From NCBI GenBank assembly GCA_049974095.1, contig JBMFJD010000001.1, positions 60,001-92,000 of the forward strand: a stretch of DNA of 32,000 bases. Direction: 5' to 3'. A program made the position numbers and the translations under genes. Source of the DNA: Nanopusillaceae archaeon (GTDB lineage: Archaea > Nanobdellota > Nanobdellia > Nanobdellales > Nanobdellaceae). Below are positions 1-32,000 of this stretch, piece by piece; the first letter of the stretch is position 1; each line of letters starts with the position of its first letter. Below the pieces are notes generated by a model. The model did not search any database and was not told where the DNA came from. It worked only from the letters and a program-made list of their open reading frames with translations.

Positions 1-916
1 CTTTTATATGTATAAAAACAATATCATATTTATCTCTATAACTTATTGCTGCTTCTACAAAAGAAAACAAATTCTCATCTGCAGTTCCTGTTGTTCCCAA
101 TGGTTTATATATATCCATACCAACATATTTTGCAACTCCTAAATACATTGGAGCTGCTGCAAGAAATATTGCTTTTACATTATATTTGTTTGGAAATAAA
201 TCTTCTTCTTTTAATTTTTCATATTTAGAAGAAGATCTTATCAGTAAATAATTTATTTCTGGTAAATCTTTCTCTTTTCTTTCTTTATTTATTTTATGAT
301 TCTTCGAAAAATTATAAAATTCTTCTACCAATTTATTTAATACTTCTACTGTTTCTTTTGCTTCTTTATCTAAATATTTTATTTCTGGCACTTTTATATT
401 TTCTTTATGTAAATCATTATCCGTAACTTTTTCTGATTTTAATCCTTTTATTACCAATACCCCCCTATGCTCTACACCATGTTTTATTATTATCTTTATT
501 CCATATTCCTTTTCTATTTTTTCTTTTACATCTTCAAAATCTTTTAATAATTCTTCCAATCCATAATCATTTCTTCCTATTCTTCTATCTATTAATATTT
601 TATTATTGTCTACTGTTCCAAAATTTAGTCTAAATGCAATATCTCCTTCTTCTAATTCAATATTATTACCCAATGCCTCAAAAATTCCTCTACCTTTGTA
701 ATATTTATCAACATCATATCCAAATAAAGATAAATGTCCTGTATCACTTCCTGGAACAAATCCTGGAGCTACAGTATCTACAATACCTGCTTCAGATTTC
801 CTAACTAATTTATTTATATTCTCTTTTTTTGCAGCTTCCAATGGTGTTTTATTTCCCAATAATTTATTTGGATGATCGCCAAGACCATCTAATATTATAA
901 ATAAACCTTTTTTCAT
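1..916 (-). CDS. apgM: 2,3-bisphosphoglycerate-independent phosphoglycerate mutase, archaeal type (ApgM); N-terminal ~305 aa, C-terminus runs off the window
   Basis: It is absent from the ORF track because the window edge truncates it. My translation from the ATG (revcomp of 914-916) gives MKKGLFIILDGLGDHPNKLLGNKTPLEAAKKENINKLV...VAPGFVPGSDTGHLSLFGYDVDKYYKGRGIFEALG...HGVEHRGVLVIKG. The LDGxGD and PGSDTGH metal-site motifs and overall pattern fit the archaeal iPGM family. Confidence 0.8.
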   Translation of the reverse strand, partial: MKKGLFIILDGLGDHPNKLLGNKTPLEAAKKENINKLVRKSEAGIVDTVAPGFVPGSDTGHLSLFGYDVDKYYKGRGIFEALGNNIELEEGDIAFRLNFGTVDNNKILIDRRIGRNDYGLEELLKDFEDVKEKIEKEYGIKIIIKHGVEHRGVLVIKGLKSEKVTDNDLHKENIKVPEIKYLDKEAKETVEVLNKLVEEFYNFSKNHKINKERKEKDLPEINYLLIRSSSKYEKLKEEDLFPNKYNVKAIFLAAAPMYLGVAKYVGMDIYKPLGTTGTADENLFSFVEAAISYRDKYDIVFIHIK

Positions 917-977
917 AATTCTTAACCTCTCTCTTTTAATTTAAATTTTTTATAAAAAATAGAAAATATTAAAATAT

Positions 978-1062
978 GCGGCGGTGCCCGAGCTGGACAA
1001 AGGGGTCGGGCTCAAGACCCGATGGAGAAGATCCGTCAGGGGTTCGAATCCCCTCCGCCGCA
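978..1062 (+). tRNA. tRNA-Leu (anticodon CAA), class II with long variable arm, no intron, no encoded CCA
   Basis: Acceptor GCGGCGG/CCGCCGC with discriminator A. Anticodon stem TCGGG/CCCGA with loop CTCAAGA. Variable arm tGGAgaagaTCCgtc. T-arm AGGGG-TTCGAAT-CCCCT. GC-rich island followed by a T-tract. Confidence 0.92.
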
Positions 1063-1166
1063 TTTTATTTATACAGGATACTCAATATTAGTAATTGAGA
1101 TTAAATATAGAATTGGAATGTATAAATCTTTATTTTAGATAAATAATAAAAATTTCAAAAATAAAA

Positions 1167-2276
1167 TTATTTAAATAATCCAGTAATATATATTTGAGGC
1201 ATATTTCCAAATGGAGGCAATATTCTTATTCTGATCCAATATATTTGTAAATTTGTTACATTTTGACCAAATACGAATATATTTGCATTCGATACCTTTG
1301 GTACTTGTGGAGCTGCACCAGCTTGATGATAATTATTCAAAAATATGCTAATATAATTATTATATCCTATACTATATACTGCTGGTACATTTGCGTTATA
1401 TAAAAAACTGCTTAAACTATTTCCATCAACAATAGATAACAAAGTATTATATAATGATGGATTCGCACAACAATATGCACCATCTGTAGAACAACTTATA
1501 TTTAAACTTGTTCCTGTTCCAAATTTAATTTCTTCTTGACTTAGTAAAGATAAGTAGAAATCAACCATATAGCCAGATAAATTATATGTATTTAAAGTAT
1601 ATATTCCAGATATTCCAAAAGAATTCAAATAAACATAATTACTACCGTTATATATTTTTCCTATTATTCCAAATAAAGATGGATTATTAAAATCTTTAGG
1701 AGTCCAATAGTAAGTGAATACTTGTTGTCCATTATCATATCCTTGAACTACATATGGATTTGCTCCTACATATGGATAATATAATTGATAATAATCTATA
1801 TTATTACTTCCTATTCCCATATAAATTGTTATATTTGTATTATTAGAAATTCCATTTGGTAATTTTACCCACCATACATCACAAGTTATTCCATTATTAT
1901 TTAGTTGACCTTCATACCAAGAATATAATAGAGAACCTGTTAGATTAGAAGTATTTGTGAAGAAAAGTGCATTTTGGCCATTTGGATTTATTTCCAAAAA
2001 TATAGAATAATTATCTATATAATAGAAACCACTACCTAGGCTCATACTTCCATTACATATTGCAATATCTTGTTGAAAACCTGGAGGAATAGTTTGTATT
2101 TGATTATTATATAAAGTTAATTCTAATATAGTAGTTGGTTTATATTGCTGTGCGCTTGGTTGAGTATAAGATGATGGTGTAGATACTTCAGTTTTTTGTC
2201 CCAACAACACAAGCAATCCTATCAACAATACTATAACTACAAATAAAACAATATACATTTTATTTATACTTCTCAT
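1167..2276 (-). CDS. Secreted/membrane-anchored Asn-rich surface protein with DUF2341/LamG-like region; paralog of the C-terminal part of the 718-aa protein at 10021-12177
   Basis: N-terminal hydrophobic anchor MYIVLFVVIVLLIGLLVLLG and many N-x-S/T sequons. Blocks shared with the 10021-12177 protein: FQQDIAICN, LLYSWYEGQLNNNGITCDVWWVKLP, YYQLYYPYVGANPYVVQGYDNGQ, and the C-terminal PPFGNMPQIYI. The '...W.....a.VWVKvP....t.iY' pattern resembles DUF2341. Confidence 0.6.
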   Translation of the reverse strand: MRSINKMYIVLFVVIVLLIGLLVLLGQKTEVSTPSSYTQPSAQQYKPTTILELTLYNNQIQTIPPGFQQDIAICNGSMSLGSGFYYIDNYSIFLEINPNGQNALFFTNTSNLTGSLLYSWYEGQLNNNGITCDVWWVKLPNGISNNTNITIYMGIGSNNIDYYQLYYPYVGANPYVVQGYDNGQQVFTYYWTPKDFNNPSLFGIIGKIYNGSNYVYLNSFGISGIYTLNTYNLSGYMVDFYLSLLSQEEIKFGTGTSLNISCSTDGAYCCANPSLYNTLLSIVDGNSLSSFLYNANVPAVYSIGYNNYISIFLNNYHQAGAAPQVPKVSNANIFVFGQNVTNLQIYWIRIRILPPFGNMPQIYITGLFK

Positions 2277-2306
2277 AAATATAAAAATTAAGAAAAAATT
2301 TAAAAA

Positions 2307-2378
2307 TGGACCCGCCGGGATTCGAACCCGGGATCTCCGGCTTGCAAGGCCAGCATCCTGCCACTAGACTACGGGCCC
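2307..2378 (-). tRNA. tRNA-Ala (anticodon UGC), no intron, no encoded CCA
   Basis: The reverse complement reads GGGCCCGTAGTCTAGTGGCAGGATGCTGGCCTTGCAAGCCGGAGATCCCGGGTTCGAATCCCGGCGGGTCCA. The G3:U70 alanine identity pair is present, the anticodon loop is CTTGCAA, and the T-loop is canonical GTTCGAATC. Confidence 0.92.
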
Positions 2379-2410
2379 TGTATATTAAATTTATATACTA
2401 AATTAAAAAA

Positions 2411-5209
2411 TTATGCTATTACACATTCTGACCAACCACAATCTAAACAAGTTACACATCCTCCCTCATGTTTTAGTCTCGTACTTCCACAAACAGGACA
2501 TCTTTCTATATTATTATTATTGATACTTTCTGGTGTTATTTTTGGTTCAACGAGGTCTATCTTTACTTTTATATCTCCAAAATTATCTTTGTTTTCTTTA
2601 TTATTCAATAATTCATCATACCATGCAGGTATTTTTATTCTAAAATCTTTTAATATCTCTATTGTTTTATTTTTTATTTTTCCTTCTTTTATTAATCTAA
2701 AGTATTCTCTTAATCTTTCTTTACTTGCTTCTGATGGAGCATAATATACTTGAGCAGATTTTGATCCTTCCCTATATATTGTAATTCCTTTACATCCAGC
2801 CTTATATGCAAATATATATGCGTTCAATACATCCTCAAGAGTAACCCAATTTGGCATATTTATTGTTTTCGATATTGATGTAGTTATCCATAATTGAGCA
2901 ACTGCTTGAGCTCTAATATGATCCCACCATGGTATATCCAATGCTGTTAAAAATATTAATTTTAGATCATCTGGTATTTCTTTTATTCCTAATAAACTTC
3001 CACCATTATCTGATATTTTCTTTAATATTTCATCATTATATAATCCTTTTTCTTTTAATTGTCTTTCCAATTCTGGATCTACATAATAATATACTCCTGC
3101 AGTTACTCTTTTTTCGTATACTAGTGCATATTGTGGTTCTATTCCTGAAGAAGTATCTGCTAACATTGAAATAGAACCTGTTGGAGCAACAGAAGTAACT
3201 TCAACATTTCTTATTCCATATTTTATTATTTGTTCCCTCAAATATTCCCAATCTAATGTCCATAATTCCTTATGATAATATCCTTCTACTGGCATTTCTC
3301 CATTCTTATATGTTGTTTGATCATATTTTGAGAATTTATCTCTTGTTTTTGCCCTTTCAACAGATTCTAGCATTGCATAATAAGTTAAATATTCAGAGAC
3401 TTTTCTTATCAATTCAAATCCTTCTTCTGAAGAATATGGAATACCTAATGCAAATAAAGTATCTGCAAGTCCCATAAATCCTAATCCAACCCTTCTTACA
3501 GCTTTTGATGCTTCTTCTATTTCTTTTAATGGATATTTATTTACATCAATTACATTATCTAAAAATCTATAAGCCCATTTTATTGTTTCTATATATTTTT
3601 CCCAATTAAATTCTGCCTTTCCATCTTTGAAATCAATCATTGCATATAAATTAATTGATCCTAAATTACAAGATTCATATGGATATAAAGGTTGCTCTCC
3701 ACAGGGATTTGTAGCTCTAATTGAGCCTCTATATTTATATTGAACATTTCTTTTATTTATATTATCCATAAACAAGCATCCAGGATCTGCTTTTTCCCAT
3801 GCAATATATGCAGCTTCTGACAATAATTGTTTTGGATCAACATAATTTATTGTTGCCTCCTTTGGCATTTTTTCTAGATCAAAATTTAAATCTCCAGGTA
3901 ATGGATAATTATATTTTCTTAATATTCTTGGATTTATTAATGGATATGGTTTATTTTCTTCATAATATTTCCAGAAATTTGGTTCGAACATAACAGAAAT
4001 ATTAAAGTTTTCTAATATTCCTTCTTTTTCTTTTGCATGAATAAATTTTAATATATCTGGATGCCAAGATTCTAATATACCCATGTTTGCTCCTCTTCTT
4101 TTTCCTCCTTGTTTTACAACATCTGTTACAGTATCTATTATTCTCATAAAAGATATAGGACCTGATGCTACGCCTCCAGTAGATGCAACAACATCTCCCT
4201 CAGGTCTTAATTTTGAATAATTTACTCCAATACCCCCTCCAGATTTAAATATTAAAGCAGCATCTCTAGCAGATTTCATAATTGATTCCATATCATCTTC
4301 AATATCTAATACAAAGCATGCAGCTAATTGTCCTAATACAGCACCAGCATTAAATAATGTTGGAGAATTTGGCATAAATTTCTTTGTTGCCATCAAATCA
4401 AAATATTTTAGGTAATTTTCATAATAGCTATCGAATTCCCCTCTTTTTATCATTTCTAAAAATTCTGACCATTTTACTTTCATATGACCTCTCTCATTTA
4501 AATAATCATACAAATATTTCATTCTTTCTAAATGATATCTATTCCACTTTAATTTATAATCTCCATTTTCTTTCTTTAATCCAATTTTATATTCATATTC
4601 TGTTGGATTAAAATCTTCTTTTGGTTTTATACTTTGTTTTCCCTCTTTATCATATACTCTTTCATCATATAACAAATCTGGAATAATAATTAATGCAGCA
4701 ACTCTTTCAAACATTTGTTTTGGTCCTTCAATCAAATTTTTATTTTCATCCCTTAGCAAATATCTATTTACCATTAATCTTATTGAATTAATTGAAAACC
4801 TCTTTGCAACTTCTTCCTCATAGAATTTTCCCAACAGATTTATTTTTTCCTGCCTAATTTTTTCTTTTTCTTTTCTATATGTAATATATGCTTTTGCCAC
4901 TTCATATAAATCGAACTTCAATAATGATAACTCTACAATATCTTGAATCTGTTCAACAGATGGAATTTCTTTATCTCCAAATCTTTCTTCTAAAACATTA
5001 ATTACATATTCTGTTACCCTTTCTAATATTTCTTTATTATATTTTCCTGTTGCTTTCATTGCTCTTTCTATAGCATAATATATTCTATATGGATCAAAAT
5101 CAACAATTTTTCCGTCTCTTTTTCTAACCTTTTTTATTTTATATTCTCTTTCCAAGAAAACAGATCTAGAATCTATCTTATTTTTATTTATAAAATCTTC
5201 ATTTACCAT
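2411..5209 (-). CDS. nrdJ: Class II (adenosylcobalamin-dependent) ribonucleotide reductase with N-terminal ATP-cone and C-terminal zinc ribbon
   Basis: ATP-cone-like N-terminus ([24 protein letters not shown]). Active-site motif [23 protein letters not shown]. Also [14 protein letters not shown], and a C-terminal [26 protein letters not shown] ribbon. I found no intein-like insertion. Confidence 0.9.
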
Positions 5210-5271
5210 TTCTATATATTAAGAATATATTTAATAAGCTTTGCTAATTCTTATTTATAAATCCTCTATAA

Positions 5272-5898
5272 TCAATATATTTCATTAATTTTAATATTTT
5301 TATCTTCTATTTCTATTATTTTTACCCCTCTTGCTACATTTATTATTTTAGCATTATTTATTATATCTTCTAGTCCTCCTGCTTCGTGTATATGACCATG
5401 AACATTCAAAATCACCTTTTTTTCTTCCTCAATAAATTTTCTTAGGCTTTCGCTTCCAGATATATCTAAAGATGTTATAGAACTTTTTGGAGGTAAATGA
5501 GAAAAAATTATAATATATTTATCTTTATTTCCTAAATATGATAAAAATTTACTAATTTCTTCTTCATCTATAATAAATATCGGTACATCTCCTCCGCCAA
5601 TACCTGCTAAAACAAATTTATCTTTTGTAATATATTTTTCGTGAAATTCCCTTATTTTATAAATCCTTTCTAATTCTTTTATTTGTTCATATGTTTCATG
5701 ATTACCTGGTATTACTAAAATCTTCTTTGGATCAATCTTTTCAACAAGCTTTCTAATTAAATTTCTTTTTATTTCCCCAAAATCCCCAATATCTCCTAAT
5801 AATATAATATAATCTGCACCAAAATTTTCATATGCCTTTATTATTTTATATATAATATCTAAATCATTATGAATATCTGAAGCTACAATTATTTTCAT
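5272..5898 (-). CDS. Calcineurin-like metallophosphoesterase (MJ0936/YfcE-like family)
   Basis: Motifs in canonical order: ASDIHND, LLGDIGDFG, IPGNHE, FSHLPP, NVHGHIHEAGG. Confidence 0.75.
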   Translation of the reverse strand: MKIIVASDIHNDLDIIYKIIKAYENFGADYIILLGDIGDFGEIKRNLIRKLVEKIDPKKILVIPGNHETYEQIKELERIYKIREFHEKYITKDKFVLAGIGGGDVPIFIIDEEEISKFLSYLGNKDKYIIIFSHLPPKSSITSLDISGSESLRKFIEEEKKVILNVHGHIHEAGGLEDIINNAKIINVARGVKIIEIEDKNIKINEIY

Positions 5899-5903
5899 AA
5901 ATA

Positions 5904-6854
5904 TTATATATACATTTCTTTTTTATTTTTTATATAATCAATTAGAAAATCTTTTAATTTATTTGAATCATCAAAATATTTAAGATTATATTTTTCCACT
6001 ATTTTATTTAACATTTCTAAATGCTTTTCATTAAATAAATCTTTTTTTGAAAAATATAATATTACTTCTTTATTAAAAATTTTCTTTATATTTTCCAATA
6101 GATTTATTTGTTCATCTAAATTATATCCGCATGTTTCTGTTAAATCTATTACATATATTATTATATTTGCTAAATATTTCAACGCTAAAGCGCTTTTCTT
6201 CTCTATTTCGTTCATTTCTTCTATAGGTCTATCTAAAATACCAGGAGTATCAATAATTTGTATATCAAAATATGGAGTTCTAATATATCCTATCATTAAA
6301 TCTTTTGTTGTAAATGGATATGGTTCTATTTTAACATTAGAACCTGTTAAATTCTTTAATAAGGTACTTTTTCCAACATTTGGTAAACCAGAAATTACTG
6401 TTGTAGGTAATCTTTTTATATTTGGAATTTTCTTTCTTTCATTTAAATAAATATTATATATTTTAAATATTTTCCAATTTCTTCTTAATATACTTGCTAT
6501 CCTTCCATAAAATTCTTTTCTATATTTTTTTATACTTTCTATATCTTTATTTATTTTTATATTGTTTTTATATTTTGTATAAAGATCTTTTAATAATTTC
6601 CTAATATATTTCACCCTTTCTCTTACCTTTTTAAAATTTATTTTTGGAAATATTAATTTATATAGCTCTAAATAAAATTTATCTTCTGGTATTATTATTT
6701 CGTTATATATTTTCTCTAATCTTGAATCAATATATTGATATACTATTTGTATTTTTGTCAAATTTTTTTCTTTTATATCATAAATACTTTTTGTATTGTT
6801 ATTTGCTCTCTTAAATGCATTATTTATTAATTCTTCTACAAAAAAATATTTCAT
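5904..6854 (-). CDS. NOG1-family GTP-binding protein (archaeal Nog1/COG1084-like GTPase)
   Basis: G1 GLPNVGKSTLL, G2/switch YPFTTKDL, G3 DTPGILDRP, G4-like FSKKDL. The N-terminal helical NOG1-type domain precedes the G domain. Confidence 0.75.
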   Translation of the reverse strand: MKYFFVEELINNAFKRANNNTKSIYDIKEKNLTKIQIVYQYIDSRLEKIYNEIIIPEDKFYLELYKLIFPKINFKKVRERVKYIRKLLKDLYTKYKNNIKINKDIESIKKYRKEFYGRIASILRRNWKIFKIYNIYLNERKKIPNIKRLPTTVISGLPNVGKSTLLKNLTGSNVKIEPYPFTTKDLMIGYIRTPYFDIQIIDTPGILDRPIEEMNEIEKKSALALKYLANIIIYVIDLTETCGYNLDEQINLLENIKKIFNKEVILYFSKKDLFNEKHLEMLNKIVEKYNLKYFDDSNKLKDFLIDYIKNKKEMYI

Positions 6855-6858
6855 AAAA

Positions 6859-7308
6859 CTATTCTATATTAATTTTCTTTCCAGTAGAACCTGGCTTTTT
6901 TCCAATTTCTATTCTTAATACACCATTTTCATATTTTGCTTTTATATTATCCATATCTACATCTTCTGGTAATGATATAATTCTTTGATACCCAGAAGAT
7001 ATTCTTTCTGCTCTTATATAATCTTCTCCTTTTTCTTTATTTTCAACTTTTCTCTTTGCTGTTATCTTTAAAGAATGATCTACTACAGATATATCAATAT
7101 CTTTTTTATCTACACCAGGTAAATCTAATTCTATTGCATATTTATCCCCTTCATCTATTAAATCCATTAATGGTTCTTCATATTCAAATCCAAATCCTTC
7201 ATTTATATTTTTATATGCCCCTTCCATTAATCTTTTCATTAATCTTATCTGTCTTCTCATCTCCCTTTCAAATAAATCAAATGCATCCTCTATTTTTCTT
7301 CTTTTCAT
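6859..7308 (-). CDS. Small heat shock protein, Hsp20/alpha-crystallin family
   Basis: Alpha-crystallin domain pattern: PLMDLIDEGDKYAIELDLPGVDKKDIDISVVDHSLKITAKR...ERISSGYQRIISLPEDVDMDNIKAKYENGVLRIEI. Confidence 0.85.
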   Translation of the reverse strand: MKRRKIEDAFDLFEREMRRQIRLMKRLMEGAYKNINEGFGFEYEEPLMDLIDEGDKYAIELDLPGVDKKDIDISVVDHSLKITAKRKVENKEKGEDYIRAERISSGYQRIISLPEDVDMDNIKAKYENGVLRIEIGKKPGSTGKKINIE

Positions 7309-7317
7309 AATATATCT

Positions 7318-8193
7318 TTATATTAAATCTTTATAAGAGATTAAAGTAAAATAATCAACAATATTTTTTTCATCTCCATTTATTTCTGATGAAGAAATAT
7401 GATTTATTAAATTCATTTTCCCTTCAAATCTTTTTGTAAATTCTATAAAAAATAAAAAAGGATATTTTCCACAAACAGTTGTATTATCTTCTAGATATTT
7501 TAATAATTTTTTTGAATTTAATTCCAATATTGCATCTATATACTTTTTATCTTCTTTTTTTATATTTTCTGTTATATTTTCATTATATTTTATATATCCA
7601 TAAAATTCTCCATGATGAGTAAGATTCCCTGTAGATATTAATACTATTTTTCTATTCAATTCTCTTGTTATTTCCTCTATTACTTCTATTAATTCTTTTA
7701 TTTTCCTTATATCAATATTTTTAATAATTATTGGAACTATTTTTATTTTATCTTTAAATAAAAATCTTATTATTGGTAATTGCAATTCGATAGAGTATTC
7801 ATATCTATATACAATAGGATCTTCATATGCATCAAAATTATTTAATATTTTTCTTACAAATTCTACATCTGTTCTTATAATTCCAAAAGGGGTATACCAA
7901 TCATCAATTAATAAAGAAATATCTGCTCCTATATTATAATGATTTGGCCCCACAATTATTATTGTTTCGAAGTTAAAATTTTCATATAATTCTTTATAAA
8001 ATTTAATTGAAACTGGTAAAAAATAATTATAATTTGCATGAGGAACAATACCTGAAATTATTTTTTTATTATTTTTTATTTCTTTTGGTATATAACCTAG
8101 TCCATATATTTTATCAAGAAAGGAGGATTCAATTTGAGAGAGTAAATCAGAAGGATCATAAGAATAGAAACCTTTTGCAATCATATATCTCAT
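7318..8193 (-). CDS. MEMO1-family protein (AmmeMemoRadiSam system protein B)
   Basis: N-terminal AKGFYSYDPSDLLSQIESSF, then GIVPHANYNY....IIIVGPNHYN and a later LTHHGEFYGY. This matches the Memo/UPF0103 pattern (FYp..., PHAGy.ySG, iGpnH). Confidence 0.72.
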   Translation of the reverse strand: MRYMIAKGFYSYDPSDLLSQIESSFLDKIYGLGYIPKEIKNNKKIISGIVPHANYNYFLPVSIKFYKELYENFNFETIIIVGPNHYNIGADISLLIDDWYTPFGIIRTDVEFVRKILNNFDAYEDPIVYRYEYSIELQLPIIRFLFKDKIKIVPIIIKNIDIRKIKELIEVIEEITRELNRKIVLISTGNLTHHGEFYGYIKYNENITENIKKEDKKYIDAILELNSKKLLKYLEDNTTVCGKYPFLFFIEFTKRFEGKMNLINHISSSEINGDEKNIVDYFTLISYKDLI

Positions 8194-8243
8194 ATTTATG
8201 TTTTGAAATATTATTTTATTAATTTTTTTATAATATTTTTATA

Positions 8244-9059
8244 ATGAAAGCTGGATTAGAAATACATCAACAAATAGATACGGACAAAAAATTATTTTGT
8301 AATTGTCCAACAGAATTATATGATAATTATAAATATAGAATTGAAAGAAAATTAAGAGTAACGCAAAGTGAAATTGGAAAAAGAGATATTGCAGCAGAAT
8401 ATGAAACTATGAAGGATAAATTATATATATATGAATATTCTCCAGAATACTCTTGTTTAGTTGAACTTGATGAAGAACCCCCTCATCTAATTAATTTAGA
8501 TGCATTAAAATTTGGAATATTAATTTCTACATATTTCAATATGTATATCCCAAAAGTTTTACAAATTATGAGAAAAATTGTTGTAGACGGGTCAAATACT
8601 TCAGGATTTCAAAGAACATTATTATTATCATTAAATGGAGAATTAAATTATAAAGGAAAAACAATTGGTATAAGTACAATATGTATAGAAGAAGATGCTG
8701 CTAGAAAAATTGAAGAAGGAGAAAATTATATTGTTTATAGATTAGATAGATTAGGAATACCATTAATCGAAATATCTACAGGTCCTGATTTAAATAATCC
8801 AAAAGAAGTAAAAGAAGTTGCAGAATATATTGGATTAATATTAAGATTAACAGGAAAGGTTAAAAGAGGATTAGGAACTATAAGACAGGATTTAAATATT
8901 TCAATAGAAGGAGGAGAAAAAATTGAAATAAAGGGAGTACAAAACTTAAAGATAATTGATAAAATTGCTGAAAATGAAGTAAAAAGACAGGAAAAATTAT
9001 TAGAATGGGAAAAATTAGTAAAAGAAAGGGGAATTGATGGATATGAGTTAGAAGAATAG
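8244..9059 (+). CDS. gatE: Glu-tRNA(Gln) amidotransferase subunit E, N-terminal catalytic (cradle) portion only (271 aa)
   Basis: MKAGLEIHQQIDTDKKLFCNCP..., SCLVELDEEPPH, MRKIVVDGSNTSGFQRT, ICIEEDAARK, YRLDRLGIPLIEISTGPD, KRGLGTIRQDLNISIEGGEKIEIKGVQNL. These are GatE signatures. The ORF stops well before the helical and tail domains of full-length GatE. Confidence 0.8.
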   Translation: MKAGLEIHQQIDTDKKLFCNCPTELYDNYKYRIERKLRVTQSEIGKRDIAAEYETMKDKLYIYEYSPEYSCLVELDEEPPHLINLDALKFGILISTYFNMYIPKVLQIMRKIVVDGSNTSGFQRTLLLSLNGELNYKGKTIGISTICIEEDAARKIEEGENYIVYRLDRLGIPLIEISTGPDLNNPKEVKEVAEYIGLILRLTGKVKRGLGTIRQDLNISIEGGEKIEIKGVQNLKIIDKIAENEVKRQEKLLEWEKLVKERGIDGYELEE

Positions 9060-9090
9060 ATTTATATTTTTTAATAAATTTTAATTATAA

Positions 9091-9570
9091 ATGAAAAGTC
9101 AGTTTGGGACAATTATTGTAGAAATTATATTATTTATTGTTGCTGCTATTGCTGCTTATACTTTTGTATCCGTAGCATATACAAATCTAAATGGAATAAA
9201 CAATGCTGCTATTGCAAATTCAAAATCATTAGAAAATCAATTAAATACATATATTACAATTGATTCTTGTGCATATAATTCTTCCACAAATTTATTATAT
9301 TTATATGTAACAAATAGAGGAAATAATATTTTAAATCAGAATATAACATTATTATTCATTAATGGAGGACTAATAAATAATACATTAATATATATAGCAA
9401 ACAGCTATACAGGAACTTCTGCTTGGGGACCGTATGATACAATTGCTATAGTAGCAAATGCTTCTTTATCAACAGATTTTTATAATGTAAAAGTTGTAGC
9501 AGATACCGGAGCATATGTACAAAATATAATTTATGTAAATACAACTGCAAATTCATGTACAATAGAATGA
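9091..9570 (+). CDS. Small surface-filament-type protein with N-terminal hydrophobic helix (FlaF/FlaG- or type IV pilin-like)
   Basis: The N-terminus MKSQFG|TIIVEIILFIVAAIAAYTFV has a short polar leader, a Gly, then a hydrophobic helix with Glu at +5. It is followed by a predicted beta-rich, sequon-rich domain (LLYLYVTNRGNNILNQNITLLFINGG). Its stop overlaps the next gene's ATG (ATGA). Confidence 0.5.
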   Translation: MKSQFGTIIVEIILFIVAAIAAYTFVSVAYTNLNGINNAAIANSKSLENQLNTYITIDSCAYNSSTNLLYLYVTNRGNNILNQNITLLFINGGLINNTLIYIANSYTGTSAWGPYDTIAIVANASLSTDFYNVKVVADTGAYVQNIIYVNTTANSCTIE

Positions 9571-10010
9571 GATCTGATTTAGGATCAATAGTTGGGCTAA
9601 TAATTAGTTTTGTAGTATTTTTTATTTCAATAACAATTTTATATTTAATTTTGAATAATACATTTAAAGGATACTATTCTGCATATACCATTACAAGAGA
9701 AATAAAAAATATTGTTGGAGAAAACATAGAATTTCTAAATAATCAAACAAATTATTCTTCTCCATATTTAATTATTTATAATAATGGAAATAAAGCATTG
9801 GATTTATCTTGTTTTCAATTATATACAAATGGCTATTTTACTCCATTTAATTACTCTATAAATTATCTATATCCATCGAATTTATTATTATCTGGAGAAA
9901 ATGCAACAATTTATTTTTCAAATCAATATTTAGTAAATAATTCATGGAATTATATTATATTGGTTTCATGCTATGGGGTAAAATTTCAAACTTTAATATT
10001 TTCAAATTAG
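9567..10010 (+). CDS. Small surface-filament-type protein, second FlaF/FlaG- or pilin-like paralog
   Basis: I chose the ATG at 9567 (MRSDLGSIVGLIISFVVFFISITILYLIL...) because it forms an ATGA overlap with the upstream stop. The track's start at 9555 is in the same frame. The same 'xIIYNNGNKALDL..F.L.TNG' strand pattern appears as in the upstream gene. Confidence 0.45.
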   Translation: MRSDLGSIVGLIISFVVFFISITILYLILNNTFKGYYSAYTITREIKNIVGENIEFLNNQTNYSSPYLIIYNNGNKALDLSCFQLYTNGYFTPFNYSINYLYPSNLLLSGENATIYFSNQYLVNNSWNYIILVSCYGVKFQTLIFSN

Positions 10011-10020
10011 TTAATATATT

Positions 10021-12177
10021 ATGAAATTACAAAGTGAAGCATATGTAGCACTATTATTTGTAATTTCTGCTGGTATTATTACTATATTATTATATAATAT
10101 TTTATTTCCTCATATTTCAAATATAAATCCAACTGGACAGGCAATTACAGAATCTTTAAAAATTAACTTCCAACTTCTAGATTATTTTATACAAAATAAT
10201 ACATTATATGCATATGTAAAACCATCAGAACCTGTAAATGCTTCACAAGTATTTGCAATTATAAATAATGAACTAGTTCCTGTTTATTCAATTAATTCTA
10301 ATAGTTCTATAGTTAATCCATATAATAATGGATTATTATTAATTGTTGCAAATTTATCTCAAATACCTGTAGATCAAAACGGAAATTATCAAATAGTGGT
10401 AGGATTAGAAAATGATATTGTTGGTGTTTTTACCATACATTATATGTCTAATGCATTAAGAAATTTCTTTCATCCAATTATTCAATATAATGTTTCTGCT
10501 TTCTCTTCTTCTTCAAGCTTTAAATGTTCACTTTCTCCACCTTATTATTGTATTTATCTGTATAATACTCAAAATATTTCTACTCCTGTACCTTTCCAAC
10601 AAGATATCGAAATATGTAATACAACATCGCTCTATCTTACAAATCAAAATGCAACATATAATCTCATAGGATATAATTATACCATTGGAAGTGTAAGTTC
10701 TAGTGGAAAGGGTAAAAAAACATATTATTCAAATGCAATAATTACTTTACCAAATTCCAATATATATTTATGCTTAGGCGCTGGAAATGTATCCTTTTCC
10801 ATATCTTATAATTCACAAGAAAATGCATCTGGATATGCTATAATTGGATACTCTAATACCAATAATTGTTCAGCTTCTTATTCTGGTTCTTCTGTACCAG
10901 ATGTCGTTGTGGGAGGGTATTCTATAAATACTACAGATTATAGTTTCCTGAATAGTGCATATTATTTTGAAGGTACAACATTTAATAATATAAAAAGTTT
11001 TTCTTATAATTACACTGTATATAATATCTCAAATGTTACAATATCAATTGCTTGTGGATTAAGCAAATGTAATTCAATTAATATACCAGCTGGATGTAAT
11101 GTAATACTTTATAATACAACAGCGGATAATTCAACAACAATTTTTGTAGCTAATTGTTACAATCAATTACCAGGAAATTATAATATAAATGGAACATTAT
11201 TAACCAACGGATATGTTGCACTTGGAGTTTATTTATTTAGTCCAAATATATCTATATATTATTTAATAAATCTAAATGGTCAAAATGTTTATTTCTTTAC
11301 AAATTCTTCTAATCCTCAAAATTCTTTATTATATTCTTGGTATGAAGGACAATTAAATAATGATGGAGTAACTTGTGATGTATGGTGGGTAAATATTTCT
11401 CAAGGAATTCCTGCAAATAATTATACAACAATTTATATGAATATCAATTCTACAAATACTAATTATTATCGATTGTATTATCCATATGTAGGAGCAAATC
11501 CATATGTAATTCAAGGATATGACAATGGACAAAATGTATTCTTAATATATAATAATGGAAGTCAAACATTCCAATATACACGAATTGGAACGGGAGGATC
11601 TATCAGTACTACATCTACTGGTCCTTCTCCTTATAATTATGATATAGTAATGTCGGTAAATGGTGGAGGTGCTAGTGCAACCACATGGACAACAACATGG
11701 ACAAATTCTACACAATTACCTTCTTCATATATTGCACAAATGTTAGTATATATAACAGGATCTTCTCCTTTAATTGATATGTTAACAAATATACAGAATT
11801 ATCCAAATGGAGCTTTTTATGTATTTAGATTTGATGCTAGAGGTACATACTATGATGGAATAGGATACTATCCAGCAGGAGGAACAGGAACACAATTTTT
11901 AAATTATACTAGTATAACATCTTCAACAAATACGTGGTATCAAATGACTGTAATAGATAATAATGGATATTTATATTTATATAAATCTACTTCTTTTAAT
12001 TTGGGAAATTATGGTAATTTAGAAGCTTCTTATAATACTCAAGGAACATCTTATTATCTATCTGGAAGAGGTTTTGGTATAACTACAGATGGTGCAACCT
12101 CTACAGATTATTATACTTTAATATTAGTTAGAGCATATCCACCAAATGGAGTTATGCCACAGGTATATATAAGTTAA
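10021..12177 (+). CDS. Large secreted Asn/Cys-rich glycoprotein candidate: FlaG/pilin-like N-terminal helix, Cys-rich insertion, and DUF2341/LamG-like C-terminal region (putative adhesin)
   Basis: N-terminus MKLQSEAYVALLFVISAGIITILLYNILF. I count about 27 N-x-S/T sequons by hand. There is a Cys-containing middle segment (CLGAGN, NNCSASY, IACGLSKCNSINIPAGCNV, VANCYNQ). The C-terminal part contains LLYSWYEGQLNNDGVTCDVWWVNIS...TTIYMNINS and a LamG-like WYQMTVIDNNGYLYLYKS. It lies 10 nt downstream of the preceding gene. Confidence 0.6.
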   Translation: MKLQSEAYVALLFVISAGIITILLYNILFPHISNINPTGQAITESLKINFQLLDYFIQNNTLYAYVKPSEPVNASQVFAIINNELVPVYSINSNSSIVNPYNNGLLLIVANLSQIPVDQNGNYQIVVGLENDIVGVFTIHYMSNALRNFFHPIIQYNVSAFSSSSSFKCSLSPPYYCIYLYNTQNISTPVPFQQDIEICNTTSLYLTNQNATYNLIGYNYTIGSVSSSGKGKKTYYSNAIITLPNSNIYLCLGAGNVSFSISYNSQENASGYAIIGYSNTNNCSASYSGSSVPDVVVGGYSINTTDYSFLNSAYYFEGTTFNNIKSFSYNYTVYNISNVTISIACGLSKCNSINIPAGCNVILYNTTADNSTTIFVANCYNQLPGNYNINGTLLTNGYVALGVYLFSPNISIYYLINLNGQNVYFFTNSSNPQNSLLYSWYEGQLNNDGVTCDVWWVNISQGIPANNYTTIYMNINSTNTNYYRLYYPYVGANPYVIQGYDNGQNVFLIYNNGSQTFQYTRIGTGGSISTTSTGPSPYNYDIVMSVNGGGASATTWTTTWTNSTQLPSSYIAQMLVYITGSSPLIDMLTNIQNYPNGAFYVFRFDARGTYYDGIGYYPAGGTGTQFLNYTSITSSTNTWYQMTVIDNNGYLYLYKSTSFNLGNYGNLEASYNTQGTSYYLSGRGFGITTDGATSTDYYTLILVRAYPPNGVMPQVYIS

Positions 12178-12205
12178 TTAAGTTAAAGAACAAAATATTT
12201 AAGAT

Positions 12206-12278
<73 letters not shown>

Positions 12279-13220
12279 CTAATGGGTTTCCCATCCAACA
12301 GATTCTTCAAATCCTAATAATTTTTTAATATAAAATTCTAATAGATTTTTTTCTTTATTTGTTATTTTGCATTCATTATGTGCTAATTTTAAATATCTTG
12401 GATATGATTGATAAAAATATATGTTTTCTTTTATTATTTCTAAAAATTTTTCTCTTCCAATTTTTTCCAATCCTTCTATTCTATATATATGATCATTATA
12501 TCTTGCCCTAAAATACATTATTAATATTTTTTTATTGAATATTTTATTTAATATTTCATCTGGAACTTTTCCTTTAAAGAAATAATCTAATTCTTTTTCC
12601 ATTATATCTGTATAGAATATCTCATTTGGAAATGCTCTCATTAAAATTATCATATCCGATTTTCCTTTCCTTATTATATCTAAATTTAATATTCTTTTTG
12701 CAACTGCTAATAAATTTCCATTGTTAATTAAATATTCAAAATTCTCTAGGAATTCCTTTTTTCTATCTTCAATTCTTTCATCATCAAATTTTTCTAAAAA
12801 TTTAGAATACAATATTCCATCAGAAATTATTGATCCATCTATAAAAATATATCTATCACTATATTTTCTTGCCAATTTATATTCTAAATTTTTAGAAAAT
12901 AGAGAAGAAATATCTGATATATCAAAATTTCCTCCACTTTCAGATCTTAAAAAAGTATTCTCAAAAAATTCTATATCTTCTATTACATCATATAGATCTT
13001 CAGAAATAATTACTGCTCTAGAATATACATATGTATAAGGCCCAATTATTCCATTTATATATGAAGAATCTATAAATCCATATTTTTTATCTTTTTTTAA
13101 TTCTATATTATCCAGATTTATTGTTTTTATACTTTCTTTTTCTATCTTAAAATTTAAATTTATTTCTTTTATTTTATTTATTTTTTCATTTATTTTTTTT
13201 AATAGCTCTTCTTTTATCAT
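12279..13220 (-). CDS. NurA-domain-like nuclease candidate (314 aa after trimming the start)
   Basis: I trimmed the start to the ATG at 13218-13220 (MIKEELLKK...). The track's first 58 codons are antisense to tRNA-Ser and the GC-rich element. Two DxS-type motifs (YGFIDSSY and YIFIDGSIISDG) and a C-terminal YPRYLKLAHNECKI resemble NurA-domain motifs. Confidence 0.5.
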   Translation of the reverse strand: MIKEELLKKINEKINKIKEINLNFKIEKESIKTINLDNIELKKDKKYGFIDSSYINGIIGPYTYVYSRAVIISEDLYDVIEDIEFFENTFLRSESGGNFDISDISSLFSKNLEYKLARKYSDRYIFIDGSIISDGILYSKFLEKFDDERIEDRKKEFLENFEYLINNGNLLAVAKRILNLDIIRKGKSDMIILMRAFPNEIFYTDIMEKELDYFFKGKVPDEILNKIFNKKILIMYFRARYNDHIYRIEGLEKIGREKFLEIIKENIYFYQSYPRYLKLAHNECKITNKEKNLLEFYIKKLLGFEESVGWETH

Positions 13221-13255
13221 AATTATTTTATAATTTAAAGATATATAATATATAT

Positions 13256-13317
13256 CCCCGCTTAGACGAACCAATGTGAGAATATGATCATTGGTAACGA
13301 TGGGCCGGGGGACAACA
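13256..13317 (+). ncRNA. GC-rich structured RNA candidate with single-hairpin H/ACA-guide-like architecture, directly upstream of tRNA-Ser
   Basis: Lower stem CCCCG (13256-13260) / CGGGG (13306-13310). Internal loop strands CTTAGACGA and AACGATGGGC. Upper stem ACCAATG (13270-13276) / CATTGGT (13289-13295). The 12-nt apical loop TGAGAATATGAT has GA at both ends (K-loop-like). ACAACA follows the stem at 13312-13317. A TTTATA box lies at 13227-13232, 29 nt upstream of 13256. The region is about 50% GC in a ~25% GC genome. Confidence 0.35.
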
Positions 13318-13318
13318 T

Positions 13319-13402
13319 GCCGCGGTGCCCGAGTGGACCAAGGGGTCTGGCTGGAGACCAGATCCCCGAAAGGGGGCGTGGGTTCAAATCCCACCCGCGG
13401 CG
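13319..13402 (+). tRNA. tRNA-Ser (anticodon GGA), class II with long variable arm, no intron, no encoded CCA
   Basis: Acceptor GCCGCGG/CCGCGGC with discriminator G. Anticodon stem TCTGG/CCAGA with loop CTGGAGA. Variable arm tCCCCgaaaGGGGgc. T-arm GTGGG-TTCAAAT-CCCAC. Confidence 0.9.
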
Positions 13403-13438
13403 TTTAATTTAAATAAATATTTATTTTAATTATTACCT

Positions 13439-14041
13439 ATGGCTCATGGTCCTACATATATAGTAAAATATAGAAGAAGAAGGGAAAATAAAACAGATTA
13501 TAGAAAAAGGTTAAAATTATTAAAATCTGGAAAATTAATATTAGTAGTAAGAAGATTTCTAAATAATATACAAGCTCAAATAATTGAATATAATGAAAAG
13601 GGAGATAAAACATTAATTAATGTTCATTCAAAAATATTAGAGAAAAAGTATGGATGGAAAGGACATAGAGGAAATTTACCTACAGCATATTTGGTAGGAT
13701 TGTTAATTGGATTAGAAGCAAAAAAAAGAGGAATAAATGAAGTAATATTGGATATTGGAAGATATAGATCTACAAAGGGAAATTCTCTATATGCTGTGTT
13801 AAAAGGAGCATTAGATGCTGGATTGAATATTCCATATAATGAAGAAATATTACCATCTGAAGAAAGAATAAGGGGAGAGCACATTAAAAACTATGCATTA
13901 TTATTAAAAGAAAAGGATCCTGAAAGATATAAAAGACAATTCTCAAAATATTTAGAAAGAGGATTGGAACCTGAAAAAATTGTAGAACATTTTGAAGAAG
14001 TTAAAAGCAAAATATTAAAGGAATATGGATTGGAAAGATAA
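13439..14041 (+). CDS. rpl18: 50S ribosomal protein uL18 (L18P/L5e)
   Basis: [31 protein letters not shown]...[12 protein letters not shown]...[51 protein letters not shown] is the typical archaeal L18 pattern. Confidence 0.9.
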
Positions 14042-14270
14042 TCTAGATCCAGTATTTAAAGATTTTTTAAAATCCTTAATTGAAGAAACAAAAAAATATA
14101 AAGATATATATATGAAAACTGATGATCCTGGAAGAGTGCAAATATGGATTGCTCTAGGATTAATTTATAGAAAGTTATTATATTTAGAATCAAAAATATC
14201 AGAAATTGAATCTTTATTAAATAATAAAGATATTAAAGAAAAATTAGAAGAATATTTAAAGAAACTTTAA
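14025..14270 (+). CDS. Hypothetical small helical protein (81 aa)
   Basis: ATG-initiated ORF. It overlaps the uL18 3' end by 17 nt and the convergent uS8 3' end by 4 nt. I recognise no family. Its charged, helical composition is not obviously antisense noise. Confidence 0.3.
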
Positions 14271-14641
14271 TAAACTACTGCAACTAAAACACCACCTATT
14301 TTTTCCTTTTTACATTCTTCATTTGTTTTCATTCCTTTATTTGTAGATACTAATAATATTCCAAAACCTCTAGCAGGTAAATATCTTTTTTCATATTTTT
14401 CTAATTCTCTATAGGATATAGGAAACCTTGGTTTTATTACTTTACTGAAATTAAATGTTTCAGAAAATTTTACAATTATCTTTTTATCTTTTATTTCATA
14501 ACTCTCTACATATTTATATTCTTTCAATTTTTCCAACATATCTATTAATAATTTATTATAATAGTTAAATTCTACTTCTTTTTTTCCAATATTTATACAA
14601 TTTGTAGCATGAGAAAAGAAATCATTAATTATATCTACCAT
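14267..14641 (-). CDS. rps8: 30S ribosomal protein uS8
   Basis: N-terminal ...DFFSHATNCINIGKKEV and the C-terminal block [38 protein letters not shown] fit uS8. Its start overlaps the uS14 stop by 1 nt (TAATG). Confidence 0.85.
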   Translation of the reverse strand: MVDIINDFFSHATNCINIGKKEVEFNYYNKLLIDMLEKLKEYKYVESYEIKDKKIIVKFSETFNFSKVIKPRFPISYRELEKYEKRYLPARGFGILLVSTNKGMKTNEECKKEKIGGVLVAVVY

Positions 14642-15003
14642 TATTCTCCTAATACTCTAAAGTCCATTGTTTTTGCCAGTTCCCTAAAACATCTTCCACA
14701 TAAATATATTCCATATCTTCTTATAACTCTGTCATGAGAACCACAAACCATACATCTTATTGCACCCTTTCCATATTTTCTTTCCTTATTTTTTATTCCA
14801 AATTCTTCTAAAACTTCAATTATGTCTTTTCCTTCATTTATTGCTTTATCTATCAATTCTTGTATATTTTTTATCTTTCCTTCCTTTATTAATCTATTTA
14901 TTTCTTCTTTTATATATTTGGGAGCATTGTTTTTTATTATCTTTGCTAAAGTACCTGGTTTGTTTTTCTGTAATTCTACTAAATATGACCAGCTATTTAG
15001 CAT
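14641..15003 (-). CDS. rps14: 30S ribosomal protein uS14 (zinc-ribbon type) with an unusually long N-terminal extension
   Basis: The C-terminal ~55 aa (KERKYGKGAIRCMVCGSHDRVIRRYGIYLCGRCFRELAKTMDFRVLGE) form the canonical archaeal S14 core with CxxC...CxxC. The annotated ATG gives about 65 extra N-terminal residues. The only in-frame alternative start I found is a TTG at 14854-14856. Confidence 0.8.
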   Translation of the reverse strand: MLNSWSYLVELQKNKPGTLAKIIKNNAPKYIKEEINRLIKEGKIKNIQELIDKAINEGKDIIEVLEEFGIKNKERKYGKGAIRCMVCGSHDRVIRRYGIYLCGRCFRELAKTMDFRVLGE

Positions 15004-15056
15004 TTAATATATTATTTTAGTAAGATTTATAAGGAAAAGTAAGAATAAAATTTATA

Positions 15057-16064
15057 TTGAAAGCCTTAATTGCTGGAATTGATCCAGGTACAAATACAGG
15101 AATAGTTGTAATTGATGAGGATGGAAATATTATAGACAAATTTAGTGGGAAAAATATTTCTAATGAAGAAATAATAAGATATATTAGCGATTTAAATAAC
15201 GTTGTATTAATAGCAACGGATAAAAGAGAAATACCAAAAGGTATTTTAGAAATATCTTCAAAGTTAAATATAGGGGTCTATTATCCAAAAAAAGATATTG
15301 ATCTAGAAACAAAGAATAAGTATTATACAAATAATAAATTAAAGGATATATTTGAAAATAATCATGAATTTGATGCATATATTTCTGCATTTGAAGCATT
15401 AAAAAAAGTTAAAGATATTATAGAAAAAGCTAGAAAAGTATCTAAAGATGAAAATGAATATATAAGGATATTAAAGATAATATTTAAAAATAGAAAAATA
15501 GAACCTGTTAGCGCAAAAAATAATTTAGAAAAAGAAAGCAAAATAGAAAATAATAAAAATAAAAAGAGAAAAAATATAAAAAGAAAAAGAAATATTGAGA
15601 ATATAAGAATAATAATTGAGAAAAAGATAGAAAAAGAAGAAAATAAAATTAAAGAATTGAATGAAAAATATATAGGATTATTGAATGATTATAATAAAAT
15701 TTCTATTTTACTTTTAAATAAATTAAATGAAAAGGATACTATAATTCCAAAAGCTTCTTTTTTATATTCCAATAAATTGTATTATAAAAAGATTTTCCTT
15801 GATAAAGTAGATGAGGAATATATAAGATATTTTATTAATAAAAACACAGAATTCTTTATTTTAGAAAAAGATAAAGATAAAGTAAAAGAATTTTTAAAGG
15901 AATATTATATAGTAACAGATTTTATTGATATAAAGAATTTTATTGTTGTAAATAATTATAAAAAATGGATAAATGAAGAAAATAAAGAAGAAGATTTAAC
16001 AGTTGAAAAATTGAAAAAAATTTTAAAAGAATATAGGACACACCTAGGTCAATTTAGAAAATAA
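15057..16064 (+). CDS. DUF460/COG2433-like protein (predicted RNase H-fold, RuvC/YqgF-like nuclease domain plus coiled coil)
   Basis: It starts at a TTG. The N-terminus (M)KALIAGIDPGTNTGIVVIDEDGNII...LIATDK...EFDAYISAFEALKK fits the RNase H-like GIDPG...D motif order. The middle is Lys/Glu/Asn-rich coiled coil. No ATG is available upstream of the conserved GIDPG. Confidence 0.5.
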   Translation: MKALIAGIDPGTNTGIVVIDEDGNIIDKFSGKNISNEEIIRYISDLNNVVLIATDKREIPKGILEISSKLNIGVYYPKKDIDLETKNKYYTNNKLKDIFENNHEFDAYISAFEALKKVKDIIEKARKVSKDENEYIRILKIIFKNRKIEPVSAKNNLEKESKIENNKNKKRKNIKRKRNIENIRIIIEKKIEKEENKIKELNEKYIGLLNDYNKISILLLNKLNEKDTIIPKASFLYSNKLYYKKIFLDKVDEEYIRYFINKNTEFFILEKDKDKVKEFLKEYYIVTDFIDIKNFIVVNNYKKWINEENKEEDLTVEKLKKILKEYRTHLGQFRK

Positions 16065-16390
16065 ACGATATAGAGATATAAGAAAATAATATTAGTACTA
16101 GTTAGTAGTAATATAATAATGGACAAATATAAAGAAAATATTTTTTCCTCTTTGAAATGGGGGTCTAGAAAAACTTATAAATAGTATTTATAAGATTTTT
16201 GATTATCAATATTTTTAAACATAAAGAAAATAAATTAATAAATAAAGAAAAATTATGTATAGAGAAAAATTAAGGGAAATTATTTAGTTTTTGGAATTTT
16301 TATCTTTAATTATATTAAAAAAAGGATTTTTATTTATTTTTAAATAAGAAGAAAAGTATACTTTAAAAAACTTTTATAGAAAAATATCTT
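16065..16390. other. Candidate chromosomal replication origin (oriC) region upstream of cdc6/orc1
   Basis: This is the longest non-coding stretch in the window (326 bp), immediately 5' of cdc6 followed by the PolD small subunit. It contains an ORB-like element TTCCTCTTTGAAATGGGGGTC (16145-16165) with the only G-string in the region. It has a perfect 21-bp palindrome CTTATAAATAgTATTTATAAG (16174-16194). It has three copies of ATAAAGAAAA(T/A)(A/T) at 16129-16140, 16221-16232 and 16242-16253. The flanks are extremely AT-rich. Confidence 0.45.
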
Positions 16391-17623
16391 ATGACAACAA
16401 ATTCTATAATTGATTACTTTTTAACCGATTTTGAAAGAATATCTCAAAAAAATAATAGTTTTATTATAGATGGGAGATACCTGGAAGAAGATTTTGTTCC
16501 ATTAGAAATAAAATTTAGAGATAAACAAAAAGAAATAATTTTATCTAATATTAGTTTATTTTTAAATAGAAGTACAGGTAATAATTTATTTTTATATGGA
16601 AATACAGGTACTGGCAAAACATTGATGGCAAGGTTTTTAAATAAAGGAATTAGAGTATATTCTGCAAAAAATAAATTAAAGGTAAAGATTTCATATATAA
16701 ATTGCAAACAAATATTATCAAGTGAAGTAGATTATTATATATTTAAAAGAATATATGAAGAATTGATTAATAATACAGTAAAATCTGGTATTAGAAAAAA
16801 TGATTTATATGAAAATATATATAAATTTGTAATAAATAATGATTATAAATTAATAATTATCCTAGATGAAGCAGATCAGATATTTAATAAAAAAGAAAAT
16901 ACAGAAATATTATATTTCCTATTAAGAAATTATGATATAAACTTTATAAGTAGAATAAGATTAATATTAATTTCTAATTCCCCATCTTTTATTTCTGAAC
17001 TAGATCAAAGAATAAAATCATCATTTTCATCAATAATAAAAGTAAAATTTCCTCCATATGATTATTATCAATTAAAGGAAATATTAATAGATAGAGCATC
17101 AAAAGCATTTTTATCAGGTACAATATCTGAAGAAAGTATAAATTATATTGCTGCAAAGGTTGCAAAAGAATTTTCTGGGGATGCAAGGGTTGCAATAAAT
17201 ATATTAAAATTATCTGCTACAATAGCTTATAGTAGAAATAAAAATAGAATAGAAAAAGAAGATATTGATGAAGCATTTGAAAGTGCAGATTTAAATATAA
17301 TACAAGACATGATTAATACATTAAATAAAACTCAAAAAAGAATTCTATTTAGTTTAATTAGGAAACAAATAGAAAAAGGAGATTATGTACAATTTAATGA
17401 ATTATATGAAGAATTTGTAAAAATATCAAACGAAATAGGATTTGAAGTATTGGATAAAACAACAGTATACAAAAATTTAAAAAAGATAGAAAATATTTTT
17501 GGAGAATATATTGAATCAAAAATTATATCAAAAGGAAAAAATGGAATAAACAAAATAATAAAAATAATTGTTGATAAAGATAATCTTAAAAAGATGTATG
17601 ACATATTAAAAGAAGAGATATGA
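16391..17623 (+). CDS. cdc6: Cdc6/Orc1 replication initiator (AAA+ plus winged helix)
   Basis: Walker A LYGNTGTGKT, Walker B IIILDEAD, sensor region LILISN, then ...GDARVAINILK and a C-terminal winged-helix-like region. Confidence 0.9.
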   Translation: MTTNSIIDYFLTDFERISQKNNSFIIDGRYLEEDFVPLEIKFRDKQKEIILSNISLFLNRSTGNNLFLYGNTGTGKTLMARFLNKGIRVYSAKNKLKVKISYINCKQILSSEVDYYIFKRIYEELINNTVKSGIRKNDLYENIYKFVINNDYKLIIILDEADQIFNKKENTEILYFLLRNYDINFISRIRLILISNSPSFISELDQRIKSSFSSIIKVKFPPYDYYQLKEILIDRASKAFLSGTISEESINYIAAKVAKEFSGDARVAINILKLSATIAYSRNKNRIEKEDIDEAFESADLNIIQDMINTLNKTQKRILFSLIRKQIEKGDYVQFNELYEEFVKISNEIGFEVLDKTTVYKNLKKIENIFGEYIESKIISKGKNGINKIIKIIVDKDNLKKMYDILKEEI

Positions 17624-19317
17624 AAAAAGAAGATATATTAAAAAAACTGTGGGAAAATAATATAATAATTACAAAAAATGTTTCTGAGAAACTAGATAGT
17701 CTATCTGATGAAATTATTGATAAGATAATAAAAGAAGCAATAAAAGAGAATATACAGGTTCTTGATATAAATTTTTTAAATAAAATATTAGGAAATAATG
17801 AAGTAAAAAGCAATGATAATGAAGAAAAAAATATTTTATCTTTTTTTGGAGATAAATCAAATAAGAAAATTGTAGAAAAGAAAGAAGTAAATGTTGGAAA
17901 TTTAAATATATCAATAGAAAAAATTTTTGAAAAAAATGAAGAAAAAACAAAAATAAAGAAAGAAGTAACTGTAGAAATATATAATAAGAATAAAAAATTT
18001 ATTGGAGAAGAAATAGAGACAAATATTAAAGAATTAAATCAAACAGATAGAATAAATATATTAAAGAAATTTGAAATACAGAAAAATAAACCAGATATCG
18101 CATCATGGATTTCATATTACAAATCAAGATTAAATAAAATAAAGAAAATATTAAAAGAGCATGCTCAAATAAAAGAATTATATCCATTAGATAAAATACC
18201 TGAGGAAAGAGAAAATGTTGCAATTGCTGGTTTAATATATGATAAAAGAATAACAGATAAGGGTATTATATTTATAATAGAAGATGGGAATTCCATTGTA
18301 AAGGTTTTTGTTGATAAAAATAATGAAAATATCAATTTTAAAATTGCAAGAGACATTCCTTTAGATTCTGTTATTGCGTTTGTTGGTAGATATCATAATA
18401 AAATGTTTTTTGCAGATGATTTAATATTTCCGGATGTTCCTATAAGAAAGCCAAAAACATATGGAGATGAAGATGTATATATTTTATTTACTGGAGATTG
18501 GCAGATTGGTAATAAATATACTTTTTATGATTTATTTGACAGGTTTCTTAATTTTTTAAATGAAAAAACAGATAATGAAAAAATAAATGATTTAGCAAGA
18601 AAAATAGGATATTTATTAGTTATAGGAGATGTTGTAGATGGTGTTGGAGTATACCCAGAACAGAAAGATGAATTAATATATAAAACTTTTGAAGAACAAT
18701 ATCAAAAATTTGAAGAATTTATATTAAATATTCCAGAATTTATTAAAGTTGCAATAATACCAGGAAATCATGATATTCCTAGACTGGCAGAACCTCAACC
18801 ACCTTTATCAAAATCATTATTAAAACAATCTTATGAAATGGAAAATATATTATATTTATCAAATCCTTCATATGTACAATTACATAATTCTATTAATGTA
18901 TTGATGTATCATGGTTATGTATTAGATTGGTTAGTTTCAAGTATTCCAATATTAAGGGAAAAGGGAGGATATGAAAATCCTGGAGAATTAATGAAATTTT
19001 TATTAATGTTGAGGTTATTAGCTCCAACACACGGTTCTACTCCTTATATACCATATTTAAATGATGATCCATTGGTAATAGATATTTTACCAGATATTTT
19101 TCATACAGGTCATATACATAGGGCATCATATGATGAATATAGAGGAATAGATATGATAAATTCATCAACATTTCAAGATATTACACCATATCAAAAAGAA
19201 CTTGGTCATAAACCAAATCCAGGTTTTGTTTTCTTAAGAAATATTAAAAATGGAGAAGCATTGGCAATTAATTTATTCGATTATTCTATAGTAAGAATAA
19301 GGGAAAAAGTCATATAA
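17620..19317 (+). CDS. DNA polymerase II (PolD) small subunit DP1
   Basis: Calcineurin-like phosphoesterase motifs in the C-terminal half (LFTGDWQIGN, VIGDVVDGVGVYP, IPGNHD, MYHGY, FHTGHIH). An OB-fold-like segment (VAIAGLIYDKRITDKGIIFIIEDGNSIVKVFV) sits after a low-complexity N-terminus. ATGA overlap with cdc6. Confidence 0.88.
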   Translation: MKKEDILKKLWENNIIITKNVSEKLDSLSDEIIDKIIKEAIKENIQVLDINFLNKILGNNEVKSNDNEEKNILSFFGDKSNKKIVEKKEVNVGNLNISIEKIFEKNEEKTKIKKEVTVEIYNKNKKFIGEEIETNIKELNQTDRINILKKFEIQKNKPDIASWISYYKSRLNKIKKILKEHAQIKELYPLDKIPEERENVAIAGLIYDKRITDKGIIFIIEDGNSIVKVFVDKNNENINFKIARDIPLDSVIAFVGRYHNKMFFADDLIFPDVPIRKPKTYGDEDVYILFTGDWQIGNKYTFYDLFDRFLNFLNEKTDNEKINDLARKIGYLLVIGDVVDGVGVYPEQKDELIYKTFEEQYQKFEEFILNIPEFIKVAIIPGNHDIPRLAEPQPPLSKSLLKQSYEMENILYLSNPSYVQLHNSINVLMYHGYVLDWLVSSIPILREKGGYENPGELMKFLLMLRLLAPTHGSTPYIPYLNDDPLVIDILPDIFHTGHIHRASYDEYRGIDMINSSTFQDITPYQKELGHKPNPGFVFLRNIKNGEALAINLFDYSIVRIREKVI

Positions 19318-19342
19318 AATATTCATAAAATATATACAAAGT

Positions 19343-19624
19343 ATGAAAATAGTTAGGGAAAATGATAATGAAATAGAAATATTGTTTGAAAAAGATAGAC
19401 CAACATCTGTCATGCTAATAAAAGAAGAATTGGATAAAGACGAAAATGTAATAATTTCTGGATGGAGAGAAGATCATCCTTTATTAAAGAATATATATTT
19501 GTATATAAGAACAAATAATAAAGAAAAAGCAAGAGAGGCTTTAATTAATGCAATTGAAAGGGCTTTAAAGAGGGTTTCTAATTTTAGAGAAGAATATAAT
19601 AAAATAATTGATGAACTTAGATAA
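19343..19624 (+). CDS. rpoL: DNA-directed RNA polymerase subunit Rpo11 (RpoL)
   Basis: The size (93 aa) and pattern fit Rpo11: NEIEILFEKDRPTSVMLIKEELDKDENVIISGWREDHPLLKNIYLYIRTN...AREALINAIERAL, i.e. E.E....T..N.L...L....V.f..Y...HPl...+.i.T....p..Al..A. Confidence 0.7.
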   Translation: MKIVRENDNEIEILFEKDRPTSVMLIKEELDKDENVIISGWREDHPLLKNIYLYIRTNNKEKAREALINAIERALKRVSNFREEYNKIIDELR

Positions 19625-21416
19625 AGTTACTTTAGATACTTCTGTAATTATTGATGAATATTTATCAAAAGCAATAGAAGAAAATAGAATAAACGTAAAA
19701 GAAATAATAATTCCATTACCTGCTATTGATGAATTACAGGCACAAGCAAACAAAGGATATGAAAAAGGAGTTGTTGGGCTAAGAGAAATACAAAGATTAA
19801 GAGAATTATCTGAAAAATATGGAATCAAGATAACAATATTAGGAGAAAAACCAACATTGGAGCAAATAAAATTAGCAAAATCTGGATATATTGATTATTT
19901 AATAATAAAAATTGCTATGAATACAAACTCTACATTATTGACATCAGATAGAATTTTATATGAAACAGCAAAAGCATATAATGTTAAATGCATGTATATA
20001 GAAAAACAAAATGTTTCTATTGAAAAACCATCATTTTTAGATTTATTTACAGATGATACAATGTCAGTTCATATTATTGAAAATACAAAGGTAAAAAGAA
20101 AAAGGGGAAGACCTGGAGAATGGTATTTAGAAGAAACAGATATTATATATGATAGAGAAAAAATTGAAAAATTGATTGATGAAATAATTTTTATTGTAAG
20201 AAATAGAAGAGATTCTTTTATTGAAAAAGAAAGGAAAAGTAGCTTAATAATACAAATTGGAATGTTTAGAATTGTAATTGTAAAACCTCCTTTATCTGAT
20301 TCGTATGAAATAACAATTGTAAGACCAGTTAAGATATTAAAATTGGAAGATTATAATTTACCAGAAAAGATATTAGAGAGATTTAAGGAAAAAGCAGAAG
20401 GAATTGTTATTACTGGAAAACCTGGATCTGGAAAAACAACATTTGCACAAGCATTAGCAGAATATTATCTAAATATGAAGAAAATTGTAAAAACAATAGA
20501 ATCTCCAAGAGATTTATTTTTATCACCAGATATTGTTCAATATTCAAAAAATTCTTCAGATAGAAATGAATTACACGATATTTTATTATTATCAAGACCA
20601 GATTATGTTATATTTGATGAAATGAGAAATACTGATGATTTTAAAATATATATTGATTTAAGACTTGCTGGTGTTGGAATGATTGGAGTTGCACATGCAG
20701 AGAGACCAATAGATATAATACATAGATTTTTATCTAGAACAGAGCTTGGATTAATACCTCAAATAATTGATACAATAGTATATATTGAGAAAGGAAAGAT
20801 AGAGAAAGTATACTATTTAAATTTGGTTGTTAAAATACCACACGGATTAAAAGAAGAAGATCTTGCAAGACCTGTTGTAGAAATTAGAGATTATTTAACA
20901 AATGAAGTAGAATATGAGATATATACATTTGGAGAAGAAATAATGGTTGTACCTGTTAAAAAATATAAATTTAAATCTGGAATACAAAGATTTTTAGAAG
21001 ATTTATTAAATTCTGAATTTAAAAGAAAATATAGTAATGTATTTATTTATGTATATGATGATAAAATTATATTTTATATTCCAAGAAATTTAAGAAAGAA
21101 ATTTATTAAGAATGAGAAAAGGTATTTATTAAGTATTAAAAACAAATATAATCTAAGAATAGAAATAAGATCCTTAGAAAGTTTAGAAAACGAAAGTATA
21201 CCATATGATTATGAAATAGAAAAGAATCAAATAGTTTTGATATCAAATAGTTTATTTAAGAAAAAAGATGTAGAAATATATGTTGATAATAAATCTATTG
21301 GAAGATTTAAAGTAAATAAGAAAGGAAAAATTGTTATTGATAGAAATAGCGAAATTGGGAAATTTTTAGAAGAAGCAATAAATAATAAAAGAAAAATAGA
21401 AATAAGATTAATATGA
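19608..21416 (+). CDS. PIN domain / P-loop ATPase (PilT/PhoH-like) / KH-domain protein (COG1855-type archaeal ATPase)
   Basis: N-terminal PIN-like LDTSVIIDE...LTSD. Walker A ITGKPGSGKTTFAQALAEY and Walker B-like YVIFDEMR. The C-terminal region is KH-like. It overlaps rpoL by 17 nt. Confidence 0.7.
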   Translation: MMNLDKVTLDTSVIIDEYLSKAIEENRINVKEIIIPLPAIDELQAQANKGYEKGVVGLREIQRLRELSEKYGIKITILGEKPTLEQIKLAKSGYIDYLIIKIAMNTNSTLLTSDRILYETAKAYNVKCMYIEKQNVSIEKPSFLDLFTDDTMSVHIIENTKVKRKRGRPGEWYLEETDIIYDREKIEKLIDEIIFIVRNRRDSFIEKERKSSLIIQIGMFRIVIVKPPLSDSYEITIVRPVKILKLEDYNLPEKILERFKEKAEGIVITGKPGSGKTTFAQALAEYYLNMKKIVKTIESPRDLFLSPDIVQYSKNSSDRNELHDILLLSRPDYVIFDEMRNTDDFKIYIDLRLAGVGMIGVAHAERPIDIIHRFLSRTELGLIPQIIDTIVYIEKGKIEKVYYLNLVVKIPHGLKEEDLARPVVEIRDYLTNEVEYEIYTFGEEIMVVPVKKYKFKSGIQRFLEDLLNSEFKRKYSNVFIYVYDDKIIFYIPRNLRKKFIKNEKRYLLSIKNKYNLRIEIRSLESLENESIPYDYEIEKNQIVLISNSLFKKKDVEIYVDNKSIGRFKVNKKGKIVIDRNSEIGKFLEEAINNKRKIEIRLI

Positions 21417-23170
21417 AAAGGATTGCTGTAATAGATAGGGATAGATGTAAGGCTCCTGATAAATGTGATTATATATGTATGAAAGTATGTCCTATTCAAA
21501 AAAATAATTTGGAAATATTTAAAATATTACAAGATAAGAAACCATCTATTGATGAATCTTTATGTATTGGTTGCGGAATATGTGTTAAAAAATGTCCATA
21601 TAATGCAATTATTATAATAAATTTAACAAAAGAACCAGAAGATAAACCTGTATTCCAATATGGACCAAATACATTTAGATTATATAGATTACCAATAATA
21701 AAGGAAGGACAAATAATTGGAATAATTGGAAGAAATGGAATGGGAAAAACCACAGCAATAAATATTATTGCAGGATTATTAAAGCCAAATTTTGGAGATT
21801 TTAATAAAAAATGGGAAGATAAAGAAATAATAAGAGAATTTAGAGGAACAGAATTGCAAAAATATTTTGAAAAATTATATAGTAATCAGGTAAAAATATC
21901 ATATAAGCCACAAAATATTTTACAGATTAGAAATATGGTAAAAGATTTAAAAGTAAGAGAATTTTTATCAAAAGTTATAAACAATGTTGATAAAGTATCT
22001 GAAGACTTTGGAATAAAAAATATATTGGAAAAAAAGATAGAAAATTTATCTGGTGGAGAATTACAAAAAGTAATATATTTATATTCTTTATATAAAGAAC
22101 ATAATTTGCTTTTAATAGATGAGATAACCAATTATTTAGATATATATGAGAGATTAAAAATATTAAATAATTTAAATGAATTAAAAGGAAAAGATACAAT
22201 TATTATTATTGATCATGATCTATTATTCTTGGATTCGATTTCTGATATAATGCATATTGTATATGGAGTACAAAAAGCATATGGTGTATTCTCATATCCA
22301 ATTGGAACAAAAGAAGGAATAAATCAATATTTATCTGGATTTATAAAAAGAGAAAATTTAAAGATAAGGGATAAACCAATTAGATTGGATGTTAAAAGTT
22401 ATACAGATGTAAAATTTGGAGAAAAAATTGTTGAATGGGAAAATTTAAAAGTAAATCTTGGCAATTTTATATTAGAAGCTGAAAAAGGAGAAATAAGAAA
22501 AAATGAGATAATTGGAATAATTGGAAGAAATGGAATTGGAAAAACTACTTTTGTTAGAACATTAGCTGGAGAAATAAAATATGAAGGATATGTATCAAAA
22601 AATATAACTATTTCATATAAACCACAATTCTTTGATTTTTCTCAATATAATATTACTGTAGATCAATTTCTATCAAAATTTAATGAAAAATATAAATCAG
22701 AGTTTAAAGATTATTTACCAGATCTATATATTTCAGATTTATTAGATAGAGAGATAAATACATTATCTGGAGGAGAAAGCCAGACAGTTTATACATTTGC
22801 AACATTGATTAAAGATGCGGATTTATATTTATTAGATGAACCATTTGCAAATTTAGATATAGAACAAAGATTAGTTTTATCAAAATTTATTAGAGACATA
22901 ATAAAAAGTAAGGGAAAAGCATGTTTAATTGTAGATCATGATCTAATATTTCTAAATTGGATATCTGATAGATTATTAGTTTTTTTAGGAGAACCTGGAA
23001 AAAAAGGAAGAGTTACTGGACCATATGAAAATAAAGAAGGATTAAATATTTTCTTAAAAGAATTAGATATTACAATGAGGACAGATAAGGAAACTAAAAG
23101 ACCAAGAATAAATAAAAAAGGAAGTAGATTAGATCTAATACAAAAAGAGAGGGGAATATATTACGAGTAG
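21413..23170 (+). CDS. abce1: ABCE1 / RNase L inhibitor-type ribosome recycling ATPase
   Basis: N-terminal FeS domain (RIAVIDRDRCKAPDKCDYICMKVCP...CIGCGICVKKCPYNAI). Two ABC cassettes (GIIGRNGMGKTT, LSGGELQ, LLLIDE; GIIGRNGIGKTT, LSGGESQ, LYLLDEP). ATGA overlap with the upstream gene. Confidence 0.92.
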   Translation: MKRIAVIDRDRCKAPDKCDYICMKVCPIQKNNLEIFKILQDKKPSIDESLCIGCGICVKKCPYNAIIIINLTKEPEDKPVFQYGPNTFRLYRLPIIKEGQIIGIIGRNGMGKTTAINIIAGLLKPNFGDFNKKWEDKEIIREFRGTELQKYFEKLYSNQVKISYKPQNILQIRNMVKDLKVREFLSKVINNVDKVSEDFGIKNILEKKIENLSGGELQKVIYLYSLYKEHNLLLIDEITNYLDIYERLKILNNLNELKGKDTIIIIDHDLLFLDSISDIMHIVYGVQKAYGVFSYPIGTKEGINQYLSGFIKRENLKIRDKPIRLDVKSYTDVKFGEKIVEWENLKVNLGNFILEAEKGEIRKNEIIGIIGRNGIGKTTFVRTLAGEIKYEGYVSKNITISYKPQFFDFSQYNITVDQFLSKFNEKYKSEFKDYLPDLYISDLLDREINTLSGGESQTVYTFATLIKDADLYLLDEPFANLDIEQRLVLSKFIRDIIKSKGKACLIVDHDLIFLNWISDRLLVFLGEPGKKGRVTGPYENKEGLNIFLKELDITMRTDKETKRPRINKKGSRLDLIQKERGIYYE

Positions 23171-23326
23171 CTATTCTGCTTTTACAAATACATATACTGT
23201 TCCTCCACAATATGGGCATTTTCCTTTAATTGCTGTTCTTCCATTCTTTAACGTTACTTTCACAGGATCTTTTACAGGTACTTTCTTTTTACATCTTACA
23301 CAATATGCCATATATTGTTCAGCCAT
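23171..23326 (-). CDS. Small zinc-ribbon protein (51 aa), DUF5679-like; below the ORF-track size cutoff
   Basis: My translation of the minus strand is MAEQYMAYCVRCKKKVPVKDPVKVTLKNGRTAIKGKCPYCGGTVYVFVKAE. It has CxxC...CxxC spaced as in the small archaeal zinc ribbons of this family. Its TAG stop directly abuts the abce1 stop. The region is noticeably less AT-rich than true spacers. Confidence 0.6.
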   Translation of the reverse strand: MAEQYMAYCVRCKKKVPVKDPVKVTLKNGRTAIKGKCPYCGGTVYVFVKAE

Positions 23327-23416
23327 TAAGTGTTTTTGTTGAAAATACTTATATATTTATTGGGGTATAATATAAATAAAAGAAAGAATAGAATTATAGT
23401 ATATTTGATTAAAAAA

Positions 23417-24430
23417 CTATGTTATGTTTTCCAAAACTTTATCATCTATATTTATTATTAAATATTCATTTTCCTTTGAAATATTTATATTAATATTTAG
23501 TTCCCCAAATTTTTTTCTTATTTCTTCTATATCATAATTTGAAAAAATCCAAGAATAAATTGTTAAAAATTGGGCAATCTTTTCCATTTTATTAATTTCG
23601 TTATTTATTTCTTCTAAGTGTTTCTTTTGTTCTTCCATTATTCTTTTTATTTTTTCTTTTCTTTCATTTAATTCCCTAATTTTTTTATTTTCTATTATGC
23701 TATTATATAATTTAATGAAGTAAGAATTCATATCTTTTATAATATTTCCTTCATTATCAATTATTAAATTTAATTCAACAATCTCTCTATAAATTTCATA
23801 TATTTTTCTAGCTTCCTCTTCACTGATTTCTCCAGGTTTTTTATCTTTTTTTATATTTAATTTATTTAATATATATTCTGAATATTTTCCACCCAATGAG
23901 AAATCTATAGATAATGTTCTTACAATATCTTTTTTATTAGAATTTTTTATTTTTTGATAAAAATCATCAAAATTATTATATATGAATAAATTCTTTGGAG
24001 GTTTTTTATATTCTTCTCCTTTATATATTTTTCTTATTCCAAAATCTTTATATTGATTTGCATATAATATTTTATTATTTAAATCTGTTATAATAATTAA
24101 TCCATTTGGAAATAATTCAAAATATATTCTTTTTTCATCAGTTTCAATAATAATTATTTTATCTTCTTCATTCAATTTAAATTTTATCTTTTTTCCATTA
24201 AAATCTTTTCTTAATCTTAATAAAAATTTGTTTGTTTCTTCTCTTTCCTTTATATTATATAAAAATATTATCTTTCCAGGTATTATATATAAAAACCTGT
24301 TTTCAATTCCCTTCTTATATATTTCAATTATTATTCCTTCTTCACTATTAAATATATTTTTTATTATTGAATCATTAATTTTTTCTTTATTTTCTTCATA
24401 CCATTTTTTTAGTTCAAAATAATTTATCAT
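23417..24430 (-). CDS. NFACT-N domain protein (Rqc2/NEMF/FbpA-family ribosome quality control homolog), short form
   Basis: The N-terminus MINYFELKKWYEENKEKINDSIIKNIF...IIEIYKKG...YIIPGKIIFL...FLLRLRKDFNGKKIKFKLNEEDKIIIIETDEKRIYFELFPNGLIIITDLNNKILYA fits the NFACT-N pattern and is followed by a coiled coil. At 337 aa it is shorter than typical archaeal homologs. Confidence 0.6.
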   Translation of the reverse strand: MINYFELKKWYEENKEKINDSIIKNIFNSEEGIIIEIYKKGIENRFLYIIPGKIIFLYNIKEREETNKFLLRLRKDFNGKKIKFKLNEEDKIIIIETDEKRIYFELFPNGLIIITDLNNKILYANQYKDFGIRKIYKGEEYKKPPKNLFIYNNFDDFYQKIKNSNKKDIVRTLSIDFSLGGKYSEYILNKLNIKKDKKPGEISEEEARKIYEIYREIVELNLIIDNEGNIIKDMNSYFIKLYNSIIENKKIRELNERKEKIKRIMEEQKKHLEEINNEINKMEKIAQFLTIYSWIFSNYDIEEIRKKFGELNININISKENEYLIINIDDKVLENIT

Positions 24431-24495
24431 AAAAATATATTTCTAAATACTTTTATATGAAGAAGATTTGGGGCACTGATAAATGATAAAATTTC

Positions 24496-26220
24496 TTAAA
24501 CAGATTTCTTTCCAATTATAATATATTTTCTAAATAAATGTTTGTTTATCTTTATTACATATGTTTTTATTTTATAAGAATTTAATAATTCAATTATTTT
24601 CTCTAATTCTTCCTCAAAATCTTTTATTTCAAAAATATCTACATAATTTATTGATATAAGATATCCATTATTTTTTAAAGCTTTGTATATATTTTTTACA
24701 AACTTGTTTTTATCTATTATAAATTTCAATGTTTCATATACAATTATTAAATCAATGCTATCATATAGAAACTTTGGTATTTCATCTTTTTTTGCAATAT
24801 ATACAAAATAATTCTCTAATTTTTTTGCTTTCTTTAGTAATTTTCTTATAATTTTTAACGAAATATCAATTCCATATATCTTTACATTATATTTTTTTGC
24901 AATTTCAATAGATATATCTCCTAAAAAAGGACCGAAATCCAATATCTTATATTTATTTTTAACAAAGCATTCAATTATCTTAATATCTTCTTTATGAAAT
25001 ATTTTCCTAAACAAATATGAAAGAAAATATAAATATGAAAAATAGAATCTTATCAATTTTATATTCTTTTTCCAAGTAATTTTTAATGCTATAAATATTG
25101 ATAAAATAAATATAAAGAATGAAATTATTAAAATTAGAATATTTTGAATAATATAATAAAAGAGATAATAAAAGAAGATTGTTAATGCCAATATTGATAA
25201 AAATATTTTGAAAAATCTTTTTCTACTAAAATATTTTGAGGATAATTTTATTTTATTGTATGATATTATATAAAGAATATAAATAATTATTGTAAAAATT
25301 GAGAAAAAAGATAATATATCAGTGATTTTAAATATAGATATTAAAATTAATATTAAAAAAGTTGAAAGAAAAATATTAAATATTGGAGAATCATTTCTAT
25401 TCTTTATTCTAAATATATATGGAAGCAATTTTTCCTCAGATATATATTTTAATATATTATTTGCAGTATAGAACCAAATATATGTTGTTAATATACCAAA
25501 TGGTAAAGAAAGAAATAATATTAATGTATAAAAATGAGAATTTCTAATATTTAGAAAAGAAAGATATAATAAAAAAGATAAAATAGATATTATAATTGTT
25601 CCATAATATGTAGAATTTCCTGTTTTTTTGCTATTAAAATAATTTGAATAATAAGTTAAAAGATCAATACCAGAAAATATTGAAGAAAAATAAATTAGTG
25701 AAAAAGAAAAAATATTTGTATTATTTTCTATATTTAAATTTATAGGATAAATAAAAGATAAAATTATTATTAATAGGAAAAAAGATAAATAAGATATTAT
25801 TTCTTCAAATTTACTTTCAATATTTATATCAAATAGATTAAATAATAAGAAAATTAAAATAATTAAATATGGAATAAAAACAAGATAAATATCTATTTCT
25901 TTTAGAAAATATAAAAGTAAATAAAATTCTGAAGAAATGAAAGAAATTGTTGATAAATAATATGTTATTCCTAAATATGGCAATAGATGTCTAGATAATT
26001 TACCTATATAATGAAAAATCCCCATTTTATTAGGATCTCTAGTTATAGAATCTCTTAGAAGATAAGAAAGAAAAATAAAAGATAAAATAAATGGAATTGA
26101 TGATAAAAGTAAAAATATTGGTGATATATAATCTGATTTAATTAATAATAAAAGGAAAGGGACAGTAGGAGTTATAATCGAAGAAATAAATATTATTAAA
26201 TAATCAAATGTTCTTTTCAT
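24496..26220 (-). CDS. Polytopic membrane protein (APC-superfamily permease-like, ~10-12 TM) fused to a C-terminal class I SAM-dependent methyltransferase-like domain
   Basis: About 400 aa of consecutive hydrophobic segments include permease-like stretches (SSIFSGIDLLTYYSNYF, LPYIFRIKNRNDSPIFNIFLS). The soluble tail then carries methyltransferase motif I KILDFGPFLGDISIEIAKKYNVKIYGIDIS and post-I/II-like DLIIVYETLKFI...LKNNGYLIS. Confidence 0.55.
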   Translation of the reverse strand: MKRTFDYLIIFISSIITPTVPFLLLLIKSDYISPIFLLLSSIPFILSFIFLSYLLRDSITRDPNKMGIFHYIGKLSRHLLPYLGITYYLSTISFISSEFYLLLYFLKEIDIYLVFIPYLIILIFLLFNLFDINIESKFEEIISYLSFFLLIIILSFIYPINLNIENNTNIFSFSLIYFSSIFSGIDLLTYYSNYFNSKKTGNSTYYGTIIISILSFLLYLSFLNIRNSHFYTLILFLSLPFGILTTYIWFYTANNILKYISEEKLLPYIFRIKNRNDSPIFNIFLSTFLILILISIFKITDILSFFSIFTIIIYILYIISYNKIKLSSKYFSRKRFFKIFLSILALTIFFYYLFYYIIQNILILIISFFIFILSIFIALKITWKKNIKLIRFYFSYLYFLSYLFRKIFHKEDIKIIECFVKNKYKILDFGPFLGDISIEIAKKYNVKIYGIDISLKIIRKLLKKAKKLENYFVYIAKKDEIPKFLYDSIDLIIVYETLKFIIDKNKFVKNIYKALKNNGYLISINYVDIFEIKDFEEELEKIIELLNSYKIKTYVIKINKHLFRKYIIIGKKSV

Positions 26221-26305
26221 TTAAATGCAGTTTTTCTTAAAAAATATAACAATTTGTCATTACTCATAAGTAACCAATTTAAATTATGCTATTAATATAT
26301 TTGCT

Positions 26306-27397
26306 ATGGAAATAGGGATTGCTTTAAGTCACTTTCAAATATCAAAGGAAATACCTAAAGAGGATATATGGGTAAAATATTCAAATGGAAAGTTACCTTT
26401 ACCCTATAAAGGGATAAGAGAATTAAAAGGGAAAGATTTAGATGATTTAATAAATATATTAACATTAGAAGGAGAAATAAAAGATATTAGATTTTCTATA
26501 TTGCCTTCTTATATTGAAGAAAATGGAAAAATCAATAAAGAAAAATTAAAAGAATATAAAAATCTTTTTTCAATATTAAAAGACAATAATGTAAATATTT
26601 TATTAGTTTTAATTCATTATATTTATCCATATTATTGGGGTTCTATATTTGAAAAGGATTTTTACAAGAATGTAATAAATTTTATTGAAAATATAAAAGA
26701 AATATTTGATCATACAGATTCAATTACTCCTGTAAATGAACCTGCAGTATGGATATATAGATTATTAACAATAAAAGCTTCTCCTTATAGAAAATACATT
26801 TTTATTCCAAATAAACTAATTAAATTAATAAAAATAGCAAAAGAAAATATAAAAGAAATAAGTAATTATATATGGGATAATTATAAAGAAAGAACTATAA
26901 TAAATAATGTATTTGCTTTAAGTACAAAAGATATTTTAAATATAGTAAAACCATTTTTGAATATATATAAAGAATTTGATTATTTACCTTCTCATTTAAT
27001 TGGATTAAATTATTATGGAACATTTGAATTATTTGGAGGAGAGAAAAATTTTTATGGTGATAGATTTTCTATATTTAAATTAGATACCAACAATTTAGAA
27101 AAAATAATTATAGATTATAGAAAAAGAACAGGAAAAGATGTAATAATAACAGAAATTGGAATGAGTGCCAATAATAAAGAAGAGGAAGAATATAGAATTA
27201 AATATTTTGAAAAAGTTTTTGATTTATCTTTAAGATTAGGAATAAGAAAAGTATATATATGGTCATCAACAGATAATTTTGAGTGGGAAGATGAATATAA
27301 GAAAAAATTTGGTGTGTGTTATAGTTTAGAATATGATGGATTTAAAAAGAAAGAAATATGTAACAATTTTATAGAGTTAATTAATAAATATAAATAG
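26306..27397 (+). CDS. Compact glycoside hydrolase family 1-like protein (clan GH-A beta-glycosidase fold)
   Basis: GH1-like blocks occur in order: IRFSILPSYIEENGKINKEKLKEYKNLFSILKDNNVNILLVLIHY.YPYYW; the acid/base motif ITPVNEPAVW; the nucleophile motif VIITEIGMS (E-I-G instead of E-N-G); and the C-terminal signature WSSTDNFEWEDEYKKKFGV. It is only 363 aa. Confidence 0.6.
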   Translation: MEIGIALSHFQISKEIPKEDIWVKYSNGKLPLPYKGIRELKGKDLDDLINILTLEGEIKDIRFSILPSYIEENGKINKEKLKEYKNLFSILKDNNVNILLVLIHYIYPYYWGSIFEKDFYKNVINFIENIKEIFDHTDSITPVNEPAVWIYRLLTIKASPYRKYIFIPNKLIKLIKIAKENIKEISNYIWDNYKERTIINNVFALSTKDILNIVKPFLNIYKEFDYLPSHLIGLNYYGTFELFGGEKNFYGDRFSIFKLDTNNLEKIIIDYRKRTGKDVIITEIGMSANNKEEEEYRIKYFEKVFDLSLRLGIRKVYIWSSTDNFEWEDEYKKKFGVCYSLEYDGFKKKEICNNFIELINKYK

Positions 27398-27415
27398 TTT
27401 TTTTATAATATTTTT

Positions 27416-29167
27416 ATGCTGATAATAGCTGAGAAACCATCTGTAGCAAGAAAAATATCATCATTTTTATCAAATAATAACTTTAGAAAAATATATTTCT
27501 CGAAAAATATGAGCTACTATTTTTTTAAAAAAGATAATAAAAATATTTTTGTAGTTCCATCAATAGGACATTTATTTACAATTTCAGATCTAAATAACAA
27601 GTATACTTATCCAACATTTAATTATAAATGGGTTCCTTCTTATGTTGAGGATGGAATTAAAATAAAGAAATTATATATTTATATGCTTTCAAAATTTAGA
27701 AATGAAAATGAAATAATTATTGCAACAGATTATGATATAGAAGGAGAATTAATTGGATATAATATATTAAGATTTATTTTAAATAAAAATAGTGCAAAAA
27801 GAATGATATTTTCTGCAATAACATATAAAGATATATTAAGAGCATATAATAATTTAGGAAATTTAAATGTAGGATATTATTTAGCTGGAGAAACAAGGCA
27901 TATTGTTGATTGGTTATATGGAATAAATTTATCTAGAGCTTTAACAAGAGCAATAAGACATTATAATAAAAATATAATATTGAGTATTGGAAGGGTTCAG
28001 GGACCAACATTAAAATTAGTATATTTAAGAGAAAGAGAAATAAAAGAATTTGTACCAGAAGAATATTATAAATTGGAAGCAATAGTAAAAAAAGAAGGTA
28101 AATTAATAAAATTTTTATATAAAAAAGAAAAAATAGAAAATAAAGATGAGGCAATAAAAATAAAAGAGAGTATTGGAAAATATTTGAATGTTTTAAATAT
28201 TGAAAGTAAAAAATTAACTATAGATCCTTTACATCCATATAATTTAACAGATATACAGGTAGATGCTTATAAATTATATAAAATAAGTCCAAAGAACACT
28301 TTAGATATATTACAATCATTATATGAAAGAGGATATGTATCATATCCAAGAACTTCTTCTCAGAGATTGCCAGATACAATTAATTTTAGAGAAATATTTG
28401 AAAATCTATTATCTTTAAAAAATTATAAAACATATATTGAAAAGATATTAAAGAAAGAATATTTAAAGCCAAATAATGGAAAAAAAGATGATGTACATCC
28501 AGCAATTCATCCTACAGGAGTAATACCTGAAAATTTAAATAAAAAAGAATTTTTAATATATGATCTTGTTGTTAGAAGATTTATTGCAACATTTTCAGAT
28601 CCTGCAGTTGAAATTCATTATAAAATAAATACAAAGGAAGGATTTTATTATGAATATAAAAATATATTAGATAAAGGATGGATAGATGTATATTGGGAAA
28701 TAATGAAATATAATTATGAAAATAATAGATTTTATGAAGGGGAAAAATTAGAAATATTAAAATTAAATATAAGAAAAACAAAAACAAAACCGCCTTCTAG
28801 ATATAATCAAGCTTCATTAGTTAAAAGAATGGAGGAATTAAATTTAGGAACAAAATCTACAAGAGCAGAAATTGTTAGTATATTATTTAAAAGGAACTAT
28901 GTAAAAGGAAAATCAATATATTTAACTGAACTTGGAGAGAAAATAATAGAAATATTAGAAAAATATTATCCAGAAATATTAGATATAGGACTAACAAGAA
29001 AATTAGAAGAAAAATTAGATAGATTAGAAAAGAATCCAAAGGAAGAAATAAAGGAAGAAATAATTAATGAAGTAAAGGAGATATTAAAAAATGTATTAAC
29101 GGATTTTAAAAATAAGGAAGAAAAAATTGGAGAAGAAATATATAGTATAATAAAAGGTAAGGGATAG
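27416..29167 (+). CDS. topA: DNA topoisomerase IA (archaeal Topo III-like), core enzyme without C-terminal zinc fingers
   Basis: Toprim N-terminus MLIIAEKPSVARKISSFL and acidic cluster ATDYDIEGELIG. Also GRVQGPTL, and the active-site tyrosine motif GYVSYPRTSSQRL. Confidence 0.85.
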   Translation: MLIIAEKPSVARKISSFLSNNNFRKIYFSKNMSYYFFKKDNKNIFVVPSIGHLFTISDLNNKYTYPTFNYKWVPSYVEDGIKIKKLYIYMLSKFRNENEIIIATDYDIEGELIGYNILRFILNKNSAKRMIFSAITYKDILRAYNNLGNLNVGYYLAGETRHIVDWLYGINLSRALTRAIRHYNKNIILSIGRVQGPTLKLVYLREREIKEFVPEEYYKLEAIVKKEGKLIKFLYKKEKIENKDEAIKIKESIGKYLNVLNIESKKLTIDPLHPYNLTDIQVDAYKLYKISPKNTLDILQSLYERGYVSYPRTSSQRLPDTINFREIFENLLSLKNYKTYIEKILKKEYLKPNNGKKDDVHPAIHPTGVIPENLNKKEFLIYDLVVRRFIATFSDPAVEIHYKINTKEGFYYEYKNILDKGWIDVYWEIMKYNYENNRFYEGEKLEILKLNIRKTKTKPPSRYNQASLVKRMEELNLGTKSTRAEIVSILFKRNYVKGKSIYLTELGEKIIEILEKYYPEILDIGLTRKLEEKLDRLEKNPKEEIKEEIINEVKEILKNVLTDFKNKEEKIGEEIYSIIKGKG

Positions 29168-29172
29168 TTTAA

Positions 29173-29763
29173 TTATAAATATGATAAAATTTCATTTAAT
29201 ATTTCCTCTGGTTTTTTTGTAGCATCAATATATATTATATTATCTTCTGGAAATATATTTTTTAATTCTAAAAATTTCTTTCTTATCTTTTCCAGAGCTT
29301 CTTTTCTCTCATAATATGTTTTTTCACTATTTCTATTTCCAATTCTCCTCATTGCTTCTTCTGCTGATAAATCTAGAACGAATGTAATATCTGGTCTTTT
29401 AATATATTTACTTATTTCTTTTAGCCAATTTATATCAAATCTTTCATATAAAGATTGATATGAAAATGTAGAATATATTGTTCTATCAGATATAACAATA
29501 TATCCTTCATTTAACATTTTATTTAATTGAATATTTTGTATTTGTCTATCTGCAGTAAATAATAATGCCAATGTAACACCATATTCTAAATTTTCTTCAT
29601 GAGGTTTTCCTATTATCTCTATTATTTTATCTCTTAAAGGACCAGGTTCCTTTTTAATAAATACTTTATATCCATTCTTTTCTAAATATCCTTTTAATAA
29701 ATTTACAATAGTAGATTTTCCACTTCCATCTATTCCATCAATTCCTATATATTTATATTTCAT
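29173..29763 (-). CDS. tmk: Thymidylate kinase
   Basis: P-loop IGIDGIDGSGKSTIV, DR motif ISDRTIYSTFSYQ, and a LID-region arginine-containing segment. The size is typical. Confidence 0.85.
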   Translation of the reverse strand: MKYKYIGIDGIDGSGKSTIVNLLKGYLEKNGYKVFIKKEPGPLRDKIIEIIGKPHEENLEYGVTLALLFTADRQIQNIQLNKMLNEGYIVISDRTIYSTFSYQSLYERFDINWLKEISKYIKRPDITFVLDLSAEEAMRRIGNRNSEKTYYERKEALEKIRKKFLELKNIFPEDNIIYIDATKKPEEILNEILSYL

Positions 29764-29792
29764 TAATTTGTTTTTCTTTAAAATTTTATATT

Positions 29793-31649
29793 TTAATCTA
29801 ATCTAATTATATCTCCCATTTTTGGTGCATATGAAAATATTCCAAATCTTCTATATATACTTTCAGATAGTTCAAATGGCTTTGGTAATTCTCCATGTAC
29901 TACAAAAACCTGCTTTGGTTTCGGTCTTAAATATTTAATAAAAGACATAATTTCAAATTTATCAGCATGACCAGAAAATCCTTCATATTTATTTATTTTT
30001 AATTTTACATTTATCTTTCTATCATTTATTGTTATTTCTCTTTCTCCTTCTAATAATCTTCTTCCTAAAGTTCCTTGAGCCTGATAAGATACTAATGCTA
30101 ATAAATTCTTTTCATCTTCTGCAGCATAAGAGAAATAATCAATTATAGGTCCTCCTTGCATCATTCCAGATGTTGCAATTATAATAGATGGCTCTTTTGA
30201 TTCAACAATTTGCTCTCTTTCCTTACTACTTGCTCTAATCACATTTTCTCTTTCAAATGGATTATCTTTTAATTCAATTTTTTGTCTTAATTCTTCATTT
30301 AAAAATTCTGGATATGCTGTATGAATCATAGATGTTTCCCATACAATTCCTTCTAAATATATATTTACTTTTGGCAGTAAATTATTATCCATTGCATTCA
30401 ATAATGTTAATAACACATCCTGGCCTCTTCCAACAGCTAAAACAGGTATTAATACTTTTCCTCCTTTTTCCAATGTCTCTTTTACATCATGTATAAATAA
30501 TGATTCAGTTTCTTCTCTTGATGGATGTTTATCATTATTTCCTCCATATGTGCTTTCAACAATAAATGTTTCTATTCTTTGATATCTTGTATTTGGTCTA
30601 TTTAATAATTTTGTTTGATTAAATTTAAAATCTCCGGTATATAAAATATTATGTTTTCCTTCAATATTTATATGAACCATTGCAGATCCAATAATATGAT
30701 TTGCATTATGTAATGATATTTTTACGTCATTTGTAATATCTGTTACTTCTCCATAATTTAATGTAATAGAATGTTTCAAAAATTCCTTTATTTCTTTTGT
30801 AGTAAATAAAGAAGTTTTTCCTTGTTTATTACTTACCTTTAAATAATCTAATAAAACAAGTGCAGCAATATCTCTTGTTGGTTCTGTTAAATATACAGGA
30901 CCTTTCCATCCAACTCTAAATAAATATGGTAAAAATCCTACATGATCTAAATGAGCATGAGATATTATAACAGCATCCAAATTTTGTATATCAAATTCTG
31001 GAATATTTAAAAAAGGATATCTATCTTCAGAATAATTTCCTACTCCAAGACCACAATCAATTAATATATTACTTTCTTTTGTTTGTAACAAAAATGAAGA
31101 TCTTCCAACCTCTCTTCCAGCACCTAAAAACATTATCCTATAATGATTTAATTTTTCAGGTTTCTTTTCTAATATTTTTTCTCCTACTAGATTTAAAAAT
31201 TCAGATTTATACAATGAATTTTTATGTAAATATGCTCTAACAACATTTATTATTTTTGAGGATTTTAATGGAGCCCTTTGTATATATATATTACATAATG
31301 TTTCTTCTCTCAATTTATTTATTAAATTTATATCAATTTTTTCTGGTTCATAAGTTTCAATAAATAATACAGATCTATGTTTTTCTAAGTATATATCTTT
31401 TATTTTTATTCCTTCTAATAATCTCTTAGCTTTTTCTTTTATTTCTTCCTCATTTCCAATCAATTTTGGATCCATTCTGATCTCTATTCTTTTCTTATAT
31501 TTTTGAGCAAGATTTTTTCCAATTTCAATTCCTTTTAAAAATATATCTCTATTTCTTACATATATTATAATCTTAGCTCCCTCAAAATTTATTTTGCTAA
31601 CTTCCTCTTCCTTGAATTCTTTTAATATTTCTTCCTTAATATTCATCAT
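29793..31649 (-). CDS. aCPSF1-type beta-CASP metallo-beta-lactamase ribonuclease with N-terminal KH domains
   Basis: N-terminal KH-like repeats, then the MBL motif ISHAHLDHVGFLP. beta-CASP motifs follow (ESTYGG, ...GRGQ..., SGHAD, VHGE) in canonical order. 618 aa. Confidence 0.85.
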   Translation of the reverse strand: MMNIKEEILKEFKEEEVSKINFEGAKIIIYVRNRDIFLKGIEIGKNLAQKYKKRIEIRMDPKLIGNEEEIKEKAKRLLEGIKIKDIYLEKHRSVLFIETYEPEKIDINLINKLREETLCNIYIQRAPLKSSKIINVVRAYLHKNSLYKSEFLNLVGEKILEKKPEKLNHYRIMFLGAGREVGRSSFLLQTKESNILIDCGLGVGNYSEDRYPFLNIPEFDIQNLDAVIISHAHLDHVGFLPYLFRVGWKGPVYLTEPTRDIAALVLLDYLKVSNKQGKTSLFTTKEIKEFLKHSITLNYGEVTDITNDVKISLHNANHIIGSAMVHINIEGKHNILYTGDFKFNQTKLLNRPNTRYQRIETFIVESTYGGNNDKHPSREETESLFIHDVKETLEKGGKVLIPVLAVGRGQDVLLTLLNAMDNNLLPKVNIYLEGIVWETSMIHTAYPEFLNEELRQKIELKDNPFERENVIRASSKEREQIVESKEPSIIIATSGMMQGGPIIDYFSYAAEDEKNLLALVSYQAQGTLGRRLLEGEREITINDRKINVKLKINKYEGFSGHADKFEIMSFIKYLRPKPKQVFVVHGELPKPFELSESIYRRFGIFSYAPKMGDIIRLD

Positions 31650-31680
31650 AAAGATTTTTCAATTAAATAATATTAAAAAA

Positions 31681-32000
31681 TTATTTTTGTTTAATTTCTT
31701 CTTTTATTTCGTATATTTCTTTTTCTAAACCTTTATCAGTTAATACCCAAATTTCAACACCATATCCAGATCCCAAATCTCTTTTAATTGCAGATAATAC
31801 TGCTTTTTTTGCTAATTCTTTTGCTTCCTCTTCATTCATATTTTCTTTATATTCAGATTCTAAAACTCCTAAAGCAAATGGCATTCCAGATCCTGTTGCA
31901 ATGAAATCATCAAATTTTTCCAATCCACCAGCTTCATCAATTGAATATATATTATATCCATCTTCATCTTTTCCAGCAATTATAACTTCTGTAAAAAATG
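31681..32000 (-). CDS. psmB: Proteasome subunit beta, C-terminal part (N-terminus lies beyond the window end)
   Basis: The track ORF (…FIATGSGMPFALGVLESEYKENMNEEEAKELAKKAVLSAIKRDLGSGYGVEIWVLT…) is the conserved C-terminal half. The same frame stays open upstream to position 32000 (…EVIIAGKDEDGYNIYSIDEAGGLEKFDD…). Confidence 0.85.
   Translation of the reverse strand, partial: FFTEVIIAGKDEDGYNIYSIDEAGGLEKFDDFIATGSGMPFALGVLESEYKENMNEEEAKELAKKAVLSAIKRDLGSGYGVEIWVLTDKGLEKEIYEIKEEIKQK

Follow-up and report, generated by a model that had tools for sequence, protein, structure and literature searches.

A candidate lectin-headed relative of the archaellum stator proteins encoded beside arlG and arlF in Nanopusillaceae

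In the archaellum motor, the pseudo-periplasmic stator consists of ArlG and ArlF, two small proteins that each combine a helix with an archaellin-type beta-sandwich. The pair is described in Sulfolobus acidocaldarius (4P94; PMC8667602), and archaellated archaea, Nst1 included, have single FlaF and FlaG genes (PMC4858521). In bacteria, PilC of Streptococcus sanguinis (7OA8; PMC9934059) is a filament-subunit-type scaffold bearing a ConA-like lectin module. It has a processed class III signal peptide, sits at the pilus tip, is encoded alongside a small partner and has been proposed to act in glycan-mediated host adhesion. The Epd-type DUF2341 proteins of Methanococcus (arCOG03508) are linked to type-IV-filament genes, are predicted to be adhesive and have been proposed as PilY1-like tip adhesins (PMC4858521). 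Finally, the lectin-like proteins MJ1_0179 of Nanobdella and LC1Nh_0399-401 of Nanohalobium, which belong to the surface of DPANN ectosymbionts and combine a ConA-like sandwich with an N-terminal transmembrane helix and many sequons, have been proposed to serve host recognition (bioRxiv 10.1101/2023.10.27.564410).

We analysed three adjacent genes, P1, P2 and P3, in a 32,000-nucleotide stretch of a Nanopusillaceae MAG (the window). P1 and P2 resemble the Sulfolobus stator proteins in being small, adjacent and apparently built of a helix and an archaellin-type sandwich, and the N-terminal domain of P3 is predicted to have the same fold and to be paralogous to P1. Unlike that characterised pair, P1 and P2 lie outside an arlB...arlHIJ operon and score below the NCBIfam equivalog cut-offs, and downstream of them comes a third paralogue bearing a lectin-type extension of 500 aa. 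P3 shares with PilC the general plan, the small partner encoded nearby and a proposed role in adhesion; however, the two have no detectable sequence relationship, and the scaffold is stator-type in P3 and pilin-type in PilC. The arCOG03508 proteins are large, stand alone and occur in pilus loci with ATPase and platform genes, whereas in P3 the DUF2341 part is fused to an ArlG-like module and lies beside stator genes only. P3 is predicted to have the features listed for the DPANN lectin-like proteins, and its orthologue MJ1_0774 is unmentioned in the main text of the study that describes them (bioRxiv 10.1101/2023.10.27.564410). An earlier, sequence-only reading of this DNA knew of no description, as a system, of a filament-type helix combined with a DUF2341-LamG head, but precedents exist in the archaeal DUF2341 tip adhesins (PMC4858521) and the bacterial lectin-bearing modular pilins (PMC9934059). 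We found no description in the literature of a lectin-type extension on any stator. The novel element is P3 itself, a previously undescribed putative stator relative with a lectin-type head.

Layout and conservation of the locus

The features of the locus are as follows.

9060..9090, + strand: intergenic region upstream of P1 (31 nt, sequence read)
9061-9068, + strand: TATA-like TTTATATT, 23-30 nt before the P1 ATG
9091..9570, + strand: P1, predicted ArlG/FlaG-family archaellum stator protein (159 aa; PF01917, orthologue annotation)
9567..10010, + strand: P2, predicted ArlF/FlaF-like stator partner (147 aa; ArlF matches of its relatives)
10021..12177, + strand: P3, 718 aa, with a stator-like N-module and a predicted DUF2341 and ConA-like lectin head

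The ORF reading bears out the tightly packed, co-directional arrangement described earlier. The P2 start overlaps the P1 stop as ATGA, which can be read directly in the sequence, and the spacer between P2 and P3 is 10 nt (TTAATATATT). An alternative ATG at 9555, upstream of the P2 start, is not kept in the orthologues. The genome has 23% GC, and TATA-like motifs are common at such composition. The copy of TTTATATT ahead of P1 is a possible promoter of a leaderless P1 transcript.

All three N-termini consist of a short polar leader and a hydrophobic stretch of about 20 residues, as had been noticed before; Kyte-Doolittle windows above 1.8 are confined to the N-terminus in each protein, and AF2 predicts a helix there in P3. 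Charged residues make up 6-8% of P1-P3 versus about 30% of the cytoplasmic neighbours. This very low charge is compatible with extracellular proteins of an acidophile. The proteome table of N. acidilobi holds no values for the orthologues of P1-P3, proteins with few tryptic sites.

We scanned genomes with very specific peptide patterns, a design from which absence in Nanoarchaeum equitans is not inferable. All three ORFs are intact in 8 of the 13 loci found, and the spacing is identical in every locus with a long enough contig. These loci span four named groups: Nanobdella, YN1, Nanopusillus and Nanobsidianus. In three genomes we read the flanking genes as well, and the order is GatE_N - P1 - P2 - P3 - NurA in each: in Nanobdella, in a MAG of N. 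acidilobi and in the gene table of N. acidilobi 7A. Gene order in Nanoarchaeota is mostly scrambled. P1-P2-P3 is a conserved operon of Nanopusillaceae.

It is very improbable that P3 is an unrelated surface glycoprotein placed beside arlG/arlF by chance. The scrambled gene order would allow such a placement, and other paralogues of the P3 head are solitary among housekeeping genes; however, the identical spacing in all intact loci of the four groups and the kinship of the P3 N-domain to P1 argue for a functional link.

The P1/P2 pair

P1 matches Pfam PF01917 with 38.7 bits (gathering score 29.5). On the NCBIfam models it scores 52.7 bits for ArlF (NF052590) and 41 bits for ArlG (NF052591), both under the cut-off of 110 bits (arCOGs 01822/01824). 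The assignment of P1 to G or F is not clean, as its ArlF score slightly exceeds its ArlG score. P2 alone gives 16.8 bits on the ArlF model (E 0.006), below the equivalog cut-off; nine of the ten P2-family members match this model, with a best E of 4.9e-16. The P1 and P2 families align with each other at an hhalign probability of 94%. P1 is 71-90% identical among its orthologues. Its N-terminus reads MKSQFG|TIIVE, and the Gly followed by Glu at +5 that had been pointed out are G6 and E11, both invariant in 10 orthologues. C60 and C156 are further invariant residues.

In N. acidilobi, the P1 orthologue Nps_03420 carries the annotation 'flagellar protein G' (arCOG01822) and is the sole arCOG01822/FlaG entry in the gene table of that organism. 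Its flaI/H/DE genes, flagellins and flaJ occupy three other loci, distant from the P1-P2 orthologues. For P1 and P2, the helix and archaellin-type sandwich are predicted from hydropathy, from the coverage of the HMM matches and from a published prediction on MJ1_0772/0773, which Kato et al. have already called archaellin-like. Against PDB sequences, the sole match of the P1 profile was a marginal one to an archaellin N-terminus, and the P2 alignment profile gave no useful match.

By family membership, P1 and P2 are thus predicted to be the ordinary ArlG/ArlF (FlaG/FlaF) stator pair of the lineage and not new pilins. Of the two options left by the sequence-only reading, FlaF/FlaG-like is supported (PF01917, ArlF, arCOG01822), and novel pilin-like genes is not. 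The case that it named against itself, an ordinary arlF/arlG within a complete archaellum operon and an unrelated 718-aa protein away from the surface, applies in its arlF/arlG part only: the pair is not in a complete archaellum operon, the other arl genes of N. acidilobi lying elsewhere, and P3 has an N-domain akin to P1 and is predicted to be extracellular. The gene content of the window includes no arlB, arlH, arlI or arlJ. An ORF at 19608-21413 (PIN+T2SSE) was considered as an archaellum or pilus ATPase and rejected for its wrong architecture and lack of linkage.

The classical class III signal has the pattern [KR][GA] before a hydrophobic helix. A search for the strict motif found it in none of P1, P2 and P3, in agreement with the earlier reading, and none of the three matches Pilin_N (PF07790) in Pfam. 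These results bear on a view in line with that reading, in which P1 and P2 would be the subunits of an appendage of their own, a short filament or a pseudopilus apart from the archaellum, and P3 its tip adhesin for host attachment. The invariant Gly -1 and Glu +5 of P1 are like those of polymerising type IV pilins, and ArlG is reported to form filaments unaided. In addition, Nanobdella has a second, unidentified 15-nm appendage (PMC11104419), and Kato et al. proposed that MJ1_0772/0773 might belong to additional filaments. However, P1 and P2 are the sole ArlG/ArlF-family genes reported in these genomes; the archaellum requires such a pair, and the Nanobdella relatives are archaellated and swim (PMC11104419). 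With no class III motif in P1-P3, and with neither an ATPase gene nor a platform gene dedicated to them in their surroundings, we regard a separate appendage as unlikely.

Domains of P3

We divided P3 into the following parts.

10036..10116, + strand: residues 6-32, N-terminal hydrophobic helix of membrane-anchor or filament-core type (AF2, hydropathy)
10162..10446, + strand: residues 48-142, predicted beta-sandwich of ArlF/G/archaellin fold, P1 paralogue (AF2, hhalign, Foldseek)
10447..10542, + strand: residues 143-174, Ser/Thr/Asn-rich linker of varying length (low pLDDT, orthologue alignment)
10543..10620, + strand: residues 175-200, head strands 1-2 (orthologue identity, invariant columns)
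10621..11199, + strand: residues 201-393, Cys-bearing extra segment (orthologue alignment)
11200..11550, + strand: residues 394-510, DUF2341-type head core (head HMM, homologues)
11551..12174, + strand: residues 511-718, hypervariable distal head half (orthologue alignment, orthologue model)

P3 and its N-domain are unmatched in Pfam and NCBIfam, their alignment profiles gave no useful match among PDB sequences, and an exact-protein lookup returned no record identical to P3. The filament-type N-terminus attributed to this protein is well modelled: AF2 predicts the helix 6-32 with pLDDT up to 92 and the sandwich 48-142 with pLDDT 85-90. Compared with the P1 family by hhalign, the N-domain reaches a probability of 89% (E 2e-6), and the model has weak Foldseek matches to the archaellin 9eq7_A (E 5e-3) and S. 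acidocaldarius FlaF 4p94_A (E 0.15). The class-III pilin-type paralogues were considered as the source of this domain and rejected, with an hhalign probability of 18% to their N-domains versus 89% to P1. The N-terminal module of P3 is accordingly classed, on sequence grounds, as a lineage-specific third paralogue of the ArlG/ArlF pair with its sandwich closest to P1.

Identity among orthologues forms a gradient from P1 (80%) and P2 (mean 77%) through the N-domain of P3 (mean 74%) and its DUF2341 core (64%) to its distal half (mean 30%). The linker, at 42% identity, has low pLDDT. Residues 175-200 are 79% identical and contain the motif YNTQNISTPxPFQQDIxICN, with columns that are invariant across the family. 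P3 has 10 Cys. A count of about 27 N-x-S/T sequons had been given; our recount is exactly 27, an enrichment over the 17.4 +/- 3.6 that shuffled sequences lead one to expect (p about 0.008).

The extra segment separates the DUF2341 core from its first strands. It had been described as a Cys-containing insertion of about 180 aa and measures 193 aa with 6 Cys; it is present in the P3 of the window, YN1 and Nanobdella and absent from the Nanopusillus/Nanobsidianus orthologues. The head HMM also aligns to residues 175-311, and a paralogous ORF at 1170-2276 aligns to residues 180-279 (E 6e-5). In the AF2 model, residues 319-393 are rich in beta structure (pLDDT about 80) and residues 203-317 are poorly modelled. 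The segment probably arose as an internal duplicate of the DUF2341 core that later decayed; its weak alignment to that core speaks against a foreign insertion.

Residues 394-510 score 160 bits with the head HMM. PF10102 (DUF2341) is matched by 20 of 74 aligned head-family members (best E 2e-7), and P3 itself has no match to it at E<=1 in Pfam. The distal half falls into at least three non-alignable types among the orthologues and ends in a conserved RAYPPNGVMP strand. The full-length AF2 model of P3 is weak (mean pLDDT 58), with no Foldseek match at E<=1e-3, and over residues 481-718 it is too weak for a fold call. Because of this, we ran the fold test on P0004, an insertion-free orthologue with a head 61% identical to that of P3. 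The P0004 head is modelled with pLDDT 57-87, and a search with this model gave 32 matches in the PDB at E<=1e-3. Those listed are mostly ConA-like lectins, CBMs and glucanases; among them are CBM66 (TMt up to 0.73), galectin LEC-6 (0.69), ERGIC-53, VIP36, calreticulin, GH16 and the lectin-bearing modular pilin PilC (7oa8, E 3.8e-4). The head of P3 is thus predicted from its homologues to be of DUF2341 type and from the orthologue model to have a ConA-like lectin fold, in line with the DUF2341/LamG-like head proposed earlier.

The head family occurs on four N-terminal scaffold types: besides the module seen in P3, these are class-III pilin-like scaffolds, Sec signals and simple anchors, and 13 of 74 head-family paralogues match Pilin_N. 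TFF loci were considered as the site of these paralogues and rejected, the genes being solitary and adjoining S8e/LSM. One paralogue, ORF 1170-2276(-), lies within the window. The P1-P3 locus had been singled out as the clearest accessory locus of a housekeeping genome; its neighbourhood is indeed housekeeping, but this ORF is a second surface gene. The best 120 matches of a head-domain profile search came only from Nanopusillaceae and metagenome relatives, with no bridge to outside DUF2341 families among them. At the sensitivity used, the head family appears to be an expansion specific to Nanopusillaceae.

Possible role of P3

The same head also occurs by itself, following a Sec signal, a simple anchor or a scaffold of class-III pilin-like type, and different species carry exchanged versions of its distal half. 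This suggests that the head is the payload of P3 and not an anchor, and therefore favours a role as surface lectin or adhesin. Our preferred reading, held tentatively, is that P3 is a stator-derived stalk whose head is displayed to bind glycans, with host capture as the probable purpose. The helix would insert into the membrane, and the N-domain would sit with, or co-assemble onto, the ArlG/ArlF assembly. The Ser/Thr/Asn-rich linker between sandwich and head would be glycosylated, and the head would reach the S-layer or beyond and bind glycans there. P3 would then be a surface lectin or adhesin produced alongside the swimming apparatus for the host-seeking stage. The head differs between species, and the locus may thus tie swimming to host adhesion.

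However, the linkage of P3 to stator genes fits envelope bracing equally well. The N-domain could cap or join ArlG/ArlF, and the head could grip glycans of the S-layer of the cell itself, which is heavily glycosylated and specific to the lineage, and so fix the stator. P3 lies 10 nt from arlG/arlF, a linkage conserved while the other arl genes are scattered, and its N-domain is conserved as strongly as P1 and P2. ArlF is known to bind the S-layer, in Sulfolobus directly via its beta-sandwich (PMC8667602), and the S-layer protein of Nanobdella is glycosylated and has no kinship to known ones. On the other hand, the distal head is swapped between close species, whereas YN1 and Nanobdella have S-layer proteins of about 70% similarity, and the head forms entire secreted proteins without other payload, a poor fit to a pure anchor. 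We consider this bracing role the main alternative, possible though less probable than the preferred reading.

Cryo-ET of Nanobdella has revealed a corrugated proximal segment of the archaellum and sporadic thorns of unknown composition (PMC11104419). P3 might polymerise through its ArlG-like N-domain into the 76-nm 'corrugated tube' or form the thorn-like decorations, since both P3 and the pilin-type paralogues join archaellin-fold scaffolds to bulky heads. This argument is purely circumstantial, the class-III-type paralogues would explain the thorns better than P3, and we think it quite improbable. A broader version is also a long shot: P3 and the class-III-pilin-type paralogues with their exchangeable head would be built together into the archaellum, as corrugated tube or thorns, and form a lectin-armed device for grappling hosts, its specificity re-tooled by swaps of the head cassette.

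The locus bears on several questions. Only a few DPANN ectosymbionts have been cultivated; the Nanopusillaceae (Nanobdellales) belong to these, and one question is how their free cells locate and capture a host. The stator pair has been only partly annotated so far, as FlaG in N. acidilobi, as FlaF in YN1 and as neither in Nanobdella. Cryo-ET has left the proximal and thorn-like structures of the archaella and a second appendage unexplained, and the P1-P3 locus supplies concrete candidates. In a genome of about 700 genes, several of those for surface proteins come from the head family. If the head of P3 binds own S-layer glycans, it would represent a new mode of anchoring the archaellum stator; if it binds host glycans, it would offer a testable molecular handle on host specificity.

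The three-gene locus and its surroundings

Three co-directional ORFs were found exactly where the sequence-only reading had placed them, with the ATGA overlap between the first two and the short spacer before the third:

9091-9570, + strand: P1 (159 aa)
9567-10010, + strand: P2 (147 aa), ATGA stop/start overlap with P1
10021-12177, + strand: P3 (718 aa), preceded by the 10-nt spacer TTAATATATT

An upstream ATG at 9555 was rejected as the start of P2; roughly half of the orthologous loci lack it, and the start was therefore kept at 9567. As that reading had also described, a short polar leader precedes a hydrophobic stretch at the start of each protein, and none of the three carries a class III signal motif by the FlaFind rule. 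This stretch is the sole strongly hydrophobic one in each protein. Its estimate of about 27 sequons in P3 agrees with our N-x-S/T count of 27 (17.4 +/- 3.6 in shuffles); P3 also has 10 cysteines. Charged residues make up 6-8% of P1, P2 and P3, compared with about 30% of neighbouring cytoplasmic proteins. Such low charge is typical of extracellular proteins from acidophiles.

Across the Nanopusillaceae (YN1, Nanobdella, Nanobsidianus and Nanopusillus spp.), the P1 orthologue was detected at 13 loci. Eight contigs were long enough for all three intact ORFs, and the P1-P2-P3 succession occurs in 8/8, with the overlap unchanged and a spacer of 10-12 nt. The flanking order GatE N-terminal domain - P1 - P2 - P3 - NurA is shared by Nanobdella, an N. 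acidilobi MAG and, according to its gene table, N. acidilobi 7A. Gene order is generally scrambled in this phylum, and its constancy here argues for P1-P2-P3 as a functional unit.

The window has a GC content of about 23%, and its genes are housekeeping throughout except for this locus and one paralogue of the P3 head. The view of this locus as the clearest accessory one in an otherwise housekeeping genome is thus borne out on both sides of it within the window but overlooks this second surface gene at 1170-2276 (-). Upstream lie ribonucleotide reductase, NOG1 GTPase, HSP20, Memo and a stand-alone GatE N-terminal domain; downstream are NurA, ribosomal proteins, Cdc6, PolD small subunit, RLI, topoisomerase, thymidylate kinase and FttA. 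The tRNA-His starts 30 nt downstream of P3. No arlB, arlH, arlI, arlJ, prepilin peptidase or type IV pilus ATPase/platform gene was found within the window. A 602-aa protein at 19608-21416 (+), composed of an N-terminal PIN domain and a T2SSE-type ATPase domain, was rejected as an archaellum or pilus ATPase, as both architecture and context are against it.

Several neighbours have features of their own. The GatE/GatB ORF at 8244-9059 (+) is a stand-alone N-terminal catalytic domain of 271 aa. Both Nanobdella and N. acidilobi have the same arrangement (269-271 aa), which looks like a split gene with the rest elsewhere. The NurA ORF with its mechanical GTG start (12279-13394, -) overlaps the tRNA-Ser of the opposite strand (13318-13403, +), and its stop codon abuts tRNA-His (12207-12279, +). 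Its true start is probably an internal ATG (MIKEELL...), because the orthologues have 305-310 aa. In Nanobdella (L001 14086-18048), a further surface protein of 1320 aa, MJ1_0776, which Kato et al. termed pectin-lyase-like, is encoded between NurA and ribosomal protein L18. Its counterpart is absent from the window at 13400-13440, where tRNA-Ser alone separates NurA from L18; surface-gene gain or loss has taken place around the module. In the N. acidilobi MAG, the large subunit of ribonucleotide reductase (L004 2072-5995, 1307 aa) contains an intein with a LAGLIDADG domain; neither the window copy (2411-5209, -, 932 aa) nor that of Nanobdella (914 aa) has one.

P1 and P2 as a probable ArlG/ArlF pair

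P1 matches Pfam Arch_flagellin above the gathering score, and matches the NCBIfam models of ArlF (E 5e-14) and ArlG (E 2e-10), both under the equivalog cut-offs. P2 by itself gives a barely detectable ArlF match (E 0.006). By exhaustive search, P2 has seven small relatives (141-148 aa, E<=1e-10) and one more distant, and 9/10 aligned family members match ArlF (best E 4.9e-16). Profile-profile comparison aligned the P1 and P2 families with 94% probability.

The literature on relatives bears on this pair. The gene table of N. acidilobi lists the P1 orthologue Nps_03420 (orthologue Nst1_196) under arCOG01822 as a 'putative archaeal flagellar protein G', the sole entry of this kind, and flaI/flaH/flaDE, the flagellins and flaJ occupy three other loci of this genome. 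Makarova et al. reported a single FlaF and a single FlaG gene in all archaellated archaea including Nst1 (PMC4858521), and the YN1 paper listed the archaellum gene set as FlaBDEHIJF. Kato et al. remarked that MJ1_0772 and MJ1_0773 of Nanobdella are archaellin-like without signal peptides, and free Nanobdella cells are archaellated and swim (PMC11104419). Based on the arCOG01822 entry, the single FlaF and FlaG genes and the swimming cells, P1 and P2 are most probably the lineage's ordinary ArlG/ArlF stator pair, detached from the other archaellum genes. The FlaF/FlaG- or pilin-like proteins of the sequence-only reading therefore do belong to the FlaF/FlaG family, and would be an ordinary stator pair outside the archaellum operon. 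That P1, P2 and P3 would instead build an independent filament is improbable.

The assignment of G and F is not fully clean. The arCOG entry and the residues Gly6 and Glu11, invariant among orthologues, favour P1 as ArlG, and the matches of its family favour P2 as ArlF. However, the ArlF model gives P1 a slightly better score than the ArlG model does. ArlG has been described as processed and filament-forming (PMC8667602), which the pilin-like Gly6/Glu11 signature of P1 would suit.

Compared with the N. acidilobi MAG (L004), the complete genome of the cultured strain N. acidilobi 7A (CP010514.1; L018 6001-6940) has two single-base insertions in P1 and one in P2, all within or beside short T or A runs. 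As a result, P1 is annotated there as a 90-aa fragment (Nps_03420); P2 is unannotated. The insertions are either sequencing errors or real frameshifts of the laboratory strain.

Architecture of P3 and its head family

The layout of P3 was derived from comparison with about 200 homologues.

Segments of P3 (residues; identities among orthologues)
6-32: N-terminal helix in the AF2 model
48-142: beta-sandwich (N-domain), pLDDT 85-90, mean identity 74%
143-174: Ser/Thr/Asn linker of varying length
175-200: two-strand motif YNTQ...PFQQDIxICN, 79% identity
201-393: Cys-bearing segment, found only in the window, YN1 and Nanobdella
394-510: conserved core, 64% identity
511-700: distal half, 30% identity, with three or more types that cannot be aligned to one another
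C-terminus: strand RAYPPNGVMP, conserved throughout the family

The N-domain matches no curated family. It aligns to the P1 family with 89% probability, versus 18% for the N-domains of pilin-type paralogues, and its model weakly matches archaellin (E 5e-3) and S. acidocaldarius FlaF (E 0.15). On these grounds, P3 is best described as a third ArlG/F-type paralogue with an acquired head.

P3's own sequence has no Pfam match; a protein annotated as hypothetical in a Nanopusillaceae MAG is identical to it. Among 74 aligned relatives, DUF2341 was found in 20 (best E 2e-7), archaeal Pilin_N in 13 and Arch_flagellin in 9. The AF2 model of P3 is weak past residue 480, and the fold was assessed on the modelled insertion-free orthologue P0004 (head 61% identical, mean pLDDT 70). 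This head had 32 PDB matches at E<=1e-3, and among the matches listed, ConA-like lectin/glucanase folds dominate (CBM66, galectin, ERGIC-53, VIP36, calreticulin, GH16). The proposed DUF2341/LamG-like head is thus recovered at the family level and in the fold of an orthologue, but not on P3's own sequence. The proposed Cys-containing insertion of about 180 aa is present as residues 201-393, whose alignment to the DUF2341 core is weak: the head HMM spans 175-311, and the in-window paralogue aligns to P3 180-279 (E 6e-5). It is moderately supported that this segment would be a decayed internal duplicate of the core rather than a foreign insert.

The P3 head appears to belong to a Nanopusillaceae-specific expansion. 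Four kinds of N-terminus precede such heads: P3-type stator-like, class-III pilin/archaellin-like (MKSISPIIATIL...), Sec signal peptides, sometimes followed by just one or two heads, and a bare hydrophobic anchor. The homologues P0010, P0023, P0089, P0047 and others carry the shared head on the last three kinds. P0010 has a P3-type head (60% identical, including the P3-specific distal half) on a pilin-type scaffold, which indicates that heads move between scaffolds, and orthologous P3 genes have differing distal-half types. These comparisons suggest that surface scaffolds exchange their lectin heads in a cassette-like manner.

The in-window paralogue at 1170-2276 (-) is a 369-aa ORF of the bare-anchor type, 8 kb from P3 on the opposite strand. 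Its anchor (MRSINKMYIVLFVVIV...) is followed by the motif LYNNQ...GFQQDIAICNG, and its C-terminus is ...ILPPFGNMPQIYI. Its core and P3 394-510 share 63% identity; the ORF has 10 sequons, 7% charged residues and no Pfam match.

The pilin-type paralogues are solitary among housekeeping genes, so the fixed coupling of P3 to arlG/arlF stands out. Chance adjacency of P3 and these genes is scarcely credible.

Novelty and possible role of P3

P1 and P2 are already known, as their relatives are annotated as FlaG or FlaF. The P3 family is annotated only as 'flagellin-like' or hypothetical, and the main text of the Nanobdella surface paper does not discuss the P3 orthologue (MJ1_0774). That P3 is the material of the corrugated tube or thorns on Nanobdella archaella is very unlikely. 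Bacterial modular pilins likewise graft a lectin module onto a filament-family scaffold (PMC9934059), and DUF2341 proteins of archaeal pilus loci, proposed as PilY-like adhesins (PMC4858521), are a precedent for filament-linked DUF2341. The suggestion that the combination is undescribed as a system is therefore only partly sustained: the principle of scaffold plus lectin is known, but a stator-type (ArlG/F-like) scaffold with a lectin-type head, operon-fixed with stator genes and with cassette-like head exchange, appears new.

arlG, arlF and P3 form a conserved unit. The base of P3 resembles P1 and is strongly conserved; a flexible linker that could be glycosylated joins it to a ConA-like head, and species differ by exchange of the distal half of this head. 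P3 may be anchored through its helix, its N-domain may associate with the ArlG/ArlF assembly, and it would then present a glycan-binding head at the envelope surface. The head might bind the cell's own S-layer, which would take the operon linkage with stator genes at face value and extend the known S-layer-binding role of ArlF (PMC8667602); we consider this rather unlikely. We tentatively favour host or other external glycans as the target, because the head behaves as a payload that constitutes whole secreted proteins, and because it is hypervariable and its family is expanded in a host-dependent organism. It also counts for such a target that the surface sugars of host and symbiont differ, and that the host-seeking stage is the swimming stage (PMC11104419).

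Follow-up and report, generated by a model that had tools for sequence, protein, structure and literature searches.

What kind of RNA, if any, is encoded by the GC-rich stretch immediately upstream of a tRNA-Ser(GGA) gene in a Nanopusillaceae archaeon? The window, i.e., the whole 32,000-nucleotide stretch of DNA that was analysed, has a GC content of 23.5% vs. 52% for the element at 13255-13314 on the plus strand, which bears out the initial annotation of a GC-rich element in AT-rich DNA. In a GC-island scan, four tRNAs and this H/ACA-like element were the non-coding GC islands of the window, with no others. The overlapping minus-strand open reading frame (12279-13394) is a spurious GTG extension, as had been suspected, and the NurA gene call on that strand (313 aa) stops at 13220. 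We argue that 13255-13314 probably represents an H/ACA guide of ~60 nt, whose substrate is most likely U2504 of 23S rRNA and which would be co-transcribed with tRNA-Ser and cut from it by RNase P.

The anatomy of the hairpin can be read directly on the plus strand. Its lower stem joins a 5' strand, UCCCCGCUU (13255-13263), to a 3' strand, GGGCCGGGGG (13302-13311), in nine layers including three G.U pairs (UCCCCGCUU/GGGCGGGGG, that is, UCCCCGCUU/GGG(C)CGGGGG); the one bulged C in the 3' strand (13305 or 13306) is found in the window copy only, among the homologues aligned. The lower stem opens into a pocket of 6+6 nt, formed by AGACGA on the 5' side (13264-13269) and AACGAU on the 3' side (13296-13301), above which ACCAAUG (13270-13276) and CAUUGGU (13289-13295) form a 7-bp upper stem. 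The terminal loop UGAGAAUAUGAU (13277-13288; TGAGAATATGAT in DNA letters) is a K-loop closed by U.U, G.A and A.G layers and presumably the site of L7Ae binding. The ACA box (13312-13314) is followed by ACAU and then by the tRNA. The initial annotation had placed the upper stem, the loop, the ACA and a TTTATA at 13227 correctly; its upper stem and loop stand, but the lower stem, which it gave as 5-6 bp, has nine layers, and the pocket is 6+6 nt. The hairpin folds with -21.4 kcal/mol (z = -3.0 vs. dinucleotide shuffles), and homologous hairpins in relatives reach z-scores of -3.8 to -6.3 (dinucleotide shuffles).

Published rules for archaeal H/ACA guides specify a pocket whose 5' strand has 5-8 nt and whose 3' strand has 5-6 nt (PMC4652768, PMC2377435), 10 stacked layers from the upper-stem closing pair to the sheared G.A pairs of the K-turn or K-loop (PMC4652768), and an ANA/ACA box 14-16 nt 3' of the upper-stem closing pair (PMC4652768). 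For the lower stem (H1), the criterion was ~7-9 bp, with 5-6 bp accepted in Pyrobaculum. Counted on the sequence only, the seven Watson-Crick pairs and the three further layers U.(G/A/U), G.A and A.G make 10 layers up to the sheared pairs. The distance from the closing pair to the ACA box (the first ACA, which is the conserved one) comes to 15 nt for 12 homologues and to 16 nt for the window copy. With 10 layers, a 6+6 pocket, a 9-layer lower stem and ACA at 15 nt, the element matches the productive “10/6/9” fold (PMC4652768). The layer count was calibrated on Pab40 motif 1, for which it reproduces the published assignment (subfamily 85, 10/5/9; PMC4652768) from the Rfam consensus. By its sequence and geometry, the element thus reads as a textbook-like archaeal single-hairpin H/ACA guide that agrees with all published rules. 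It complies with all geometric rules of that model and its stems covary, which bears out the single-hairpin H/ACA layout first proposed for this locus.

None of the Rfam H/ACA families reached its threshold. HgcG (RF00064), whose gathering score is 77, obtained 21.7 bits with the flanks included, cmscan aligning the K-loop to that of Pab40 motif 1, and the HgcG match was gone when the hairpin alone was scanned against Rfam, so the element is not a member of an existing Rfam family. A reading as C/D box sRNA was rejected: neither the window nor its relatives gave a match to a C/D'/C'/D regex, and a D box is missing from the element.

The element is kept in at least 13 Nanopusillaceae/Nanobdella genomes, with compensatory changes in its stems. 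Homologues were found in 10 GTDB species representatives, in three further metagenome contigs and in two divergent lineages, the latter recovered by covariance model R1 (62-67 bits, E ~1e-13 to 1e-14). Among the 10 species representatives, column identity is 91-92% for the element, inside otherwise divergent AT-rich spacers. The paired columns hold base pairs in 96.6-98% of cells vs. 36-54% after sliding the partner columns. Double changes occur at three pairs and yield five compensatory cells, a count reached in 0/500 shuffles, so that the conservation and covariation proposed as a check in related genomes are indeed present. In the lower stem, pair 7 occurs as C-G, U-A (twice) and G-C, and pair 5 is U-A in Nanobdella; in the upper stem, the window has G-C as its apical pair where the other homologues have A-U, again a compensatory change. 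The unpaired parts are conserved to different degrees. The K-loop UGA...AUGA is invariant in 13 sequences, its last loop base being G, A or U, never C, and every homologue has the ACA box. The 5' guide AGACGA is identical in 10/13 lineages and in Nanobdella, with CGAAGA in L007 and GGUAGA in MAG CTOTU25739 as variants; the 3' guide AACGAU is invariant across Nanopusillaceae except for AGCGAU in two species, and reads AUCGAA in Nanobdella. A scan of viral contigs for the element, a 16S probe and a 23S motif gave chance matches only. Homology to the H/ACA sRNA of Nanoarchaeum equitans, the only one known from a nanoarchaeon, was considered and dropped, as the published sequence (supplement of PMC3491384) shares nothing with the element.

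A further reading places the function of the element on the minus strand. NurA, which is divergently oriented, is its neighbour in every lineage, including those without the tRNA, and the ATG of NurA is just 34 nt away from the element, both of which would fit a function on the minus strand, in the promoter or 5' UTR of NurA. However, the four conserved G.U positions turn into A.C mismatches on the minus strand, the plus strand folds better by 2.4-6 kcal/mol in 3/4 lineages, only the plus strand gives a correct reading of the ACA box and of the UGA...UGA K-loop, and a more distant NurA locus (L088) is without the element. Moreover, the 34-nt AT-rich gap just fits a TATA box and a leaderless start for NurA, which would place the element outside the NurA mRNA. 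We therefore regard a minus-strand function as scarcely credible; the initial annotation had named a minus-strand RNA as one of the outcomes that would overturn its own reading.

The tRNA-Ser(GGA) gene occupies 13319-13402 on the plus strand (Rfam tRNA, 57.2 bits; ARAGORN, 13318-13403; alignment with relatives); its +1 is G13319, it ends at the discriminator G73, and CCA is not encoded. The spacer ACAU (13315-13318) between ACA box and tRNA +1 is without promoter or oligo-T. Across 12 loci, this spacer measures 1-5 nt and varies in length and sequence (U, GAU, ACAU, UUUAU, CUUAU in relatives), and it contains neither TATA-like nor oligo-T sequence; the initial remark that no TATA-like sequence lies between element and tRNA thus holds well beyond the window. 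Archaeal transcription termination occurs at oligo-T, and the T-rich stretch TTTAATTTAAATAAATATTTATTTTAAT (13403-13430, plus strand) after the tRNA is likely the terminator of the unit. Upstream, the TATA-like box TTTATAAT (13227-13234, plus strand) is a candidate sRNA promoter. The distance from the start of TTTATA to the hairpin is 28 nt in the window and in YN1 and 27 nt in the Nanopusillus/Nanobsidianus group, which supports the upstream box that had been described before. The likely first nucleotide of the sRNA is A13254, a purine that directly precedes the hairpin (by 1 nt). The box A of N. equitans is found 26 nt ahead of the transcription start (PMC3491384). The promoter call is weak, since TATA-like sequences are common in intergenic DNA of 10-15% GC.

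The initial annotation had further described a head-to-tail fusion of sRNA and tRNA. The junction is real and conserved, but it is not intrinsic to the sRNA: in two lineages, Nanobdella (L012:5706-5765) and the Nanopusillus MAG CTOTU25739 (L085-87), the sRNA has no downstream tRNA. As both carry the sRNA alone beside NurA, the sRNA is ancestral, and compaction of the genome joined it to the tRNA only later. The standalone copy of CTOTU25739 is followed by TTTTATTTATT, an obvious terminator, and the fused copies are without such a sequence. The same tRNA-less homologues largely refute another explanation, namely that the hairpin is a mere structured 5' leader of pre-tRNA-Ser, which stabilises it or modulates RNase P and has no guide function. 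Although the element sits immediately 5' of the tRNA in 12 loci, the copies in Nanobdella and CTOTU25739 keep K-loop, pocket and ACA, and the unpaired pocket and loop bases are conserved beyond the needs of a mere leader, which makes this explanation very improbable.

Adjacency could also mean that the two genes are transcribed separately, with the sRNA ending at or just after the ACA, or with a cryptic promoter within the sRNA gene from which tRNA-Ser would start at +1. There is a precedent for the latter in the leaderless tRNAs of N. equitans, in which box A lies 26 nt upstream of the tRNA +1 (PMC3491384), and the Nanopusillus-type spacer UUUAU is slightly T-rich. However, the stretch 20-36 nt upstream of the tRNA +1 reads GAGUAUUGGUAACGAUGG and has no A/T run of 6 or more, the spacers of 1 nt (YN1) and 3-4 nt (L007, window) have no T run, and the terminator of the standalone copy is missing from the fused ones. 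In addition, the family has been reported to possess RNase P: Nst1 encodes the RNase P RNA and three protein subunits (PMC3655853), and for both Nst1 and Nanopusillus acidilobi the enzyme is entered as “Present”, with POP5 annotated (PMC4935971 supplement). The loss of RNase P in N. equitans, which the initial annotation had put forward as context, does not apply here, since the window belongs to Nanopusillaceae; instead, ordinary RNase P cleavage can separate both RNAs. Separate transcription thus seems quite unlikely to us; sRNA and tRNA-Ser probably share a single transcript, from which RNase P would release them.

Which RNA might such a guide modify? The canonical search assumed a UN spacer and guide strands that pair outwards from the upper stem. 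It gave nothing convincing in the window and all loci, in E. coli rRNA or in a set of archaeal rRNAs (the latter for generating hypotheses only), and in the real Nanopusillaceae rRNAs it found no canonical UN-spacer target in either 16S or 23S; the best match there, 16S U1393 with 6+3 pairs, is not conserved between lineages. The contiguous target GCCCAUCGUU-UN-UCGUCUAAG predicted at the outset is absent from the rRNAs of the family, which contain CAUCG-AUG-UCGUCU instead. A role as orthologue of Pab40 motif 1, aimed at helix 89 (E. coli ~2495/2496), was also rejected: the site is not complementary in the real rRNAs, and the helix 89 target pattern ATCGTTTNTCNTCGATGTCGGYTC had 0 matches in the metagenomes.

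In the ~4.4 kb of 16S and 23S rRNA recovered from Nanopusillaceae, one site only has at least 4+4 contiguous guide pairs: 23S U2504 (E. coli numbering) in the peptidyl-transferase centre, where CAUCG-AUG-UCGUCU offers 5+6 = 11 Watson-Crick pairs and a 3-nt spacer (the sequence equivalent to E. coli 23S 2490-2520 is GCGACAUCGAUGUCGUCUCUCC). In E. coli, 23S position 2504 is a pseudouridine (Ψ2504). The match recurs in every cognate rRNA recovered (L063, L076, L077, L092, L099), and guide and site occur in one genome in YN1 (L003, L092) and on one contig in Nst1 (L009, L099). Two of the bases paired by the guide, A2499 and U2509, are lineage-specific in the rRNA, U2509 being compensated within helix 90. 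The invariant 3' guide lies opposite the conserved loop of the peptidyl-transferase centre, and the variable 5' guide opposite a helix capable of covariation. Moreover, when the Nanobdella guide variant was run against Nanopusillaceae rRNA, it again found this site, with UG as a canonical spacer.

The U2504 assignment is nevertheless tentative, because the 3-nt spacer is atypical and, under relaxed geometry, shuffled rRNAs scored as high in 3.3% of cases and shuffled guides in 4.7% (p ~0.03-0.05). Spacers of 3 nt have been classed as unfavourable (PMC4652768). In favour of the site, experiments in vitro and in vivo have shown that 3-4 bases may stay unpaired in archaeal H/ACA RNPs that have an ACA box, with target pairing on the 3' side mattering most (PMC7075261). 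The RNA could instead be a genuine H/ACA-type RNP RNA whose substrate is not U2504, either a guide for tRNA or another RNA, or an orphan or chaperone that pairs with the strand of the peptidyl-transferase centre during 50S assembly and modifies nothing. The lack of a canonical rRNA target and the p-value would be compatible with this, as would the 5' guides of L007 and CTOTU25739, which pair poorly with UCGUCU, the 3' arm of the site, and the C at position 2504 in one Nanopusillaceae lineage (L093/L094); also, the tRNA targets tested comprise only a handful of tRNAs of the family. Against it stand the single match that recurs in all cognate rRNAs, the two lineage-specific bases within the site, and a Nanobdella guide that diverged independently and still points to U2504. 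We consider a different substrate unlikely, and U2504 remains the preferred, if tentative, one.

The protein side was approached by annotation and motif search. The annotation of N. acidilobi lists a pseudouridine synthase of arCOG00987 (Nps_01225, Cbf5-type) and L7Ae (Nps_02695); neither Nop10 nor Gar1 appears by name in that table (PMC4935971 supplement). A motif search of the Nanopusillaceae contigs examined found no genes for Cbf5, Nop10, Gar1 or L7Ae; these genes would sit elsewhere in the genomes.

From the complementarity, adjacency, anatomy, conservation and covariation observed, we infer the following course of transcription, protein binding, cleavage and pseudouridylation. Transcription would start from the TATA-like box ~27 nt upstream. 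A deletion in the clade would have moved tRNA-Ser to 1-5 nt from the ACA box, and with the tRNA brought this close, transcription would run through it to the T-rich stretch downstream. An RNase P cut at the tRNA +1 would then create both the mature 5' end of the tRNA and the 3' end of the sRNA, 1-5 nt past the ACA. L7Ae would bind the UGA...UGA K-loop, and Cbf5 with Nop10 and Gar1 the ACA box and lower stem, while the substrate pairs with both 6-nt pocket strands and its uridine is turned into pseudouridine. On 23S rRNA, CGAUG, i.e., CGAU of the 3' pocket strand plus G13302, would pair with C2498-G2502 (CAUCG), and the 5' pocket strand AGACGA with U2506-U2511 (UCGUCU), the 5' strand of helix 90, which would leave A2503-U2504-G2505 unpaired.

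As far as the literature searched goes, the terrestrial Nanoarchaeota (Nanopusillus, Nanobsidianus, Nanobdella) have so far been without a described H/ACA guide, so that the candidate, if true, would be their first, and one outside every Rfam family. The locus also illustrates how genome compaction can merge transcription units, with a retained RNase P keeping both RNAs functional; N. equitans took the opposite route, in which RNase P was lost, promoters moved, and tRNAs start at +1. The predicted target lies in the catalytic centre of the ribosome, in a region that carries unusual substitutions in Nanopusillaceae, and co-cultures of Nanopusillus/Acidilobus and of Nanobdella exist in which the U2504 prediction can be put to a direct test. 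A more far-reaching hypothesis, which we think rather doubtful in its entirety, combines an RNase P-made guide 3' end, in mirror image to the tRNA-snoRNA units released by RNase Z, with atypical pseudouridylation of U2504, three bases being unpaired, by a guide that co-evolves with bases of the peptidyl-transferase centre and helix 90, namely A2499, U2509 and possibly U2503 (almost invariant elsewhere); one H/ACA guide would then have been kept by these symbionts, despite their reduced genomes, to stabilise a mutated catalytic centre of the ribosome at high temperature.

Several known systems resemble parts of this locus. The closest in architecture are the single-hairpin guides of Pyrococcus (Pab21/Pf1, Pab91, Pab160/Pf9, and Pab40/Pf7 motif 1 = HgcG, RF00064), which have the same lower stem, two-strand pocket, 10 layers to the K-loop and ACA at 14-16 nt (PMC4652768, PMC2377435). 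The K-loop and stems of Pab40 motif 1 align column for column with the element, but there is no significant sequence homology to the Pyrococcus guides or HgcG. Moreover, as judged from the Rfam consensus and numbering offsets, Pab40 motif 1 would use its 5' strand on 23S 2498-2502 and modify the equivalent of ~2496, whereas the guide in the window would use its 3' strand on 2498-2502 and point at U2504 with an atypical 3-nt spacer. The H/ACA sRNA of N. equitans (159 nt, two hairpins, between NEQ389 and NEQ392; Randau 2012) belongs to the same phylum and RNA class, and it has its own box A promoter and T-stretch terminator (PMC3491384). However, it is unrelated in sequence and guides, consists of two hairpins with internal K-turns rather than a K-loop, and has no link to a tRNA.

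Relaxed pairing has a counterpart in stem-loop 2 of sR-h45 from Haloferax volcanii, which works although more than 2 bases of the target stay unpaired at the pocket top, depends on the ACA and is dominated by 3'-side pairing (PMC7075261). There, 4 unpaired bases (UVUN) with two modified uridines lie in helix 69; in the window case, the bases would be AUG, with a single U, in the peptidyl-transferase centre. As for the gene arrangement, guide and tRNA also share a transcript in plant tRNA-Gly-snoR43 and in tRNA-Val-sRNA8 and tRNA-Gly-sRNA3 of N. equitans, where a tRNA end-processing enzyme frees the guide (PMC3491384). No report of the order guide-then-tRNA was found in the literature searched, neither for archaea nor for eukaryotes. 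In the three known units, the tRNA lies upstream, the guide is of the C/D box type, and RNase Z makes the 5' end of the guide, whereas in the window unit an H/ACA guide lies upstream and RNase P, as the gene order implies, would make the guide's 3' end.

At 52%, the G+C content of positions 13255-13314 (+) stands out from the 23.5% of the window; a GC-island scan and tRNA searches recovered as non-coding GC islands in the window only these 60 nt, directly ahead of tRNA-Ser(GGA), and four tRNAs. Read 5' to 3', the element consists of UCCCCGCUU, AGACGA, ACCAAUG, UGAGAAUAUGAU, CAUUGGU, AACGAU, GGG(C)CGGGGG and ACA, directly followed on the same strand by the spacer ACAU and by tRNA-Ser position +1 (G13319). 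Its predicted fold reaches -21.4 kcal/mol (z = -3.0). Composition, fold and position had been described accurately in the initial annotation, and the stem boundaries alone were refined. The minus-strand ORF across the element, which had been dismissed as a spurious extension, is indeed a GTG-initiated extension of NurA (Pfam PF09376), whose gene call begins at 13220. The element makes a solid non-coding RNA gene that has probably gone unannotated so far.

By the published rules for productive archaeal H/ACA motifs (PMC4652768, PMC2377435), the lower stem has 7-9 bp and the pocket strands measure 5-8 nt (5') and 5-6 nt (3'). Counted from the closing pair, 10 stacked layers lead up to the sheared G.A pairs of a K-turn or K-loop, and the distance from the same pair to the ANA box is 14-15(16) nt. 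The element matches this layout throughout: the lower stem has nine layers (three of them G.U), the pocket measures 6+6 nt, the upper part adds U.(G/A/U), G.A and A.G to seven Watson-Crick pairs, giving 10 layers, and the ACA box lies at 15 nt in the relatives and at 16 nt in the window, where one extra C is bulged. Layer counting was calibrated on Pab40 motif 1, for which the Rfam consensus yields pocket strands of 8+5 and 10 layers, in agreement with the published "subfamily 85, 10/5/9". The single-hairpin H/ACA layout proposed initially thus holds.

The stems also covary among relatives. In the alignment, 97-98% of the cells are paired, vs 36-54% when the partners are slid by 1-3 columns, and three pairs are changed on both sides: lower-stem pair 7 is C-G, U-A or G-C among homologues, lower-stem pair 5 is U-A in Nanobdella, and the window has G-C as the apical pair of its upper stem. 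The five compensatory cells observed were matched by 0/500 shuffles. Covariation is limited because the homologous sequences are close, yet it points in the right direction for the fold. The alternative that the element belongs to an RNA on the minus strand is at odds with three features that set the strand as plus: G.U conserved at four positions, the ACA box, and the loop UGA...UGA. The upper stem ACCAAUA/UAUUGGU is identical in all copies from Nanobdella (L012:5706-5765) to Nanopusillus, beyond what pairing alone requires, while the lower stem covaries freely.

Curated Rfam families gave no match to the element. A sub-threshold hit to HgcG/Pab40 (21.7 bits vs a threshold of 77; E = 3.6e-4 in a 401-nt search, window 13198-13411) was rejected: it leans on sequence outside the hairpin, namely the AT-rich flank and the acceptor stem of the tRNA, and is gone for the hairpin alone. 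The alignment had set the acceptor stem on the model's third H/ACA hairpin and the AT-rich flank on the promoter, which calls for caution with full-length alignments of multi-hairpin models. The H/ACA sRNA of N. equitans is unrelated in sequence. Judged by its sequence and predicted structure, the element counts as an archaeal box H/ACA guide, and would work like one, outside the curated families; since it follows the structural rules but has neither an Rfam match nor a relative in the N. equitans sRNA, it is filed on structural grounds as a new guide family.

The L18 gene beside the tRNA also occurs on a hot-spring metagenome contig from JGI and has its nearest relatives in Nanoarchaeota archaeon YN1 (89%), Nanobsidianus stetteri, Nanopusillus acidilobi and other Nanopusillaceae; the window comes from the terrestrial sister group of Nanoarchaeum equitans rather than from N. 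equitans. In 10 of the 12 closest genomes the element lies directly 5' of tRNA-Ser, and NurA homologues led to it on three more metagenome or MAG contigs; column identity is 91-92%, and the flanking spacers are divergent. A covariance model trained on 11 copies further matched divergent copies in Nanobdella aerobiophila (L012:5706-5765, 62.5 bits) and in the MAG CTOTU25739 (contigs L085/86/87, 67.2 bits). Both adjoin NurA, as do all other copies, and both are without a tRNA downstream, the CTOTU25739 copy terminating in ACA-TTTTATTTATT; the sRNA is therefore autonomous, and ancestral as a gene. Because Nanobdella carries tRNA-Ser(GCU) next to L18 about 4 kb beyond the sRNA (L012:9868-9953), the fusion looks like the product of a deletion within one clade. 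In one relative, the GCU isoacceptor occupies the fused position (L007:9882-9966); tRNA-Ser(GGA) and tRNA-Ser(GCU) differ in the anticodon arm only (window 13319-13402; L007; L012; L013:370-454). In all relatives, a tRNA-His with a genomically encoded G-1 (atG, GTCCGGG; window 12207-12279 and relatives) keeps a fixed place at the 3' end of NurA; tRNA-His, NurA and the sRNA thus form the conserved synteny block. Just upstream of tRNA-His lies a 718-aa ORF (10021-12177, +) with an N-terminal hydrophobic segment and a very Asn/Ser/Thr/Tyr-rich composition, resembling a surface or secreted protein.

Between the ACA box and tRNA +1, the variants U, GAU, ACAU, UUUAU and CUUAU occur, and the interval 20-36 nt upstream of +1, which is taken up by the upper stem and 3' guide, has no TATA-capable A/T run, in line with the earlier claim that no TATA-like sequence separates element and tRNA. 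The oligo-T closing the standalone copy is absent from the fused copies, and in the window a T-rich stretch follows the tRNA. From this anatomy (tiny spacer, no internal TATA, no oligo-T, T-rich stretch after the tRNA), co-transcription of sRNA and tRNA-Ser can be strongly inferred. The TTTATA box proposed as its promoter does begin 27-28 nt ahead of the hairpin, not only in the window but also in YN1 and the Nanopusillus group, a spacing comparable to that of the N. equitans box A (-26); it hints at a promoter weakly, since the surrounding DNA is very AT-rich. In the CTOTU25739 contigs, tRNA-Cys(GCA) and tRNA-Leu(TAG) directly adjoin, with 0 nt between them (L085:2636-2797 (-), also L086, L087), probably another co-transcribed RNA pair of a compacted genome.

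H/ACA protein and RNase P genes were found neither in the window nor in the relatives' loci examined. Pseudouridine synthases of arCOG00987 are presumably of the Cbf5/TruB type. For N. acidilobi, such a synthase was detected in the proteome, L7Ae and POP5 are listed and RNase P is given as "Present", while Nop10 and Gar1 did not turn up by name in the supplement (PMC4935971). For Nst1, the RNA and three protein subunits of RNase P are reported, which the authors explicitly contrast with N. equitans (PMC3655853). The initial suggestion that the arrangement stands out in a lineage lacking RNase P thus falls away; with RNase P reported in both organisms, cleavage at tRNA +1 would be the obvious means of releasing sRNA and tRNA from each other.

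Neither the window nor the first set of loci contained rRNA. A scan of metagenome contigs with a Nanopusillus 16S probe/primer sequence from the literature recovered it, and on two contigs (L063, L076) the 16S and 23S genes are complete. From there, the adjacent FlaI and ProRS genes led to further loci from four sources: YN1 (L092, same genome as guide locus L003), Nst1 (L099, same contig as guide locus L009), a CTOTU25739-like lineage (L096-98, same samples as guide loci L085/87) and another Nanopusillaceae lineage (L093/94). The 16S and 23S genes do not form an operon, being divergent and ~6 kb apart (L063:1415-11783; L076:1412-11775; L092:4060-14470), with the gap filled by TGT, S19, two FlaJ-like genes and FlaI, and with ProRS past 23S, an order kept from YN1 to the CTOTU25739-like lineage. 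The 23S peptidyl-transferase centre (PTC) strand is substituted at normally near-invariant positions (L063:3940-4010, L076, L077, L092-L094, L096-L099): most lineages have C2499A and G2509U, L096-98 have A2503U, and L093/94 have U2504C with C2499 retained.

The predicted target with a canonical UN spacer was not found; recovered Nanopusillaceae 16S and 23S held no convincing site of canonical geometry. When the top of the pocket was allowed up to one extra unpaired base in the target and up to two unpaired bases in the guide, the sole 16S and 23S site with at least 4+4 contiguous pairs was the 23S U2504 region (E. coli numbering: C2498-A-U-C-G2502, A2503-U2504-G2505, U2506-C-G-U-C-U2511; 5+6 Watson-Crick pairs), identical in L063, L076, L077, YN1 and Nst1. 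The match alone is only suggestive, because 3.3% of rRNA dinucleotide shuffles reach its score under this geometry, as do 4.7% of shuffles of the guide. Several further observations speak for the site. The guide pairs with the lineage-specific A2499 and U2509, which are C and G in E. coli (N. equitans has G2509, from a C/D target string); U2509 is compensated inside helix 90 (GAGCUG to GAGAUG). The 3' guide strand, invariant in Nanopusillaceae, faces a conserved single-stranded PTC segment, and the variable 5' strand faces helix 90, which is able to covary. Placed on Nanopusillaceae rRNA, the guide of Nanobdella (3' strand AUCGAA) reaches this site too, and since its U2 pairs with A2503, the spacer becomes a canonical U2504-G2505. 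In E. coli, U2504 is a pseudouridine. According to work on H. volcanii, archaeal guides with an ACA box can modify targets with 3-4 unpaired bases or an "NU" arrangement, 3'-side pairing being the more important (PMC7075261). Against U2504 count the unfavourable rating of a third unpaired base (PMC4652768), the 5' guides of L007 (CGAAGA) and CTOTU25739 (GGUAGA), which pair just 2+2 with UCGUCU, and C2504 in the L093/94 lineage. We regard U2504 as a tentative target, at somewhat below an even chance.

Building on the observed anatomy, conservation, adjacency and complementarity of the element, its inferred expression, binding and catalysis may be pictured as follows. A promoter ~27 nt upstream would drive transcription from about A13254; the nascent hairpin would take up L7Ae through its K-loop and Cbf5-Nop10(-Gar1) through its ACA box and lower stem, while transcription runs through tRNA-Ser into the T-rich stretch. 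RNase P would then cleave 5' of G13319, yielding mature tRNA-Ser and an sRNA that ends 4 nt past ACA and is possibly trimmed further, and the RNP would pair with nascent 23S around the PTC and isomerise U2504. The fusion would be a story of genome compaction, and the PTC target is testable, if somewhat unorthodox. A limited literature search returned no report of an H/ACA guide that is placed first and released by RNase P, which may be known elsewhere. Plant tRNA-snoRNA and N. equitans tRNA-C/D sRNA dicistrons likewise join guide and tRNA in one unit; there, however, the tRNA comes first and RNase Z cuts, whereas here the guide comes first and RNase P would cut.
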